Below, one piece after another: positions 1-64,000 of a stretch of DNA of 64,000 bases; the stretch's first letter is position 1; every line of letters starts with the position of its first letter. The position numbers were made by a program, and so were the translations under genes. The stretch covers positions 1,376,001 through 1,440,000 of the forward strand of contig CBDFJR010000005.1 of the NCBI GenBank assembly GCA_965248535.1, written 5' to 3'. Source of the DNA: Phormidesmis sp. (lineage in GTDB: Bacteria > Cyanobacteriota > Cyanobacteriia > Leptolyngbyales > Leptolyngbyaceae). A model generated the notes under the pieces. It was not told where the DNA came from. It saw only the letters and a program-made list of their open reading frames with translations, and did not search any database.

Positions 1-477
1 AGCCCAGGTATGGATCTGGTGAGCCTACAATATTCTTTTGGACTAAGCAAGGAGTATCGTGCAACAAATGTTGGCTTCGGCATCACATACACGTTGCCCG
101 TGATCACTGCCATCTTGTCAGCCAAACCTGGAGCTTTAATACTACTTGAGAACCCAGAGGCGCATCTGCATCCCAAAGGTCAAGCTCTCATGGGTAGTTT
201 ATTAGCCAAAGCTGCGGCTGAAGGTGTGCAGATTATTCTAGAAACTCACAGCGATCATGTGCTAAATGGAATTCGTCTTGCTGTGCATGGAGGAAGTCTT
301 GATCCTAATGCAGTGCGATTACACTTTTTTCAGAGACGTGAATCTCCGGGGCAGTCTATCAGTGAAGTGATTTCACCCCGGATGAATCGTAGAGGACGAA
401 TTGACCAATGGCCTGATGGATTTTTTGATGAGTGGGATAATAGTCTTGCTGCGTTACTTCAACCCGTTGAGGAGTGA
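1..477 (+). CDS. ABC/AAA_21-type ATPase with C-terminal DUF3696 (5' truncated by window edge)
   Basis: Signature-like NVGFG, Walker B/D-loop LILLENPEAHLHP, H-loop ETHSDH, C-terminal IDQWPDGFFDEW typical of DUF3696; frame open to base 1. Confidence 0.85.
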   Translation, partial: SPGMDLVSLQYSFGLSKEYRATNVGFGITYTLPVITAILSAKPGALILLENPEAHLHPKGQALMGSLLAKAAAEGVQIILETHSDHVLNGIRLAVHGGSLDPNAVRLHFFQRRESPGQSISEVISPRMNRRGRIDQWPDGFFDEWDNSLAALLQPVEE

Positions 478-480
478 CTA

Positions 481-1401
481 ATGGCGGTTGAAATGGTTTT
501 GAATGATCTGTCTCTTCTTTCTCCCGTCAGCGATCGAGGAACGGCTAGAAAGTTGATGACTGATCTAATTAGTGTGCTCAGTACAGCGGTGATTTCTGGA
601 GTCAAGACTTTGCGTACTCAGGATAATCTCTACAATCTCATACTCTCGCCTGACTATCCTGTTGCAAGTTGGTTGAATGATGGACAAGTTGAACGGGAAG
701 AGCGTAGCTTCCTACGAACACTTGGAACTAAAACACCCCTGCTAGCAGAAATCATAGATTCGACTGTCCAAGAGGAAGAGTGCCTGACTGATTTTAGGCA
801 TCGAGGAGAGCTAGCTTATGCGCTGGGCATTGCGTACTTGCTGAATGCCCTGGTAATTAGTTTTCACTCTGAGCCAAGGTGGAATTGCGACAGTTTAGAC
901 CTAGAGATTACGAGGTTAGAAGATGAAACAAATTCAGAGGATGTAACTGCGGAACTGACTCTGAAGACGAGTACTGAAAGACTTATTCACGCTAGCCGAA
1001 GAGAGCATATTCTTGGGCACAAGGCACAGATTGAGTATCGCTTTCGTGCAGAGCCTTGGCATTCTGAAGACGAGATACTGCGTTGTCATATCACAGCAGA
1101 TAGGAAAAGTCCCATGTCTGAATGGCTAAATTCTCTTGGCGATCGACGAGCGAAGGAATTTATCCAAGCTAGGCTCAATCAGGTAAAACAGGGTAATTTG
1201 GGTGACTGTAAATCTGTCGGGGAAGGCGTATGGGAATTGAGGATCTTTTATGGCCCTGCCTACCGAATTTATTTTGGTCAGGTTACAGCAGTTCAGCCAT
1301 TACTTCTGAATGGAGGAGATAAAAGCACTCAAGCACAGGACATCATTAAGGCTAAACAGTATTGGCGAGATTATAAACAACAGCAACGTATCTCAGACTG
1401 A
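481..1401 (+). CDS. Protein with uncharacterised ~200-aa N-terminal domain fused to a C-terminal RelE/ParE (addiction module killer/HigB-like) toxin domain
   Basis: C-terminal SEWLNSL...GNLGDCKSVGEGVWELRIFYGPAYRIYFG...LLLNGGDKSTQAQDIIKAKQYW motif; starts 3 nt after the ATPase stop. Confidence 0.8.
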   Translation: MAVEMVLNDLSLLSPVSDRGTARKLMTDLISVLSTAVISGVKTLRTQDNLYNLILSPDYPVASWLNDGQVEREERSFLRTLGTKTPLLAEIIDSTVQEEECLTDFRHRGELAYALGIAYLLNALVISFHSEPRWNCDSLDLEITRLEDETNSEDVTAELTLKTSTERLIHASRREHILGHKAQIEYRFRAEPWHSEDEILRCHITADRKSPMSEWLNSLGDRRAKEFIQARLNQVKQGNLGDCKSVGEGVWELRIFYGPAYRIYFGQVTAVQPLLLNGGDKSTQAQDIIKAKQYWRDYKQQQRISD

Positions 1402-1428
1402 CAATATGAACAATACTTGCCAAGTTAC

Positions 1429-4400
1429 TCACACCAGTGCAGGTTCGAGGAGTGCGCCTTGCATTCGACTGAGCCAATCGATCAGATTAGAGAGTTGTTG
1501 GTCAGCACTGAGCATTCCCAAGCCGCGCACAGTGACTTTGCCGGGAGTGTAGACAAAGCGAGTTTGCAGATGATTGGGCAGGTTTTCTTTGAGCAGATTC
1601 CAGCCGGGTTCCTCCATTGGGGTTTCGAGAATGACGTGCTGTTTGCCGTCGGGCTTGATGCGAGAAAAGCCGATTTTTTTGGCGACTTGTTTGAGTTCCA
1701 TGACGCGCAAAAGTTGGAGGGCCGCGATCGGGATCGAGCCATAGCGATCGCTCCAGTCTGCCGCAATCTGGGTCAACTCTGGTTTAGAAGATGCGGTGGC
1801 AACTAGGCGATAGGCATCCATTTTTTGGTCTAGGTCGGGAATGTAATCGGCTGGAATAAAGGCGGTGAGACTGAGATCGATCTGCGTGTCGTCCACTTTG
1901 GGAATTTCTTGACCGCGAATTTCTTTAATCGCGTCTTCGAGCATCTCCATGTAGAGATCGAACCCGATCGCGTCCATTTGTCCCGATTGTTCGGCTCCGA
2001 GCAGGTTGCCCACGCCGCGAATTTCCATATCTCGCACGGCTAGCTGATAGCCTGAGCCGAGTTGGGTAAACTCTTGGAGTGCCCGCAGACGTTGACGGGC
2101 TGCGTCTGAGAGTTCGTGTTTTTTAGGATAAAACAGCCATGCGTGCGCCTGAATGCCTGCCCGTCCGACGCGACCGCGCAACTGATAAAGCTGAGACAAC
2201 CCGAACTTTTGAGCGTCTTCGATCAGGATTGTGTTGACTCTGGGAATGTCTAACCCCGACTCGATAATCGTGGTGCAAACGAGAATATCGGCTTCGGCTT
2301 CGCCAAAGGTGAGCATCGTGGATTCGAGTTCTGACTCTGGCATTTGCCCGTGAGCGACTGCAATTCTGGCACCAGGAATCATCTCGCGCAGTTGAGCCGA
2401 GATTTCTTCAATGCCTTCGACTCTGGGAACGACGTAGAAGATCTGTCCGCCCCGATCGAGTTCTTGTCGAATCGCCGATCGCACCATTTCAGGATCGTAG
2501 GGCGACATATGAGTTTTAATCGCACGGCGAGACGGCGGAGGAGTTGTAATTAAACTCATTTCGCGCACGCCAGATAACGCCATATATAACGTGCGAGGAA
2601 TCGGAGTTGCACTGAGACTGAGAACGTCAACTTGAGTTTTGAGCGATTTGATTTTCTCTTTTTGATTTACGCCAAATCGCTGTTCTTCATCCACTACCAA
2701 CAGTCCCAAATCTTGGAACTGAATGCCTTTTCCTAACAGTTGGTGAGTGCCAACGACAATATCCAATTCTCCGGTAGTTAAACGACGCTGAATATCTTTG
2801 CGCTCGTCAGCCGTGCGAAATCGATTCAGCAATCCGACCTGAATGGGATAAGGTGCAAATCGTTCTTTGAGGGTGTGATAGTGCTGTTGAGTCAAAATCG
2901 TGGTTGGTGCTAGCAATGCTACTTGCTTTCCGGCGATGACGGCTTTAAATATTGCCCGAATCGCAACTTCGGTTTTGCCAAAGCCGACATCCCCACAGAC
3001 CAATCGATCCATCGGACGATCGCTCTCCATATCCAGCTTCACATCTTGGGTGGCTTTAAGCTGATCGGGCGTGGGCTGATAGGGAAACGATTCTTCCATC
3101 TCTTGCTGCCAAGGCATATCAGTGGGGTAAGCAAAGCCGGACTGCTGCGATCGCTGGGCATAGAGATGCAGCAAATCCACCGCAACTTTTTTGATCGCTT
3201 TCCGAACTTTGCTCTTGGTTTTCTCCCAGGCTTTGCTCGACATTTTGTTGAGTTGCGGCACCGCTTCGCCCACGCCCCGAAACCGAGACAGGGCGCTGAG
3301 TTGATCGGCTGCAACTCGCAGTAAACCATCGGCATATTTCAATACTAAATACTCGCGAGTTTCTTCATTAAGCGTCAAACTTTCGAGCTTGATGAATTGA
3401 CCGACCCCATGATTTTTGTGAACCACATAATCACCGGGCTGCAATTTGTTGGGATCAACTTGCTTAGACGCAGCGCGGCGACGTTTGCGAACATAGCTCG
3501 GAGTCGTGAGGCTGTGTTGTCCAAAAAACTCCCGATCGGTGACCAACACCATCCGAAAAGTTGGCAGAATAAAGCCTTCTAGCTCGGCTAACCCCGAATA
3601 TTTGACCGCCACCGGAACGTGCTGAATTTGCAGTTTGTCGATCGCTAAAAAATCTCGCGGGTTGGGCACAAACTGCGCGGGGCAATCATGCTCTTGCAGC
3701 AGCGAAACTGAGCGAGACGGCTGGGCTGAGACGAGCCAAACTGAGAAGCCCCGATCGCGCTCTCCTCTCAACGTTTCAGCGAGTCGCCCAAACTGGTGGG
3801 GCACCGCAGGAACGGGACGGCTGGCGAGATTTAGCCCATTCTTCTCTTCTGCCAGTTCGCTGAGAAAGAGACGATCGAAGCACTCAACTTCAGCCAGAGA
3901 CGCAGCAAACGAACGGTGCGTTTTAGGGAACGGGTGAGAGATTTCTTGCCAATGTTCTTCGACTTGATCAAACCAGCGATCGCCGTGGGCTTCACACATT
4001 TCTGGTTCGTCAAGCGCGATCAAAGTATTGTCAGGTAAATAATCTAGCAGAGACGCAGGTTTTGAGAAAGCGAGTCCTAAAAAGCGGCGCATTCCCTCGA
4101 TCGCGTGTCCTTGCTCAAATTTTTCTTGATCTTCGGGAGAGAGATAAGGCTCAACTTGCTCAAACGTTAGATGAGATTGAATAATCGGGCTGAAACTCGT
4201 GGGAGTCAGCACCAAGCGATCGATGCGATCGAGCGATCGCTGCGTAGACGGATCAAACTCCCGAATCTGATCTAATTCGTCGCCAAACAACTCCAATCGA
4301 ACAGGCAGTTCTGCTGCGACCGGAAACACATCGATAATGTCTCCTCGACGGCTCCACTGTCCTTCGGTTTCGACGAGATTGACGCGATCGTAGCCCAGTC

Positions 4401-4896
4401 TTGCTAACTCGTTACTGAGCGTATTGAGGTTTAGCTCTTTGCCACGATCGAGCGACAAACAATAGGGCGCAAAGGCTTCGACAGGCGGCAGGTGAGTTTG
4501 CAGGGCGCGTTCGGTGGCCACGATCGCCAGAGCACCCGGCTTTTCGGTTTCGTCGGTCGTCTTGACCAAATCTGCCAAGACCTGCAACTGTCCCCAATTC
4601 ATCTCTGCTTCGGGGTCAAACACCTCGTAGGGCGACGTTTCCGACGTGGGATAAAAATGCACCGTTTGCCAGCCCATTGCCTCTAGTTGAGCGCTCCAGC
4701 GTCCGGCTTCTTCTAAGGTTGCCGTGACCACCAGCAACGGACGGGTTTGAGCTTGCGCCAGCGTAGACGCGACTAAGCCCTTGGGCAATCGTGCTAGCCC
4801 ACTCAGCCGCAAAAATTGCTGCTGCTTGAGTTTGTTGAGCAGTTCAGTCGTTAGGGGCAATCGGCCGAGGGCACGAGTGATCGAAGAAAACGCCAT
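1429..4896 (-). CDS. mfd: Transcription-repair coupling factor
   Basis: 1155 aa; CarD-like RID ([12 protein letters not shown]), [31 protein letters not shown]-terminus. Confidence 0.98.
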
Positions 4897-5026
4897 TGGT
4901 TAAGCGAAGAGTGTTGCAGTTTAGCTATCTTTACATTTTATCGAGCGATCGGTGGAGTTGAGTGAAAGCAGCGATCGTCCCCTCAGCATCTCCAATCTTT
5001 GATAAACACCGCAATTGTTCGCTTGA

Positions 5027-5851
5027 TTATCGGTGAGTTTCCACAAGTTTTTGAAAGGCGACCAACGTTTGTTGATAACGCTCACCTGCGACCCACGAGA
5101 AATCATTGTGTCCTGCCTCGGCAACCCAAAGAGACATCTTAGGCTCTGATGCAGCTTCATAAAGTCGCTGACCGTGTTGAATCGGAATGGTTTGATCTGC
5201 TTGACCGTGCATCACGAGAACCGGACACTGCACCTTTCGCAGCTTATCAAGGTTAGAAAACTTGTCGAAGGGAAGTATGGGAAAAGGCACAACGACCCGG
5301 AAGGCAGATGTAAACGTGCTCTCTAAAATCAAACCGCCCACTGGATGCCGAGTTGCTAGGTCAACGGCTGACCCACCCCCCACCGATCGCCCATACACAA
5401 TAATTTGTTTAGGAGGTATTTTGAGTTGTTCGGTTAGATACCGATAGGCTGTCTCTGCGTCCTGATAAGCGTTGCGTTCGCTGGGGTTGCCGTTGCTGGT
5501 TCCATAGCCACGGTAGTCATAAGCAAACACACTAAATCCCCAACTGTGCAGGCGATCGAGCAACGGACGAATATCCCCCAAATCTTCCGCATTGCCGTGA
5601 ATGTAGAGCAAGGTTTGGGTCGCTTGAGAATTGGGCAAGTAGAGGGCTGAAATCTGCTCAGTTTGAGTCACCGACAGCTTAAGACTATTTTTTGAATCTT
5701 GGTAGCTAGTAGGCTGCGGCAAAAAGATCATGCTGTCTGCTCGAAAAAAGACGTAAAGCGCGAAAAACGTGTAGATAAATAGGAGCGATCGCACCAGTCT
5801 TTTCCAACTCAGATCTCCGATGATCAGTTTTCTTAACGGCAATTGACGCAT
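5027..5851 (-). CDS. Alpha/beta hydrolase (ABHD17/BEM46-like)
   Basis: HGNAEDLG, YDYRGYG, nucleophile GRSVG, HGQAD, AGHND. Confidence 0.9.
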   Translation of the reverse strand: MRQLPLRKLIIGDLSWKRLVRSLLFIYTFFALYVFFRADSMIFLPQPTSYQDSKNSLKLSVTQTEQISALYLPNSQATQTLLYIHGNAEDLGDIRPLLDRLHSWGFSVFAYDYRGYGTSNGNPSERNAYQDAETAYRYLTEQLKIPPKQIIVYGRSVGGGSAVDLATRHPVGGLILESTFTSAFRVVVPFPILPFDKFSNLDKLRKVQCPVLVMHGQADQTIPIQHGQRLYEAASEPKMSLWVAEAGHNDFSWVAGERYQQTLVAFQKLVETHR

Positions 5852-5918
5852 GAACGGTTACTGCAAGCCACAGCCATTAGTTATTCTCGATGATCTTACC
5901 AAGTTGACGAGGCGATCG

Positions 5919-6033
5919 GAAGACGTGACGGGCGAAGGGTAAAACTCAGATACACTAAAACAGTCCGCACCATCCCTGCCAAATCAACAGGCAGCGCCAA
6001 GAATGCCTCCCACCGTCGAATGTTTGATTATCT
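5919..6033 (+). repeat. ~115-bp direct repeat, copy 1 (duplicate of the promoter and first ~10 codons of the 6732 gene)
   Basis: gaagacgtgacgggcgaaggg...gaatgcctcccaccgtcgaatgtttgattatctt is near-identical to 6648-6762; offset 729 bp. Confidence 0.95.
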
Positions 6034-6063
6034 TTGGAGAGGCAGATCTCGAACTCAGCACCC

Positions 6064-6324
6064 CTAGCTCTCGTCTGCTGCATCTGAAAGGCTAGCCTGT
6101 GGTTTGGGGGCAAGCGCTTGGTTATTTTGCGTGACTCTGACTAGAAATCGCAATGCTTCGTTGACAGCCTCAGCATTAGGAAACATCGCTGCAACATCAG
6201 GATCTAACCGCACCGTTGTTTCGCCAAAGTTGTTGCGTCCAGACCCTAATCTCCTAACCCGCAGACTTGCCAGGTCATACTCTGACCGAAGCTCATCATC
6301 CCTAATTGACTCATCCCTTTTCAT
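6064..6324 (-). CDS. BrnA-like antitoxin
   Basis: DDELRSEYDL...VRLDPDVAAMFPNAEAVNEALRFL; ATG at 6324 overlaps the brnT 3' end. Confidence 0.8.
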   Translation of the reverse strand: MKRDESIRDDELRSEYDLASLRVRRLGSGRNNFGETTVRLDPDVAAMFPNAEAVNEALRFLVRVTQNNQALAPKPQASLSDAADES

Positions 6325-6583
6325 AAGCTTCTCGTTCGCTTCGTGTGACTTCTCTAGCACTGATGAGGCGAGTTAACTCACCCCGCTCTGTATAGGACAC
6401 AATCAGTAATCGTCTTTGGTTTGACTCTCCCACCATCAGATAACGCGCCTCCTGTTCCGAATGGTCTGGGTCATAGAAATCAATGTAGAGCGGGTCGTCA
6501 AATACAGTTTTGGCTTCCTCAAACGAAACTCTATGCTTTGAAACGTTTCTAGCTGCTTTAGTTTCGTCCCACTCAAATTTCAT
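6311..6583 (-). CDS. brnT: BrnT family ribonuclease toxin (DUF497)
   Basis: MKFEWDETKAARNVSKHRVSFEEAKTVFDDP...RLISAR...ER..YE. Confidence 0.92.
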   Translation of the reverse strand: MKFEWDETKAARNVSKHRVSFEEAKTVFDDPLYIDFYDPDHSEQEARYLMVGESNQRRLLIVSYTERGELTRLISAREVTRSEREAYEKG

Positions 6584-6647
6584 GAAACCAGTCTAGCCAG
6601 TTTCGCAGAGAACTTTAAACCTAAGTCGGTTTGTGACGAGCCAAATA

Positions 6648-6762
6648 GAAGACGTGACGGGCGAAGGGTAAAACTCAGATACACTAAAACAGTCCGCACC
6701 ATCCCTGCCAAATCAACAGGCAGCGCCAGGAATGCCTCCCACCGTCGAATTTTTGATCATCT
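6648..6762 (+). repeat. ~115-bp direct repeat, copy 2 (native promoter and start of the hemolysin-family gene)
   Basis: Matches 5919-6033 with only a few substitutions. Confidence 0.95.
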
Positions 6763-8090
6763 TGCTTTTAACGATCGCTAACGGCTTGTTTGTGATGTCA
6801 GAAATGGCGATCGTGTCTGCCCGAAAGGTGCGCCTCCAACAGATGGCCAATCAGGGAGACGCTAGAGCCAAAGCAGCGCTCGATCTGGCCAACGCACCCA
6901 ATAACTTTTTGGCGATCGGGCAAGTTGCCATCACGCTAATTGCGATCATCTCTGGTGCCTTTGGTGAGGCGGCCATCTCGCGCAGAGTCGAGCCAATTTT
7001 AGAATCAATCCCGTTTTTGCAACCCTATAGCCACCCGCTTTCGTTTGTGATCTCGGTGATTTGCCTGGCTTATCTGACCTTGATTATTGGCGAATTGGTG
7101 CCGAAGCGATTAGCGCTTAACTACCCCGAACGGGTGTCGTCAGTGGTGGCGATGCCAATGAGCTTGCTGGCAAAAGTGGCCGCCCCGATCGTCTTCTTAT
7201 TAGGCATCTCAACCGACTTGGTGCTGAGGGTTTTGGGCATTCGTCCATCGGGTGAGCCAACTGTGACTGAAGAAGAAATTCGCGTCATGATCGAGCAGGG
7301 CACCGAAGCGGGGATGTTTGAGCAAGCCGAAGAAGACATCATGAAACGGGTGTTTAGGCTGGGCGATCGCCGCGTTAGTTCTCTCATGACTCCTCGCTTA
7401 GAAATTGTCTGGCTCGATCTCGAAGACTCGCTCGACGAAAACCGCCGCACGATGATGGAGAGTTCTCACTCTCGCTTCCCGGTTTGTCATAGCGGCCTCG
7501 ATAATTTGCTGGGAGTGGTGCAGGTCTATGACTTATTAGTAAAAACGCTGTCGGGTCAACCGATCGATTTCACCAGTTCGCTGCACACGCCTGTGTTTGT
7601 GCCCGAAAGCACTCGTGCGCTAAAGGTGCTAGAGCTATTTAAACAGTCGGGCACTCAGATCGCGTTTGTGGTCGATGAATATGGCGTGATTCAGGGGTTG
7701 GTGACGCTGACGGATGTGCTGCAAGCGATCGTGGGTGATATTCCCTCAGTTGAAGAGTTGCAGGAGCCGCAAGCCGTGCAGCGAGAAGATGGCTCATGGC
7801 TGTTGGATGGGATGCTGCCGATTTATCAATTTAAAGAGATTCTCAACTTAGAAGACGAAGAACTGCCGGGAGAGCAACGGGGCAGCTATCAGACGCTGGG
7901 CGGTTTTGTCGTGATGCACCTAGGTCGCATTCCTGCGCCGGCCGACCATTTTGAATGGGACACCATGCGCTTTGAAGTGATGGATATGGATGGTAACCGC
8001 GTCGATAAAGTGCTGGTGATGCCCCCCCGAACTCAAAGAGGATTGGAAGGACGAGGAAGTTATGAACCCGATCGACGCGACAGATCCTAA
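6732..8090 (+). CDS. Hemolysin/CNNM family protein (DUF21-CBS-CorC_HlyC)
   Basis: NGLFVMSEMAIVSARK, GELVPKRLAL, HSRFPV, VVDEYG, TLGGFV, MDGNRVDKVLV. Confidence 0.93.
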   Translation: MPPTVEFLIILLLTIANGLFVMSEMAIVSARKVRLQQMANQGDARAKAALDLANAPNNFLAIGQVAITLIAIISGAFGEAAISRRVEPILESIPFLQPYSHPLSFVISVICLAYLTLIIGELVPKRLALNYPERVSSVVAMPMSLLAKVAAPIVFLLGISTDLVLRVLGIRPSGEPTVTEEEIRVMIEQGTEAGMFEQAEEDIMKRVFRLGDRRVSSLMTPRLEIVWLDLEDSLDENRRTMMESSHSRFPVCHSGLDNLLGVVQVYDLLVKTLSGQPIDFTSSLHTPVFVPESTRALKVLELFKQSGTQIAFVVDEYGVIQGLVTLTDVLQAIVGDIPSVEELQEPQAVQREDGSWLLDGMLPIYQFKEILNLEDEELPGEQRGSYQTLGGFVVMHLGRIPAPADHFEWDTMRFEVMDMDGNRVDKVLVMPPRTQRGLEGRGSYEPDRRDRS

Positions 8091-8212
8091 ACTGATCGCT
8101 CAATACTTTGATGATTCAAGTGTGACATGGGGAAATCGTAGCGATCGTGAAGATAGACGATCTCCATTGTCCAACGATATGATTAACGACATCACAAGTA
8201 ACTAACTTAGAT

Positions 8213-8443
8213 ATGGTGACTCTCAACCAGGTTCTTGAAAATGCCATGCAGCTTCCTGTAGAGCAGCAGGAAATGCTTATTGAAATTCTCCATAATCGTC
8301 ATCTTGAACAGCGCCGCGATGAAATTGCAGAAGATGCGAGAGAATCTATCAGCGCATTTCGCGCAGGACAGATCAGACCTCAACCTGTAGAAGACATCAT
8401 TTTAGAACTGCGTCAGTCTCTCAACCATGCTGATGACGAATGA
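8213..8443 (+). CDS. Small antitoxin-like protein (typical partner of a YafQ-type toxin)
   Basis: 76 aa; its stop overlaps (ATGA) the start of a YafQ-like ORF. Confidence 0.65.
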   Translation: MVTLNQVLENAMQLPVEQQEMLIEILHNRHLEQRRDEIAEDARESISAFRAGQIRPQPVEDIILELRQSLNHADDE

Positions 8444-8568
8444 GAGAACTCGTTCTAACTCCAAAGTTTAAAAGAGCTTTTCGCAAATTTATAAGGCGAG
8501 ATACCAAGTTTCAAAATCGCCTAGAAGATACTTTAACTAATCAGAAATTGCCCTATCGTACTACATAA
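8440..8568 (+). pseudogene. Truncated RelE/YafQ-family mRNA interferase
   Basis: Manual translation MRELVLTPKFKRAFRKFIRRDTKFQNRLEDTLTNQKLPYRTT*; N-terminus is YafQ-like but it stops at 42 aa, before the catalytic half. Confidence 0.7.
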
Positions 8569-8576
8569 AAATCTGA

Positions 8577-9415
8577 CTATAAAGAGCGAATTCCTGTGAT
8601 TAAACCGTGACAGATTCCGGTTAAGAAATCTAGATCCAGAGTGTCTAAGCGATCGCTAGCTTTGTGATAGTTGGGATTGCGAAGATCAGCAGTGTCGGTA
8701 ATCATCAGGGCCCGATCGCCGCGATCCCAAAAAGGGGCGTGATCACTGCGACGAGTTAAGGGCAAAATCTTGCCGCTATTGGGCACCGGGAGCAACTCGC
8801 AATTGACTCCAGCTTGACGAATGTTGCGCCGCAAATGGATTAGATCAGGAATCGATTTTAAGTTGCCAATCAATCCGATAAAGTTGCCTTGATGGGGGTA
8901 GAAATACTTCAGCCCCGTTGGGTAGCTTTGCGAATGGGGAGTAGCCACACAATAGCCCAACATTTCTAAAGAAATCATCAACCGCAGTGGCTCACTGAGA
9001 CTACGGGCATAGTGAGTGCTGCCAGCCCGATCGTAAGCAGTCTCCTCACAGTCAAACGCCACTAATCGAATCGGATGTCGAGCCGGCCCTTCATGAAAGG
9101 CTCTAGCCATCTCTAACAACACTGCCACCCCTGTCGCATTGTCATCAGCCCCAAGCGAACCCGGCACCGCATCATAATGGGCCCCGATTAAAATTGCAGG
9201 TCGATTTGTTGGCTTTTGGGCAGGCAAATTAAGCACCCAATTTGAGTGAGTTTTTGCCCCCATTAAAAATTCGTGACTCTCCGCTATTCCCCATTGACTA
9301 AACGCTTGACGAATGTATTGCTCACATAAAAGTGTCCTTCAGTCGCTAAATAGACATCTCGTTCGCGAATAATTTCTTGAAGGTGCGATCGTAGCCGTTC
9401 TCTTAAAGCCAGCAT
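8577..9415 (-). pseudogene. M28 family peptidase with a 1-nt frameshift near 9325
   Basis: GAHYD, PGSLGADDNATGVAVLLE, SLEMLGY, RSDHAPFW, YHKASD; N-terminal MLALRERLRSHLQEIIRERDVYLATEGHFY (ATG 9415) is in a different frame from EQYIRQAFSQWG... Confidence 0.8.
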
Positions 9416-9479
9416 TCTTTAGCTCTGCTCAATAAATTGATCGGCCCTTGGATAGATGCAATCTACAAACTGTCTTGAA

Positions 9480-9522
9480 TGTATTCATTTTGACAATTTT
9501 TTTTGATCCCTAATTAGAGAAT
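9480..9522 (+). promoter_or_regulatory. Candidate NtcA-activated promoter
   Basis: TGTA-N8-GACA (one mismatch to TGTA-N8-TACA) followed 22 nt later by GAGAAT, upstream of the porin and amino-acid ABC operon. Confidence 0.5.
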
Positions 9523-9653
9523 CACCTCATTCAGGTCATTGACTTGACCCGGTTTCAATACTAGCTTGCCAGATTTTGCTAGCAAGAGTTTCGACTGTGA
9601 TTAGCGATTGAATCTCAGTTATTTTACGAACGAGTGGTGTGAGTGTGTAATTT

Positions 9654-11309
9654 ATGACAGCACAATTAAAGAGTGTAGGCATCGGGATCGCCCTTCTCAG
9701 TGGCGGGCTGACTCTTGCGCCTGTTGCCTTGGCTGAAGGTGATTTGATCGTTAGCCCATCGTCGATCGACGCGGTTTCGGCTCAACCGTCTGAGGAGAGC
9801 GATCGCTCCTCTCTCGATCAAGTGACTTCAGTTTCTCAACTGACCGATGTTCGCCCGACTGACTGGGCGTTTCAAGCTTTGCAGTCGCTGGTTGAGCGCT
9901 ATGGCTGCATTGCAGGTTATCCCGACAAGACCTATCGCGGCAACCGGGCCCTGACTCGCTATGAGTTTGCTGCCGGGCTGAATGCGTGTCTTGATCGGGT
10001 CAATCAACTCATCGCTGCCTCAACCGCTGATCTCGTTAAAAAAGAAGATCTCGTCACTCTGCAAAAACTGCAAGCAGAATTTGCAGCAGAACTGGCTACT
10101 CTGCGCGGTCGAGTTGACGTGCTAGAAGCCCGAACCACCACACTGCAAAAGCAGCAGTTTTCGACCACTACTAAACTCGGTGTTGAACTGGTCAGCTATC
10201 TCGCCGATGCCTTTGGCAAAAGCGCCGGAGATGTCAACAATGCAAACCTGGGCTATCGACTGCGACTGGATTTTGATACTAGCTTTTCGGGCAAAGATCG
10301 CCTGAGAGTGCGGCTGCAATCGACTAATTTGCGACGGTTAGATACGGCAACCACCTTTCCTACAGGGGCCCTGGCAGGCGGAACAGACGAATCTCGATTT
10401 TTAGCGACCAGCGTGTCGCAAGATGGTGAATTTCGGCTCAATCGCTTGCAATATCGCTTCCCGATCGGAGAGAAACTCACGGTTTTTCTCGATGCCAACA
10501 CGATCGATCCCAGCATTGTCACCGACCCGATCACGCCGTTTAACGACCAAACTCAGGGGTCTCCGTCTAACTTTGCTCAGATTAATCCCATCTTTTTTCC
10601 GGTGGGCAACCGGGCCGGAGTCGCGGCTAACGTTCACGTCTCACCCGCTATTAGCTGGGATTTTGGCTATTATGGCGAAGACTCGACGATCGGCGGGCCC
10701 AACTTCCCCGATAACAAATCAGGCATCTTTAACGGCGGTCACAGCGCCTGGACTCAGCTAATCTATAGTGCGGGAGCGCTCAAGGCTGGGTTTCTCTACG
10801 TCAACTCTTACTCAGTGGTGAATGGGGTCGATACGCTAGCGGGCAGCAATGCGGCAAAAGTGATCGGCGCAGGCCCGACCATGGGCAACTCCTATGGCTT
10901 TCAGTTTGACTATCGGGTTTCGCCTAAGTTTGAGTTGGGCGGCTGGGTGGGCTATACGGCAGCGCGGACTTTAGGCGATGGCACCAAAGGCGATGCCTCA
11001 GTCTGGAACTTTGCGGTAAATGTCGCCTTTCCTGACTTGGGCAAAAAAGGCAACCTGGGCGGCTTTGTGTTTGGGATGCAGCCAAAACTCACTTCAACGA
11101 GCAGCGATGCCGTGGCTCAAGCGATCGGGCTACCCGTGGGTCAACGCAGCGATCGGGACACGGGCTATCACATTGAGGCATTTTATCGCTATCAACTGAC
11201 GGATAACCTGTCGTTGACTCCGGGCGTGATCTGGCTGACGGCTCCCAATCATGACGATCGTAACCCTGATGTTGTGATTGGCGTGATCAGAACCACGTTT
11301 GTCTTTTAG
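9654..11309 (+). CDS. Cyanobacterial SLH-domain OprB-type (iron uptake/carbohydrate) porin
   Basis: QVTSVSQLTDVRPTDWAFQALQSLVERYGCIAGYPD, QFSTTTKL, C-terminal RTTFVF. Confidence 0.95.
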   Translation: MTAQLKSVGIGIALLSGGLTLAPVALAEGDLIVSPSSIDAVSAQPSEESDRSSLDQVTSVSQLTDVRPTDWAFQALQSLVERYGCIAGYPDKTYRGNRALTRYEFAAGLNACLDRVNQLIAASTADLVKKEDLVTLQKLQAEFAAELATLRGRVDVLEARTTTLQKQQFSTTTKLGVELVSYLADAFGKSAGDVNNANLGYRLRLDFDTSFSGKDRLRVRLQSTNLRRLDTATTFPTGALAGGTDESRFLATSVSQDGEFRLNRLQYRFPIGEKLTVFLDANTIDPSIVTDPITPFNDQTQGSPSNFAQINPIFFPVGNRAGVAANVHVSPAISWDFGYYGEDSTIGGPNFPDNKSGIFNGGHSAWTQLIYSAGALKAGFLYVNSYSVVNGVDTLAGSNAAKVIGAGPTMGNSYGFQFDYRVSPKFELGGWVGYTAARTLGDGTKGDASVWNFAVNVAFPDLGKKGNLGGFVFGMQPKLTSTSSDAVAQAIGLPVGQRSDRDTGYHIEAFYRYQLTDNLSLTPGVIWLTAPNHDDRNPDVVIGVIRTTFVF

Positions 11310-11463
11310 CCGAATTCTGCTGTCTGCGATCGGAGTGGATAAAGCTCGATCGATTTTTTTATTAACGATAAAGAAGTCGCAGGGTTGCGTATACTGAATC
11401 TGCTAGCGGAACTGAATCATTAACGACGAAAAGATTTAGAAATGTAACCTAGAGGAATCGCAA

Positions 11464-12312
11464 GTGAAACGAAGACAATTAATCTTGACTGGTTTGTTTG
11501 CAGTGTCATTGGCAACGACTACGATCGTGGGTTGCAGCAATCAAGATGCAAACAATGCCAACACGGCTAACAAAAAAGAGTTAACGCTGGTGACATCACC
11601 AGATTACCCGCCCTATGAGTTTTATGACACTGCTAATGGGGGTCGTCAAATTGTCGGGTTTGATATTGATATTGCTAACTATGTGGCTAAAGAGTTGGGA
11701 CTAACCCTCAAAATTCAAGAATCTGATTTTAATGGCTTGATTCCCGCGATTCAGGCTAAACGAGCAGACTTTGTGATGGCGGGCATGACTCCCACTGACG
11801 AGCGCAAAAAAAGTGTAGATTTCTCAACGCTTTATTTTCAAGCTCAAGACACGATCGTGTCCCCAACAGGCAGCAATCTTAAAAAACCAGCCGATCTAGC
11901 AGGTAAAAAAGTTGGCGTGCAGCTAGGCTCAATTCAAGAAGGCAACGCCAAAAAGATTGCCGAAAAAGTCACCGGAATTCAGATTAAACCTCTGAACAAA
12001 ATTCCTGAGATTGTGCAAGAAGTCAAAGCAAAACGCATTGATGCCGCCATTATCGAAAACACGATCGCGGAAGGGTTTCTCAAGTCCAATCCTGACCTAG
12101 AGTTCACACTCATCCCCAACGAAGGGCCGTCTGGTTCAGCGATCGCTTTCCCCAAAGGGTCATCTCGCGTGGCTGACTTTAACACCGTGCTGCAAAAAAT
12201 GAAGGCCAGTGGCGAACTCGATCGCCTCGCCAAGAAGTGGTTTTCTCAAAGCATTCCGCCATCTCCGGCAGCCTCTCCCTCGACTTCTCCTTCTCCCTTA
12301 CCTAGCAAATAA
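11464..12312 (+). CDS. Polar amino-acid ABC transporter substrate-binding lipoprotein
   Basis: Lipobox IVGC, SPDYPPYEF, GFDIDIA, AGMTPTDERKKSVDFS. Confidence 0.92.
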   Translation: MKRRQLILTGLFAVSLATTTIVGCSNQDANNANTANKKELTLVTSPDYPPYEFYDTANGGRQIVGFDIDIANYVAKELGLTLKIQESDFNGLIPAIQAKRADFVMAGMTPTDERKKSVDFSTLYFQAQDTIVSPTGSNLKKPADLAGKKVGVQLGSIQEGNAKKIAEKVTGIQIKPLNKIPEIVQEVKAKRIDAAIIENTIAEGFLKSNPDLEFTLIPNEGPSGSAIAFPKGSSRVADFNTVLQKMKASGELDRLAKKWFSQSIPPSPAASPSTSPSPLPSK

Positions 12313-12318
12313 TTCGCC

Positions 12319-12348
12319 TGTAGGGGCGTTTCCTACAGCGTTCCTACA
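12319..12348. repeat. REP-like palindrome (TGTAGGGGCG...CGTTCCTACA)
   Basis: GTAG-headed imperfect inverted repeat between the SBP and permease genes. Confidence 0.5.
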
Positions 12349-12365
12349 AACATCATCCCACTTAT

Positions 12366-13025
12366 ATGAATCTAGACTTTGCGCGCATTCTGCCTGATCT
12401 CCCGTTTATTCTTAGTGGCATTCCGCAGACGTTGCTTTTTACATTCTCATCTGTGTTCTTTGGGCTGCTGCTCGGAACGGTTCTCTCGCTGTTTAAGATC
12501 TCTGGCGTTAAGCCCCTCTACTGGTTTGCAGTAGCCTACACGTCTGTATTCCGGGGCACTCCGCTACTGCTGCAATTATCGTTGGTTTATTTTGCAACCC
12601 CGCAGTTAACAGGCTATGACATTTCGGCACTGCAAGCGGGCGTGTTCACCTTTAGCCTCAACTCTGCGGCTTATATGTCAGAGACGATTCGCGCCGGAAT
12701 TCAGGCTGTCGATAAAGGGCAAACCGAAGCCGCGCTAACGCTGGGTGTTCCCTACCCGCAATTGATGTGGGATATTGTGCTGCCCCAAGCGTTAAAAAAT
12801 ATTCTCCCGGCATTGGTGAATGAAACGATTTCGCTGCTCAAAGATTCTTCATTGGTGTCTACGATCGGGGTCGTCGAGATTCTTCGCAGTGCTCAAATTG
12901 TGGGCGCAAACAAATATATCTACTTTGAGCCACTGATTTTAGCAGGCTTAATCTATTACATTTTGGTGATGGGGTTAACGTACACGGCATCCATTTTAGA
13001 AAAGAGGCTGAGACGCAGTGAATGA
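12366..13025 (+). CDS. Polar amino-acid ABC transporter permease
   Basis: [41 protein letters not shown]. Confidence 0.95.
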
Positions 13026-13752
13026 AGTTGTAATTCGGGTTGAATTTCTCTGTAAATCGTTTGGGGCGCTCAAAGTTCTTGACGACATTTCGACCGAGAT
13101 TCATCGGGGTGAAGTGGTGTCAATCTTGGGGCCTTCTGGCTCAGGCAAATCGACATTTCTGCGCTGCATGAACTTGCTAGAACAACCAACTCGCGGGCGA
13201 ATTTATTTCAACGAGCAAGACATTACCGCTCCTAAAATCAACATTTCCACTGTCCGGCAAAAGCTGGGCATGGTGTTTCAACACTTCAATCTGTTTCCGC
13301 ACCTGACCACCCTCGCAAACGTCACCTATGCCCCCATTAAACTTAAAGGCATGAGTCACGAGCAAGCCAAACAAAAGGGTATGGAGCTACTCGCCAAAGT
13401 CGGGTTAGCCGAAAAAGCCAATGTTTATCCGTCTCGACTCTCAGGCGGACAAAAACAGCGCGTCGCGATCGCTCGTGCCCTAGCCATGGAACCCGAAGTG
13501 ATTTTGTTTGATGAGCCGACTTCTGCCCTCGACCCTGAAACCGTTAAAGAAGTGCTAGAAGTGATGAAAGCCTTGGCTAAAACCGGAATCACGATGGCCG
13601 TAGTGACCCACGAGATGGGCTTTGCGCGAGAAGTGGCCGATCGCATTCTTTTTCTTGATCAAGGCAAGTTGGCCGAAGACAGTTCGCCGGATGAGTTTTT
13701 TAGTCGTCCGCGCTGCGATCGGGCCAAGCAGTTTCTCGAAAAAATGCTTTAA
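13018..13752 (+). CDS. Polar amino-acid ABC transporter ATP-binding protein (GlnQ-like)
   Basis: [36 protein letters not shown]. Confidence 0.95.
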
Positions 13753-14626
13753 ACGAATTCTCCTTGGCCACCATCACGACGTGACCGCCGACCGACACTT
13801 CGATCTCGGCATCGGTTCTTTGCGCTTTGAGCAACAGCAGCGACGGTCTGCCCATCTCATAGCCTTGTTCAACGCGCACATCAACCGGAGCATCCCCAAA
13901 GTAGTGGTATTGCACTAAATATCCAGCCAGACACCCGTTGGCGCTGCCCGTCGCCGGATCTTCTGGGATGCCCAACCCATCCACAAACACGCGCACACAA
14001 AGCTGATTGTCAGCGTGATACGTTTCAGGACAAAAGACTAGAATCGCTTTGGCCTCTGTGGTGGCGATCAGGTCAAATAGTTTCTCGCGATCGATTTTAG
14101 AGTGCTGAAGCGATCGCTGTTTTTTCAACGGCACAATCATAAACGGCAAGCCTGTCGAAACTTCTTGGATGGGATAGCGATCGTCCAATTCATCAACATT
14201 GAGATTGAGAATGGGCGCGATCGTCTCTCGGCTGAATTGTTGTCCAAACCTGGGCGAATTTTGACGCATCCACAATAAATCAATCTGCCGATCGCGATAG
14301 CTCAACGTCACCGGAATCTGTCCTACTTTGAGATTGAGAATCACGGTCTCGATCGCGGATTGAATCACTTCCTGTTGCAAAATAAACGCTGTTCCTAAGG
14401 TCGGATGCCCAGCAAAAGGCAACTCTTGCTGAGGCGTAAAAATCCGAACTTTATAGCCGCCATTCTCAGCGATCTCAGACTCGATAAACGTCGTCTCAGA
14501 ATAATTCATTTCTTTGGCAATCTGCTGCATTTGCTCAGTTGAGAGATGCTCAACGCCACGAAACACAGCAAGCTGATTTCCAGCATATTTTGTTTCTGCA
14601 AACACATCGACGATATAAAACTGCAT
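13700..14626 (-). CDS. PhzF family isomerase (C-terminus apparently frameshifted)
   Basis: [50 protein letters not shown]. Confidence 0.92.
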
Positions 14627-14869
14627 GGTTCTGCCTCTCGGTTGACCTCACTTGGGTCTTGCACTAATGTAAAGATTCCATAAACTTTCGTCAAAATTGA
14701 GTCGATCGGCTGGTGTTTTTACGCAACCCAAGGTCTAATAGGCACGGTTGAAGCGTTCTAAGGTCAAACAGCTTTCCATTTGCTGACTAACCGTTTGGGA
14801 TACGATCGCACGATCACAGACTCAACACCTGACCCAATTCCAGCCCTTAAAAGACCCCCAGAAACCACC

Positions 14870-16057
14870 ATGAAGAACCTATCACCTCAAGTTGAGATGT
14901 TGCCTCAGCGTGAAACATTTCACTTGGCGTATCTCGATTCTCTAAGGGGTTTAGCTGCACTCTATATTGTGCTCCATCATGCCACTCTACAAATCAATTT
15001 TTCTGAGAACAACCCGAATATTTTCGTAAAATCTTTTGTTTACGTCACCATGAATGGGTTTCAGTATGGACACTATGCTGTCGATTTATTTATTGTTCTT
15101 TCAGGCTTTTGCTTAATGCTGCCTGTCATTCGCAACGATGGCGAAATTAAGGGTGGGGCAATTAATTTTTTCAAAAAACGTGTTCGACGTATTCTGCCAC
15201 CCTACTATTTAGCAATGGGGCTTTCTCTTCTGTTAATTTTCACCTTAATTGGAAACAAAACAGGCACCCATTGGGATGCCAGCCTTCCTGTGACATCACA
15301 TGATATCATCGCTCATTTATTGCTCATTCAAGACCTATTTAGGGAGATGAATGCAAAAATAAATCATGCTTTTTGGTCTATTTCAGTTGAGTGGAGAATT
15401 TACTTCCTGTTTCCAATACTCATTTTGTTGTGGAGACGCTTTGGGGCAGTGAAGGTTGCTGCATCGACGCTGACCTTATCGTCTTTGCTCTATTTCGTTC
15501 TTTATCTAATCGCTCACTTTGTTCCATCCTTTGCGATTAACTTAAGTCCTTGGGGAAGCTGCCCTCACTACATTGGACTGTTTGCCCTAGGTATGTTGTC
15601 TGCCGAAATTGCCTACTCAAGTCAATCGACGTTTCCCCATCTTCGGAAAAATCTGCCTTGGAAAATGATGGCTTTAATAGCGGCTGCCGCGTCATTGATT
15701 ATTTATGATACTGCAATCCATAGTGGTTATCTGTGGGTCGTTGCAGATTTAATTGCAGGCGTTGGATTTGCTTGTTTACTAATAGTTTCGTCATTCGCTC
15801 AAACCAGTTGGCTCACTAACTTATTGACCTGGAAGCCACTCGTTTTTATCGGCGGATTTGCTTATAGTCTCTATCTGGTTCATGCGCCTTTATTGCAGGT
15901 CATTTCGCAGTATTTACTAGATCCGTTAGGGCTAACAAACTGGATGGCTTTATTGGTGATGTTTGTAGTTGGCACACCGATCGTTGTCGGATTTTCCTAC
16001 CTGTTTTTTGTGCTGTTTGAACGACCATTTCTCACTAAAAAGAGACTGATTGTCTGA
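14870..16057 (+). CDS. Acyltransferase-3 family membrane O-acyltransferase
   Basis: LDSLRGLAAL, VDLFIVLSGF, RRILPPYY, FWSISVEWRIY, YSLYLVH, FERPF. Confidence 0.92.
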   Translation: MKNLSPQVEMLPQRETFHLAYLDSLRGLAALYIVLHHATLQINFSENNPNIFVKSFVYVTMNGFQYGHYAVDLFIVLSGFCLMLPVIRNDGEIKGGAINFFKKRVRRILPPYYLAMGLSLLLIFTLIGNKTGTHWDASLPVTSHDIIAHLLLIQDLFREMNAKINHAFWSISVEWRIYFLFPILILLWRRFGAVKVAASTLTLSSLLYFVLYLIAHFVPSFAINLSPWGSCPHYIGLFALGMLSAEIAYSSQSTFPHLRKNLPWKMMALIAAAASLIIYDTAIHSGYLWVVADLIAGVGFACLLIVSSFAQTSWLTNLLTWKPLVFIGGFAYSLYLVHAPLLQVISQYLLDPLGLTNWMALLVMFVVGTPIVVGFSYLFFVLFERPFLTKKRLIV

Positions 16058-16271
16058 ACTATTTCATGGTCTCTTTTAGCCGATAAATGAATGATTGATG
16101 ACTCAGAAGTGTCAAGTTTAGAGTTTGTGCGATCCACCGAGACAAGACTATCTGAGGCTCTAAATTTCAGCATGAGCATTTAGTGAAAGACCGAATTTAC
16201 TCTTCTTCTCTGGCATCTCTCAACAGACGATGGCAAAATAGACGTTACTCTTTTGTTAGTTGAGCAGCATC

Positions 16272-17021
16272 ATGACGATTCATCCAACGCTACAGAATGC
16301 CCTTGACCACGCTCACGCTCTAAAAATCATTAGCGGCCTGAATAACTTTGATGCCGATCGGGTTGCGGCCGTGGTTAAAGCTGCCGATCGTGGCGGTGCA
16401 ACCTTTGTCGATATCGCGGCTGACCCTAACCTAGTGCGGATGGCAAAGCAACTCACCAGCCTGCCAGTCTGCGTCTCTGCCGTCGAGCCAGAGTTATTGG
16501 TGGCTGCCGTCAATGCAGGTGCCGACCTGATCGAAATCGGCAACTTTGATAGTTTCTATGCTCAAGGTCGTCGATTTGAGTCCGCAGAGGTCTTGGCGCT
16601 CACTCATGCGACTCGCGCTCTATTGCCGACGATGACCCTATCGGTCACGGTGCCCCACACGCTGCCGCTCGATCGCCAAGTTCAATTGGCAGAAGACTTG
16701 GTGAAAGCTGGAGCCGACCTGATTCAGACTGAGGGTGGCACGAGCAGCGCCCCAACCCATGCGGGCAGCTTAGGCCTGATCGAAAAAGCAGCCCCCACGA
16801 TCGCGGCTGCCTACGAGATTTCTCGTGCGATCGCGATCCCGGTGCTTTGTGCGTCGGGCTTATCGAGCGTGACCGTGCCCCTAGCGATCGCGGCGGGTGC
16901 ATCGGGTGTCGGCATTGGGTCTGCCATTCATCAACTCAACAGTGAAATTGCTATGGTGGCCGCCGTCCGCAGCTTGGTCGAAGCGCTGGCAACGGTCAGC
17001 CGCGCCAGCGTCAATCGGTAG
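16272..17021 (+). CDS. DUF561 (Ycf23-like) protein
   Basis: LKIISGLNNFD, GATFVDIAAD, IEIGNFDSFY, QTEGG, ASGLSSVT. Confidence 0.9.
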   Translation: MTIHPTLQNALDHAHALKIISGLNNFDADRVAAVVKAADRGGATFVDIAADPNLVRMAKQLTSLPVCVSAVEPELLVAAVNAGADLIEIGNFDSFYAQGRRFESAEVLALTHATRALLPTMTLSVTVPHTLPLDRQVQLAEDLVKAGADLIQTEGGTSSAPTHAGSLGLIEKAAPTIAAAYEISRAIAIPVLCASGLSSVTVPLAIAAGASGVGIGSAIHQLNSEIAMVAAVRSLVEALATVSRASVNR

Positions 17022-17030
17022 GATTTCACA

Positions 17031-17066
17031 AAACAGCGATCGTTCCAACCAGAACGATCGCTGTTT
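17031..17066. terminator. Hairpin between convergent genes (possible bidirectional terminator)
   Basis: aaacagcgatcgttc-caacca-gaacgatcgctgttt perfect 15-bp stem. Confidence 0.7.
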
Positions 17067-17086
17067 CAAGCTCAATTTCTCACGCT

Positions 17087-17440
17087 CTACAGCAGGCGGA
17101 AGATGAAGGGATAGCTGAAAGGCTCATTGGGTTTGCTAAAGCAGTGAGCTAGCGCCCAAATCGTCAAACCCCAGTGAATAGCATAGCCAAGGGGGAATAA
17201 AACCCACCCTAACAGCCCAAAGGTCAGCAGCGATGGAATCAGAATCAAAATGCCCCAAAACCACACGTTAAAGTGAAAGTTGATCGATTCTTTGGCGTTG
17301 GCTTTAACAACTGGGTCGTCGGAGATAAACGTGATCGCGATCGGCACGCCAACCGATAAAAATGTTGTGCTAAAAAAGATTGCTCCATGACATAGGCAGG
17401 ATAGCAACTTGCGCTTGTCTGAATCGTAGGTTCCTTGCAT
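17087..17440 (-). CDS. DUF4870 membrane protein
   Basis: VKANAKESINFHFN...FSYPFIFRLL. Confidence 0.85.
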   Translation of the reverse strand: MQGTYDSDKRKLLSCLCHGAIFFSTTFLSVGVPIAITFISDDPVVKANAKESINFHFNVWFWGILILIPSLLTFGLLGWVLFPLGYAIHWGLTIWALAHCFSKPNEPFSYPFIFRLL

Positions 17441-17558
17441 CCTGGAACGGCTCCTGTAGATAATTTTTCTTTGACCTGATCGTATCTCCGATCGTACAGC
17501 CTTCAGTAGTGAAGTTTACCGTACTTCTTCACGCAAGCAGCTTTTCCTTTAGATAGAT

Positions 17559-18398
17559 TTATTGTTGGGCATCAATTTTTTGAGGGTTTTGAGGGGTGAG
17601 AATCACCTCTGGGTTAAATGGCTGAAGATTGGGTGCAGAGCCGTTTTGCTGAGGTTGGGCAAAGCGTTGCGCCAAATTGATAAAGTCAGAGGGCACCATC
17701 ACGATCGTGGTGGTGTTGTTTTCGGCTCCGATTTCGGTCAGCATTTGCAAACGGCGCAATTCTAGCGCGATCGGGTTAGCGCTAATCATTTGAGACGCTT
17801 CGGCGAGTTTTGCAGAGGCTTCTTGCTCGGCGGCGGCTTTAATGATGCGGGCGCGTTTTTCACGAATGGCTTCAGCTTCTTTGGCCATTGCCCGCTGCAT
17901 GGTCGGCGGAATCTCGACATCCTTGGTTTCAACTCGCTCAATCACGATGCCCCAGGGTTCTGTGATTTCATCAACGATTTCTTGCACTTTGACGTTGATT
18001 TTGTCGCGGTTTTGCAGCACATCATCCAAGATATTTTGTCCGACCACGTTTCGCAGAGTCGTCATAGCCACCTGATAGACGGCGGTTTGATAGCTCTCAA
18101 CTTTGTTGATGGCCTTAGATGGGTCGAGAATGCGGTAGTAAAGAACAGCGTTGACTTTGATGGTGACGCTATCAGCCGTGACGGTTTCTTGCGGCTCAAT
18201 ATTGACGGTTTTGGTTCTTACGTCAATCTGCACTTTTTGATCGACAAACGGCATAATCCAATACATGCCGGGGCCCATCACGCCCTTGGTGCGTCCGAGC
18301 CGAAAAATCACGCCTCGCTGATATTCTCGATCGATTTTCAACCCGTTTAGCGACACGATAAACAGTGCGCCAAGCAATGCAGTCATAAAGCTTCCCAT
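17559..18398 (-). CDS. SPFH/stomatin (slipin) family protein
   Basis: EYQRGVIFRLG, TTLRNVVG, WGIVIERVE, RAMAKEAEAIREKRARII. Confidence 0.92.
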   Translation of the reverse strand: MGSFMTALLGALFIVSLNGLKIDREYQRGVIFRLGRTKGVMGPGMYWIMPFVDQKVQIDVRTKTVNIEPQETVTADSVTIKVNAVLYYRILDPSKAINKVESYQTAVYQVAMTTLRNVVGQNILDDVLQNRDKINVKVQEIVDEITEPWGIVIERVETKDVEIPPTMQRAMAKEAEAIREKRARIIKAAAEQEASAKLAEASQMISANPIALELRRLQMLTEIGAENNTTTIVMVPSDFINLAQRFAQPQQNGSAPNLQPFNPEVILTPQNPQKIDAQQ

Positions 18399-18519
18399 TG
18401 GGCGATTCCTAACGCTATACCTCTGTTCTAGCACAGCACTTTAGGAGCACCCAGAAACGTAATGTTATCGGGTTTGTTCTGGCGATCGGTCGGCTCTAGT
18501 GACTTCTGAACCCCTCTCT

Positions 18520-20034
18520 TTAAGACTCCTCAGAATCGAATTTTTCAGGTTTTAGCAATGGGAAGGCGATCACGTCACGAATGCTAGCGGCATCAGTCAG
18601 CACCATGACTAAGCGATCGATGCCGATTCCCAGTCCTCCGGTTGGCGGCATTCCATATTCCAACGCGGTGAGAAAGTCTTCGTCAACGCCTTGGGCTTCG
18701 AGATCGCCAGCGGCTTTGCGATCGGCTTGGGCCTCTAGTCGCGATCGCTGATCTACAGGATCAGTTAACTCTGAGAAACTATTGGCGGTTTCTCGCCCGA
18801 CGATGAATAACTCAAATCGTTCGACTAGCCCAGGCTTTGAGCGATGCGGTTTTGCGAGGGGTGAAATCTCGATCGGATAATCTAAAACAAACGTCGGCTG
18901 GATTAGTGTATCTTCAACTTTTTGTTCAAACGCTTCGTTGAGCAGGTTCCCGATCGAGACACATTTCTCAATGTTGTAGATTCCAGCCGCTTTTGCCGCA
19001 ACTTTTGCCTCGTCTAACGTTTGGAACTGCGTGAAATCAAGTCCGGTTTTTTCTTGCACAATCTCGTGCATCGTGACTCTGCGCCACGGAGGAGTCAGAT
19101 CAATATCTTCGCCCTGGTAGCTAATCTTTAAAGTTTCTAGAACTTCTTGGGCGACGGTCGTAATAATCGCTTCGGTCAGCGCCATCATGTCGTGATAGTC
19201 GGCGTAGGCTTGATAAACCTCGATCGACGTAAATTCTGGATTGTGCCGGGTCGAAACGCCTTCGTTTCTAAAGATGCGTCCCAGTTCAAACACTTTCTCA
19301 AACCCACCCACGATCAGGCGCTTGAGGTGCAACTCGGTGGCGATGCGGAGATATAGCTCCATATCCATCGTGTTGTGATAGGTGACAAACGGACGCGCAT
19401 CGGCTCCGCCTGCTTCTGACAAGAGAACGGGCGTTTCGATTTCGATAAAGCCTTGCTGATCTAAATAGCGCCGAATTCCCGCTGTGATCAGGGCGCGACG
19501 ACGAAAGGTTTGCCGCACTTCAGGATTCACAATCAAATCCACATAGCGTTGACGATAGCGTTTAGCGACATCGGTCAAGCCGTGCCATTTGTCGGGCAGC
19601 GGCAGCAGCGATTTGGTCAACATCGTGTATTGGTTGACGTAGACCGAGAGTTCGCCTTTTTCGGTGCGCTTGACGCTGCCGCTTGCGCCGATGATGTCAC
19701 CTGCATCAGTGAGTTGCTTGAGATGGTCAAAGGCTTGCGGGTCTGCCTCGCCCATGTTGGCTTGAATGCGCGTTTTGTCGAGATAAAGCTGAATGGTGCC
19801 CGTCTCGTCTTGCAGCGTGAAAAATGCCAGCTTGCCGAAGACGCGCCGCGCCATGATTCTGCCCGCGATCGCCACTTCGATCGCGACTTCTTCACCGTTG
19901 GCTAAGTCGGCATATTTTTCTTGCAGTTCGGCGGCGTGGTGGGTTGACTGCCACTGATAGGCGTAGGGGTTTACGCCCAGTTGCTTGAGTTGCTCAACTT
20001 TTTCGAGGCGAGTAGCGCGAAGATCGTCTGACAT
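18520..20034 (-). CDS. lysS: Lysine--tRNA ligase (class II)
   Basis: [46 protein letters not shown]. Confidence 0.98.
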
Positions 20035-20250
20035 GGCTTAAAATTCCTGGATACGCAGCCAAGAAGCAGGATGCAACTGAGGCTAATAGCAGCTTTCTAT
20101 TATAAGGGCGAAGGCTACGGGAACGTGGAGTAAACCTTTTGCGTTTATGGGGCGATCGCATCAAAAATTGAGTACAGCAGTCAAGGCACATGAAATGCTG
20201 AGGGAACACCTCCGGTGCAGGAAACCTATGCGCTGACAGCCATACTGAAG

Positions 20251-20395
20251 CAAATATGCGAAAAGATTCCGCCTATCCATCCAAATGAGCGTAATACGCA
20301 GAAAGATTCTGTCTATCTACCTCATTCGGGGTGCTACGCAGAAACCATCTGCCTATTCACCCATTTCGGCGTGATATGCGGAAACTTTCTCTCTA
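20251..20395. repeat. Degenerate tandem array with 40-bp period (~3.5 units), each unit internally palindromic
   Basis: Units at 20251, 20291, 20331, 20371 align without gaps, e.g. gtaatacgcagaaagattctgtctatctac / gtgctacgcagaaaccatctgcctattcac. Confidence 0.8.
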
Positions 20396-20556
20396 AAAAG
20401 AAGTTATGCTGCTTCGTTTACAGGCGATGGTAACTAGTGGTCTGTTAGCGTTTAAGCTCTAGACAGAGATCAATGAAGTGGTTAAACCCTAGAGCTTCTA
20501 CGGATGTTGTATTTTTCATCGTATTCCAAGATTGAATGAGTCAGTTTTGAAATACG

Positions 20557-20946
20557 ATGAAAAAGCTTCTCACTCTTACTCTATTGACTGCTGCTAGTTG
20601 TTTTTTTGTAGGTAAAGCTATGGCAGAAACGCCATTACTTATTTACGGGGCTCCGCCAAGAGGACAAGGAACAATCTTTTTGGGTTGTATCAACTGCAAT
20701 CGTTCACATCCAAGCTCTTTGGCAAACAGCATCGGTGACTATGGAAGTCGAATTTCTGACTTAAGTATTTACAATCGCATCGGTGATTATGGAAGTCGAA
20801 TTTCTGATGTCAGTGCTTGTAATTCTTACGCAAGTAGTCCACCCATCGTAGTAAACGGTGATGGCGATGTTGTTGGTTATCTTACTGTAAATAGACGTAC
20901 GAATGGTGTAATTTTAGATCCCCGCATCATTGGTGCTTGTCAATAA
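20557..20946 (+). CDS. Secreted hypothetical protein with duplicated IGDYGSRISD motif
   Basis: Signal peptide (..AMA|E), FLGCINC, 16-aa/48-nt internal repeat, ACN..A..PP. Confidence 0.75.
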   Translation: MKKLLTLTLLTAASCFFVGKAMAETPLLIYGAPPRGQGTIFLGCINCNRSHPSSLANSIGDYGSRISDLSIYNRIGDYGSRISDVSACNSYASSPPIVVNGDGDVVGYLTVNRRTNGVILDPRIIGACQ

Positions 20947-21173
20947 TTAAACTAACTTTTGATACTGCAAGTGGTTATTTTGAATAGGTTTGATTTTTCA
21001 AGATAGTTCCTTGATACAGGACAATAGGCTGTTGCAAAACCGATAAGCAAGCCAGTATGCTCGCCACTCTTCTAGATTATCTTGAATTTCGCGAAACCCA
21101 ACACAAGCTCTGAAGCCAACGATCGCCTCACCCAGCTAAAATAAAAGGGTCAAGTCGCAACGAGATCAAGCCT

Positions 21174-21446
21174 ATGACAGTTCGACAACCCCGCTACAGC
21201 AAAGAAGAATTTGCTCGACGTGGCGATGAGATTTATGAATCTCAGGTTCGCTCTCAAGTTGAAGAAGGCAACCATGGCAAAATTGTGGCAATTGATCTCG
21301 AAACCGGAGCTTTTGAAGTTGATGCCCGTGAAATTGCTGCTTGCGATCGCCTCGAAGCCCGTCACCCAGACGCTCAAATCTGGATTGTCCGCATTGGTTC
21401 CCGCCATGTTCGTCGATTTGGCGGACGCACAAAGAGAGCCGTATGA
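21174..21446 (+). CDS. Small conserved hypothetical protein (partner of clan AA aspartic protease)
   Basis: MTVRQPRYSKEEFARRGDEIYE...GKIVAID.ETG.FEV...RIG; ATGA overlap with the next gene. Confidence 0.75.
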   Translation: MTVRQPRYSKEEFARRGDEIYESQVRSQVEEGNHGKIVAIDLETGAFEVDAREIAACDRLEARHPDAQIWIVRIGSRHVRRFGGRTKRAV

Positions 21447-21820
21447 TCATCGGGATCGTCAACGCGGATTTTGAGCCGATTATTCCACTTTCAGTCTGTG
21501 GCTCCGATGGAACGGTTTGCGCACAAGACGCGATCGTGGACACAGGCTTTAATGGTTGGCTTTCACTGTCTCCAGATTTGATCGCTCAGTTAAATCTGAC
21601 CTAGAAAAGGCGAGGACGAGCCATTCTGGGCGATGGGAGCGAATGCGTTTTTGATGTTTATGAGGCAGTTTTAGTTTGGGATGGGAATCTTTTGACAATT
21701 CCAGTCGATGAGGCTGATTCAGAACCCCTTGTCGGGATGTCGCTGATGGAGGGATATGAGCTAATGGTGCAAGTATTTGAGAGCGGTCGTGTCGAACTCA
21801 ACAAAGTAACCGCGATTTAA
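21443..21820 (+). pseudogene. Clan AA aspartic protease (AF_0612-like) with in-frame TAG at codon 54
   Basis: MIIGIVN...AIVDTGFNGWLSL...NLT*KRRGRAILGDGSE...PLVGMSLMEGY; TAG at 21602-21604; frame continues to TAA 21820. Confidence 0.85.
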
Positions 21821-21953
21821 CAAGTCATTGCACGTCGATCGTATCGAGTTATCTAGTTAAGTCTTGGATGTAATCGCTCTATTTCCATTCTTGATCGAAG
21901 TCGTTTAGTGTTCACCTTTATTTTTTGTGTACAAATGTGCATACAATTGAAGC

Positions 21954-22220
21954 ATGGTGTATCAATGGGACAACTACAAAGCAGCGGCTAATCTTCGCAA
22001 ACATGGGATTGATTTTGCCGATGCTGTGCTTGTTTTCTCAGATGACCTTGCCATTACAGTGACAGACGATCGCTTTGACGAAAGGCGATTTATCACGATC
22101 GGAACCGATGCCTTGAGCCGAGTGCTTGTGGTTGTCTACACCTACCGAGAAACTGCGATTCGACTGATCTCGGCTCGGTCTGCAACTCGCCAAGAACGCA
22201 GACAATACGAAGAGGGCTAA
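21954..22220 (+). CDS. brnT: BrnT family toxin
   Basis: YQWDNYKAAANLRKHGIDFADA...ERRFITIG...IRLISARSAT..ER.QYE. Confidence 0.92.
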   Translation: MVYQWDNYKAAANLRKHGIDFADAVLVFSDDLAITVTDDRFDERRFITIGTDALSRVLVVVYTYRETAIRLISARSATRQERRQYEEG

Positions 22221-22486
22221 TGATGGAACCAGAATACGACTTTAGCAAGGGGCAACGAGGAGCGATCGACCCATCGGGCGCTGGAAAAACCCGCATCACG
22301 ATTCGGATCGATGATGCAGTATTAGCTTGGTTTAAAGAACAAGTTCATTTGGCAAATGGCGGCAACTACCAGACCTTGATTAATGAGGTTCTCAAAGCCC
22401 ACATTCAACAGCAGCACGAGCCTCTAGAAGACACACTGCGACGAGTGTTGCGAGAAGAACTAGACCGCATTGAAAAACAGGTATGA
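22220..22486 (+). CDS. brnA: BrnA family antitoxin
   Basis: EYDFSKG.RG...KTRITIRIDDAVLAWFK...YQTLINEVL. Confidence 0.9.
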   Translation: MMEPEYDFSKGQRGAIDPSGAGKTRITIRIDDAVLAWFKEQVHLANGGNYQTLINEVLKAHIQQQHEPLEDTLRRVLREELDRIEKQV

Positions 22487-22633
22487 GCGTGAGTGCGTCA
22501 GACCTAAGAGTCAAAGTTAAGGTTTAGATGCGATCGCTCCCTATCCCCTTCCCGATCGCTTTGCATCTAGATTGATGGAGTTGGGAAACCGCCTGAATGG
22601 AGACTATCAGAGTCATCACGGCTCCCCAACATC

Positions 22634-23005
22634 CTATAGTTGAATCGTGGTTTTGCTGGGCACCTCCTCTACTTGTATTAGGGAACCACTACCCAGAACA
22701 ATGTTGAACTTCACAAGTGATCGTTCTACTTGATATCCGGGCAACACTCGCACAATCTGATACTCTGTGGTCAGATCACTGGTGCCATCCCACTTCAGCA
22801 ATGCTAGTTGATTAGATGAGATTTCACTCAGTTGGGAGACAAACTCTTCAATGCTGTCGCTAACATCCGAAACAATGCCAGACGACACAAAGAGATAACG
22901 CTCTTGCAAATCCAAAGTCACACTGACTCGATAACGCTTTTCCACCGAGCAACGCAACTCAATGGTGAACGAAATCGAGCTAGGAACGATCGTCCTAACT
23001 GCCAT
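22634..23005 (-). CDS. Orphan hypothetical protein (123 aa)
   Basis: ORF preceded by AAGAGGAC RBS-like sequence; no family recognised. Confidence 0.5.
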   Translation of the reverse strand: MAVRTIVPSSISFTIELRCSVEKRYRVSVTLDLQERYLFVSSGIVSDVSDSIEEFVSQLSEISSNQLALLKWDGTSDLTTEYQIVRVLPGYQVERSLVKFNIVLGSGSLIQVEEVPSKTTIQL

Positions 23006-23022
23006 AGTTTCTGTCCTCTTAG

Positions 23023-23142
23023 TTAAGTTAAAGAGGACAAAAACACGGATCTCTCAGATATTGGGTTGGGGTGAAATCTGTATGCAGGATCTTGATTCCA
23101 GCCTTTCAAGATCCCATAGCAAAGCTGACGGTGTACAATCAT
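23023..23142 (-). CDS. Putative 39-aa upstream ORF (MIVHRQLCYGILKGWNQDPAYRFHPNPISERSVFLSSLT)
   Basis: Perfect AGGAGG 5 nt before the ATG; stop codon lies in the loop of the hairpin covering the next RBS; below the ORF-track cutoff. Confidence 0.5.
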   Translation of the reverse strand: MIVHRQLCYGILKGWNQDPAYRFHPNPISERSVFLSSLT

Positions 23143-23343
23143 GAACGCCTCCTGAGTTATTTGCGGTAACTAGGGATGGAAGTCCTCGGAGTCTGATTTG
23201 GCCGATCAGATTTCCGGGGCACAACTCCATCACTGCGGTGTATTGTACTAGAGTTTTTTGTTTTTTGGAATGCTGAATTTTTTGGAGAGCGATCAAGCCG
23301 CTCGCGCAAATAGAAATCTATAGGCGATGGGCAACTTTTTCTT

Positions 23344-23427
23344 AGCCCCCTCAAAAAGGGGGTTTGGGGGATCGCATCGTCGGAGGCACGATCCAGAGAT
23401 CCCTAAATCCCCCTTTTTAAGGGGACT
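23344..23427. repeat. Cyanobacterial small dispersed repeat pair (CCCCCT-AAAAAGGGGG type), inverted
   Basis: agccccctcaaaaagggggtttgggggatc ... gatccctaaatccccctttttaaggggact. Confidence 0.7.
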
Positions 23428-23461
23428 TTGATCTGTCCTACTGTACTGGCGAAATGCGCGA

Positions 23462-23719
23462 TCAAGATCCCTTTTGGTTTTGCGATCGGAACCGTCCCGA
23501 TAGAAAGTCTCGCTTTTTGAGGTGTTTAGTCCCTCGCCCAGTGACTCGCTCACGCCACATCCGAAAACTGGAGGGTTTCATCTCGCGACGCATCAGCGCG
23601 ATCGTTTGTGACTCAGTTAAGCCAAACTGAAGCTCGATCGCTTCAAAGGTCGTCCGGTCTTCCCACGCCATTTCGAGAATGCGATCGAGGGTTTCGCTCT
23701 CTAATTCTGGTAAATCCAT
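23462..23719 (-). CDS. TIGR03643/DUF2805 family protein
   Basis: RILEMAWEDRTTFEAI..QFGL.E...MR..MKPSSFRMWRERV.GR.TKH. Confidence 0.9.
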   Translation of the reverse strand: MDLPELESETLDRILEMAWEDRTTFEAIELQFGLTESQTIALMRREMKPSSFRMWRERVTGRGTKHLKKRDFLSGRFRSQNQKGS

Positions 23720-23744
23720 CAGATCAAAAAGATAAATCGCTGGA

Positions 23745-24350
23745 CTAGTTTACAGGAATAAGTTTGCGGACTTCTGCGATCGGGTTGACCGACTCAACTT
23801 CTGGAAAATGCTTATCTACTAAATCAGGAATTTCGCTGGCACCAATTTTGCAATAGCGCGTTTTACCCGGCATCACGACATTAGGGCCTTTGCCGCAGTT
23901 TTTCATGCAGCCTGTGCCTTTGATGGTGACGTGATCATCTAGCCCACGATCGCTGAGTGCTGTCTCTAGGGCTTGACAAATGGCTTTGCCGCCGCGCTTC
24001 ATGCAGCCCGATTTTTGACAGACGAGGATCGTTTCTGACGATTTTTTAACCGCAGGCTTGGGCTGGGCAATTGGGGCAGTGGGAACGATTGGTTCGATAA
24101 AGTCAGCTTTAAATCGGGTGGTGTGAGTGTCTCGATCGAGCTTCTTTCTACCAGACACGCGCACCCAATCACCCGCAACCAAGCCATGACTTAAGCCAAT
24201 TCGCGCTTCTTTGGTGAGCTTAATTGAGCATTCACCCTCGGCGGTGGCAAGCTGAAATCGCTTAATTTTATGACCCGCTTCGGTCTGATATCCCAAAAAG
24301 CGCCCTTCTAAGCTGAACGGGGTCACTTGGCTCGTCTTAGATTTTCCCAT
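23745..24350 (-). CDS. Thioredoxin-like (2Fe-2S) ferredoxin domain protein
   Basis: ILVCQKSGCMKRGG...TGCMKNCGKGPN with an N-terminal OB-like segment. Confidence 0.88.
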   Translation of the reverse strand: MGKSKTSQVTPFSLEGRFLGYQTEAGHKIKRFQLATAEGECSIKLTKEARIGLSHGLVAGDWVRVSGRKKLDRDTHTTRFKADFIEPIVPTAPIAQPKPAVKKSSETILVCQKSGCMKRGGKAICQALETALSDRGLDDHVTIKGTGCMKNCGKGPNVVMPGKTRYCKIGASEIPDLVDKHFPEVESVNPIAEVRKLIPVN

Positions 24351-24413
24351 TGTCAAACTCCGATGTGATCAAATTGCTAGACGACGTGTTTTTTAGAAGA
24401 CTGAACCCTGTGC

Positions 24414-24492
24414 ATTATTGCAAGTAATATTCAATAATGCGGCTATCTTAACCTTACAACAAACTTTTTTATTTGCAAACTATTCTCATTAA
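24414..24492. promoter_or_regulatory. Two Fur-type (iron) boxes upstream of the 2Fe-2S gene
   Basis: ATTATTGcaagtaatattCAATAAT palindrome (24414-24438) and tttgcaaactattctcattaa (24472-24492). Confidence 0.6.
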
Positions 24493-24584
24493 GAATATAG
24501 GCATTGAGGGCAAAGATCATCCGCCATCAAGAGTATCTAGGGTTGTCGTGCGATAGTGAGTTGGCAGCAATCTTTGAAGGAACT

Positions 24585-25367
24585 ATGTCTGCAACTACTC
24601 CGATCGTGCTCGCGCTAGATTTTGATGGCGTTATTTGTGATGGACTGAGAGAATACTTTCAAACCGCATGGCAGGCCTATTGTCAGATTTGGCAGCCTGA
24701 TGATGAGACTCCGAACCCAGCGCTAGCGCCTCAGTTTTATCGGTTGCGCCCTGTGGTTGAGACGGGTTGGGAGATGCCAATTCTGATTAGGGCGCTGGTC
24801 TTAGGCATCGAAGAAAGCAAGATTTTGCAGGATTGGGCCCCGATCGCCGCTCAAATTATCGCTGATGACGAGTTAAATGCTACTAACATCAGCGCGATCG
24901 TGGATGGCCTTCGCGATCAGTGGATTGCAGCAGATTTAGAGGGCTGGTTAGCCGAACACCGCTTCTATCCGGGGGTAATTGAGCGACTGCGCGGAGTCTT
25001 AGCGAGTTCAACGGATTGCGTGATCATCAGTACCAAAGAAGGTCGCTTTATTAAACAACTGTTGCAACAGCAAGGGGTGAGTTTATCCGATCACCAAGTT
25101 TATGGCAAAGAAGTCAAACGTCCGAAATATCAAATTCTTAAAGAGCTAACGCTTGAGTATGGGGAGACGACTCCGATTTGGTTTATTGAGGATCGGTTGA
25201 AGACTTTAGAATCGGTTAAGAATCAGCCGGGATTGGAGAATGTGACCTTGTTTTTGGCCGACTGGGGCTATAACACGATCGGCGATCGCGACTCGATTCT
25301 AGACGACGATCACCTTCACCTTTTATCTTTAAAACAATTCACGCAAGAGTTTGCGGTGTGGATCTGA
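24585..25367 (+). CDS. HAD family hydrolase
   Basis: LDFDGVICD, STKE, FIEDRLKTL, LADWGYN. Confidence 0.9.
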   Translation: MSATTPIVLALDFDGVICDGLREYFQTAWQAYCQIWQPDDETPNPALAPQFYRLRPVVETGWEMPILIRALVLGIEESKILQDWAPIAAQIIADDELNATNISAIVDGLRDQWIAADLEGWLAEHRFYPGVIERLRGVLASSTDCVIISTKEGRFIKQLLQQQGVSLSDHQVYGKEVKRPKYQILKELTLEYGETTPIWFIEDRLKTLESVKNQPGLENVTLFLADWGYNTIGDRDSILDDDHLHLLSLKQFTQEFAVWI

Positions 25368-25397
25368 GACCCTAAACGATCCGCAAACACTCGTGCT

Positions 25398-25973
25398 CTA
25401 ATCAGTTTGAGCCAGTTTTGCAGAATAAATGTGCCAAGTGCGATCGTCGGCTGAGGTTCCATCAACAAGCGATCGACGTAAGACATAAGTTCCTTTAAAG
25501 TGCTGCACTGTCTGGTTTTTAGTTGTTGCGGTTAGCATCACCGGAACCCTGACATATTGCGACCCTGCCGCGCCTTCTATTTGACTCGGTTCGCTAATGT
25601 TGACTTGAGTAGAGGTCGTTTCTGCAAAGCCGTTTTTAAACGCCTCAAAGGTCTGATGGCTGGCCGAGCCGTTGTCTTGCCAGGCGCGATAGGCTTGAGC
25701 ATAGTCTCGGCGATCGAGGGCATCATAATATCCCTGAATGACCGCAACCGCGTTGTCAGACTCAGAACGGGTGTCTTGAGCGACAGCCTTTAACGGGGAA
25801 ACGGTCACCGCAGAAGGCTGTGCAGGAGTGGGAGTTAAAGAGGGAGTCGGCGCGGTAGTGGCTTGCAGACTAGGTGCAGGGCTGCTCTGAAGGTCTGGAT
25901 TTTGAGCCGAACTACAGCCTGACACCCAGCCAAGCGCTAACACGCTGATCGTTAGAAAATGAGAGGTTTTCAT
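25398..25973 (-). CDS. Hypothetical lipoprotein
   Basis: Lipobox VSGC, P/T linker, YYDALDRRDYAQAY..W, EGAAGSQY. Confidence 0.8.
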   Translation of the reverse strand: MKTSHFLTISVLALGWVSGCSSAQNPDLQSSPAPSLQATTAPTPSLTPTPAQPSAVTVSPLKAVAQDTRSESDNAVAVIQGYYDALDRRDYAQAYRAWQDNGSASHQTFEAFKNGFAETTSTQVNISEPSQIEGAAGSQYVRVPVMLTATTKNQTVQHFKGTYVLRRSLVDGTSADDRTWHIYSAKLAQTD

Positions 25974-26433
25974 AGAGATTTTTATCGATAAAGCTGCGGT
26001 GTCGATTGAGCGGATTTTCGTAGAGCCTAAAGCCAGTGCTTAGGTCTATTCTATCGGACTGGATACACGCTGAAACCTGCCAGTTTCGCACTAGTGAATA
26101 GGATTGATAAAGTCTCTCTCTACAGAAGCACTATCACTACATCTTTAGAAAGAGAACACTCAGGTTCTAATTGATTAAATAGCTCGATAACGGTTAAGGT
26201 TACAAATTTGGAAACATAAAAAATCTTCGATTCGATAAAAACTATAATCCTAAATCCCAATCAGTAATTTGCTGAATGAATCAATCTTTGGATGTGGGCG
26301 ATCGTGGTTTTATCAGTGGTTTTATCAAAGGCTTTTAATCAGTCATGCCATCGCTTTAGCAAATTATCGATTGCTAAAAGTTTGATTACCCAATTCAAAC
26401 CGCTATGCTGTTAGAGAGACACTACACAACCTC

Positions 26434-27669
26434 ATGCTTGACCTGACCAAACTCGCGCAGCAGATGCAGGGCATTAGCCAACACCTCACCGTTGAAGCAG
26501 TGGCAACCCGGCAGCGCCTAGAACGGGCCCAATTTTTGATCGAGCAAGCCCGATCGCACCAAGAAGAACTAGTCGAACTACAAGAAACATGGCGCGATCG
26601 CTTGATTTTCACTGCCGCCACCCCGATCGAGCCGTTAGATACCTACCTCGACATTAGTCCGGCTCCGGTAGCACACACCGCGATCGCCACAGACGGCTCT
26701 CAAATTGCTCCCAGTCACCACGAGATCGCCTACTGCTATCTGATCAACGTCGGGCGCATCGTCTTGCACTATGGGCAAAGCAAACTGCCGCTTTTAGACA
26801 GCCTCCCCGAAGTGTTTTATCGCCCCGAAGATCTCTACGTCTCTCGTCAGTGGGGCATTCGCACCGAAGAATGGATGGGCTATCGCCGCACCGCGTCTGA
26901 AACGACCATGTTGGCAGAGCTTGCCAGTGCTCTCAATGACGAAGGCAGACGGCTGCAAATGCGCGAACAGGGAAGTCTTGCCCCCCAACCCTCGTTTATT
27001 ACCCATCCCTCAGTGGCGATGGTTGACGGCTCTTTAATTCACTGGTTTTTAGAGCCGATGCCCCACGAAGCGAGAGATATGATTCTCACGCCCATTCTCA
27101 AAGCGTGGGATCAGCTACGATCGCTCCGTGTCCCTTTAGTGGGCTATATCAGCGCCTCTCGCAGTGGCGAAGCGCTAAATTTTTTGCGATTGCAGACCTG
27201 TCCTTATCTGGCTCCTGACTGTGGCACCCACTGCGCCGGAAAAGCCGAGCGTCCGCCTTGCCAGGTGCTTGACCCGCTCAAAGACACCGCGCTTTGGGCC
27301 AAGCTTTTACAACCCGGACAGCGCAGCCCGCTCTGGCGCAGTTCTGCCAAAATCTTAGATTTGTATGGCGAGCACACCATTCACTTTTGCTATGTGAATG
27401 TCGGCAGTGAGATTGCGCGGGTTGAGGTTCCGGCTTGGGTTGCCCACGATGAAGAACTTTTAGACTCGGCGTTAAGTCTAACGCTGGCCCAAGTGCAAAA
27501 AGGCTATGGCTATCCGGTGGCGTTAGCAGAAGCCCACAATCAGGCCGTGGTGAGAGGCGGCGATCGCTCTCGTTTTTTTGCGCTGCTAGAGCAACAAATG
27601 ATCCGGGCAGGCTTGCGAAACGTCGGCACCTCCTATAAAGAAACTCGCAAACGGGGCAGCATTGCTTGA
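26434..27669 (+). CDS. nurA: NurA family nuclease
   Basis: ATDGSQI, MVDGSL, GYIS, GYPVALAEAHNQAVV. Confidence 0.9.
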   Translation: MLDLTKLAQQMQGISQHLTVEAVATRQRLERAQFLIEQARSHQEELVELQETWRDRLIFTAATPIEPLDTYLDISPAPVAHTAIATDGSQIAPSHHEIAYCYLINVGRIVLHYGQSKLPLLDSLPEVFYRPEDLYVSRQWGIRTEEWMGYRRTASETTMLAELASALNDEGRRLQMREQGSLAPQPSFITHPSVAMVDGSLIHWFLEPMPHEARDMILTPILKAWDQLRSLRVPLVGYISASRSGEALNFLRLQTCPYLAPDCGTHCAGKAERPPCQVLDPLKDTALWAKLLQPGQRSPLWRSSAKILDLYGEHTIHFCYVNVGSEIARVEVPAWVAHDEELLDSALSLTLAQVQKGYGYPVALAEAHNQAVVRGGDRSRFFALLEQQMIRAGLRNVGTSYKETRKRGSIA

Positions 27670-27687
27670 GTCTGCGGGGCTGCGGTT

Positions 27688-28086
27688 CTAATCAGGTGGC
27701 AACAGCGCTTTGATTTGATCGACAAACGCCTGGTGATCGATCACGGGTTTTGAGATGTAGTCATCGGCACCGCTCTGGCTGAGAAACTTTTCGCGATCGC
27801 CCTCCATCGCGTAAGCGGTCAGCAGAATCACAGGCAGTTTCATGGTCAGTGGGTTTGCCTTCAGCAGGCGCGTAATCTTGATGCCATCCATCACTTTGCC
27901 TTCATAGACACTGCGCGTCAGCGAGACATCCATCAAAATCAGAGCCACCTCTCCCGACTGGGCGATTTGGATCACCTCCGCCACGTCTTCGGTGTGCTTA
28001 ATTGCCAGTCCGCCGCGCTTGATCAAAACTTTTGAGAAGACGCGAACATTGGTCGGGTCATCCTCCACGATTAGAATAGTGGTCAC
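27688..28086 (-). CDS. Single-domain response regulator (DivK-like), copy 2
   Basis: ILIVEDD, LMDVSL, TAYAMEGDRE, ISKP. Confidence 0.9.
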   Translation of the reverse strand: MTTILIVEDDPTNVRVFSKVLIKRGGLAIKHTEDVAEVIQIAQSGEVALILMDVSLTRSVYEGKVMDGIKITRLLKANPLTMKLPVILLTAYAMEGDREKFLSQSGADDYISKPVIDHQAFVDQIKALLPPD

Positions 28087-28209
28087 TGAAAAGTCCTCTC
28101 TACAGGGTGATCAGCTAAAGAAATTAAGGTCATAACTTGCTAAAATTAACTTAAAGTAGTACTACTGTATTTACACCCTTGGGAGGAAGAGGTTCCCGCG
28201 ATCGCGCCA

Positions 28210-28605
28210 TCACCCAGGCAGCAACGCCAGCACCTGATCAACAAACGACTGGTGATCGATGACGGGTTTTGAAATATAGCCATCGGCACCGCTCTGTTGA
28301 AGAAAACTTTCTCGATCGCCCTCCATCGCGTGAGCCGTCACCAGCACGATCGGAATCGTTGCCGTTTGAGGATCAGCCTTTAAAAGCTGAGTCAGTTGAA
28401 TGCCATTCATCGGCTTGCCCTGGTAGGCACTTCTAGACAGCGACACATCCATCAAAATGATGTCCGCCTCTCCCGACTGAGCCACCTGAATGACCTCTGC
28501 CACATCTTCGGTATGCTTGACAGCTAACCCACCCCGATTAGTCAAAATCTTGGAGAAAACACGAGCATTTATCAAATCATCCTCCACAATTAAAGCGGTC
28601 TTCAT
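28210..28605 (-). CDS. Single-domain response regulator (DivK-like), copy 1
   Basis: LIVEDD, LMDVSL, TAHAMEGDRE, ISKP. Confidence 0.92.
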   Translation of the reverse strand: MKTALIVEDDLINARVFSKILTNRGGLAVKHTEDVAEVIQVAQSGEADIILMDVSLSRSAYQGKPMNGIQLTQLLKADPQTATIPIVLVTAHAMEGDRESFLQQSGADGYISKPVIDHQSFVDQVLALLPG

Positions 28606-28761
28606 AAGCGCTATCCTCTCGGCGCGAGTCTCACAGGGTTAACGAACGTTGCGATCGAACGACAGAAGCAATAACACCACTCGCAGCGCAACTGTGATAA
28701 GAGTGATTACACTGAAATTAAAACAAACTTTTGTAAAGTTCGGAACAAAGGGACAAGGCTC

Positions 28762-31359
28762 ATGGTGAATCAGTTAAACATCCTCCCAACAGGACAGGTT
28801 ATCACGACTGCCCTGCACACGGAGATGCAACAGTCGTATCTAGAATACGCCATGAGCGTGATCGTCGGGCGAGCACTGCCAGACGTGCGAGATGGGCTTA
28901 AACCCGTCCACCGTCGAATTTTATACGCAATGCACGAGTTAGGGTTAACCCCCGATCGTCCCTATCGCAAATGTGCCCGCGTGGTGGGTGACGTGTTGGG
29001 CAAATATCATCCCCACGGTGACCAGTCGGTCTATGATGCGCTGGTGCGCTTGGTGCAAGACTTTTCGAGCCGCTATCCACTTTTGGGAGGGCACGGAAAT
29101 TTTGGCTCAGTTGATAACGACCCTCCCGCCGCAATGCGCTACACCGAGACGCGACTGGCCGCGATCGGCAACGAGGCTTTATTAACCGAAATCGGCGAGT
29201 CAACCGTCGAGTTTGTTGGCAACTTTGACAACTCGCAGCAAGAACCGACTGTGCTTCCGGCTCAGTTGCCGATTTTGCTGCTCAACGGCAGTTCGGGGAT
29301 TGCCGTCGGCATGGCGACCAATATTCCGCCCCACAATTTAGGCGAAGTGGTGGATGGATTAGTGGCGCTGATCGACAACCCCAATCTGTCAGATGCGCGA
29401 TTGTTTGAGTTGATTCCGGGCCCAGATTTTCCGACGGGGGGCGAGATCATTGGCACAGAAGGCATTCGCGAAGCCTACACCACCGGCCGGGGCAGCATTC
29501 CCGTGCGCGGAGTTGCCAAGATTGAAGAACTCACCGTAGGTCGAGGCAAGCATCGGCGCACGGCGATCATCATCACAGAGCTTCCGTTTCAGGTCAACAA
29601 AGCGGCGATGATCGAAAAAATTGCCGAACTGGTCAACCAGGGCAAGATTGAAGGCATCGGCGACCTGCGAGATGAGAGCGATCGTGACGGCATCCGCGTC
29701 GTGGTAGAACTGCGGCGAGATGCTAATCCCCAAAAAATTCTCAATGCCCTCTATCGGCAGACGGCGCTGCAAAACAACTTTGGCTCAATTTTGCTGGCAT
29801 TGACGGGCAATCTCCCCAAGCAGATGACCCTGCGAGAGTTGCTCCAAGAATTTCTCACGTTTCGAGAGACCACGCTGACGCGCCGCTATAGCCATGAGTT
29901 AGAAAAGGCAGAAACTCAAATTCACATTGTCGAAGGTCGGCTAACGGCGCTGTCTCACTTGGATGAGGTGATCGACATTTTGCGAAACGCGCCCGACGGC
30001 ACCACCGCCAAGGGGCAGCTACAAGCGCAATTGGATCTCAGCGATCGCCAAGCCGATGCCATTCTCTCGATGCCACTGCGCCGACTGACCGCAATGGAGC
30101 GGCAAAGTCTGCAAACTGAATTTGAAGAACTGACCACGCAAATGCAGGAATTGCGGAGAGTGTTGGGCGATCGCCGCGAATTGCTCAAAGCCTTGAAAAA
30201 AGATCTGCGGGCTTTGAGAAAAAAATATGCCGACGATCGCCGCACCCGCATCCTAAGCGCAGAGCCACCCAAAGAAGAGACCAAACCTTCTAAGAAGTCC
30301 GCCGACAAAAGCGTCGAACCTCAACCCTCAACCCTCAACCCTCAAAATGACTTTTCTCTGACCCTAGATTATGAGGAAGCCGCCCAAGAAACCGTGGTTG
30401 AGTTAACCCATCGGGGCTATGTGCGGCGCATGGCTCCCAAAGTCTACGATCGCTTAAATCGCAATCGCACGGATAACGAACCGACGATCGCGTTAGAAGA
30501 CGCTGACGAATTCGGTGTGCAAACGCAATTCACCACGACGGCACAAACGCTAGTGGTGATGACTCGCAGCGGCAAAGCCTACCCTGTGCGGGTGTCTGAC
30601 ATTCCTCAAGTATCAGGCGGCAAATCTCGCGGCACCCCCTTGGTGACCCTGCTCCCAGTGGCCGCTCAAGGAATGCCCGACTCGATCGCCGGAAGTTTCA
30701 TTTTGCCAGAGGATCTCGACGATCAATATCTGCTGTTGCTCACCGAGCAGGGACGACTGAAGCGATTGCCGCTCTCAGAGTTTGCTGACCTGACGGGACG
30801 AGGCTTGACGGCACTCAAGCTCAGAGAAGACGATCAGCTTTTATTGGTCAGCTTGACCCAAGTAGATGAACAGGTAGTGATCGTCACTTCTAGCGGTCGG
30901 GCGCTGCGGTTTGAAGTCAATGACGAGCAGGTGCCGATCGCGAGCCGCACGTCTCAAGGCAACGCGGGCATGAGAATCAGCAAAAAAGAAAAAATTGTAG
31001 GCTGGGCGATCGCAACCATAGACGACACCTTTTTGATGGTGTCAGAGCAAGGCTATGCCAAACAAATGGCGATCAAGTCGCTGCGGCGCGCCAACACAGG
31101 CGAGATCGGCACCCAAGCCTTCCAGTTCACCACTAAAACAGATGCGCTGATTGGCACGGTGGCCGTGCTGCCAGAAGCGCTCGTGTTCTTGTTGACCAAT
31201 GAAAATCACCTAGCTAGGATAGCGGTCGAGTCAATCAAAGTCGGGGCGAAAGATGGCAAGGGCGATCGTTTAATTAACCTCGGTCAGTCGGAGCGGATTA
31301 CGGGGGTGAGCCTGCCGATTTTGTTGAGCGATCACGTCGAAGAAGAGGGTGAGGACTAG
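28762..31359 (+). CDS. DNA gyrase/topoisomerase IV subunit A paralogue (ParC-like, no clear GyrA box)
   Basis: [37 protein letters not shown]; degenerate CTD. Confidence 0.93.
30319..30345 (+). repeat. Heptamer tandem repeat (CCCTCAA)n inside the coding linker
   Basis: cctcaa-ccctcaa-ccctcaa-ccctcaa, STRR-like. Confidence 0.75.
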
Positions 31360-31458
31360 AAATCTTGCGCCCAATCAGCCAGGCTGTGGGATGGCAAGGG
31401 CAACAACAAGATAAACTGAGAAGCTGAAGCTCCGTTCTGCTGCTGGATATTCAAACTC

Positions 31459-33603
31459 ATGGCATCGTTTTTATTAGAAGTTGGCACCGAAGAACTCCCC
31501 GCAAGCTTTGTTGATGAAGCGCTGGCTCAGTGGCGATCGCGCATTCCCAAAAGTCTGGCTGACCATTATTTGACTCCAGACTCGATCGCCTATTACGGCA
31601 CGCCTCGTCGTCTCGCGATCGTGATCAAAGGCTTGCCGCTTCAGCAGGCTGACCAAACCGAAGAGGTCAAGGGCCCGCCTGCTCAAGCCGCTTTTAAGAA
31701 CGGAACCCCAACGAAAGCAGCCGAAGGGTTTGCCCAAAAGCAAGGCGTGTCGGTGGATGCGTTAGAAATTCGGCCGACTGAGAAGGGCGATTTTGTATTT
31801 GTTCGCAAAGTGATTCAGGGTCGGGCGATTTCTGAGATTTTGACCGAGTTAGTTCCCCAGTGGATTACCGGATTGGAGGGCAAACGGCTGATGCGCTGGG
31901 GCGATGGTGAACTGAAATTTTCTCGGCCAATTCGCTGGCTGGTGGTGCTGCTAGACGAGCAGGTGTTGCCGATCTCGATCGTCAGCAATTCCATTCACTA
32001 TGATAGCGATCGGGTGTCCTATGGGCACCGCGTTTTGCATCCCGATCCCGTTGCGATTGCCAATCCCGATACCTATGTGGCGACGTTAAAAACGGCGTTC
32101 GTTGCAGTGGATTCTGATCAGCGTCAAGCCACCATTCAGCAGCAGGTTGAAGCCGCTGCTGTTAAAGCGGGAGGGGTGGCCACGATTTCGCCAAGTCTCT
32201 TGCGCGAAGTGACTAATTTAGTGGAATATCCCAGCGCGGTAGTCGGCAAGTTTGATGCAGAATTTTTGGAACTGCCTTCAGAAGTGATCACGACGGAGAT
32301 GGAGAGTCATCAGCGCTACTTCCCGGTTCGCAAAAGTCAAGACTCTGACGAGCTACTGCCCTACTTCATCACGGCTTCTAACGGCGACCCGGCTAAGTCT
32401 GACATCATTGCGGCGGGCAACGAGCGCGTGATTAGAGCGCGGCTGTCAGATGGCAAATTCTTTTTTGATGCTGATCGTAAGATTCCCCTCGATCGCTACT
32501 TGCCCAAGCTTGAAACCGTCACCTTTCAAGCCGACTTGGGATCGGTGCGTGGCAAAGTTGACCGAATTTGCACGATCGCGGATCAAATCGCCGATCAGCT
32601 TCAGATTACAGGAGAAGCCAAGAAGCATATTCAACGCGCTGCGCTGCTGTGCAAAGCCGATCTTGTGACGCAAATGGTCGGTGAGTTTCCTGAACTGCAA
32701 GGCGTGATGGGTCAGAAATATGCCCTCGACAGCCAAGAACCCGAAGCGGTTGCCACGGCGATTTTTGAGCATTATCTGCCCCGTGGAGCAGGCGATCGTT
32801 TACCGCAAATGCTCACAGGTCAAGTGGTGGGGTTGAGCGATCGTCTCGATACCCTCGTGAGCATTTTTGGATTGGGAATGATTCCGTCTGGTTCTTCCGA
32901 TCCGTTTGCGTTGCGTCGGGCTGCCAATGCTGTTATCAATATCACCTGGGTAGCAAATCTCAAGATTGATCTCTATCAACTCTTAGATCAGATTGTCAGC
33001 AATTTCACTAGCAATCATGCTCAGGTTCTCAAAGTTTCTAGATCAGAATTACTGCAACAGTTAAAAGATTTCTTCTCCCAGCGTGTTCACACCCTTTTGC
33101 GAGAAGATCGCGGCGTTGATTACGATCTGGTTAATGCTGTGATTGGTGAAAGCGATCCTGACTATGCCGAACGAGCGCTGAGAAATTTATTAGATGTGCG
33201 CGATCGGGCCCTATTCCTACAAGCGATTCGCACTGATGGCAGACTTGCCACGATTTACGAAACGGTGAATCGCGCTTCTCGCCTTGCCTCGCAGGGAACT
33301 TTAGACACCCAATCCCTGAATCCTGTTGAGGTGGTGCAGCCCGATCGCTTCCAAAAAGCTTCAGAGCAGACGTTTTATGATGCGTTGGTCACGTTGTCTC
33401 AGCAAGGACAGCAAGACTATGGCAGTTTGGTTGAGTCGCTCAGTCAAATTGCGCCTGCGGTCAGCAAATTTTTTGATGGGGAGGACAGTGTTTTAGTGAT
33501 GGATTCTGATCCTAAGATCAAGCAAAATCGCCTCAATTTGTTGGGCGTGTTGCGGAACCACGGGCGAGTTTTAGCCGACTTTGGGGCGATCGTCAAAAGT
33601 TAG
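31459..33603 (+). CDS. glyS: Glycine--tRNA ligase beta subunit
   Basis: [32 protein letters not shown]. Confidence 0.98.
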
Positions 33604-33611
33604 CCAACCCT

Positions 33612-33830
33612 TTACTCGCCTTCCTGACTTCTTCGAGCATCTTCGCGACGTTTTTGATGCTCTGCAAAGATTTCGGGAAAGCGATCGGTGTCTTCAGGTT
33701 TATACCAATGAGTGTTGGGGTCTGCTTTAATTTTTTCAACAATCACGCTGATAGCTTCTGCATCATCTCGATGCTCAAGGATGTAAGATCTGAGTTCCTT
33801 TCGCGTCATAGCATTAAAATCAGGCTTCAT
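33612..33830 (-). CDS. DUF6887 family protein
   Basis: MKPDFNAMTRKELRSYILEHRDDAEA. Confidence 0.75.
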   Translation of the reverse strand: MKPDFNAMTRKELRSYILEHRDDAEAISVIVEKIKADPNTHWYKPEDTDRFPEIFAEHQKRREDARRSQEGE

Positions 33831-34017
33831 TTTGAAAGCTCCATTCCCCGTCGCGGGTGATGACAATTTCTAGTTCTTCCCCTGCCAAAATAAACACCTC
33901 TCCCTGTCGCTCATCCAATCGAATGACGTTGATAGGCACAAACATAGCAGTAAGATTTTGACAGAGAATAAAGCACCGAGCTTCTTGTTTCGAGGTTGGA
34001 TACAGCGGTCTTCTCAT
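33820..34017 (-). CDS. DUF6888 family protein
   Basis: PTSKQ...CQNLT..F.PI..IRLDER.G.VFILAGEELEI.I..DGEW; overlaps the DUF6887 start. Confidence 0.75.
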   Translation of the reverse strand: MRRPLYPTSKQEARCFILCQNLTAMFVPINVIRLDERQGEVFILAGEELEIVITRDGEWSFQNEA

Positions 34018-34126
34018 TCTAGCGAGATTTTTATTTAATGAAGTCCATCTTGTCACAATTGAGTGATGGTTAGGAACGGTTAAGCAGTACGATAAAGGAT
34101 GCAAAATTATTGATCTCTATCAGACC

Positions 34127-35491
34127 ATGCCCCACGCTTACGTAATCGGACTCGGAACATCAGGCAATGCAGCGGCTCGATTACTCAAACGCAACGGGTG
34201 GCGGGTCACAGTCAGCGATCGGGGCACCTCTGACACACTCCAACAGCAAAAACAGCAACTCAACGCTGAAGGAATTCAAGTCAAATTAGGAGACAGCTTT
34301 GATCCAGCTTTGATAATGCCGAAGTTAATCGTAGTGAGTCCGGGTGTGCCGTGGGATATTCCTGCCCTAGTGAAAGCGAGAGAGATGGGGATTACTACGA
34401 TCGGAGAAATGGAATTAGCATGGCAAAATTTACAGTCTCGCCCGTGGATTGGGATCACCGGAACGAACGGTAAGACCACGACAACGGCCCTAATCGCTGC
34501 TATCTTTCAAACCGCCGGGTTGAACGCTCCCGCCTTTGGCAATATTGGCTACGCTGCCTCTGAAGCGGCGATGTTAGAACCTCAACCCGACTGGGCGATC
34601 GCCGAATTTAGCAGCTATCAGATCGAAGCCGCCCCGACCGTTGCCCCTCGCATCGGCGTTTGGACAACCTTCACCCCCGATCATCTCAGTCGTCACAAAA
34701 CCTTAGAAAACTACTTCAGCATCAAAGCCCACCTACTGCGTCAGTCTGAGCAGCAGATTTTTAACGGCGATGACCCCTATTTGAGAAATCTAGGGGTTAA
34801 CCAATCTGATCCGGTCTCTGCCAAAGCCTGCTGGACAAGTGTCAAGGGTCGAGCGCAGCTAGTGGGCAATCCTGAACTAGGTGCTTATATTGAAGACGGC
34901 TGGGCGATCGTGCAAAATCTCCCGATCGTCGAGGTCAACACCCTGCGAATGCCCGGATTTCACAACCAGCAAAACCTGCTGATGGCAGTTGCTGCCGCGC
35001 ATTTTGCTGGGATTGAAAAAGTCGCCATTGTGGAGGCGATCGCTAACTTCCCCGGCGTGCCCCATCGCTTAGAACATCTCTGCACCTGGCAAGGCATCGA
35101 CTTTATTAATGACAGCAAAGCCACCAACTATGATGCCGCAGAGGTCGGATTGGCGGCCGTGAAAAGTCCGGTGATTTTGATTGCGGGCGGCGAAGCCAAA
35201 CTGGGTGAAGATGCCGCCTGGCTGAAAGTGATTCAAGAAAAAGCGGCAGCCGTGTTGCTGATTGGCAGTGCGGCAGCAGCGTTTGCTCAACGATTAGATC
35301 AAGTCGGTTATGCCCATTATGAAATTGTGGAGACGATGGAACGGGCCGTGCAGCGATCGCTCGACCTTGCCCAACAGCAGTCTGCTCGTGTCGTTCTGTT
35401 ATCGCCTGCTTGCGCCAGTTTTGATCAATATCCAAACTTTGAGCAACGGGGCGATCACTTTCGTCAACTTTGTTTAGAATCGCTTACCTAA
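34127..35491 (+). CDS. murD: UDP-N-acetylmuramoyl-L-alanine--D-glutamate ligase
   Basis: [42 protein letters not shown]. Confidence 0.97.
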
Positions 35492-35543
35492 GCTGTGCGA
35501 CGATCTTCTGTTGTCCTTGAGTTGTAGAGTTCGATTGAGCAAC

Positions 35544-37277
35544 CTACCACCCCCAAAAGCCCTCACACTCATAGTAACCTTCTCGTTGCGTCCCTCTAGG
35601 GCACCACTGGGTTACAGGTCTAGGAGTCAAGTGCCGACCTCGACCATTCCAAAGGGCTGTGGTGCTGACGATTTTTAACCCCGCTTGCTTCGTAGCTTCT
35701 GCATTAGAGAAGTCGCCGATCGAGATCGTTGGCACAAAGTCTTTTCCCTTTTTATAGATCGTTGCTTGATAGCCCAGTTGTTGAGCTAGAGTCGCTTTGT
35801 CTTGAGCTGCCTGAAGAGTCGGATAGCTGTCTAAGATGATTAGCCAACCTCCGCTAGGACTTGGAGACGGGACTGGACTAGGAAGAGACGAGACTGGACT
35901 AGGATCGGTCTTTTGATGAGGCTGACTTGGTGGTTTCCCGGTCGGTGTAGACGATCGAGAGGCTGGCTGAGAAGGCACAGTAGACGAAGGAAGGGACGAC
36001 TTGGGGATGATCGCTGCCGTTGTTTTTGAAGTAGTTGACACGGCTGGAGTCGGAGACAGGTTTCGTCCTGGTAGCGACGAGACAGCCAGAAAAACACCGA
36101 TCGCACCTGCCCCTAACACGCCAGCTCCAACCAGAAACATCGGAATTTTGCCGTTACTAGATGGCACCTCGATCGGGACAGGAGACGAGCTTTCTGAAGA
36201 TATCTGAGGGAGTGAAGACATCCATTTTTCTTCGATCGCCGACACATCTTCGGTTCTCAGTGCCACGATCTCCTGAAATCTCCGCAACTCACTCTGTCGT
36301 TGAGAACTCAGTGGAAATTCTCGCTGAATGGCATCTGCAAACAGTTGTTCATAGCGTTGTAGATTTCGTTGATAATCCCGATAGGGGCGCAACACTTGAG
36401 CTCCGATCGCTTGGGTTTCCTCTACTGAAAGTCCTAGTTGTTCTCGCAGTGATGAGAGGGCACGATTGCCGATCGCTGAGATTTCGCCTTGACTTGAGAA
36501 GTGTTCGACTTCTTGGCGATAGCGGAGTTTAGGCTCTCCGATCGCCGCCTTCGCCAAATAAATTCTGAATCCTTCTTCAACAATGTAGATTTTGGGCTGC
36601 ATCGCGGGGGCGGTTTCTTGCACTTTTCGGTAAGCATAATCGTGGAGTTCTTCAACCGAGATCACGCCATCGCTATCGGCATCAGCGGCTCCTGTCTCAA
36701 TGCCTTCGACGATATAACGCGTGTAGACCGACAGATCAGCCCCCTGTTGCTCAAATGAATATTGGGTCGAAGTGGAAGACGTTAAGACAACGCGCCCCTC
36801 GCCGCCGAGTTGAGTTTGCACATTAACAGTGCCATCATCTTTGGCAGTCATGCCTTCCGCAAATGCCCCGCTAAAACAGCAGTCAAGAATGATCACCTGG
36901 CGTTTGCAGCGTGAATTGCTCATGATGTCTTGCACAAATCCCGCCGGAACTGCGGTAGCTTTGACCAACTCGCCTTTAGAATTTTTGCGCGTTAGACGAG
37001 TCGCGAAATAAAGCCGTCCGCGATCGTCCTTAACCCCATGACCTGAGAAAAACAAGACGGCTAAATCATCTTTGCTGCGATCGCTCAATAAGGTCTCGAT
37101 CGCTTCCTGCATCTGCAAAGGTTCGGGGTTGGGCAGCGTTTTCACCTCGTCAAAGTTGCCTAAGTCGGGATGCTGCAACACGCGCCGCATAGCTTCGATG
37201 TCTTTGAGCGCTCCGGGTAGAGGGCTTAACCCGGCTTGATAGTGGCTCACCCCGATCAGCAGTGCGATTTTTGCCAT
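35544..37277 (-). CDS. EACC1-associated orthocaspase (peptidase C14) - helical domain - TM - P/S linker - SPOR-like domain
   Basis: Intact dyad FFSGHG / LDCCFSG; TM FLVGAGVLGAGAIGVFLAV; C-terminal GWLIILDSYPTLQAAQ. Confidence 0.88.
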   Translation of the reverse strand: MAKIALLIGVSHYQAGLSPLPGALKDIEAMRRVLQHPDLGNFDEVKTLPNPEPLQMQEAIETLLSDRSKDDLAVLFFSGHGVKDDRGRLYFATRLTRKNSKGELVKATAVPAGFVQDIMSNSRCKRQVIILDCCFSGAFAEGMTAKDDGTVNVQTQLGGEGRVVLTSSTSTQYSFEQQGADLSVYTRYIVEGIETGAADADSDGVISVEELHDYAYRKVQETAPAMQPKIYIVEEGFRIYLAKAAIGEPKLRYRQEVEHFSSQGEISAIGNRALSSLREQLGLSVEETQAIGAQVLRPYRDYQRNLQRYEQLFADAIQREFPLSSQRQSELRRFQEIVALRTEDVSAIEEKWMSSLPQISSESSSPVPIEVPSSNGKIPMFLVGAGVLGAGAIGVFLAVSSLPGRNLSPTPAVSTTSKTTAAIIPKSSLPSSTVPSQPASRSSTPTGKPPSQPHQKTDPSPVSSLPSPVPSPSPSGGWLIILDSYPTLQAAQDKATLAQQLGYQATIYKKGKDFVPTISIGDFSNAEATKQAGLKIVSTTALWNGRGRHLTPRPVTQWCPRGTQREGYYECEGFWGW

Positions 37278-37286
37278 TTGAGTGTC

Positions 37287-37661
37287 TCAAGAGGTGATAA
37301 AGTTTTGAGCGGCCGCGATCGCGGCTTCCAGTTCTTGTCGGCTGCTGGCTTTAACTTTAAGCTTTTTACCGTTTGCTTCGACTTCGAGTTCAATGACTTT
37401 GCTGCCTAAGCGATCGCCCAAAAATCCCATCAGTTTTTTGAAATTAGCGGGGCTGACTTCTGCCATTAATAACCCAGCTAACATTCCACCGACTGCTTTA
37501 TTGCCTTCAGGTGGATTGAGATCAGGAACCCGATCGCTCGTCACACCTTCTAACTCTCTGATTTGAGGTAAAAGCTTATCGACCTCGTGATCTCGCCCAT
37601 CCTTGTCCAGGTCAGGATCATTGAAGTTGATTGTGACTTTAATCTCAGATACATTCGTCAT
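37287..37661 (-). CDS. EACC1-type effector-associated constant component
   Basis: PPEGNKA...LAGLL.AEVS...FLGDRL..K.IELEVEANGKKLKVKASS..EL; immediately upstream of a caspase. Confidence 0.75.
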   Translation of the reverse strand: MTNVSEIKVTINFNDPDLDKDGRDHEVDKLLPQIRELEGVTSDRVPDLNPPEGNKAVGGMLAGLLMAEVSPANFKKLMGFLGDRLGSKVIELEVEANGKKLKVKASSRQELEAAIAAAQNFITS

Positions 37662-37770
37662 ATCAATCTCTTTTTGGTTCGTGAATTAACAGATGGCTCA
37701 CCGTGCCTTCACAGTTATATCAAGGTTTCAGATTGTGCTGATGCGAGCAGGTGCAAACGATTCGCTCAGT

Positions 37771-38241
37771 TTAATACTTGAGCTGTGTTGAGTCTGAAGC
37801 GCACTGAAGTGTGCTGTCCTGAAACTTTGGGGGAGAAAGTGCAGCCGTTGAAGGGGCATTACCTTCACAAATAATCGTAAGCGTTGTGACCTCTTGACTG
37901 CCGCTAGAAGTGATGACGAATGCTCCACCGACATATCCCTTCAGCCCATCTATTTTAGGAGTCGCTGTCGAGACGGCATAACCTTTCATGCCCGAACCAT
38001 ACGCTTGAGTTGTGTACCTATAGTTTGCAGTTTCTGACTGAATGCCAACTCCTAACTCTCCAATGTTCGATGAAAACTTGTTTTTCTCAAGAAAGAAAGC
38101 TTGTTGAGATCGGTTCAATGAGCCAACGTAGGTTTTAGCCTCTGACTGTTTGGCTTGACTCGCTTGATTGAGAAAGGACGGAAGCACGATCCCGCTAACT
38201 AGCATGATTGAAAAGCCAAGGCAACCGATTGATCCCAGCAC
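37771..38241 (-). CDS. Type IV pilin-like G/H domain (probably the frameshifted C-terminus of the 38297 caspase)
   Basis: LPSFLNQASQAKQSEAKTYVGSLNRSQQAFFLE..F, ETANYRY, LKGYVG; lacks a prepilin GFTLIE site. Confidence 0.85.
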   Translation of the reverse strand: MLGSIGCLGFSIMLVSGIVLPSFLNQASQAKQSEAKTYVGSLNRSQQAFFLEKNKFSSNIGELGVGIQSETANYRYTTQAYGSGMKGYAVSTATPKIDGLKGYVGGAFVITSSGSQEVTTLTIICEGNAPSTAALSPPKFQDSTLQCASDSTQLKY

Positions 38242-38296
38242 GATCGGCAGTCGAGGACGACTACGCGGAGGAATGGCTGTGGAGATGTTCTCTAAA

Positions 38297-39541
38297 TTAG
38301 TCGTTAGAAGAATTGTGGGCAGAAAGAGAAGGGTCTACTGAAGGGCTTGAAAGCGGTGCAACTTCTTTTTGCACAGGAACGCTTTCTTGACGAGGCTGAG
38401 AGGGAACTGATGAGGAAGGTACTGCGGTGGGTTGAGCGGGATGGGCTTCTAGAACTGGGGGTTCAATGGCTTCCTGACGGGGCGTATGCTTCGTTTCAAT
38501 CGAAGTAATATCTTCATGCCGCAGCCCCAAAATCTCTTGATAACGATGCAATTCATCGCGAGTGGCATCACTGAGCGGATACTCCTGCTGAACTGACTCA
38601 GCAAAAGCTTGTTCATAGCGCTGCAATTTTTTCTGATACTCTCGATAAGGTTTGAGAACCTCTTCCTCGATCGCAGTTGCAGTCTCAGAGGCAAGCCCCA
38701 AACTACCTCGTAAATCATCTAGAATTCTACGACCCAGCATCGAGATCTTCCCTTGACTGGCACGCCGTTCGACTTCTTTGCGATATGCCAGTTTCGGGTC
38801 GCCGATCGCAACTTTTGCTAGCCGAATTTTAAATCCTTCCTCGACCGCGTAGATTTTGGGTTTCATGGCGGGGGCGGTCTCTTGCACCTTTTTGCAGGCA
38901 TACTCGTGTAGCTCGTCGATCGAGATTACACCATTATTATCCAAGTCGGCTGCCCCTGTCTCCAGACCCTCCACGATGTATTGGGTGTAAACCGATAGCT
39001 CAGAGTCTTGCTGCTCAAAAGAATATTGAGTCGAAGTTGAAGAGGTGAGAACGGCGCGTCCTTCTCCCCCCAGTTGGGTTTGAATATCGACTACACCATC
39101 GTCTTTGGCAGTCATGCCTTCCACAAATGCTCCGCTAAAGCAACAGTCGAGTAGCACCACTTGTCGCTTACAGCGTGAATTGCTCATAATATCCTGAACG
39201 AATCCCGCAGGAACGGCAGTGGCTTTTACTAAGTCGCCTTTAGGATTTTTGCGCGTCACACGGGTTGCAAAGTAGAGCCGCCCACTGTCGTCTTTGACCC
39301 CATGACCAGAGAAAAAGAGTAATACCAAATCTTCTCTAGCCCGATCGGACAATAAGTTCTCGATCGCTTCTTGCATCGCAAAGGGTTCGGGATTGGAGAG
39401 CGTTCTCACTTCATCAAAGCTACCTATTTCGCGATTCTCTAGAACCCGTTGCATTGCTTCAATATCTTTGATAGCTCCTGGTAAAGGGGTGAGTCCTGCC
39501 GCATATTCGCTGACTCCAATTAGCAATGCAATCTTCGCCAT
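38297..39541 (-). CDS. Orthocaspase (peptidase C14), paralogue of the 35544 gene, ending prematurely in the P/S linker
   Basis: FFSGHG / LDCCFSG dyad; near-identical N-terminus to the 35544 caspase. Confidence 0.88.
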   Translation of the reverse strand: MAKIALLIGVSEYAAGLTPLPGAIKDIEAMQRVLENREIGSFDEVRTLSNPEPFAMQEAIENLLSDRAREDLVLLFFSGHGVKDDSGRLYFATRVTRKNPKGDLVKATAVPAGFVQDIMSNSRCKRQVVLLDCCFSGAFVEGMTAKDDGVVDIQTQLGGEGRAVLTSSTSTQYSFEQQDSELSVYTQYIVEGLETGAADLDNNGVISIDELHEYACKKVQETAPAMKPKIYAVEEGFKIRLAKVAIGDPKLAYRKEVERRASQGKISMLGRRILDDLRGSLGLASETATAIEEEVLKPYREYQKKLQRYEQAFAESVQQEYPLSDATRDELHRYQEILGLRHEDITSIETKHTPRQEAIEPPVLEAHPAQPTAVPSSSVPSQPRQESVPVQKEVAPLSSPSVDPSLSAHNSSND

Positions 39542-39671
39542 GATCTAATCTCTTATTTGAATGACTGCGGATCAATGACCTATCTGATGCCCCAGTTATA
39601 TCAGGTTGAAAACTGCTTTTTCCCTGAGAAATTGTAAATCTTAAGAAGGTTTTTTACTTGATGGGATTCGC

Positions 39672-40841
39672 CTAAAACGTTGCTTGCTCCGACAAATGCC
39701 CCGCTTTCACTTCCAGAATTTGAGAAGCGTTGATCCACTGAGCATCAAAGGAGCCTAAATGAGTCGTCGTAATTAAGGTTTGAAACCGATCTTGAATGGC
39801 ATCTAGCAGTTGGTTTTGCCGACTCAGATCTAGTTCTGCTAATACGTCATCTAATAACAATAACGGCGGCTCACCAATCACATCTTCGATCAGTTTAAGC
39901 TCGGCTAGTTTGAGGGCGAGTACTAAAGTTCTCTGCTGTCCTTGAGAGCCATATTGACGAGCAGGCGTATTGTTAATCGTGAATTCGACTTCATCGCGAT
40001 GAGGCCCCACGATCGTCGTTCCTTGATGTCGCTCAACGACCGATCGCTGCTGAATTTTTTCTAAAAATGCTTTCTGCAACACTTCGGGATTGTCATCCAC
40101 TAGGTCTACATTGGGCGCATAGCGGATTTCTAACGCTTCGGTGCTGCCGCTAATCGCCTGATGCCACGATTGAGCGATCGGGACGAGACGCTGCAAAACT
40201 CTGGCACGACGACGAATCACGCGAGAACCCGCGATCGCCAGTTGAGCATCCCACAACGACAACTCTGATGGGTTCAAAGAGTCAAGCTCTGAGTCGGGAC
40301 TGCTAAATAAATTTTGACGGTTAAGATCTGATTTTTGAATGCCCTTTAAAAGAGCGTTGCGCTGCCGCAGAATTTGATTATATTGCTGAAGCACATAAGC
40401 ATAAATCGGCTCAAGCTGCACCAGCAGAGCATCAAGCCAATGGCGACGCTGTTCGGGGCCGCCTCTGACTAAATCCAGATCTAAGCTAGAAAATTGCACC
40501 ATATTCAACGTGCCGAGAAAGTCTAGCTGACGACGAAGATTTAGCCCATTTAAGCCAACGCTGCGCCGACCATTTTGGCGAAGGGTCATCGACAGATCGA
40601 CCTCGCCCATGTCCTTTTGCAGGTGCCCAGTGATTTGGGCGATCGCTTCGCCATCGAGAATCAAGTCACGATCGCGGGCCGTGCGATGCGATCGCAGCGA
40701 AGACATCAACTCCACCGCTTCGAGCAGGTTTGACTTGCCTTGGGCATTATTGCCGACTAAGATCGTTTTGGCTGCCGAAAATTCCACCGCTTGATCTCGG
40801 TAGTTGCGAAAGTTGCGGAGGTGCAGCGTCTTGAGATACAT
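39672..40841 (-). CDS. recF: DNA replication/repair protein RecF
   Basis: [41 protein letters not shown]. Confidence 0.97.
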
Positions 40842-41033
40842 AGCGATCGACGAGGGCTTCAGACTACCTACTATACGCCCTAGGGCAAAAGTGTTTGAAC
40901 TGCCTACCTAAAGTTATGGATCGCTTAATTAGCTTTTTGTAACTCTTATATCGTCTTGTGTGTTCTGGGTTTAGGTAGGGCGCGATTCAGTATGGTTGAG
41001 CAAAGACACTCTCTCGATCGGGCGTAAGGTTTC

Positions 41034-41246
41034 ATGACTCCTTTAATGCTTCGTCAGCTATGGTCTTTAGTAGACGCGACTCAGGGAGCGCTGCTGCTTA
41101 CTCTAGACGACGCTAGTCTAGTGCAATGGCTATTGCGCCAGTTTAGAGTTCAACAATCTCTAAACCCTGAAGAGATCACGATTCTCAGCAGCTACATTCA
41201 GTCTAAACTGTCGTTGATTCGAGACTTGGCCCATCAAAAAGCCTGA
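41034..41246 (+). CDS. Conserved cyanobacterial hypothetical protein
   Basis: MTP..LRQLWSLV...LL.LDD..LV.WLL...YI..KL.LIRDLA pattern. Confidence 0.7.
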   Translation: MTPLMLRQLWSLVDATQGALLLTLDDASLVQWLLRQFRVQQSLNPEEITILSSYIQSKLSLIRDLAHQKA

Positions 41247-41249
41247 GAC

Positions 41250-41843
41250 TCACTGCTCAGGGGTTTTAAGTAGGGGTGAGCCTGGCAGCGTAGACGCATC
41301 GGGTTTGTTAAGGGTGGTTGACACGAGCATAAACCCCAGATAGGCAGGCAAAATGAGCAAGATGAGACTGACGATCGCTGCCACCCAAAGCCCTGGGTTT
41401 GTCGTCGAGCCATAGTGACTTCGATAGGGATCGATCGTCATTAGGTCAGACTTGAGAATTTCACGGAGCGCGATCGGGCGTTTAAATCGAATCCGGCGAT
41501 CGTCAAGTTTTTCTAACAAAATCCAGCCAGCCTGCGACTCTTCGCTACAGACGCGCTCAAAAACCTGGGGGTCACGGAACAGATCACGGCGCGATCGCAC
41601 GATCTTAAACTCCCACCCGACCAATCGCGGATCGTTAGGCGGCTTGCTCGTGCCATTTTTGGCTTGAGCCGGGGTTGCCTGCACGGTATCTTTTGAGTCA
41701 TAAGGGGTCAATGTTTCTTCCTCCTCTTCCCACATTTGCCCGATGCCCCACTGTTGCCAGCGCAGCCAGCCACCTGCGACCATCGCCTGCAAACCCAGAC
41801 TGCCGATCAAGAAACTTAAGAGAGTGACTCCGCCCATCAGCAT
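41250..41843 (-). CDS. Hypothetical membrane protein
   Basis: GWEFKIVR..DLFR..EE..AGW.LLEKLDD.RIRFKRP; two TM segments. Confidence 0.75.
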   Translation of the reverse strand: MLMGGVTLLSFLIGSLGLQAMVAGGWLRWQQWGIGQMWEEEEETLTPYDSKDTVQATPAQAKNGTSKPPNDPRLVGWEFKIVRSRRDLFRDPQVFERVCSEESQAGWILLEKLDDRRIRFKRPIALREILKSDLMTIDPYRSHYGSTTNPGLWVAAIVSLILLILPAYLGFMLVSTTLNKPDASTLPGSPLLKTPEQ

Positions 41844-41920
41844 CCAAATAGCATGGGGTCATGAATATCGAGCTAAACGAGTTAAAAGAATTTAACCACT
41901 CAATGCGATGAATTCAACCC

Positions 41921-43045
41921 TTAGAATTCTCTTTTCTGGCTTTGTAAATATCCCTCAATCAAAAAGTCTGAGTCGATCGCGCTCCATTTGACCCGCTCTA
42001 AGGTCAACGCATGCGTCATGGCAACCAATCCCAAGTCGCCCACGGGTGAAGGCGCACCAACGCCGCCAATGATTTTGGGCGCGATAAAGGCAAAAACTTT
42101 TTGCACACAGCCATCGGCGATCGCCCTAGCTGCCAGCGTGCCCCCACACTCCCATAAAACTGAAGACAAGCCGCGATCGTATAAATGGGTCATGGCTTTA
42201 GATGGGGTTAGCGACTCCAACTCTACAACGTCAACCCCCTGATCTACCAGGCGTTTCTGCACCGCCGAATTTGCGCCCACACTGGTCAAAACCAGAGTCG
42301 AAGCCGTCTGCGTCTGCCAAAGGTTTGCCCGCGTGGGCAGATCCAGCGATCGACTCATCACCACCCGCAGAGGAGTGTGAGCCGTCACGCCATGAGTCGT
42401 CAAATAAGGATTATCTTGGCGAACGGTGTTGCCACCCACCACGATCGCATCACAGGTCGATCGCACCTGATGCACTCGCTGCCGCGAGGCTGCCCCGGTG
42501 ACCCAACTGCTGTGTCCAGTGGTGGCGGCAATTTTGCCATCTAGGGTCATGGCATATTTCAAAATGCCCAGGGGTTGACGGTGCACAATGCGATGCACAA
42601 AGGCTTCGTTGAGGTCTTGGCAGGCGGTTTCTTCTACCCCGATCGTCACCTCAATGCCCGCCTCGCGCAGTCTAGCGATTCCTCGACCCGCCACTTGCGG
42701 GTTGGGATCGACCATACCCACCACAACCCGACTGATCCCGGCCGCAATCACCGCTTCCGAGCAGGGAGGCGTTCGCCCATAGTGATTGCAGGGTTCTAGA
42801 TTGACATAGAGAGTGGCCCCATGAGCGCGATCGCCTGCGGCTCTCAGGGCAAACACTTCGGCGTGAGGCTCTCCGGCTTTGGGATGAAATCCCTCACCGA
42901 CAATCTCCTGGTTTTGCATAATCACTGAGCCTACGAGCGGGTTGGGGGCAGTTTGCCCCTGCGCTGTTTGAGCGAGTTCTAAACATCGCCGCATCATGGC
43001 GCAATCGAACTGCTCTGGGTCGTCGGTTTGGCTAGCTGTGCTCAA
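41921..43045 (-). CDS. ribD: Bifunctional riboflavin deaminase/reductase
   Basis: PNPLVG, HAEVFAL, LEPCNHYGRTPPC, KYAMTLDGKIA, ECGGTLA. Confidence 0.96.
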   Translation of the reverse strand: MSTASQTDDPEQFDCAMMRRCLELAQTAQGQTAPNPLVGSVIMQNQEIVGEGFHPKAGEPHAEVFALRAAGDRAHGATLYVNLEPCNHYGRTPPCSEAVIAAGISRVVVGMVDPNPQVAGRGIARLREAGIEVTIGVEETACQDLNEAFVHRIVHRQPLGILKYAMTLDGKIAATTGHSSWVTGAASRQRVHQVRSTCDAIVVGGNTVRQDNPYLTTHGVTAHTPLRVVMSRSLDLPTRANLWQTQTASTLVLTSVGANSAVQKRLVDQGVDVVELESLTPSKAMTHLYDRGLSSVLWECGGTLAARAIADGCVQKVFAFIAPKIIGGVGAPSPVGDLGLVAMTHALTLERVKWSAIDSDFLIEGYLQSQKREF

Positions 43046-43575
43046 GACGATCGCGAGGGAGAATATTGGCTCAATATGTCTTGCCCCCAGCGCACCAGTT
43101 TTTCGGGGCCCTCCATCATCAGAAGATATTGCCCCCGGTTGAGATGATGGCGATAAACGCTGACGGTTGTGCCTTCACCAAATAGCCCAAATAGCCCGCC
43201 GATTACGGCTCCAAAAAAACCGCCCACCACCCCCGCAACAGGCATTAGCCCTAGCGGCTTGAGGCTGTCAAGATTGCTATAGCCGTGGCTTTGCACCAAA
43301 ACCAGCACAAACGCCATCAGTGAGGCGATCGTGCCTGCCAAGATTGACCAGCGCCGCGCTTGATGTAGGGCAATTTGCATCGGTCTGAGCAGCCCAATGT
43401 GGTCAGGATTGCTGTAACCCTTGCCGACGATCGCTAAATGTTCGGGAGAAATGCCGTAATAGTGCAGCAGTCGATAGGCCTGAAAAGCGGAGGCTTCATC
43501 GGGAAATATCACCACTGCAAGATGAGTCTGTCGGCGCACCAGACCCGTTTTTCGCAAGAACCGGGTAACTGTCAC
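43042..43575 (-). CDS. Hypothetical membrane protein (general-stress/ChaB-like architecture)
   Basis: AFQAYRLL...LAIVGKGY, two glycine-rich TMs, Y..HL..GQYLL. Confidence 0.7.
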   Translation of the reverse strand: MTVTRFLRKTGLVRRQTHLAVVIFPDEASAFQAYRLLHYYGISPEHLAIVGKGYSNPDHIGLLRPMQIALHQARRWSILAGTIASLMAFVLVLVQSHGYSNLDSLKPLGLMPVAGVVGGFFGAVIGGLFGLFGEGTTVSVYRHHLNRGQYLLMMEGPEKLVRWGQDILSQYSPSRSS

Positions 43576-43758
43576 AACGGGAATCGCAAAGATGACTGTT
43601 TATGTCTGAATTTTAAACGGTTGCTGTGAGTTTCTTGGCTATCAAGCAGACTAATTTAACTATTTTTCACCTTCTGCGCGGGTCGCTCGGTTTTTCTCTT
43701 TTCCCCTTTCCGCTACCATTGAGAGGTGACAAGTTTTGCTATGGGTTAGGTTCATTCT

Positions 43759-44070
43759 ATGCCTCCTCGTTGGTCTCGGCTTCCCGATCGCAAAGACTCT
43801 GACTATCGTCGCCTCGACGATCGGATGACGTTTGCAACTCATGTGCCCCTATTTACGGCGGTCAATTCTGGAATATGGTTTTTTGAAATTTTAAACAAGG
43901 CTGACTGGCCGTGGTCTGTGTGGGTGACAGGCATCTGGGCAACGATTTTGCTAGCCCATGCCATCTATGTGTTTGCGATCGCCGATTATTCTGACCCGGT
44001 GGTGACCACTTCAGCCCCGGCCACAGGCTTTAAGCCGAGAGAGAAGCCTACAAAATCATCCAAAGGGTAG
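43759..44070 (+). CDS. 2TM domain protein
   Basis: YRRLDDRMTFATHV..F..VNSGIWF...W..W...LLAH. Confidence 0.8.
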   Translation: MPPRWSRLPDRKDSDYRRLDDRMTFATHVPLFTAVNSGIWFFEILNKADWPWSVWVTGIWATILLAHAIYVFAIADYSDPVVTTSAPATGFKPREKPTKSSKG

Positions 44071-44128
44071 GGGCATTCTGAGCAGCGTTCAGTGCTAGTA
44101 ATGGTGAATAACTTTTTAATTAACTGCT

Positions 44129-44437
44129 ATGGCAAAATTAAGCCAGTCTGAAGCGATCGAGTCTTTGGCAGCCGACATTGGCGAAGCTATTTATATTGAT
44201 GTCGCCAAGTGGCACCTTTATCTGTCGGATGCCCACCTCCACACCGTCTTGGCCGAAAAACTTTATCCGCTCGTCTTAGCAAAATCAATTCAAGAAGATC
44301 AGGTTTTAGAAATCCTTCGCAACATTCCAGTCAAGCTGGGCGGCGGAAAGCTTGAGGTGCCGCTGATCGATTTACTGCCGATGCAGTGTCAGGTCAATCT
44401 GATCGATCTGGTAGAAGAGTTTCAGCGAAACCTTTAG
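44129..44437 (+). CDS. DUF3181 family protein
   Basis: LAADIGE.IYIDVAKWHLYL.DAHL...V.LGGGK..VPL.DLLP. Confidence 0.85.
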   Translation: MAKLSQSEAIESLAADIGEAIYIDVAKWHLYLSDAHLHTVLAEKLYPLVLAKSIQEDQVLEILRNIPVKLGGGKLEVPLIDLLPMQCQVNLIDLVEEFQRNL

Positions 44438-44536
44438 AGAGAAACCTTTAGAGACGAGCTAACCTTTGGTGGACTCTCGGACAAATGCAGCGATCGTGGT
44501 CAGACCTCTAGCGCTCGATCGCTGCATCAATGGAGT

Positions 44537-46897
44537 CTAAAACGCAGACTGGAGAGACGCGATCGGCAGCAGCAACGTGACTTCGATCGTGTCACGCACT
44601 TCGCGACTAACATAGCAATCGCTATTGAGGCAGGCTACAAGAAGCTGGTTAGCATCATAATATTGCTGAAGAAGCTCCTTCTGCGCCTCTGTGAATTGCC
44701 AATCATGTCCAATATTGCGATGTTGGATCATGGCAGCCCTGAGTTGTGCCGTCCAAGATTGCCTGTTAATTTTCCACCACAGGTCATAAACTTCCCAGTT
44801 ATCCGTCGAGGGGATCTGGTCTTTAAGGTGCTGCAACTTCTGCTGCAATTCAGGATCAAGGTCGCGGGCCAGGTCAAGAGCCAAATCGCGGGCACGAGAG
44901 CGAGAGCGGGCCAGGTCAAGAGCATGGTCGCGCTCGTGGTCGATCGCATGGTCGCGATCGCGAGCCAGATCACGGGCCAGATCTCGATCGAAGTCAAGGT
45001 CAAAGTCGCGATCAAAGTCGCGATCAAAGTCGCGATCGAGGGCCCGATCGAGAGCACGAGAACGGGCCAGGTCGAGAGCCAAGTCAAGGGCCCGGGCCAA
45101 GTCGAGCGATCGAGCCAGGTCAAAATAAAAGGCTCTAATAGCCGCCGCCTTATAAGGGGCTTTCACAGAGCGGGCTTTTTGCTCCACCCAGGTGAGAAAT
45201 TGTTGCAGCTTGCGATCGGGCGCAAGAATGCCGTCGATCTGCTGTTTCATCGCTTGCAGCAGCGTTTCTGCATTCTCTAACATGCCAACCGTGAGCAAGA
45301 AAACCTCTCGCCATCGCTTCTCGGCAATGTGGCTGACAAGCTCTTGCAGAAGGCTCTCAGCGTCACTGCTGGTGACAATTTTTCGGGCTGTGAAATATTC
45401 GTGAAAGGTCAGGTGCGAAAAAGAATAAATGCCGCGTGCCCGCTCAACAAAAAGACCATGTTGCGCCTCGATCGACTTCAGCACCGCCTCGCTGTCTAAT
45501 TGCAGCGCTTCCTCATCTTGACTGGCATTGGCTAGATTGCGAATGTATTGCGTGATATAGCGTTCAGCGTCTTTTTGCTTAAAGAAGTAGTTCCCCTGCT
45601 GAAAGTTATCTAGGGCAATTCGGCTCAACAAATCTTCTTTGCGTTTTAGGGAGAGCTTCTTATAAATCTGATCGCGTTCAATATTGCGTTTCACATCCCA
45701 TTTTTTTAGCAGCACGTCTAAACCCTCGTTATAGAGTTCCGATCGGTTAGCTGGGAAGTTTCCTGATTCTTCAAACACAAGGCACAGCAGGGTCAGCAAC
45801 AGCGGACTGGTTGCCAGATCTCGAATGCCTTTGTCTTTTTTCAACTTCTTGATAAAGTTTTCTGCCTTGATGGGGTCGTTTTTGGCATGAAACCACTGCT
45901 TTGTGAACGTTGCGATCTGCTGATCATCAAAATCGGCTACCTCAACTTCTGTAAATTTTTCAAAGGTGTATTCACGGGCGGCGATGCGACAAGTGAGCAC
46001 AAAAGGGTTTTTAGAAAACTGGTTAGCAAAGCTTTGAATCTGCTTTAAGACGCGGCTGTTGTCGGTCTCTCTAACTTCATCTAAACCATCTAACAAAATT
46101 AAGATTTTGCCTTGTCTGAGCAGCAGTTCTACAGGCTTGGTGGTGCCGTTTGCTGAGGCAGTCCACGATCCCGTTTTGACTTTTGTTTCTGGCGCAACGC
46201 CATAGCTCTCAAAAAGCTGCGTCAAATAGTCCAATAGGCTCGGTTGTTTGGGGGCTTCTGCAAAGTCTTTGAGAGTGATGAAGAGCGGCACTAGCTCTTT
46301 TTTAAACGCTCCTTCAATGCACTGAATGGCCAAATGCTTGAGAAACGTAGTTTTTCCGGCTCCGGGCTTGCCCAAAATCATCAGCTTAGAATGCTGATCA
46401 ACGGCATCTAGACCCGGCACTCGCTCTTCTTGAATGCCGCTGAGACTGAAGCGATCGAGGTTCTCTAACGAGCAAGTTTGAAGCAGTTCTGCAAATTCTA
46501 AGCGGCGGCGACCCGTGATTTTTTCTAGAATATTCACCGCTGTGTAGATCGCATTCAAATCGAGCGGCTGAGACATATCGAGAACTCGCATTGAGCCACA
46601 TTTAGTCTGAATGCTGTCGTAAATGTTGATGCGAACAATGTCTACTAACTCATCTAAACTGGGAGGCTGACTGTCTTCGGGTTCTAACTCAGCAATTTTA
46701 TTCCATTGCAGTTCTAGCTCTGTGCAGATGGCTCTAAAAATTTGCTTCTCGATCGGGTTGCCTTTTAAAAATCGGTTTAAGGTCTGCCGCGAACATTGGG
46801 ACGCTCCAGCCAGATATTCTTGAGTCCAACCTTTGAGTTTTAGGGCTTTGTTGGCTGCGTCTAACCCTACCATTGATGCTCGAATGCCTCTATCCAT
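44537..46897 (-). CDS. HTH-NACHT (STAND NTPase) protein with low-complexity DLAR repeats and C-terminal helical (NCH2-like) domain
   Basis: N-terminal XRE-like WTQEYLA..SRQT; GKPGAGKTT, LLDGLDE, TCR, PLLLTLLC, FSHLTFHEYF; HRNIGHDWQF...YYDANQLL. Confidence 0.92.
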   Translation of the reverse strand: MDRGIRASMVGLDAANKALKLKGWTQEYLAGASQCSRQTLNRFLKGNPIEKQIFRAICTELELQWNKIAELEPEDSQPPSLDELVDIVRINIYDSIQTKCGSMRVLDMSQPLDLNAIYTAVNILEKITGRRRLEFAELLQTCSLENLDRFSLSGIQEERVPGLDAVDQHSKLMILGKPGAGKTTFLKHLAIQCIEGAFKKELVPLFITLKDFAEAPKQPSLLDYLTQLFESYGVAPETKVKTGSWTASANGTTKPVELLLRQGKILILLDGLDEVRETDNSRVLKQIQSFANQFSKNPFVLTCRIAAREYTFEKFTEVEVADFDDQQIATFTKQWFHAKNDPIKAENFIKKLKKDKGIRDLATSPLLLTLLCLVFEESGNFPANRSELYNEGLDVLLKKWDVKRNIERDQIYKKLSLKRKEDLLSRIALDNFQQGNYFFKQKDAERYITQYIRNLANASQDEEALQLDSEAVLKSIEAQHGLFVERARGIYSFSHLTFHEYFTARKIVTSSDAESLLQELVSHIAEKRWREVFLLTVGMLENAETLLQAMKQQIDGILAPDRKLQQFLTWVEQKARSVKAPYKAAAIRAFYFDLARSLDLARALDLALDLARSRALDRALDRDFDRDFDRDFDLDFDRDLARDLARDRDHAIDHERDHALDLARSRSRARDLALDLARDLDPELQQKLQHLKDQIPSTDNWEVYDLWWKINRQSWTAQLRAAMIQHRNIGHDWQFTEAQKELLQQYYDANQLLVACLNSDCYVSREVRDTIEVTLLLPIASLQSAF

Positions 46898-47039
46898 AGT
46901 CTCACCCTAACGCTGACACAAGTCTTACACAACTAAACGCTTGACTGTGACCATGCCTTAGCGCGTTCATAGTTTGATGAAACCGAGGCAAAAACGCGCC
47001 TCGGCTCCGAATCTTTTCTACCCCTCACTAACTTCACTT

Positions 47040-47303
47040 ATGAATAACCACTTTTCGGAAATTGAATCAAACATCATCAAAGAAATTCTGCGTCAAGGTC
47101 ACCACAGTTTCAACCTGGCTCTAATTGCCACAGGCGTTTCGTTTGGGGTGAGTCTAGCAGGGGCAGGCTTGCTGCTGTCTGGCAAGCTCCCTGAGGGCGC
47201 AGTCACAGCCCTAGGCGGATTGGCATCCAGCGCCCACTGCATTCGCCTGGCCAAAGATGCCAACGATCGGCTAGATAAAGTTTTAGATGAATCCAATGAT
47301 TGA
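47040..47303 (+). CDS. Cyanobacterial TRADD-N-associated 2-TM domain protein
   Basis: E.LRQ..HSFNLAL.AT.....S..GA.LLL.GK..EG.VT..GG......LAKDANDRLD. Confidence 0.7.
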   Translation: MNNHFSEIESNIIKEILRQGHHSFNLALIATGVSFGVSLAGAGLLLSGKLPEGAVTALGGLASSAHCIRLAKDANDRLDKVLDESND

Positions 47304-47365
47304 GAGATTAGCGCGATCGTTTCTTGAGGGAGCGATCGCGCCAACTATTCTCTAAGTTCAGAGCT

Positions 47366-49981
47366 TTAGGAGATCGAGACATTGACCGCTAGCTTTTGTC
47401 CTAATCGCTGCCACTGGGGTTGAGAGGCTTCTATCGACGTTGGCAGCCATTGCAGATAGAGTTCTTGAGCCTGAGCTAGATTGGGATTGAGATGAAGCTG
47501 CTGACCGAGATCTAGCAGCCGTTCTAAACGCTGAACTTCTCGTTCGGCTGTCTCAACGTTAGACTCATACAATAAATGCCAGAGCGATCGCCGAATCAAT
47601 CGTTCTAAAATCTGTTTGGCTTCTAGGGCGGTCAAATTGCAGTGCAGATGGGCCGCTTCGGTGGAGATCGCTTCCAGTTCGAGTAGATAATTTAGGGTCG
47701 CGTCGAGTCGATCGCTGGTGGAATCGCTGGTTTCTTGCTCAAGCGATCGCAGCGCTAAGAGCAGACGATGACTGAGGGCAATCTCTGCGGCAACCTGCAA
47801 TTCTCGCGGCACGGGCAACTCATCGCGATGAAACGCCATCAGCACCCCATAATTATCTCGATAAACCTGCGTGTAAAGCTGATCTAATCGAGTCAGGGTT
47901 TCTTGAGTCAATAGCTGCATAATGCGGTGTCGCTCTTCAGCAAACAGCGTCTGCAAATTGTAAGACTGATTGCCAAAAATCTGACTCATTGACAGGATGG
48001 TCTGCGCGGCGCTGCCTTGTCTGAGCGATCCCATCAGCGTTTCTTTAAGGGAGGTGTAGCCTCGTCGCCCTGCAAACGGCTGAATGCAGCAGTGGAAATC
48101 CCAGCCGCCTAGGTGCAAGACTGCAAACACGAGATGAGCCGTCTCGCGGGTGATCTCCGAAGTCAGATGCAGTTGCCCGATCGCCAAGGTCAGCGATCCC
48201 ATGCGCTGTAGCTGATAGTCGAGTTGATGCGCGTCATAGCAATAGACTCGCTCTTCTCTGGTGTAGGGCGTAAATAGTGAACTGATGGCGTAGTGAGAGG
48301 CGACTTGCTCAAAGCTGATCTGAGCAGAGACCACCAGTTGACGATAGACTTCAGCCCCGTTCTTAAAGGAGTCTACGTTGCTGGGGGCTAGCGCTAGGCG
48401 CTTCACAAATCCTTTTTCAAGCTGCACTCCGGCGACATCTCCGGCGAGTTCTAGCGCTCTTGAGGCATAGCGCAAAATTTGCGTTCCTTCGGGGCGCGAC
48501 AGTTCTTCAAAAAACCAGCCGCAGCTTGTGTACATCAGCAGGGCGTGACGCTGCATTTCTAACAGACGCAGGGCATCGGTGCGCTCGGCTGCGGTTAATT
48601 TATGGGTTTGGTGCTGAGTTAAGAACCGACCGACATTCGTCGAGGTGCGATCGCGCATCACCTGAATGTATTCGTCTCGTGCCAGCCAGGGATCGCGGAA
48701 AAATTTCTTGCCTGTGTCTTCGTAGACTTTGGTTAACTGATCTCGCAGCCAGTCGAGGGCATCGCGCAGGGGTCGCCGCCACTGCTGATTCCACGAGCCG
48801 CCGCCCCCACAGCCACAGTCATCTTGCCAGCGATCGACTCCATGGGCGCAACTCCACGCGGTGACGGGCTTTAGCTCAACTTCCCAAGTAGGAGGCGTGA
48901 GGCTGAGATAGTGAGCAAAGTTGGTTACCGTCCAGCCCCGGTGAGCAAACTCATCTTCAAAGGCATAGGCAAGACATTTTTCAGTCCCGCTTTTGTGGTG
49001 TCCAAAGGTTTCGCCATCGGTCGCCACGGCAATCAGTTGAGCCGGACGGTGATCGCCGCGCACCGCCTGACCTAGCCGACTGGCGAGATTGTGAGAACTG
49101 CTGAGGGCACTGTCAAAGCCCATATCGCGTGAGATGGGGCCGTCGTAGAAGAAAATATCAAGGTAAGCGGTTTCCGATTCTAGGTTCCAAGAGTCAGAAA
49201 GCGAGCTATCTCGTCCTTTTTTTAAGAAGCAGCGATAAGGGCGAGTTGCGTCGATTTGACTGCCGCCGACTTCGTTCCAAGGGCTAGAGTCTTCGGCAGT
49301 CGAGAGAGGACGGCAGCGCTGGGCTTGAGACGGAGCCAAAATGATGAACTTGATCCCTTCAGCAATCAGGGCTTCAACCGTTGCATCGTCAACGGCGGTT
49401 TCTGCTAGCCACATGCCTTCGGGATCACGCCCAAAGTGCGATCGGAAGTCGGCTTTGCCCCAGCGAATCTGAGTTCGCTTATCCCGCTCGTTAGCTAAAG
49501 GCAGAATGATGTGATTGTAGACTTGAGCGATCGCGTTGCCGTGCCCGTTGAGGCGTTCACAGCTTTTGCGATCGGCTTCTAAAATGCGCTGATAGACTTC
49601 TACGTCATGGCGTTCGATCCAACTCATTAAGGTCGGGCCGATGTTGAAGCTCAGATATTCGTAGTTGTTGACGATTTTGACGATATCGCCACGATCGTTG
49701 AGCACCCGCGCAAAGGCATTAGGGCGATAGCATTCATGGTGAATGCGCTCGTTCCAGTTGTGGAAAGGGGCGGCGCTGGGCTGGCGCTCGATCGCATCCA
49801 AATAGGGATTCTCGCGGGGAGGCTGATAAAAGTGCCCGTGAACCGTGACATAAACCCCGATCGCGTGCTTGAGAGGGGTCTGCGAGTCGGGGAGCGTCAG
49901 GGGATCATGGGCTGACGTGAACTCAATTTCAGCATGGGGATCAGTGTCCACTTGGGTCTGCGGAGTTGCATCGAGCGTCAT
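47366..49981 (-). CDS. GH57 family / DUF3536 protein
   Basis: HGHFYQPPRENP, GMWLAETAVD, ATDGETFGHH, WSCAHGVDRW, MYTSCGWFF. Confidence 0.92.
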   Translation of the reverse strand: MTLDATPQTQVDTDPHAEIEFTSAHDPLTLPDSQTPLKHAIGVYVTVHGHFYQPPRENPYLDAIERQPSAAPFHNWNERIHHECYRPNAFARVLNDRGDIVKIVNNYEYLSFNIGPTLMSWIERHDVEVYQRILEADRKSCERLNGHGNAIAQVYNHIILPLANERDKRTQIRWGKADFRSHFGRDPEGMWLAETAVDDATVEALIAEGIKFIILAPSQAQRCRPLSTAEDSSPWNEVGGSQIDATRPYRCFLKKGRDSSLSDSWNLESETAYLDIFFYDGPISRDMGFDSALSSSHNLASRLGQAVRGDHRPAQLIAVATDGETFGHHKSGTEKCLAYAFEDEFAHRGWTVTNFAHYLSLTPPTWEVELKPVTAWSCAHGVDRWQDDCGCGGGGSWNQQWRRPLRDALDWLRDQLTKVYEDTGKKFFRDPWLARDEYIQVMRDRTSTNVGRFLTQHQTHKLTAAERTDALRLLEMQRHALLMYTSCGWFFEELSRPEGTQILRYASRALELAGDVAGVQLEKGFVKRLALAPSNVDSFKNGAEVYRQLVVSAQISFEQVASHYAISSLFTPYTREERVYCYDAHQLDYQLQRMGSLTLAIGQLHLTSEITRETAHLVFAVLHLGGWDFHCCIQPFAGRRGYTSLKETLMGSLRQGSAAQTILSMSQIFGNQSYNLQTLFAEERHRIMQLLTQETLTRLDQLYTQVYRDNYGVLMAFHRDELPVPRELQVAAEIALSHRLLLALRSLEQETSDSTSDRLDATLNYLLELEAISTEAAHLHCNLTALEAKQILERLIRRSLWHLLYESNVETAEREVQRLERLLDLGQQLHLNPNLAQAQELYLQWLPTSIEASQPQWQRLGQKLAVNVSIS

Positions 49982-50279
49982 AGAACTATTCTTGGGGTGA
50001 AGGAGACGAGAAGAAGCAAGAGAACTGCGGAACTGCAAAGCGATCTCACAACGCTTCTGAACACAAAACGAACCCGCACTATAGCGGAGTTAAAAAGAGA
50101 CGAAAATCTGACTGAACGCTTAAGATTATGGGGATCGATTCCGTCCAAAGGGGGACACCCCTTAATCGATCGTACAGGAACTAAATCTTTTCTAGAATTG
50201 CGACAGCACCAGGGCTTTGCAACAATAGCTGATTGAATCGCAAGTTTTGGGCCAACTTAAGATTGGCTTAAGGTTCTGT

Positions 50280-51665
50280 CTACGCACCGATCGCCGCAGA
50301 CACGTCTCGATATAGAACTTTAGTTTGATGGCTCCAACTGGCGAGGTCAGCGAGGGCGCGATCGCGATACACCCCATAGCGTTCTTGCTTATTGCGAATT
50401 TTTTGCGGCAGCGCTGGCAAAATGCCAAAGTTAGGCGGCATGGGCTGAAAATGCTTAGGCGATGCAGAACTGATGAAGTCAAACAGCGATCCCATCATGG
50501 TCGTGACGGGGAGGGAGACCGTTGGCAGCCCCAAGGCAACACGGGCGGCATTGGTGCCTGCCAGCCAACCTCCGGCCGTTGCAGCCGTGTAGCCTTCGGT
50601 GCCGCACAGTTGCCCAGCGGCCAGCAGCGTGGGGCGTTGTTTGAATTGCAGCGTGGCGTGCAGCAGTTCAGGAGAGTTGATAAACGTGTTGCGGTGCATC
50701 ACCCCCATGCGGACAAACTCAGCATTTTCTAAACCGGGGATCAGTTGAAACACTCGCTTCTGTTCGCCCCATTTGAGATTGGTTTGAAAGCCGACCATGT
50801 TCCAAAGCTGCCCGCCTTTGTCTTCTTGACGCAGTTGCACGATCGCATAGGGTCGGTGCATCTGATTTTCGGGAGCGCGAAAATCGCCTCGACGGGCATC
50901 AAACAAGCCGACGGGCTTGAGCGGCCCATAGCGCATCGTGTCTTCGCCGCGTCGTGCCATCTCTTCGATCGGTAAACACGCCTCAAAAAACTTGGCGGTT
51001 TCTCGCTCAAAGTCTTTGAGTTCTGCCTGGTCTGCTTGCCCCAGTTCTCGCCAGAAGTGTAGATATTGCTCTTTGTTCATCGGGCAGTTGAGATAGGCAG
51101 CTTCGCCCCGATCGTAGCGAGAAGCCAAAAAAGCCACCTCAAAATCGATCGACTCACCCACCACGATCGGGCTAGCAGCATCGAAAAAACTCAAATACTC
51201 CATGCCCGTGACGCGACGCAGATCTTCAGTCAGAGCTGGGCTAGTCAGCGGCCCCGTCGTGAGGACGACCACTCCATTTGGGGGAATCTCAAGACACTCA
51301 CCACGACGCAATTCGATTAAGGGATGGGTTGAGAGGGTGTCGGTCAAGTCTTTGCTGAACTGGGCCCGATCGACTGCCAATGCTCCGCCTGCCGGAACTT
51401 GGTGCTCGTCGGCTTTGCCAATCACGATCGAGCCTAGCCGCCGCAGTTCTTCATGAAGCAGACCCGATGCCCGATCGGTGGCTTGTGCGCCAAAGGAGTT
51501 GCTGCATACCAACTCAGCTAGGTGCTCACTGTGATGGGCAGGGCTGAGTCGCTGAGGTCGCATCTCGTGCAAAACCACAGGCACACCCGCTTGGGCAATT
51601 TGCCAGGCGGCTTCGGTGCCCGCAATTCCTCCGCCAATCACCTGAATCGGTTGCAAGTCTGTCAT
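50280..51665 (-). CDS. trmFO: tRNA (uracil-54)-methyltransferase TrmFO
   Basis: [49 protein letters not shown]. Confidence 0.97.
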
Positions 51666-51784
51666 AGTTCCGGGGAGCCATCGTTCTATCTCTTTCTAGG
51701 ATAGGGGAGTGCAGAGGTTATTCATCACCCGATCGGGGAACCGACTACAATCTTAAGCAGGTTAAGCGGTCGAGGATGGAGATC

Positions 51785-52429
51785 ATGCCCGTCATTGCAG
51801 TCATAGATTACGATATGGGAAACTTGCACTCTGCTTGCAAAGGGCTGGCAAATGCAGGAGCAACCACCCAAATCACCGACTCTCCACGAGAGATTGGGCA
51901 AGCAGATGCGATCGTGCTCCCTGGTGTGGGAGCCTTTGACCCGGCTGTGCAGCACTTGCGATCGCGCCATTTAGAAAAGCCGATCAGAGCGGCGATCGCG
52001 AGTGGCAAACCCTTTTTGGGCATCTGCCTGGGGCTGCAAATTTTGTTTGAGTCTAGCGAAGAGGGCACCGAACCCGGACTGGGGATCATTTCTGGCCAGG
52101 TGAAACGGTTTCGTCATGAGCCTGGAATCACAGTTCCCCACATGGGTTGGAATCAATTAGAGTTGACCCAAGCGCAGTGCCCACTTTGGGATCAGCTTCC
52201 TGCCGATCCCTGGATGTATTTTGTGCACTCCTATTACGTAGAACCCACTGATCCCCAAATCTGTGCAGCGACCATCACCCACGGCACTCAAACGGTGACG
52301 GCAGCGATCGCCGATCGCAATCTTATGGCCGCGCAGTTTCACCCCGAAAAATCTTCAGCAGGCGGACTCAAACTTCTCTCTAACTTCGTTCAACTAGTGC
52401 ACGATCGTCAGCAGCTAGCCGCGAGATGA
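51785..52429 (+). CDS. hisH: Imidazole glycerol phosphate synthase subunit HisH
   Basis: IDYDMGNLHS, LPGVGAF, GICLGLQ, PHMGWN, QFHPEKS. Confidence 0.97.
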   Translation: MPVIAVIDYDMGNLHSACKGLANAGATTQITDSPREIGQADAIVLPGVGAFDPAVQHLRSRHLEKPIRAAIASGKPFLGICLGLQILFESSEEGTEPGLGIISGQVKRFRHEPGITVPHMGWNQLELTQAQCPLWDQLPADPWMYFVHSYYVEPTDPQICAATITHGTQTVTAAIADRNLMAAQFHPEKSSAGGLKLLSNFVQLVHDRQQLAAR

Positions 52430-52498
52430 TCCTAACTAAAGAACGTGGCAGCCTATGACTATGAGAAAATAGAAAAGTCATCTATTTTTCTCTGTCCT

Positions 52499-52693
52499 AT
52501 GACTACAGCAGATCTATTCCCAACGCTAAGAGGGTTACCCCGTGCAGAAAAATTGAAAGTCATGCAATTTCTGATTGCGGAGTTAGCGAAAGAAGAAGAA
52601 CCCACTCTACAAGCAGGCGCAACGTACTCCCTTTGGTCACCGCTCAATTCCCATGAAGCAGCGCATCAACTCAGTCAACTTTTGAACTACTAA
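52499..52693 (+). CDS. Small antitoxin-like hypothetical protein, 3' end formed by a palindrome
   Basis: LFPTLR.L.RAEKLKVMQFLI.ELAKEE...Y..WSP..SHEAA; stop codon lies inside the 46-bp palindrome. Confidence 0.65.
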   Translation: MTTADLFPTLRGLPRAEKLKVMQFLIAELAKEEEPTLQAGATYSLWSPLNSHEAAHQLSQLLNY

Positions 52694-52727
52694 GACCTTA
52701 ACCTCGGTTAAGGTCTTAGTAGTTCAA
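52682..52727. repeat. Perfect 22-bp inverted repeat with 2-nt spacer
   Basis: ttgaactactaagaccttaacc-tc-ggttaaggtcttagtagttcaa. Confidence 0.92.
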
Positions 52728-52847
52728 TTCTCTTAACAGACAGTGCAAGTCGCGGTAGTTGCGCCTTGCTCATCTAGAAAGTTTAGATACCAATTCCCCT
52801 TCAGAATCGATTTAAGATGCAGAAGAAATGTTCATGCAGAACGTCTG

Positions 52848-54200
52848 ATGACTTCGACAAAATCTAGCACCATCGCCCTGAATTCGCTGAGCGCCGACCT
52901 TGCGGGACTAGACATCATCACGGATGCCCATCAGATTTATAAACTCTCCCAGGACTATTACACCTTTAGTCCGGTGCTGCAACCTTTATTAGCAGACAAA
53001 ACAGGTGATTTGGTCGTGCGTCCTGCTAGTGAAGCCGAGGTGCTCAGAGTGGCGGCAGCCTGTGTGAAATTCAAAGTGCCCCTCACCGTGCGCGGAGCCG
53101 GAACCGGAAACTATGGGCAGTGCGTGCCCCTGAATGGTGGCGTGATCCTCGATATGACGCGAATGACCGCCATTCACTGGGTCAAACCCGGACTTGCCTG
53201 CGTCGAGCCAGGGCTAAAGATGGCAGCGATGGATAAGCAAACCCGCGAAATGGGCTGGGAAGTTCGCATGGCTCCTTCGACCTATCGCACCGCTACGATC
53301 GGGGGCTTTATCGGCGGCGGCAGTGGCGGCATCGGGTCGGTGACCTATGGGCAACTGCGCGATCGTGGCAATCTCCAAGCCCTTCGCGTTGTGACGATGG
53401 AAGATCAGCCTCGCGTGATTGAGCTTCGAGGTGACGAGGTTTATAAAGTTGCTCACGCCTATGGCACCAACGGCATTATCACTCAGCTTGAAATTCCCCT
53501 CGCTCCGGCTTATCCCTGGGCAGAAGTGATTGTCAATTTCTCAAAGTTCATGACTGCCGCCAGATTTGGACAAGCCCTCACCAATGCGGATGGACTGATC
53601 AAAAAACTGGTCTGCGTTTGTGCCGCACCGATTCCAACTTATTTCGCCGCTCTGCGTAGCTACATTCCCGATGGCGCTCACTGTGCGCTACTGATGATTG
53701 CTGAAAGCAGTTTAGAACCTCTGGGTGAACTGGTTCAAGAATTTGGCGGCACGATCGGCTATCAAAAAACTGCCCAAGAAGCCAGCAAAGGCATCACCCT
53801 CGGCGAATATTCTTGGAATCACACCACGCTTCACGCCCGCAGCGTCGATCCGTCTCTGACCTATCTACAAACGCTGCTGCCTGACGACAATCTGGCTTTG
53901 CTTGAGCATCTCTATCACCATTTTGGCGACGAAGTGATGCTGCATCTAGAATTTTTGCGCGTGGGTGGATCTGCCCGCCCTGCGGCTCTGCAAGTCGTTC
54001 GCTACACTACTTCAGAACGTCTCGATCAGATCATTGCCTACCACGAATCTAAAGGGGCACTGATCTTCAATCCCCACACCTACATTCTCGAAGATGGCGG
54101 CATGAAAGCGATCGATAAGGCTCAACTCAACTTTAAAAAAGAGGTTGATCCCCACGGGTTACTCAATCCCGGCAAAATGAAGGCTTGGCTAGAACGATAA
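52848..54200 (+). CDS. FAD-binding oxidoreductase (FAD_binding_4)
   Basis: RGAGTGNYGQCVP..GG, ATIGGFIGGGSGGIGS, HAYGTNGII, DP.GLLNPGKM. Confidence 0.9.
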   Translation: MTSTKSSTIALNSLSADLAGLDIITDAHQIYKLSQDYYTFSPVLQPLLADKTGDLVVRPASEAEVLRVAAACVKFKVPLTVRGAGTGNYGQCVPLNGGVILDMTRMTAIHWVKPGLACVEPGLKMAAMDKQTREMGWEVRMAPSTYRTATIGGFIGGGSGGIGSVTYGQLRDRGNLQALRVVTMEDQPRVIELRGDEVYKVAHAYGTNGIITQLEIPLAPAYPWAEVIVNFSKFMTAARFGQALTNADGLIKKLVCVCAAPIPTYFAALRSYIPDGAHCALLMIAESSLEPLGELVQEFGGTIGYQKTAQEASKGITLGEYSWNHTTLHARSVDPSLTYLQTLLPDDNLALLEHLYHHFGDEVMLHLEFLRVGGSARPAALQVVRYTTSERLDQIIAYHESKGALIFNPHTYILEDGGMKAIDKAQLNFKKEVDPHGLLNPGKMKAWLER

Positions 54201-54392
54201 AGTTTTGACCGCTCAGGCTAGCGATAGGCCCCGATCGCTCATCAACAGGCTATAAAACTAAGGAACTGCCCCCTAAAACCATCCCGTCCACTGAACAACG
54301 CTTGATGAGGATTGCAAAAATGGTTCGGATCTCTGGGAGCAATGTCTGTAGTAGCAATGAACGCCCTAAGTTAGGAGTGAAATTCCACCGTG

Positions 54393-55517
54393 ATGTTTGA
54401 TTGTATTATCGTCGGAGCCGGGCCCGCCGGGGGAACTGCCGCCTATCATTTAGCAAAACGTCAACGCTCAGTATTGGTGCTAGAACGCGACACTCTGCCC
54501 CGATATAAAGCCTGTAGCGGTGGAGTGTCTCCGGCGATCGCTCAATGGTTTGATTTTGACTTCTCACCCGCCATTTCTCTCAAGGTCGATGCAATCCGCT
54601 ATACCTGGAAGCTCGGTGATCCTGTCGAGGCTACCCTCAACACGCCAGAACCGATGTGGATGGTCAAACGCGATGTGTTTGATCACTTCCTGATCCAGCA
54701 AGCTCAGGCAAAAGGGGCAGAACTGCGCGATCAAACCTCGGTCACCGGAATCGAATTTAAAGGCGATCGCTGGATTGTCAACACCTCTAACGGGCCGCTA
54801 GAAGCCCGCTATCTAATCGCCGCAGACGGTGCTAAAGGCCCTATGGCAAAGTGGCTGGGCTTTAAAGAGCGCAAAACTCGCATGGGTGCCGTGATGGAAG
54901 TGCCCCGATCGAGCCATGATGGGCGGGCCCAATTCGATTTCGGCATCGTCAAAAACGGCTTTATCTGGAATCTGCCCAAAGCGGATGGACTCTCGATCGG
55001 CACCAGCACCTTTCGCGGCGGCGACTCTGAAGATCTGAGGGCTGACCTCTCTGAATATGCTGCTCTTGCCGGAATCGATGAGAAAAGTAGCCAGGTTCAC
55101 CTCCATCCCATCTGCACTTGGGACGGCGATCAAAAACTGCACACCCAAAACGCCCTGCTCGCGGGTGAAACGGCCGGTGTCGTTGACCCCTTTACAGGCG
55201 AGGGCATCCGCCCCTCGATCTTCAGCGGCATGAAGGCAGCAGAAGCCATTGACCAGGCTTTATCGGGCGATCGCAATGCCCTAGAAACCTACACCTCCGT
55301 CATTCAAAAAGAATGGGGAGTCGATATGGTCTGGGCCCAGCGGCTCGCGGGCGTATTTTATCGCATTCCCAGCATTGGCTACAAAGTGGGAGTGAAGCGA
55401 CCGACCGCCACCGATCGCTTAGGCAAAATCATGTGCGGACAGTTGCGCTATGCCGATGTCGCGACGCGGGCCCTCAAGCGTTTGAGCGGCAGCCTGATTC
55501 CTGGCATGGGCGGCTAG
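54393..55517 (+). CDS. Geranylgeranyl reductase family protein
   Basis: IIVGAGPAG, RYKACSGG, IAADGA, DPFTGEGI. Confidence 0.9.
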   Translation: MFDCIIVGAGPAGGTAAYHLAKRQRSVLVLERDTLPRYKACSGGVSPAIAQWFDFDFSPAISLKVDAIRYTWKLGDPVEATLNTPEPMWMVKRDVFDHFLIQQAQAKGAELRDQTSVTGIEFKGDRWIVNTSNGPLEARYLIAADGAKGPMAKWLGFKERKTRMGAVMEVPRSSHDGRAQFDFGIVKNGFIWNLPKADGLSIGTSTFRGGDSEDLRADLSEYAALAGIDEKSSQVHLHPICTWDGDQKLHTQNALLAGETAGVVDPFTGEGIRPSIFSGMKAAEAIDQALSGDRNALETYTSVIQKEWGVDMVWAQRLAGVFYRIPSIGYKVGVKRPTATDRLGKIMCGQLRYADVATRALKRLSGSLIPGMGG

Positions 55518-55708
55518 CCGCAGAGTCTGCTCAATTAATCGATACAAGCCAGCCTTTGACTTCAAAGGGCTGTCAGCTTTATCATGCCGAGACGGGGTTT
55601 TAGTTAGGTCAATGGGGTCAGCGCCCAACAATTTGTGGTGAGATCTGAATCAGCACAGATTCTTGAAAACTAGTCGTCTCCTCAACAAAAAACAAACATG
55701 AGGACAAC

Positions 55709-55726
55709 ATTACAAAATGTTGCGAA
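55709..55726 (+). promoter_or_regulatory. Candidate HLR1 (RpaB) direct repeat in the apcA upstream region
   Basis: ATTACAAA-at-GTTGCGAA resembles (G/T)TTACA(T/A)(T/A)-N2 repeat. Confidence 0.45.
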
Positions 55727-55969
55727 CTGACTAGGATGGTGAACACAATGCCGCAGAATTAATTGCGGAAGGTAGCTAAGTCAAAACGCCTGCGTAGCCA
55801 AGATTACCGATCGGTGCCTCGGATTTATTCAACCACTTCCAGCCCAGATGTCAGATTCAAAGATTTTCATCGATGAACTGAGTAACTAGCTCCAAGCAAA
55901 CTTAACCCGACCCTGACGGGACTCCCGTTTAAACATACTCGGTTACATTACTTTTGGAGGAATCCATCA

Positions 55970-56455
55970 ATGAGTATTGTCACGAAATCAATCGTGAATG
56001 CTGACGCTGAAGCTCGTTACCTCAGCCCCGGCGAACTAGATCGGATCAAAGGCTTTGTCACCACAGGTGAGCGTCGCCTCCGCATCGCGCAAACCCTGAC
56101 CGACTCTCGTGAGCGCATCGTCAAGCAAGCTGGCGATCAACTGTTTCAAAAGCGCCCTGACGTGGTTTCCCCCGGTGGAAATGCCTACGGCGAAGAAATG
56201 ACTGCAACCTGCCTGCGTGACCTCGACTATTACCTCCGCCTCGTGACCTACGGAGTGGTTGCTGGTGATGTCACCCCGATCGAAGAAATCGGCATCGTCG
56301 GCGTTCGTGAGATGTACAACTCCCTGGGCACCCCGATTCCTGCGGTTGCTGAAGGCATTCGGGCGATGAAGAGCGTTGCTGCTTCCTTGCTGTCTTCTGA
56401 AGACGCGTCTGAAGCTGGCTCCTACTTCGACTATGTAATCGGTGCAATGCAGTAA
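55970..56455 (+). CDS. apcA: Allophycocyanin alpha subunit
   Basis: [27 protein letters not shown]...TATCLRD. Confidence 0.99.
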
Positions 56456-56516
56456 TTACTGCTGCCGATGTCTCACGCATTTACATTAAGCTCACGCGAC
56501 TTACGGGAATTAAATC

Positions 56517-57002
56517 ATGCAAGACGCAATTACCTCTGTTATCAACACGTCTGACGTTCAGGGCAAATACCTAGATACGTCTTCCCTCGAAAAGCTCAAA
56601 GGCTACTTTGCAACAGGCGAACTGCGCGTTCGTGCAGCGACGACGATCAGCGCTAACGCAGCAGCGATCGTCAAAGAAGCGGTTGCTAAGTCCTTGCTAT
56701 ATTCAGACATCACCCGTCCCGGCGGCAACATGTATACGACTCGTCGTTATGCTGCTTGCATTCGTGACCTCGACTACTACCTCCGTTACTCCACCTACGC
56801 AATGTTGGCTGGCGACCCCTCCATCCTCGATGAGCGTGTGCTCAACGGTTTGAAGGAAACCTACAACTCCTTGGGCGTACCCGTGGGCGCAACGGTGCAG
56901 GCCATCCAAGCAATGAAAGAAGTCACTGCTGGTTTGGTGGGTGCTGACGCTGGTAAAGAAATGGGCGTTTACTTCGACTATATCTGCTCTGGCTTGAGCT
57001 AG
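56517..57002 (+). CDS. apcB: Allophycocyanin beta subunit
   Basis: [18 protein letters not shown]...RRYAACIRD. Confidence 0.99.
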
Positions 57003-57087
57003 TTCTACAAGGTGTCAGGACTAGGGCAAATGGGTTCAGATCTTTCTGAAACCTGTAACCCGAAACCCCAAACCATTTTGTGAGGCA

Positions 57088-57172
57088 TTGGAAGTCTGGA
57101 ATGAGTGTTAGCTCGTCAAAGGCTAGTCTAGGACATGGTTTTAGCAATCTAGCATTGATTCTCGACTTCCAA
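57088..57172 (+). terminator. Long stem-loop after apcB (mRNA stabilising/attenuating)
   Basis: ttggaagtctggaatgagtgttag pairs with ctagcattgattctcgacttccaa. Confidence 0.6.
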
Positions 57173-57399
57173 CCTTCCCCTATCAATTTTTGTTTACCAT
57201 CCAAACGATTTGCGATCGCTCTCTAAGGTCTGCACCTGCGCCAATTGGCGTTGACATCTAGAGATGCTGGGTCGCTCACTCTTTGAGAATTTCTCACAGC
57301 CCATCAGCGTTTTGAATTGTGGTATGAGTTTGTGAATTCAAGCCTCAAGACTCAAGACTCAACATCCATCCTCAGCCTACTCAGGAGATTATAAGACCC

Positions 57400-57603
57400 A
57401 TGAGAATGTTCAAGGTTACTGCCTGCGTTCCCAGTTTGACCCGCACCCGCACTCAACGAGAACTACAGAACACCTATTTCACCAAGTTGGTTCCTTATGA
57501 CAACTGGTTCCGTGAGCAGCAACGGATTCAAAAAATGGGCGGCAAGATCGTCAAAGTTGAATTGGCGACTGGCAAAGCAGGCGCGAACACGGGCATTGCA
57601 TAA
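57400..57603 (+). CDS. apcC: Phycobilisome 7.8 kDa core linker
   Basis: MRMFKVTACVPS.TR.RTQRELQNTYFTKLVPYDNWFREQQRIQKMGG. Confidence 0.98.
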   Translation: MRMFKVTACVPSLTRTRTQRELQNTYFTKLVPYDNWFREQQRIQKMGGKIVKVELATGKAGANTGIA

Positions 57604-57660
57604 CGCCTGAGTTGAGTCTGATTAGGTCTTTAATGTTTGCTAACTCTGAGCATTAGTTGT

Positions 57661-57685
57661 GGAGGTCTAATAGACCTCCTTTTTG
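57661..57685 (+). terminator. Rho-independent terminator after apcC
   Basis: ggaggtcta-a-tagacctcc followed by ttttt. Confidence 0.8.
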
Positions 57686-57727
57686 CTGTTTTTATTATTG
57701 AAATGCCCAGTCTCTTGGCTTAAATTT

Positions 57728-58066
57728 TTAGCCTTGCCACAGGTCAGAAAAAATACTTTTTACGGCGGCGGAGACGCGATCGAGGTCTTCATTCAGCAAC
57801 GGCGGACAGTCTGACTGTTGTTTGAGTCCGGCTGCAAACGCTCGTCTTCCTTCGCTTGCGATCAGATAAAGCGCGTAGGAGAGGGCGCGATCGAGGGTTT
57901 TTTCTGCCTTTAAAGACTCAAAGATAACTTTAAGCGCCAGCAAAATCGACGTGACCTGACCCGGAATCGGCGGTTGACCATGCTGCAATCGCACCAAAAA
58001 ACCATCAGAACCCAGAGTTTCGCTGCTTTGATCGATCAGCAGGCGACGAGCGGTTTCATAATCCAC
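57728..58066 (-). CDS. Conserved cyanobacterial hypothetical protein
   Basis: FL.RL.HG.PPIPGQVTSILLALKVIFE...LDR.L..AL...W. Confidence 0.8.
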   Translation of the reverse strand: MDYETARRLLIDQSSETLGSDGFLVRLQHGQPPIPGQVTSILLALKVIFESLKAEKTLDRALSYALYLIASEGRRAFAAGLKQQSDCPPLLNEDLDRVSAAVKSIFSDLWQG

Positions 58067-58148
58067 GATCGAGCGGCTCTAAAAATGTTGACTGTTAAAC
58101 TCTAGCCTACTCCTTGAAAGCGTCAAGGGGTTGCAGTCTGTTCGATCA

Positions 58149-58343
58149 TTAAGCCACAAAAAAAGGAGAGAACTGAATGTCGTTCTCTCCCTTTTTGCCT
58201 TCAGGCTCAGAGCCTTCTTGGAGTTTTTTGCGGAGCATTTGCGTTTGCTTTTTGAGTTGTCGCTGACGGGCAGAGCCGCCTTTGCCTTTGTGGTTGCGTC
58301 CCTCACGGCGAGGAGACTCCCAGCGTTTGAGCAGACGGGCCAT
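58149..58343 (-). CDS. Small highly basic hypothetical protein
   Basis: GAGG RBS upstream; RWESPRREGRN.KGKGGSAR.RQLKKQ. Confidence 0.65.
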   Translation of the reverse strand: MARLLKRWESPRREGRNHKGKGGSARQRQLKKQTQMLRKKLQEGSEPEGKKGENDIQFSPFFVA

Positions 58344-58398
58344 ATTTATTTCCTCGTTGTCTTGAAGTGAGGGCAGGAACGCGCCTGCCCCCGTTGGT

Positions 58399-61143
58399 CT
58401 ATTCTACTTCGCCCTCATCGTCGCTGTCATCCTCCTCATCAGTCGCACCGACAGGAGTCTGATCAGCCGCGATCGCAGCGTCACTTTCTAAAAGATCCTC
58501 AGCAGCACCCTCGATCGCGTCCTCGCCAGGAACGCCCGCCGGAATCACTTCTTCTTCGCCTGTGAGCGGCACGATCGCGACAGCCGCGATCGCGTCCTCT
58601 TCATCCAATCGCTGCACGCGCACTCCGGTTGCCGTGCGTGACTGAGACGAGATCGCATCGACCGCCTGCCGAATAATGATGCCACGATTAGTAATCATCA
58701 TCAACTCCGCCCCTTCGTTGACAATGTGCAGCGCCGCCAGCGTGTCGCCTTTTTTGCGGAACTTGGTGACCACAATGCCCATCCCGGCGCGGTTTTGCAG
58801 CCGGAACTGAGTCACGGGAACGCGCTTGCCATAGCCGCCCGTCGTCACGACCAAGATCCACGGCCCGGCGGGCGTTTTGAGGTCTGACGCTTCCAGATCA
58901 GAGGACTCTTCGATTAGAGACTCTTCATCGTTGAGTTCGACATCCTCATCGAGCAATCCGGCTTCTTGAGCTTGGGCAACGTTTTCGACAATTTGACCCG
59001 GCAAAATCGCCATGCCCACGAGACTATCGCCTTTGCGAAGCGCCATCGATCGCACCCCGCGAGTGGCTCGCCCTAAGGGCCGCAGTTGCTCGTGATTGAC
59101 GCGGAAGTGAATCGATCGCCCTAAACTTGAGCCAATGATAATGCTGTCTTCGACACAGGCCAACCGCACCCAGCGCAACTGATCGCCTTCTTCGAGCGAG
59201 ATAGCGATTAGCCCGTTTGAGCGAATGTTGCCAAAGGCCGACAGCGCCGTCTTTTTGATGTAGCCTTTGTTGGTCAACATCACCAAAAACACGTTGTCGC
59301 TGAACTCCGAGACCGGAATAATCGAGGTGATTTTCTCATTGTGAGGAATCGGCAGCAGTTGCACGATCGGCATTCCTCTTGCCGTTCTCGATGCGGTATG
59401 AATCTGGTAGGCTTTGGCGTGGTAGACAACGCCGCGATCGCTAAAGAACAAAATGCTGTCATGGTCGCAGCAGGTCAAGAAGTGCTCAACAGCATCATCG
59501 TCTTTGATGCGCGCGCCCGACTTGCCGCGAGTGGCTCGACTCTGAGAATCAAACGCATCCACAGGCATCCGTTTGATATAGCCCTGCTCGGTGAGCAGAA
59601 TCACCGCTTTCTCGTTGGCGATTAAGTCCATATCGCCGAGTTCGTCTTCAGATTGCTCGATCACCGTGCGGCGCGGAGTTGCTTGAGTGGCGCGCAGTTC
59701 TGTGATTTCGGTCTCAATGATGTCAAGAATCCGTTCACGCCGAGCCAAAATATCCTGCAAGTCGGTGATTTGAATCTGCAAATCATCATGTTCTTGCTGA
59801 ATTTTCTCAGCCTCTAGCGCTGTGAGTCGGCGCAGTTGCATTTGCAAAATCGCATCGGCTTGAGATTCTGACAGGCCGTAAGACTCAATCAGTTCTTGCC
59901 GGGCGGTGGGCGCGTCGGCTGCCCCGCGAATAATCGCAATGATGCGATCGAGGTGAGACAGCGCAATCAGCAGACCTTGCAGGAGGTGATCCCGTTCTTC
60001 GGCTTTGCGAAGCTGATAGCGAGTTCGACGTTCGATTGTCTCGATGCGGAAGTTCAGAAAGACTTCAAGAAAAAATTTAATGGTTAACAACTGCGGCTCG
60101 TTGTTGACCAAGGCCAGCATATTGGCCCCAAAGTTTGCCTGAATGGGGGTTTGCTTGTAGAGATTGTTGAGCACTACTCGTGGATAGGCATCCCGGCGAA
60201 GCTCAATGACAATTCGCATTCCGTCACGATCGCTCTCGTCGCGCACGTCAGAAATGCCTTCGATCTTGTGATCGTTGACCAACTCGGCAATCTTCTCAAT
60301 CAGCGAGGCCTTATTGGTTTGGTAAGGTAGCTCGGTGATGATAATGGCTTCGCGATCGGGTCGGCCGCGATGCTCGATCGTCTCGATCGCAGCCACGCCG
60401 CGCATGGTGATTGAGCCGCGCCCAGTCGTGTAGGCATCGCGAATGCCCGATCGACCCAAGATCTGCCCACCCGTAGGAAAATCGGGGCCAGGAATATACT
60501 GCATCAACTCCAGTTCGGTCAGGTCTGGGTTGTGAATCAGCGCCGTCAAGCCATCGATCAACTCACCCAGGTTGTGGGGCGGAATGTTGGTGGCCATGCC
60601 CACTGCGATCCCAGAAGAGCCATTCAGCAATAGCTGGGGAAGTCTCGCTGGCAGAACGGTTGGCTCTTGCTGAGAGCCATCAAAGTTATCGGCAAAATCA
60701 ACGGTTTCGGCTTCGATGTCTCGCAGCAGGGCATTGCTGGTTAAGGTGGTCAAGCGACATTCGGTATATCGCATCGCAGCGGGCGGATCGTTGTCGATCG
60801 AGCCAAAGTTGCCGTGACCGTTGATCAGCGGCGATCGCATTGAGAAGTCTTGCGCCATTCGCACCAGGGCATCATAGACTGCGGTGTCGCCGTGGGGGTG
60901 ATATTTACCGAGCACTTCCCCGACTACACGCGCACATTTGCGGAAAGGACGCTCAGGGGTGAGGCCGAGTTCGTGCATGGCGTAGAGAATGCGACGATGC
61001 ACTGGCTTTAGGCCATCTCTGGCATCTGGCAGTGCCCGACCCACGATCACGCTCATGGCGTATTCCAGGTACGATCGCTGCATCTCGCCTCGGAGATCGG
61101 TGGGAACGACCCGTTCTGTGGGCATCTCCTGGGAGAAGGTCAT
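58399..61143 (-). CDS. gyrA: DNA gyrase subunit A
   Basis: AAMRYTE active site, GyrA-box-like [10 protein letters not shown], canonical CTD blades, acidic tail. Confidence 0.97.
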
Positions 61144-61573
61144 AGTGTGAAAAACTCCGAAAATGCAAGCTTGGATTTGACGATCGACACAGATAGCTAA
61201 AACTCAACAGTTAAGCCCTCTGAATGAGTGTCGATGGCTGCTTTAATCTTAACATGTCACGGCAGTAGTCGGGGCAGCTAAGTATCATCAGATACATCGA
61301 TTGATATCCGGGTCGAAAGGTTCAATTCTAGTGGCTAAAATGCCGTCTGAAAAAGTTATTTTTAGAGGGCCATTCGGTTTCTAAAATAAAGTCTGCATCC
61401 GTTAGCTATCAGGCTATTGATAGATTGACGCTTTGATGATTATGCCGTTCCTAATGCCTTCGACAAGATTGACTAGAATGTATTTTTTGATCCCGGATCG
61501 GTTCTAGAGTTTCAATAGTCCAGATAGAAAGAATTCTTTGCCCTGATTTTAGCGATCGCTTGACCCAAATCCT

Positions 61574-62491
61574 ATGACCTTCCCTATCATTTACTCCGAT
61601 CAATTCTTGCTTCATGAAACGGGCTATTTTCACCCCGAAAAACCGGAGCGTCTAAGGGCAATTCAGCAGGCTCTTAAAGCAGCGCCTTGGGCCGATCAGC
61701 TAACCTGGCAAAGCCCAACCTCGATCGAAGCGCGATCGCCGCTGGCGTTTGTGCAGCAAGCCCACGATCGCCGCTATGTCGAAGCCCTGAGACAGTTGGC
61801 TAATCAGGGCGGCGGTCATTTGGATGGCGATACACCCGTCTCTCCGCACAGCTTTGAAGTAGCGCTGCTGGCGGTCAACGCTTGGATTGATGGAGTCATT
61901 TCAACCCTGACGACCGGAGAACCCAGCTTTGTGCTGGCGCGACCCCCCGGACATCATGCCACTGCCAATCTGGGGATGGGGTTTTGTCTATTGAGCAATG
62001 CGGCGATCGCGGCCCTCTATGCCCTCGATCACGGAGCCGATCGCGTTGCCATTCTCGATTGGGATGTGCATCACGGCAATGGCACCCAAGCGATCGTTGA
62101 ACTTCACTCTAATATTGCCTTTTGTTCACTGCATGAGTCGCCTCAATATCCCGGTACGGGCCAGGCAAGTGAGAGCGGCTTTCATCACAACGTGCTCAAT
62201 TTGCCCATGAAAGCGGGGAGCACGATCGCCGATTATCAACCCTTGTTTGAGTCAAAAATTATGCCGTTTTTAACTAATTTTCAGCCTGATTTGCTGATTG
62301 TGAGTGCGGGCTACGATGCCAATCACGACGACCCGCTGGCTAATATCTCGCTGCAACCTCAAGACTATGGTGTGTTTGCAGACTATTGTTTGACGCTGAC
62401 TCGGCGCATTGTCTTTGGCTTAGAAGGAGGCTATGACTTGAATGCGCTGGCTCGATCGGTTGTGGCAACCATCGATCGATGTCTCATTTAG
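61574..62491 (+). CDS. Histone deacetylase family protein
   Basis: HPEKPERL, RPPGHHA, GFCLLSN, DWDVHHGNGTQ, SAGYDA, LEGGY. Confidence 0.95.
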   Translation: MTFPIIYSDQFLLHETGYFHPEKPERLRAIQQALKAAPWADQLTWQSPTSIEARSPLAFVQQAHDRRYVEALRQLANQGGGHLDGDTPVSPHSFEVALLAVNAWIDGVISTLTTGEPSFVLARPPGHHATANLGMGFCLLSNAAIAALYALDHGADRVAILDWDVHHGNGTQAIVELHSNIAFCSLHESPQYPGTGQASESGFHHNVLNLPMKAGSTIADYQPLFESKIMPFLTNFQPDLLIVSAGYDANHDDPLANISLQPQDYGVFADYCLTLTRRIVFGLEGGYDLNALARSVVATIDRCLI

Positions 62492-62783
62492 CAATAGATA
62501 TCTAGAAATAGATTGACACCTATTCTGTCGTTTATCAGTTGAGAACAAGCTATCTATAGAGAATTTTCGCTGTATTCGGTTTGGTGCTTTTAAAGCATTC
62601 TCATAGCGATCACGCTAACGTAACTTACGTGATAACGCTACAGTTCATCGCCAGTAGCTTTAATCAATTCGTCTTAACGATCCTCTACTCAAGATAGACG
62701 CGCTAAGGGAACATTGCAGCTAATCTAACGGTAACGGCTGTAAAAATCTTTAGAACACTAAAACATTTAACTAAACCAACACT

Positions 62784-63038
62784 ATGCAACTCCAAATTGA
62801 ATGCAATAGTCTACTCAAAAGTCAAGAACTCTGCTGTCTCTGTAAACACCCTTTTGAATGCAAAGAAGCACGAGTCATCGTCTGCAATGACCAAGGCACA
62901 GGGTGCGGCGATGCATGCCCAGACTGCATCAGCCAAGGCTTTAGCTGGATTAAAACTAGATTTGAGCAACTCAACCGTCCTAAGAAGACTGCACTGAGCT
63001 ATCACAGAAAGCCGCAAGAAGTCGCGATCGGGGCCTAG
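62784..63038 (+). CDS. Small Cys-rich (CxxC...CxxC) hypothetical protein
   Basis: CCLC...ARVIVC.D.G...GD.CPDC. Confidence 0.7.
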   Translation: MQLQIECNSLLKSQELCCLCKHPFECKEARVIVCNDQGTGCGDACPDCISQGFSWIKTRFEQLNRPKKTALSYHRKPQEVAIGA

Positions 63039-63051
63039 CGATCGCCCCTAC

Positions 63052-63412
63052 CCATACGACGGTAACCTGATTTATTGGAGCCTAAGACAGGGTAACCACC
63101 CAGAAGTCTCAATTCGAGAAGCAACTCTTCTCAAGAGACAACAAGGGAAATGCCCCCACTGCGGACTGACTTTTAGAGAAGGAGATATGTGGGAAATCGA
63201 CCACCGCATCCCCCGCTCAAAAGGCGGTAAGGATTCCTATGAAAACCTTCAACTTCTTCATAAGCATTGCCACGATGGAAAAACAGCTAAAGATGGATTA
63301 ACGGGAGGTAGTAATGTCAAATACCCAACTCACTGAGGAGCCGGATGCACCGAAAGGCGCACGTCCGGTTTGGGAGGCGAGGCAGGTAGGCGACTCCCTG
63401 TCCTTAGCCAGC
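63052..63412 (+). mobile_element. 3' remnant of a group II intron: HNH endonuclease end of the IEP plus domains V and VI
   Basis: 63052-63336 translates PYDGNLIYWS...LLKRQQGKCPHCGL.F...EIDHRIPRSKGGKDSYENLQLLHKHCHDGKT; DV GAGCCGGATGC-ACCGAAAGGC-GCACGTCCGGTTT (63338-63371); DVI with bulged A (~63406). Confidence 0.92.
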
Positions 63413-63552
63413 GGGCTTGTGATTCAGGCTCAGTCTCCTAGGGAGGGAAACCCTCCTTCAGAGTTAAGCGCTAGGTTTGAGAAAAGATGCCGTCTTTATA
63501 GCTATCGGCAAGTATGAGGAAGTGTATGGGTCGACGATCGTAAGGTTGTTGA

Positions 63553-64000
63553 TTACAGCGCCTTGGGAGGTTCTAAGCCCAACGCTAAGAGCAAGCGATC
63601 GCTGTCTACATATTCGTCAATCATTTGACAGACGCATTGAAACTTGATCGGCTCATGCAATCGAACTTGACCAAAGGCCCGATCGACGATCTCAACCGTA
63701 GACAGTGTATCTAGATCCACCGACAAAATCGGAATTTCTAAATCTTCAGCCCGACTGATAATGGCCTTTGAGGGCGGAATGTGACCCGTCAAAATTAAGC
63801 ACTGGGTTGACGTTTCTAGAGCCGCAAGTTGCAGATCAGTGCGATCGCCCCCGGTCACAACCGCCATATTGTGACGTGCCCGGAAGTATTTTAGCGCTGA
63901 GTTGACGTTCATCGCCCCGATCGTCAGACTCTCGACCATCAGATCCATGCGATCGGCGCGACACAGCACATCTGCTTTAAGCTGACGCACCAATTCGCCG
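63553..64000 (-). CDS. Phosphotransacetylase family (DRTGG domain) protein, 3' part
   Basis: [32 protein letters not shown]; frame open at the window edge. Confidence 0.9.

Follow-up and report, generated by a model that had tools for sequence, protein, structure and literature searches.

We found that a compact gene unit on the minus strand of a 64,000-nucleotide stretch of the Phormidesmis sp. genome (contig CBDFJR010000005.1, positions 1,376,001 to 1,440,000; hereafter the window) is one copy of a repeated, genus-restricted gene unit rather than a one-off, and that this unit is physically linked to integron integrase genes across the genus. On balance, the unit is probably an RNA-gated companion gene of integron platforms, and the window copy is a solo, upstream-truncated member of the family.

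Read on the minus strand, the unit appears to consist of its own promoter, a structured leader, a 39-codon upstream ORF (uORF), a 123-aa ORF and a 3' hairpin, in that order. The features that an earlier reading made from the letters alone (the sequence-only reading) had listed, namely the TACAAT box, AGGAGG, the 39-codon uORF, the hairpin over the ribosome-binding site (RBS), the 123-aa ORF, the 3' hairpin and an 11-nt complement, were all present as described when the window was re-read. In the promoter region (23236..23294), the A-rich tract TTCCAAAAAACAAAAAACTCT is accompanied by the -10 box TACAAT (23247-23242), which reads TACAAT or TAGAAT among the copies inspected; homology to the other copies begins at about 23294, according to own-genome BLAST and the 17-copy alignment. 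No sigma-70-like site came up in this region in a consensus promoter scan, so the promoter call is based on conservation and position. The 5' leader of about 230 nt (23006..23235) is near-invariant in 45 copies from eight genomes. Within it, the alignment places an inner 5' hairpin, CTGAT/ATCAG (23193..23209), with a variable 7-nt loop (23204-23198), a small hairpin, AGTTA/TAACT (23155..23171), with a variable loop just upstream of the Shine–Dalgarno (SD) sequence of the uORF, and an invariant hairpin inside the uORF, GGGATCTTGA/TCAAGATCC (23115-23106 and 23095-23087). Sequence and alignment together define the SD AGGAGG (23153-23148) with the uORF (23142-23023; jointly 23023..23153) and the RBS-sequestering hairpin TGTCCTCTT/AAGAGGACA (23039-23031 and 23020-23012; span 23012..23039), the loop of which holds the uORF stop TAA (23025-23023) and the 3' arm of which holds the SD-like AAGAGGA. 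The 123-aa ORF (ORF123; 22634..23005), of no known family or fold, is intact in 16 of the 17 copies in this genome. It is followed by the 3' hairpin GTTGGGGAGCCG/CGGTTTCCCAAC (22630-22619 and 22591-22580; span 22580..22630), which is the right end of the repeated unit, and by CAACTCCATCA (22573..22583), an exact 11-nt complement of 23232-23222 that is copy-specific and lies partly in unique flank.

The genome contains 17 dispersed copies of the unit, 86-91% identical by BLAST and about 0.7 kb, up to 1.0 kb, in length, and each of the seven congeneric genomes holds 4-22 matches. The unit was present in all eight genomes of the genus versus none of 33 sampled genomes of other genera; order-wide, it was found in 9 of 90 genomes, with a single positive among the 82 outside the genus. 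For comparison, we combined the 17 own-genome copies with 28 copies sampled from the seven other genomes, and the -10 box, uORF, RBS hairpin and ORF recurred in this 45-copy set. The 17 own copies form a single clade in a tree, which implies lineage-specific multiplication or homogenisation. This repetition agrees with the idea in the sequence-only reading of a compact, self-contained module, which is probably mobile. The adjacent BrnT/BrnA pair proved not to be a family feature, as the neighbours of the other 16 copies are heterogeneous; 6 of the 17 copies have toxin-antitoxin (TA) genes within 3 kb. Contigs assembled from ice and mat RNA libraries carry family fragments over 22692-23282, and these are unstranded, without ends, and cannot show transcription. 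Searches of plasmids, phages and IMG/VR with the ORF123 protein gave no matches, and scans of genomes and metagenome contigs confirmed no loci for three relatives at 45-50% identity (P0123, P0124 and P0134).

The leader is far more constrained than neutral sequence, with a diversity of 0.014-0.09 across its segments versus 0.28-0.39 at fourfold-degenerate sites, making it 6-20 times less variable. The uORF is exactly 39 codons long in every one of the 17 own copies and in 41 copies of the full set of 45 (the lengths in the remaining four are 38, 40, 37 and 12 codons, and the set includes one in-frame 3-nt deletion); its first 21 residues are conserved, and an excess of third-position variation was not found in it. 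The uORF ends inside the loop region of the RBS hairpin in 43 of the 45 copies, and the ten predicted pairs of this hairpin are kept in 42-45 of them. The gating layout described earlier is conserved across the 45 copies. As deduced from the sequence, the RBS of the main ORF would be locked in a stable hairpin of 9-10 bp, and ribosomes translating the uORF would stop inside its loop and open it, resulting in translational coupling. This architecture fits the leader-ORF coupling of type I TA systems, with the coupling itself a prediction. The uORF start region could itself be shut off by pairing with the ~20 nt at the mRNA 5' end. The corresponding helix between the mRNA 5' end and the uORF start region is an alternative to the 5' hairpin; it is kept in 45 of 45 copies and paired in 630 of 630 cells, and all four of its variable positions change one side only with pairing retained.

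Folding of the isolated leader gave a structure more stable than shuffled sequences (z -3.2). The long 5' hairpin described by the sequence-only reading held up in part: the five stem pairs of the inner hairpin are unchanged in 45 of 45 copies, whereas in the outer stem a G-to-A change at alignment column 10 disrupts a G-C pair in 16 of 45, and three more pairs are disrupted in 4-23 copies. The two variable patches of the leader coincide with hairpin loops. The loop of the inner 5' hairpin has a neutral-like diversity of about 0.45, and we rejected diversifying selection on the two loops as unnecessary, their diversity being only 1.2-1.6 times that of fourfold sites. Covariation, by which the structures were to be checked, was not seen: there were no compensatory double changes in any of 58 predicted leader pairs, and the basis for the leader structures is conservation and folding energy. 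An Rfam search of window positions 20000-26000 returned no matches at E <= 1, and at three other unit loci it matched only group II intron domains, all outside the unit.

At the other end, the 3' hairpin has the family consensus GTTAGGGAG...CTCCCTAAC with a variable loop, and its arm variants pair mutually (GGGAGCCG/CGGCTCCC versus GGGAACCG/CGGTTCCC). It was present within 78 nt of the stop codon in about 29 of 44 usable copies (RNAfold of 45, read by eye). By contrast, the hok-like 5'-3' panhandle proposed for the window is confined to the window copy. Perfect complements between the first 30 nt and the 100 nt that follow the stop had a maximum length of 4-8 nt in each of the 43 other copies, none reached 9 nt, and the duplex energies were mostly within the shuffle range; the 3' partner of the 11-nt complement sits in copy-specific flank. 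In sum, the layout and its recurrence withstood the comparison, whereas the panhandle, the outer 5' stem, the covariation and the label of orphan gene did not.

The last of these fell because ORF123 has 410 database relatives. One 2642-aa repetitive protein among the 13 remote-homolog representatives was set aside, its match being regarded as compositional. ORF123 is under purifying selection (dN/dS 0.12, dS 0.44, 120 pairs), and the coding sequence of the unit has a GC content of 44% versus 50% for the genome. As the sequence-only reading had noted, the protein is not a typical hydrophobic type I toxin: it is 123 aa long and acidic (pI 4.8), with a GRAVY of 0.16 and no membrane segment. AlphaFold2 predicts a soluble beta/alpha domain that combines a sheet of three strands with a 30-residue helix and a long beta hairpin (pLDDT 88.3, pTM 0.81). 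The suggested fold search identified none: ORF123 had no match in Pfam, NCBIfam, PADLOC or PHROGs, no Foldseek hit in PDB or BFVD at E <= 1e-3, a best Z-score of 4.6 and no match in a wide structure search with VIA, nothing usable in the ESM Atlas and, with a sequence profile against PDB, a best E of 0.05. Because the model is confident and has no structural neighbour, ORF123 is a candidate for a new fold and, with it, a new function. The same family and fold searches with the uORF peptide gave nothing usable, and a predicted complex of this peptide with ORF123 scored 0.02 against a mark of 0.32, which speaks neither for nor against their pairing.

The integron link emerged from the neighbours of the other copies. 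Upstream of copy c06 lies an integron integrase gene, intI (TIGR02249, 466 bits; cut-off 265). Across the genus, the unit directly follows the intI stop on the same strand in eight of the nine intI loci with an intact C-terminus (one each in G000, G001, G003 and G006, two each in G002 and G004), with the -10 box of the unit within about 50-110 nt of that stop; the second intI of the own genome is without a unit. A further eight of the 17 own copies abut a 330-bp attI-like repeat (UR) that joins onto cassette arrays. The outer junctions of all eight URs read ...AAATAGTA/GTTA... (the slash marking the junction) or a near variant on the other strand, which is the array strand. Beyond the UR or intI, the arrays consist of co-oriented small genes with canonical attC sites. 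At one locus, the end of a solo UR continues into the same downstream sequence as the attI of the c06 integron does, with 28 nt identical from GTTATGCC and homology extending past them, and the upstream sides are unrelated (17/60). The outer end of the UR may therefore behave like an attI crossover site that leads into cassette arrays.

Across the genome, there are 14 exact core sites GTTATGCCGC, of which eight lie within 4.5 kb of a unit, two beside the second intI and one at the solo UR, and 8 of 14 two-strand attC-like sites fall within 10 kb upstream of units, a zone that makes up 3.4% of the genome. The attC and attI calls were made with regular expressions (patterns of the genome's own sites) and folds rather than with IntegronFinder; a strict attC search (RYYYAAC/GTTRRRY, at least 5 complementary positions) missed real sites and was replaced by these patterns. 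Three outward-facing promoter-scan matches inside one UR were not above shuffles. In the 12 kb upstream of the window copy there is neither an intI nor a UR nor an attC-like site, so the link is shown for the family rather than for the window locus. This linkage lies outside the window and hence had been absent from the sequence-only reading.

The sites of the copies differ between species. Beside the DUF2805 ortholog, the site that the window copy occupies is empty in four of four related genomes that retain the flank, and a site at an NAD-synthase gene is filled in four other genomes (five with the own genome); in one of these four, intI stands where the UR would be. On the right, the repeat ends sharply at the 3' hairpin, a boundary common to the copies, and the right junctions resume 0-45 nt past it; on the left, eight long copies share a sharp UR start, and the other nine begin at staggered linker points. 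Empty-site mapping did not bring the left and right flanks together in the own genome for 31 of the 32 non-own loci, and it therefore yielded no clean target-site duplication. TAAC flanks all eight UR copies on the left and also ends the unit, and a small hairpin lies 12-30 nt inside the UR.

Taken together, the observed association suggests that the integron platforms of this genus are constantly accompanied by the unit. The unit most likely serves as a tightly gated accessory gene, either an addiction or stabilising factor or a helper in recombination or regulation, and it may have multiplied along with integrase-less platforms through site-specific recombination at GTTA-type ends. A more far-reaching version, which we put forward only tentatively, is a distributed integron system in which many integrase-less attI-like platforms (at least eight here), each with the same RNA-gated companion gene, are served in trans by one or two companion-bearing IntI genes, with the companion protein as a new integron accessory factor.

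Several other explanations share part of this evidence. The unit could be a type I TA-like module in which folding of the mRNA and coupling to the uORF keep ORF123, as the toxin, silent and the antitoxin is an unseen cis-antisense RNA; we consider this rather unlikely. The conserved coupling layout with its sequestered RBS, the closure of the uORF start region by the mRNA 5' end and the TA genes near 6 of 17 copies would all suit such a module; an opposite-strand TACAAT at the uORF start faces the sense -10 box, the two variable patches are hairpin loops, the usual start of antisense recognition, and repeated chromosomal type I loci occur in enterobacteria, a parallel to the multiple copies. 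However, the 5'-3' fold-back is missing from all 43 other copies, the protein has 123 aa, is acidic and is soluble in its model, with no membrane segment or PADLOC match, and 16 of the 17 own copies are intact. The loop diversity of ~0.45 is close to the fourfold value of 0.28-0.39 and needs no diversifying selection. Moreover, the antisense strand folds with a long stem that pairs both -10 boxes, and the common TACAAT-to-TAGAAT change in the sense box would break that stem without compensation at the uORF start. The unit could also be an ordinary, non-mobile paralogous family whose protein acts, for example, in the stress or cold response of a polar cyanobacterium, whose leader is a regulatory RNA (a thermosensor or leader-peptide sensor) and whose proximity to integrons reflects shared variable regions. 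Strong purifying selection on protein and leader, the conserved first 21 uORF residues, the fragments in ice and mat RNA libraries and the NAD-synthase site common to five genomes are compatible with this account. It is unlikely, given the low GC, the single clade of own copies, the copy sites that differ between species, the sharp right end and the sharp UR start in eight copies, with nine staggered; shared residence alone would hardly place the unit next to the intI stop, at a gap of 20-110 nt, in 8 of 9 loci.

The remaining two alternatives concern how the unit moves. It might itself be an integron cassette with an unusual recombination site and its own promoter, scattered by IntI at secondary (attG-type) sites, which is likewise unlikely. 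The core site motif of integrons is GTTRRRY, an attC site begins with RYYYAAC, ends with GTTRRRY and has inner L boxes, and TA cassettes of chromosomal integrons carry their own promoter. The right end of the unit, ...CTCCCTAAC, reads GTTAGGG on the other strand and the UR flanks read GTTA..., both resembling the core motif; a unit of 0.7-1.0 kb that ends in a hairpin with a variable loop would also be cassette-like. According to a preprint, IntI can insert cassettes outside att sites (bioRxiv 10.1101/2022.09.11.507474). Yet the 3' hairpin, with GTT and AAC at its outer stem ends, is the mirror image of a canonical attC and is without the inner boxes, GCGG/CCGC, that attC sites of this genome have. 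The last 130 nt of the UR contain no R''-type partner for its end, and the unit is never within a co-oriented array; it stands at the array origin, on the far side of intI or the UR from the cassettes, beyond the intI 3' end or beyond the UR. Because of this off-array position, the mirrored hairpin and the absent inner boxes, the unit is not a standard cassette. A non-autonomous element moved by a single-strand HUH/TnpA (IS200/IS605-type) transposase, inserting 3' of TAAC and carrying subterminal hairpins, would account for the TAAC at the left of 8 of 8 UR copies and at the end of the unit, and for the hairpins inside the UR and at the right end; a tnpA-tnpB pair of this type lies beside copy c12. 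This is highly unlikely, however, as the c12 insertion sequence is single-copy with no similarity to the ends of the unit, 9 of 17 copies begin at staggered linker points rather than at a defined left end, and integron-type GTTA crossovers, for which the shared junction sequence is direct support, account equally for the TAAC junctions.

As a probable RNA-gated companion gene of integron platforms, the unit resembles several known systems in part. The type I TA mRNAs of plasmid R1 (hok/mok/sok) and Helicobacter (AapA/IsoA) are silenced by RNA folding, and type I toxins are usually hydrophobic membrane peptides of less than 60 aa. The unit shares with these the compact, self-contained, multicopy loci and, as predicted from its sequence, a leader or overlapping ORF needed for downstream translation, an RBS held in local structure and an mRNA 5' end that helps to close a translation start. 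Unlike them, it has no conserved 5'-3' fold-back, encodes a 123-aa acidic protein, probably soluble, instead of a small hydrophobic peptide, and belongs to a family tied to integron platforms. Self-promoted TA cassettes stabilise sedentary chromosomal integrons as two-gene pairs of known families inside arrays, each followed by a canonical attC. Like these, the unit has its own putative promoter, is small and multicopy in integron-rich regions and could plausibly have a stabilising role; unlike them, it encodes one protein of no known family, lies outside the array and ends in a non-canonical hairpin. To our knowledge, no integron platform has been described in which a conserved, uORF-gated gene with its own promoter comes immediately behind intI, nor genomes with many integrase-less attI-like platforms that each have such a gene; a general search of the integron literature showed nothing like it among the titles listed. 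Compared with the integron platform (intI, attI and Pc) and CALIN, which are integrase-less arrays (Cury et al. 2016, PMC4889954), the unit lies next to intI in 8 of the 9 loci, and the UR end, a candidate attI-like site, meets the cassettes at a GTTA core, beyond which come small genes in one orientation and canonical attC sites. msoT1/msoA1 of Microcystis aeruginosa is a candidate RNA-controlled toxin locus in a cyanobacterium, as the unit would be on the type I reading, and ORF123 is much larger; the report on msoT1/msoA1 states that type I systems had previously been found only in three other phyla (PMC12390103).

The leader, which is conserved far beyond synonymous sites in 45 copies and is ready-made for reporter genetics, would be a clean natural case of nested translational gating, in which the uORF start is shut by the 5' end and the main RBS is freed by the uORF. 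If the distributed system proposed above exists, its ultra-conserved leader would tie synthesis of the companion to translation status, and the companion protein could control recombination or act as an addiction function of the platform. Integrons are usually described as an integrase, attI and a promoter. A conserved gene behind intI and at integrase-less attI-like sites would, if true, add a component to this picture and may give access to the question of how integron platforms on chromosomes multiply and are maintained outside Proteobacteria.

Repetition rather than a single locus characterizes the unit at the minus strand of the window. Seventeen places in the 5.03-Mb, five-contig genome match it at 86–91% identity, over a span that starts at about 23294 and ends either just beyond the stop codon or inside the 3′ hairpin. 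The uORF has 39 codons in all 17 copies, and an ORF of 123–124 aa is kept in 16, the other being frameshifted. For this protein, ORF123, which had been labelled an orphan, database searching returned 410 relatives at E ≤ 1e-3; the only name they carry is 'hypothetical protein' of Phormidesmis, and clustering at 50% left only 13 representatives, including metagenome proteins 45–50% identical. ORF123 is present in eight of eight genomes of the genus, with about 4–21 matches each, and in none of 33 genomes sampled from other genera. Across the order it occurs in 9 of 90 genomes, the one extra genome being single-copy. That single ORF copy (G105:C451:3366-3734) lies in an 85% complete assembly from another genus of the same family, which could reflect transfer or mis-binning. 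All 17 own copies group together as a single clade, apart from 28 copies of other genomes, which indicates multiplication or homogenisation within the lineage.

All elements listed in the sequence-only reading, which had proposed a hok/mok-like module, were found on the minus strand at their stated positions. The copy starts at about 23294, inside the linker that precedes the promoter, and a TACAAT −10 box (23247-23242), an AGGAGG Shine–Dalgarno sequence (SD; 23153-23148) and the 39-codon uORF (23142-23023) follow. A perfect 9-bp hairpin (23039-23031 with 23020-23012) holds the uORF stop in its loop and AAGAGGA in its 3′ arm, ahead of ORF123 (23005-22634) and the 3′ hairpin (22630-22619 with 22591-22580). 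The full 663-nt RNA of this copy folds better than shuffles (z −5.2), as does its leader by itself (z −3.2). A simple promoter scan did not call the promoter of the window unit, and an Rfam search with this unit gave no match. For cyanobacteria, a first type I system has been put forward as a candidate (Ruparcic and Dolinar 2025, PMC12390103); a screen for RNA structures across cyanobacteria (NAR 2026, PMC12873609) includes the species in its genome list.

To place these elements in the family, we aligned 45 leaders, comprising the 17 own copies and 28 out of seven other genomes. Nucleotide diversity was 0.014–0.09 in leader segments versus 0.28–0.39 at the fourfold-degenerate sites of the ORF, so the leader is more strongly constrained than the protein. 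Variation clusters in the loops of two hairpins, where a diversity of about 0.45 is close to neutral, in the middle of the uORF and in the loop of the hairpin at the ribosome-binding site. The uORF has 39 codons in 41 of the 45 copies, the exceptions being one in-frame deletion, one additional codon, one frameshift and one nonsense change, and no third-position excess of variation was found in it. As judged from the alignment, what is preserved in the uORF is an open frame ending in the hairpin loop, together with the first 21 residues and their coding nucleotides.

Because the stems hardly vary, none of 58 predicted leader pairs showed a compensatory double change. The long 5′ hairpin of the earlier reading is present in the window copy but is not fully kept across the family: it is paired in 94% of cells, but 16 of 45 copies have a G-to-A change that breaks a central pair, and three further pairs are broken in 4–23 copies. 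By contrast, in an alternative helix formed by the first 20 nt with the SD/AUG region of the uORF, 630 of 630 cells are paired, and the G-to-A change just mentioned turns a G-U into an A-U pair there. The limited variation thus separates the two models in favour of the alternative helix, and we read the leader as a two-step gate, in which the start of the uORF could be closed by the 5′ end of the mRNA and translation of the uORF would open the main ribosome-binding site.

A different form of control, a panhandle between the two ends of the RNA, had been proposed from an exact 11-nt complement in the window copy (23232-23222 versus 22583-22573). When the first 30 nt of 43 other copies were compared with the 100 nt that follow their stop codons, the longest perfect complement measured 4–8 nt. 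None of the 43 reached 9 nt, so the 11-mer belongs to the window copy and is not a control principle of the family. Duplex energies in the other copies fall mostly inside the shuffle range, and the 3′ partner of the 11-mer is mostly copy-specific flank; the match is probably due to chance. What most copies do have is a strong hairpin 8–14 nt past the stop, with arms GTTAGGGAG.../...CTCCCTAAC whose variants pair mutually, variable loops of 15–50 nt and no U tract. This hairpin is the right end of the repeat. Three own copies, c03 (L023), c07 (L027) and c10 (L030), carry insertions of 80–95 nt in its loop; the c07 and c10 insertions are alike, which suggests a small element targeting this loop. 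In two other genomes of the genus, G001 and G003, solo 3′ fragments (the last 28–45 codons plus the hairpin) lie 0.15–0.6 kb downstream of full copies, many with an identical start point (for example, G003:C123:2542-2686, G001:C12:66435-66579 and G003:C18:1263-1388).

Among the 16 intact own copies (120 pairs), dN was 0.055 and dS 0.445, and the ratio of 0.12 shows that the ORF123 protein is real and constrained. GC content is 44% in the CDS versus 50% in the genome. An acidic protein (pI 4.8) without hydrophobic character, ORF123 matched no family in Pfam, NCBIfam, PADLOC or PHROGs. AlphaFold2 with a 25-row alignment gave a model (pLDDT 88.3, pTM 0.81) of three strands, a 30-residue helix and a long beta hairpin. 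Foldseek returned nothing at E ≤ 1e-3 in PDB or BFVD, and the top hit of an all-against-representatives structure search (Z 4.6) lies under the tool's noise guide. On this predicted model, ORF123 is a protein without a recognised fold.

The neighbourhood of the copies points to integrons. The ORF adjacent upstream of copy c06 is an integron integrase, intI (TIGR02249, 466 bits against a cut-off of 265); neighbours of the 16 copies outside the window are otherwise mixed, including housekeeping genes, IS elements and toxin–antitoxin genes. In the genus, this integrase family occurs at 12 places in seven of eight genomes, eight of them above the cut-off. The unit promoter follows the intI stop on the same strand in eight of nine loci with an intact C terminus, with the −10 box about 50–110 nt downstream, and a degraded intI in G006 also adjoins unit pieces. 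The lone exception is the second intI of the own genome (C2:161487-162425, L103), which is above the cut-off and shares the upstream attI block, without a companion unit downstream. Across intI from the unit are a conserved block whose end reads ...CTCAATC|GTTATGCCGC, tandem repeats of 37 nt, and attC sites of canonical type; at L026:4700-4860 (C2), tandem units of about 37 nt around a palindrome (TATACGGAAA.TTTCCGTATA type) separate the attI-like block from the start of intI. In c03 and c10 the intI-upstream repeats are fused directly to the unit, and by sequence these copies look like platforms minus intI, as if deleted.

In eight own copies intI is replaced by a 330-bp attI-like repeat, UR, with a sharp start after TAAC; on the array strand, UR ends all read ...AAATAGTA up to the junction and GTTA... 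beyond it. The NAD-synthase site carries intI plus unit in G006 and UR plus unit in the own genome. One solo UR end and the c06 attI lead into a shared sequence, with 28 identical nt starting at GTTATGCC; homology continues past these 28 nt, and the upstream sides are unrelated. Of 14 exact GTTATGCCGC sites in the genome, eight lie less than 4.5 kb from a unit, two beside the second intI and one at the solo UR. Of 14 attC-like sites matching on both strands, 8 fall in the 10-kb stretches upstream of units, which make up 3.4% of the genome. Linkage to intI and UR thus makes the unit a constant companion of integron platforms, with or without intI. The upstream neighbours of UR copies are for the most part small genes that share one orientation and point away from the unit. 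The UR of c14 (L034:3795-3992) has three sigma-70-like matches directed outward to the cassette side, a count not above shuffles; one contains a perfect TATAAT, with its sequence conserved in the eight UR copies, and this could represent a Pc-like promoter.

We also considered whether the unit is itself a cassette. Its hairpin is attC-like only in mirror image, the inner boxes found in attC sites of this genome are absent from it, and the unit lies outside arrays; we therefore did not file it as one. Insertion driven by IntI outside att sites has been described (Loot et al., bioRxiv 10.1101/2022.09.11.507474). The window copy's site next to a DUF2805 ortholog is empty in four of four related genomes retaining the flank there, and among the compared loci no insertion had both junctions definable. 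The window copy is a solo member of the family: the 12 kb upstream of it contain no UR, no intI and no attC-like site, and it is convergent with the BrnT/BrnA pair. Nearby, window 21100-21400 (a 90-aa ORF, 21174-21446, and the start of an overlapping 87-aa ORF) is repeated many times in the genus, with dozens of matches at query positions 1160-1460 of window:21100-22560, the query being taken in minus-strand orientation. The junction of c16 with ALAD (L036:3560-3900) is 95% identical to L088 of G002, other shared flanks being 76–86% identical, and may mark a recent exchange; the unit is missing there in four genomes. Group II intron RNA domains (Rfam RF02001, RF01998 and RF00029; L036:396-980) lie about 2 kb upstream of c16. 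Near c07 are a reverse transcriptase/maturase ORF (L027:24-998) and, between UR and unit, an IS with a DDE_Tnp_1/DUF772 transposase (L027:1828-2853), which takes out ~48 nt at the start of the promoter region.

A general search of the integron literature turned up no gene conserved behind intI, which does not prove that none has been described. Overall, we regard the observation of the sequence-only reading as confirmed in part and its interpretation as supported in part. The multicopy unit is linked to integron platforms and combines a conserved, predicted nested gate on translation with a protein whose fold is unrecognised.
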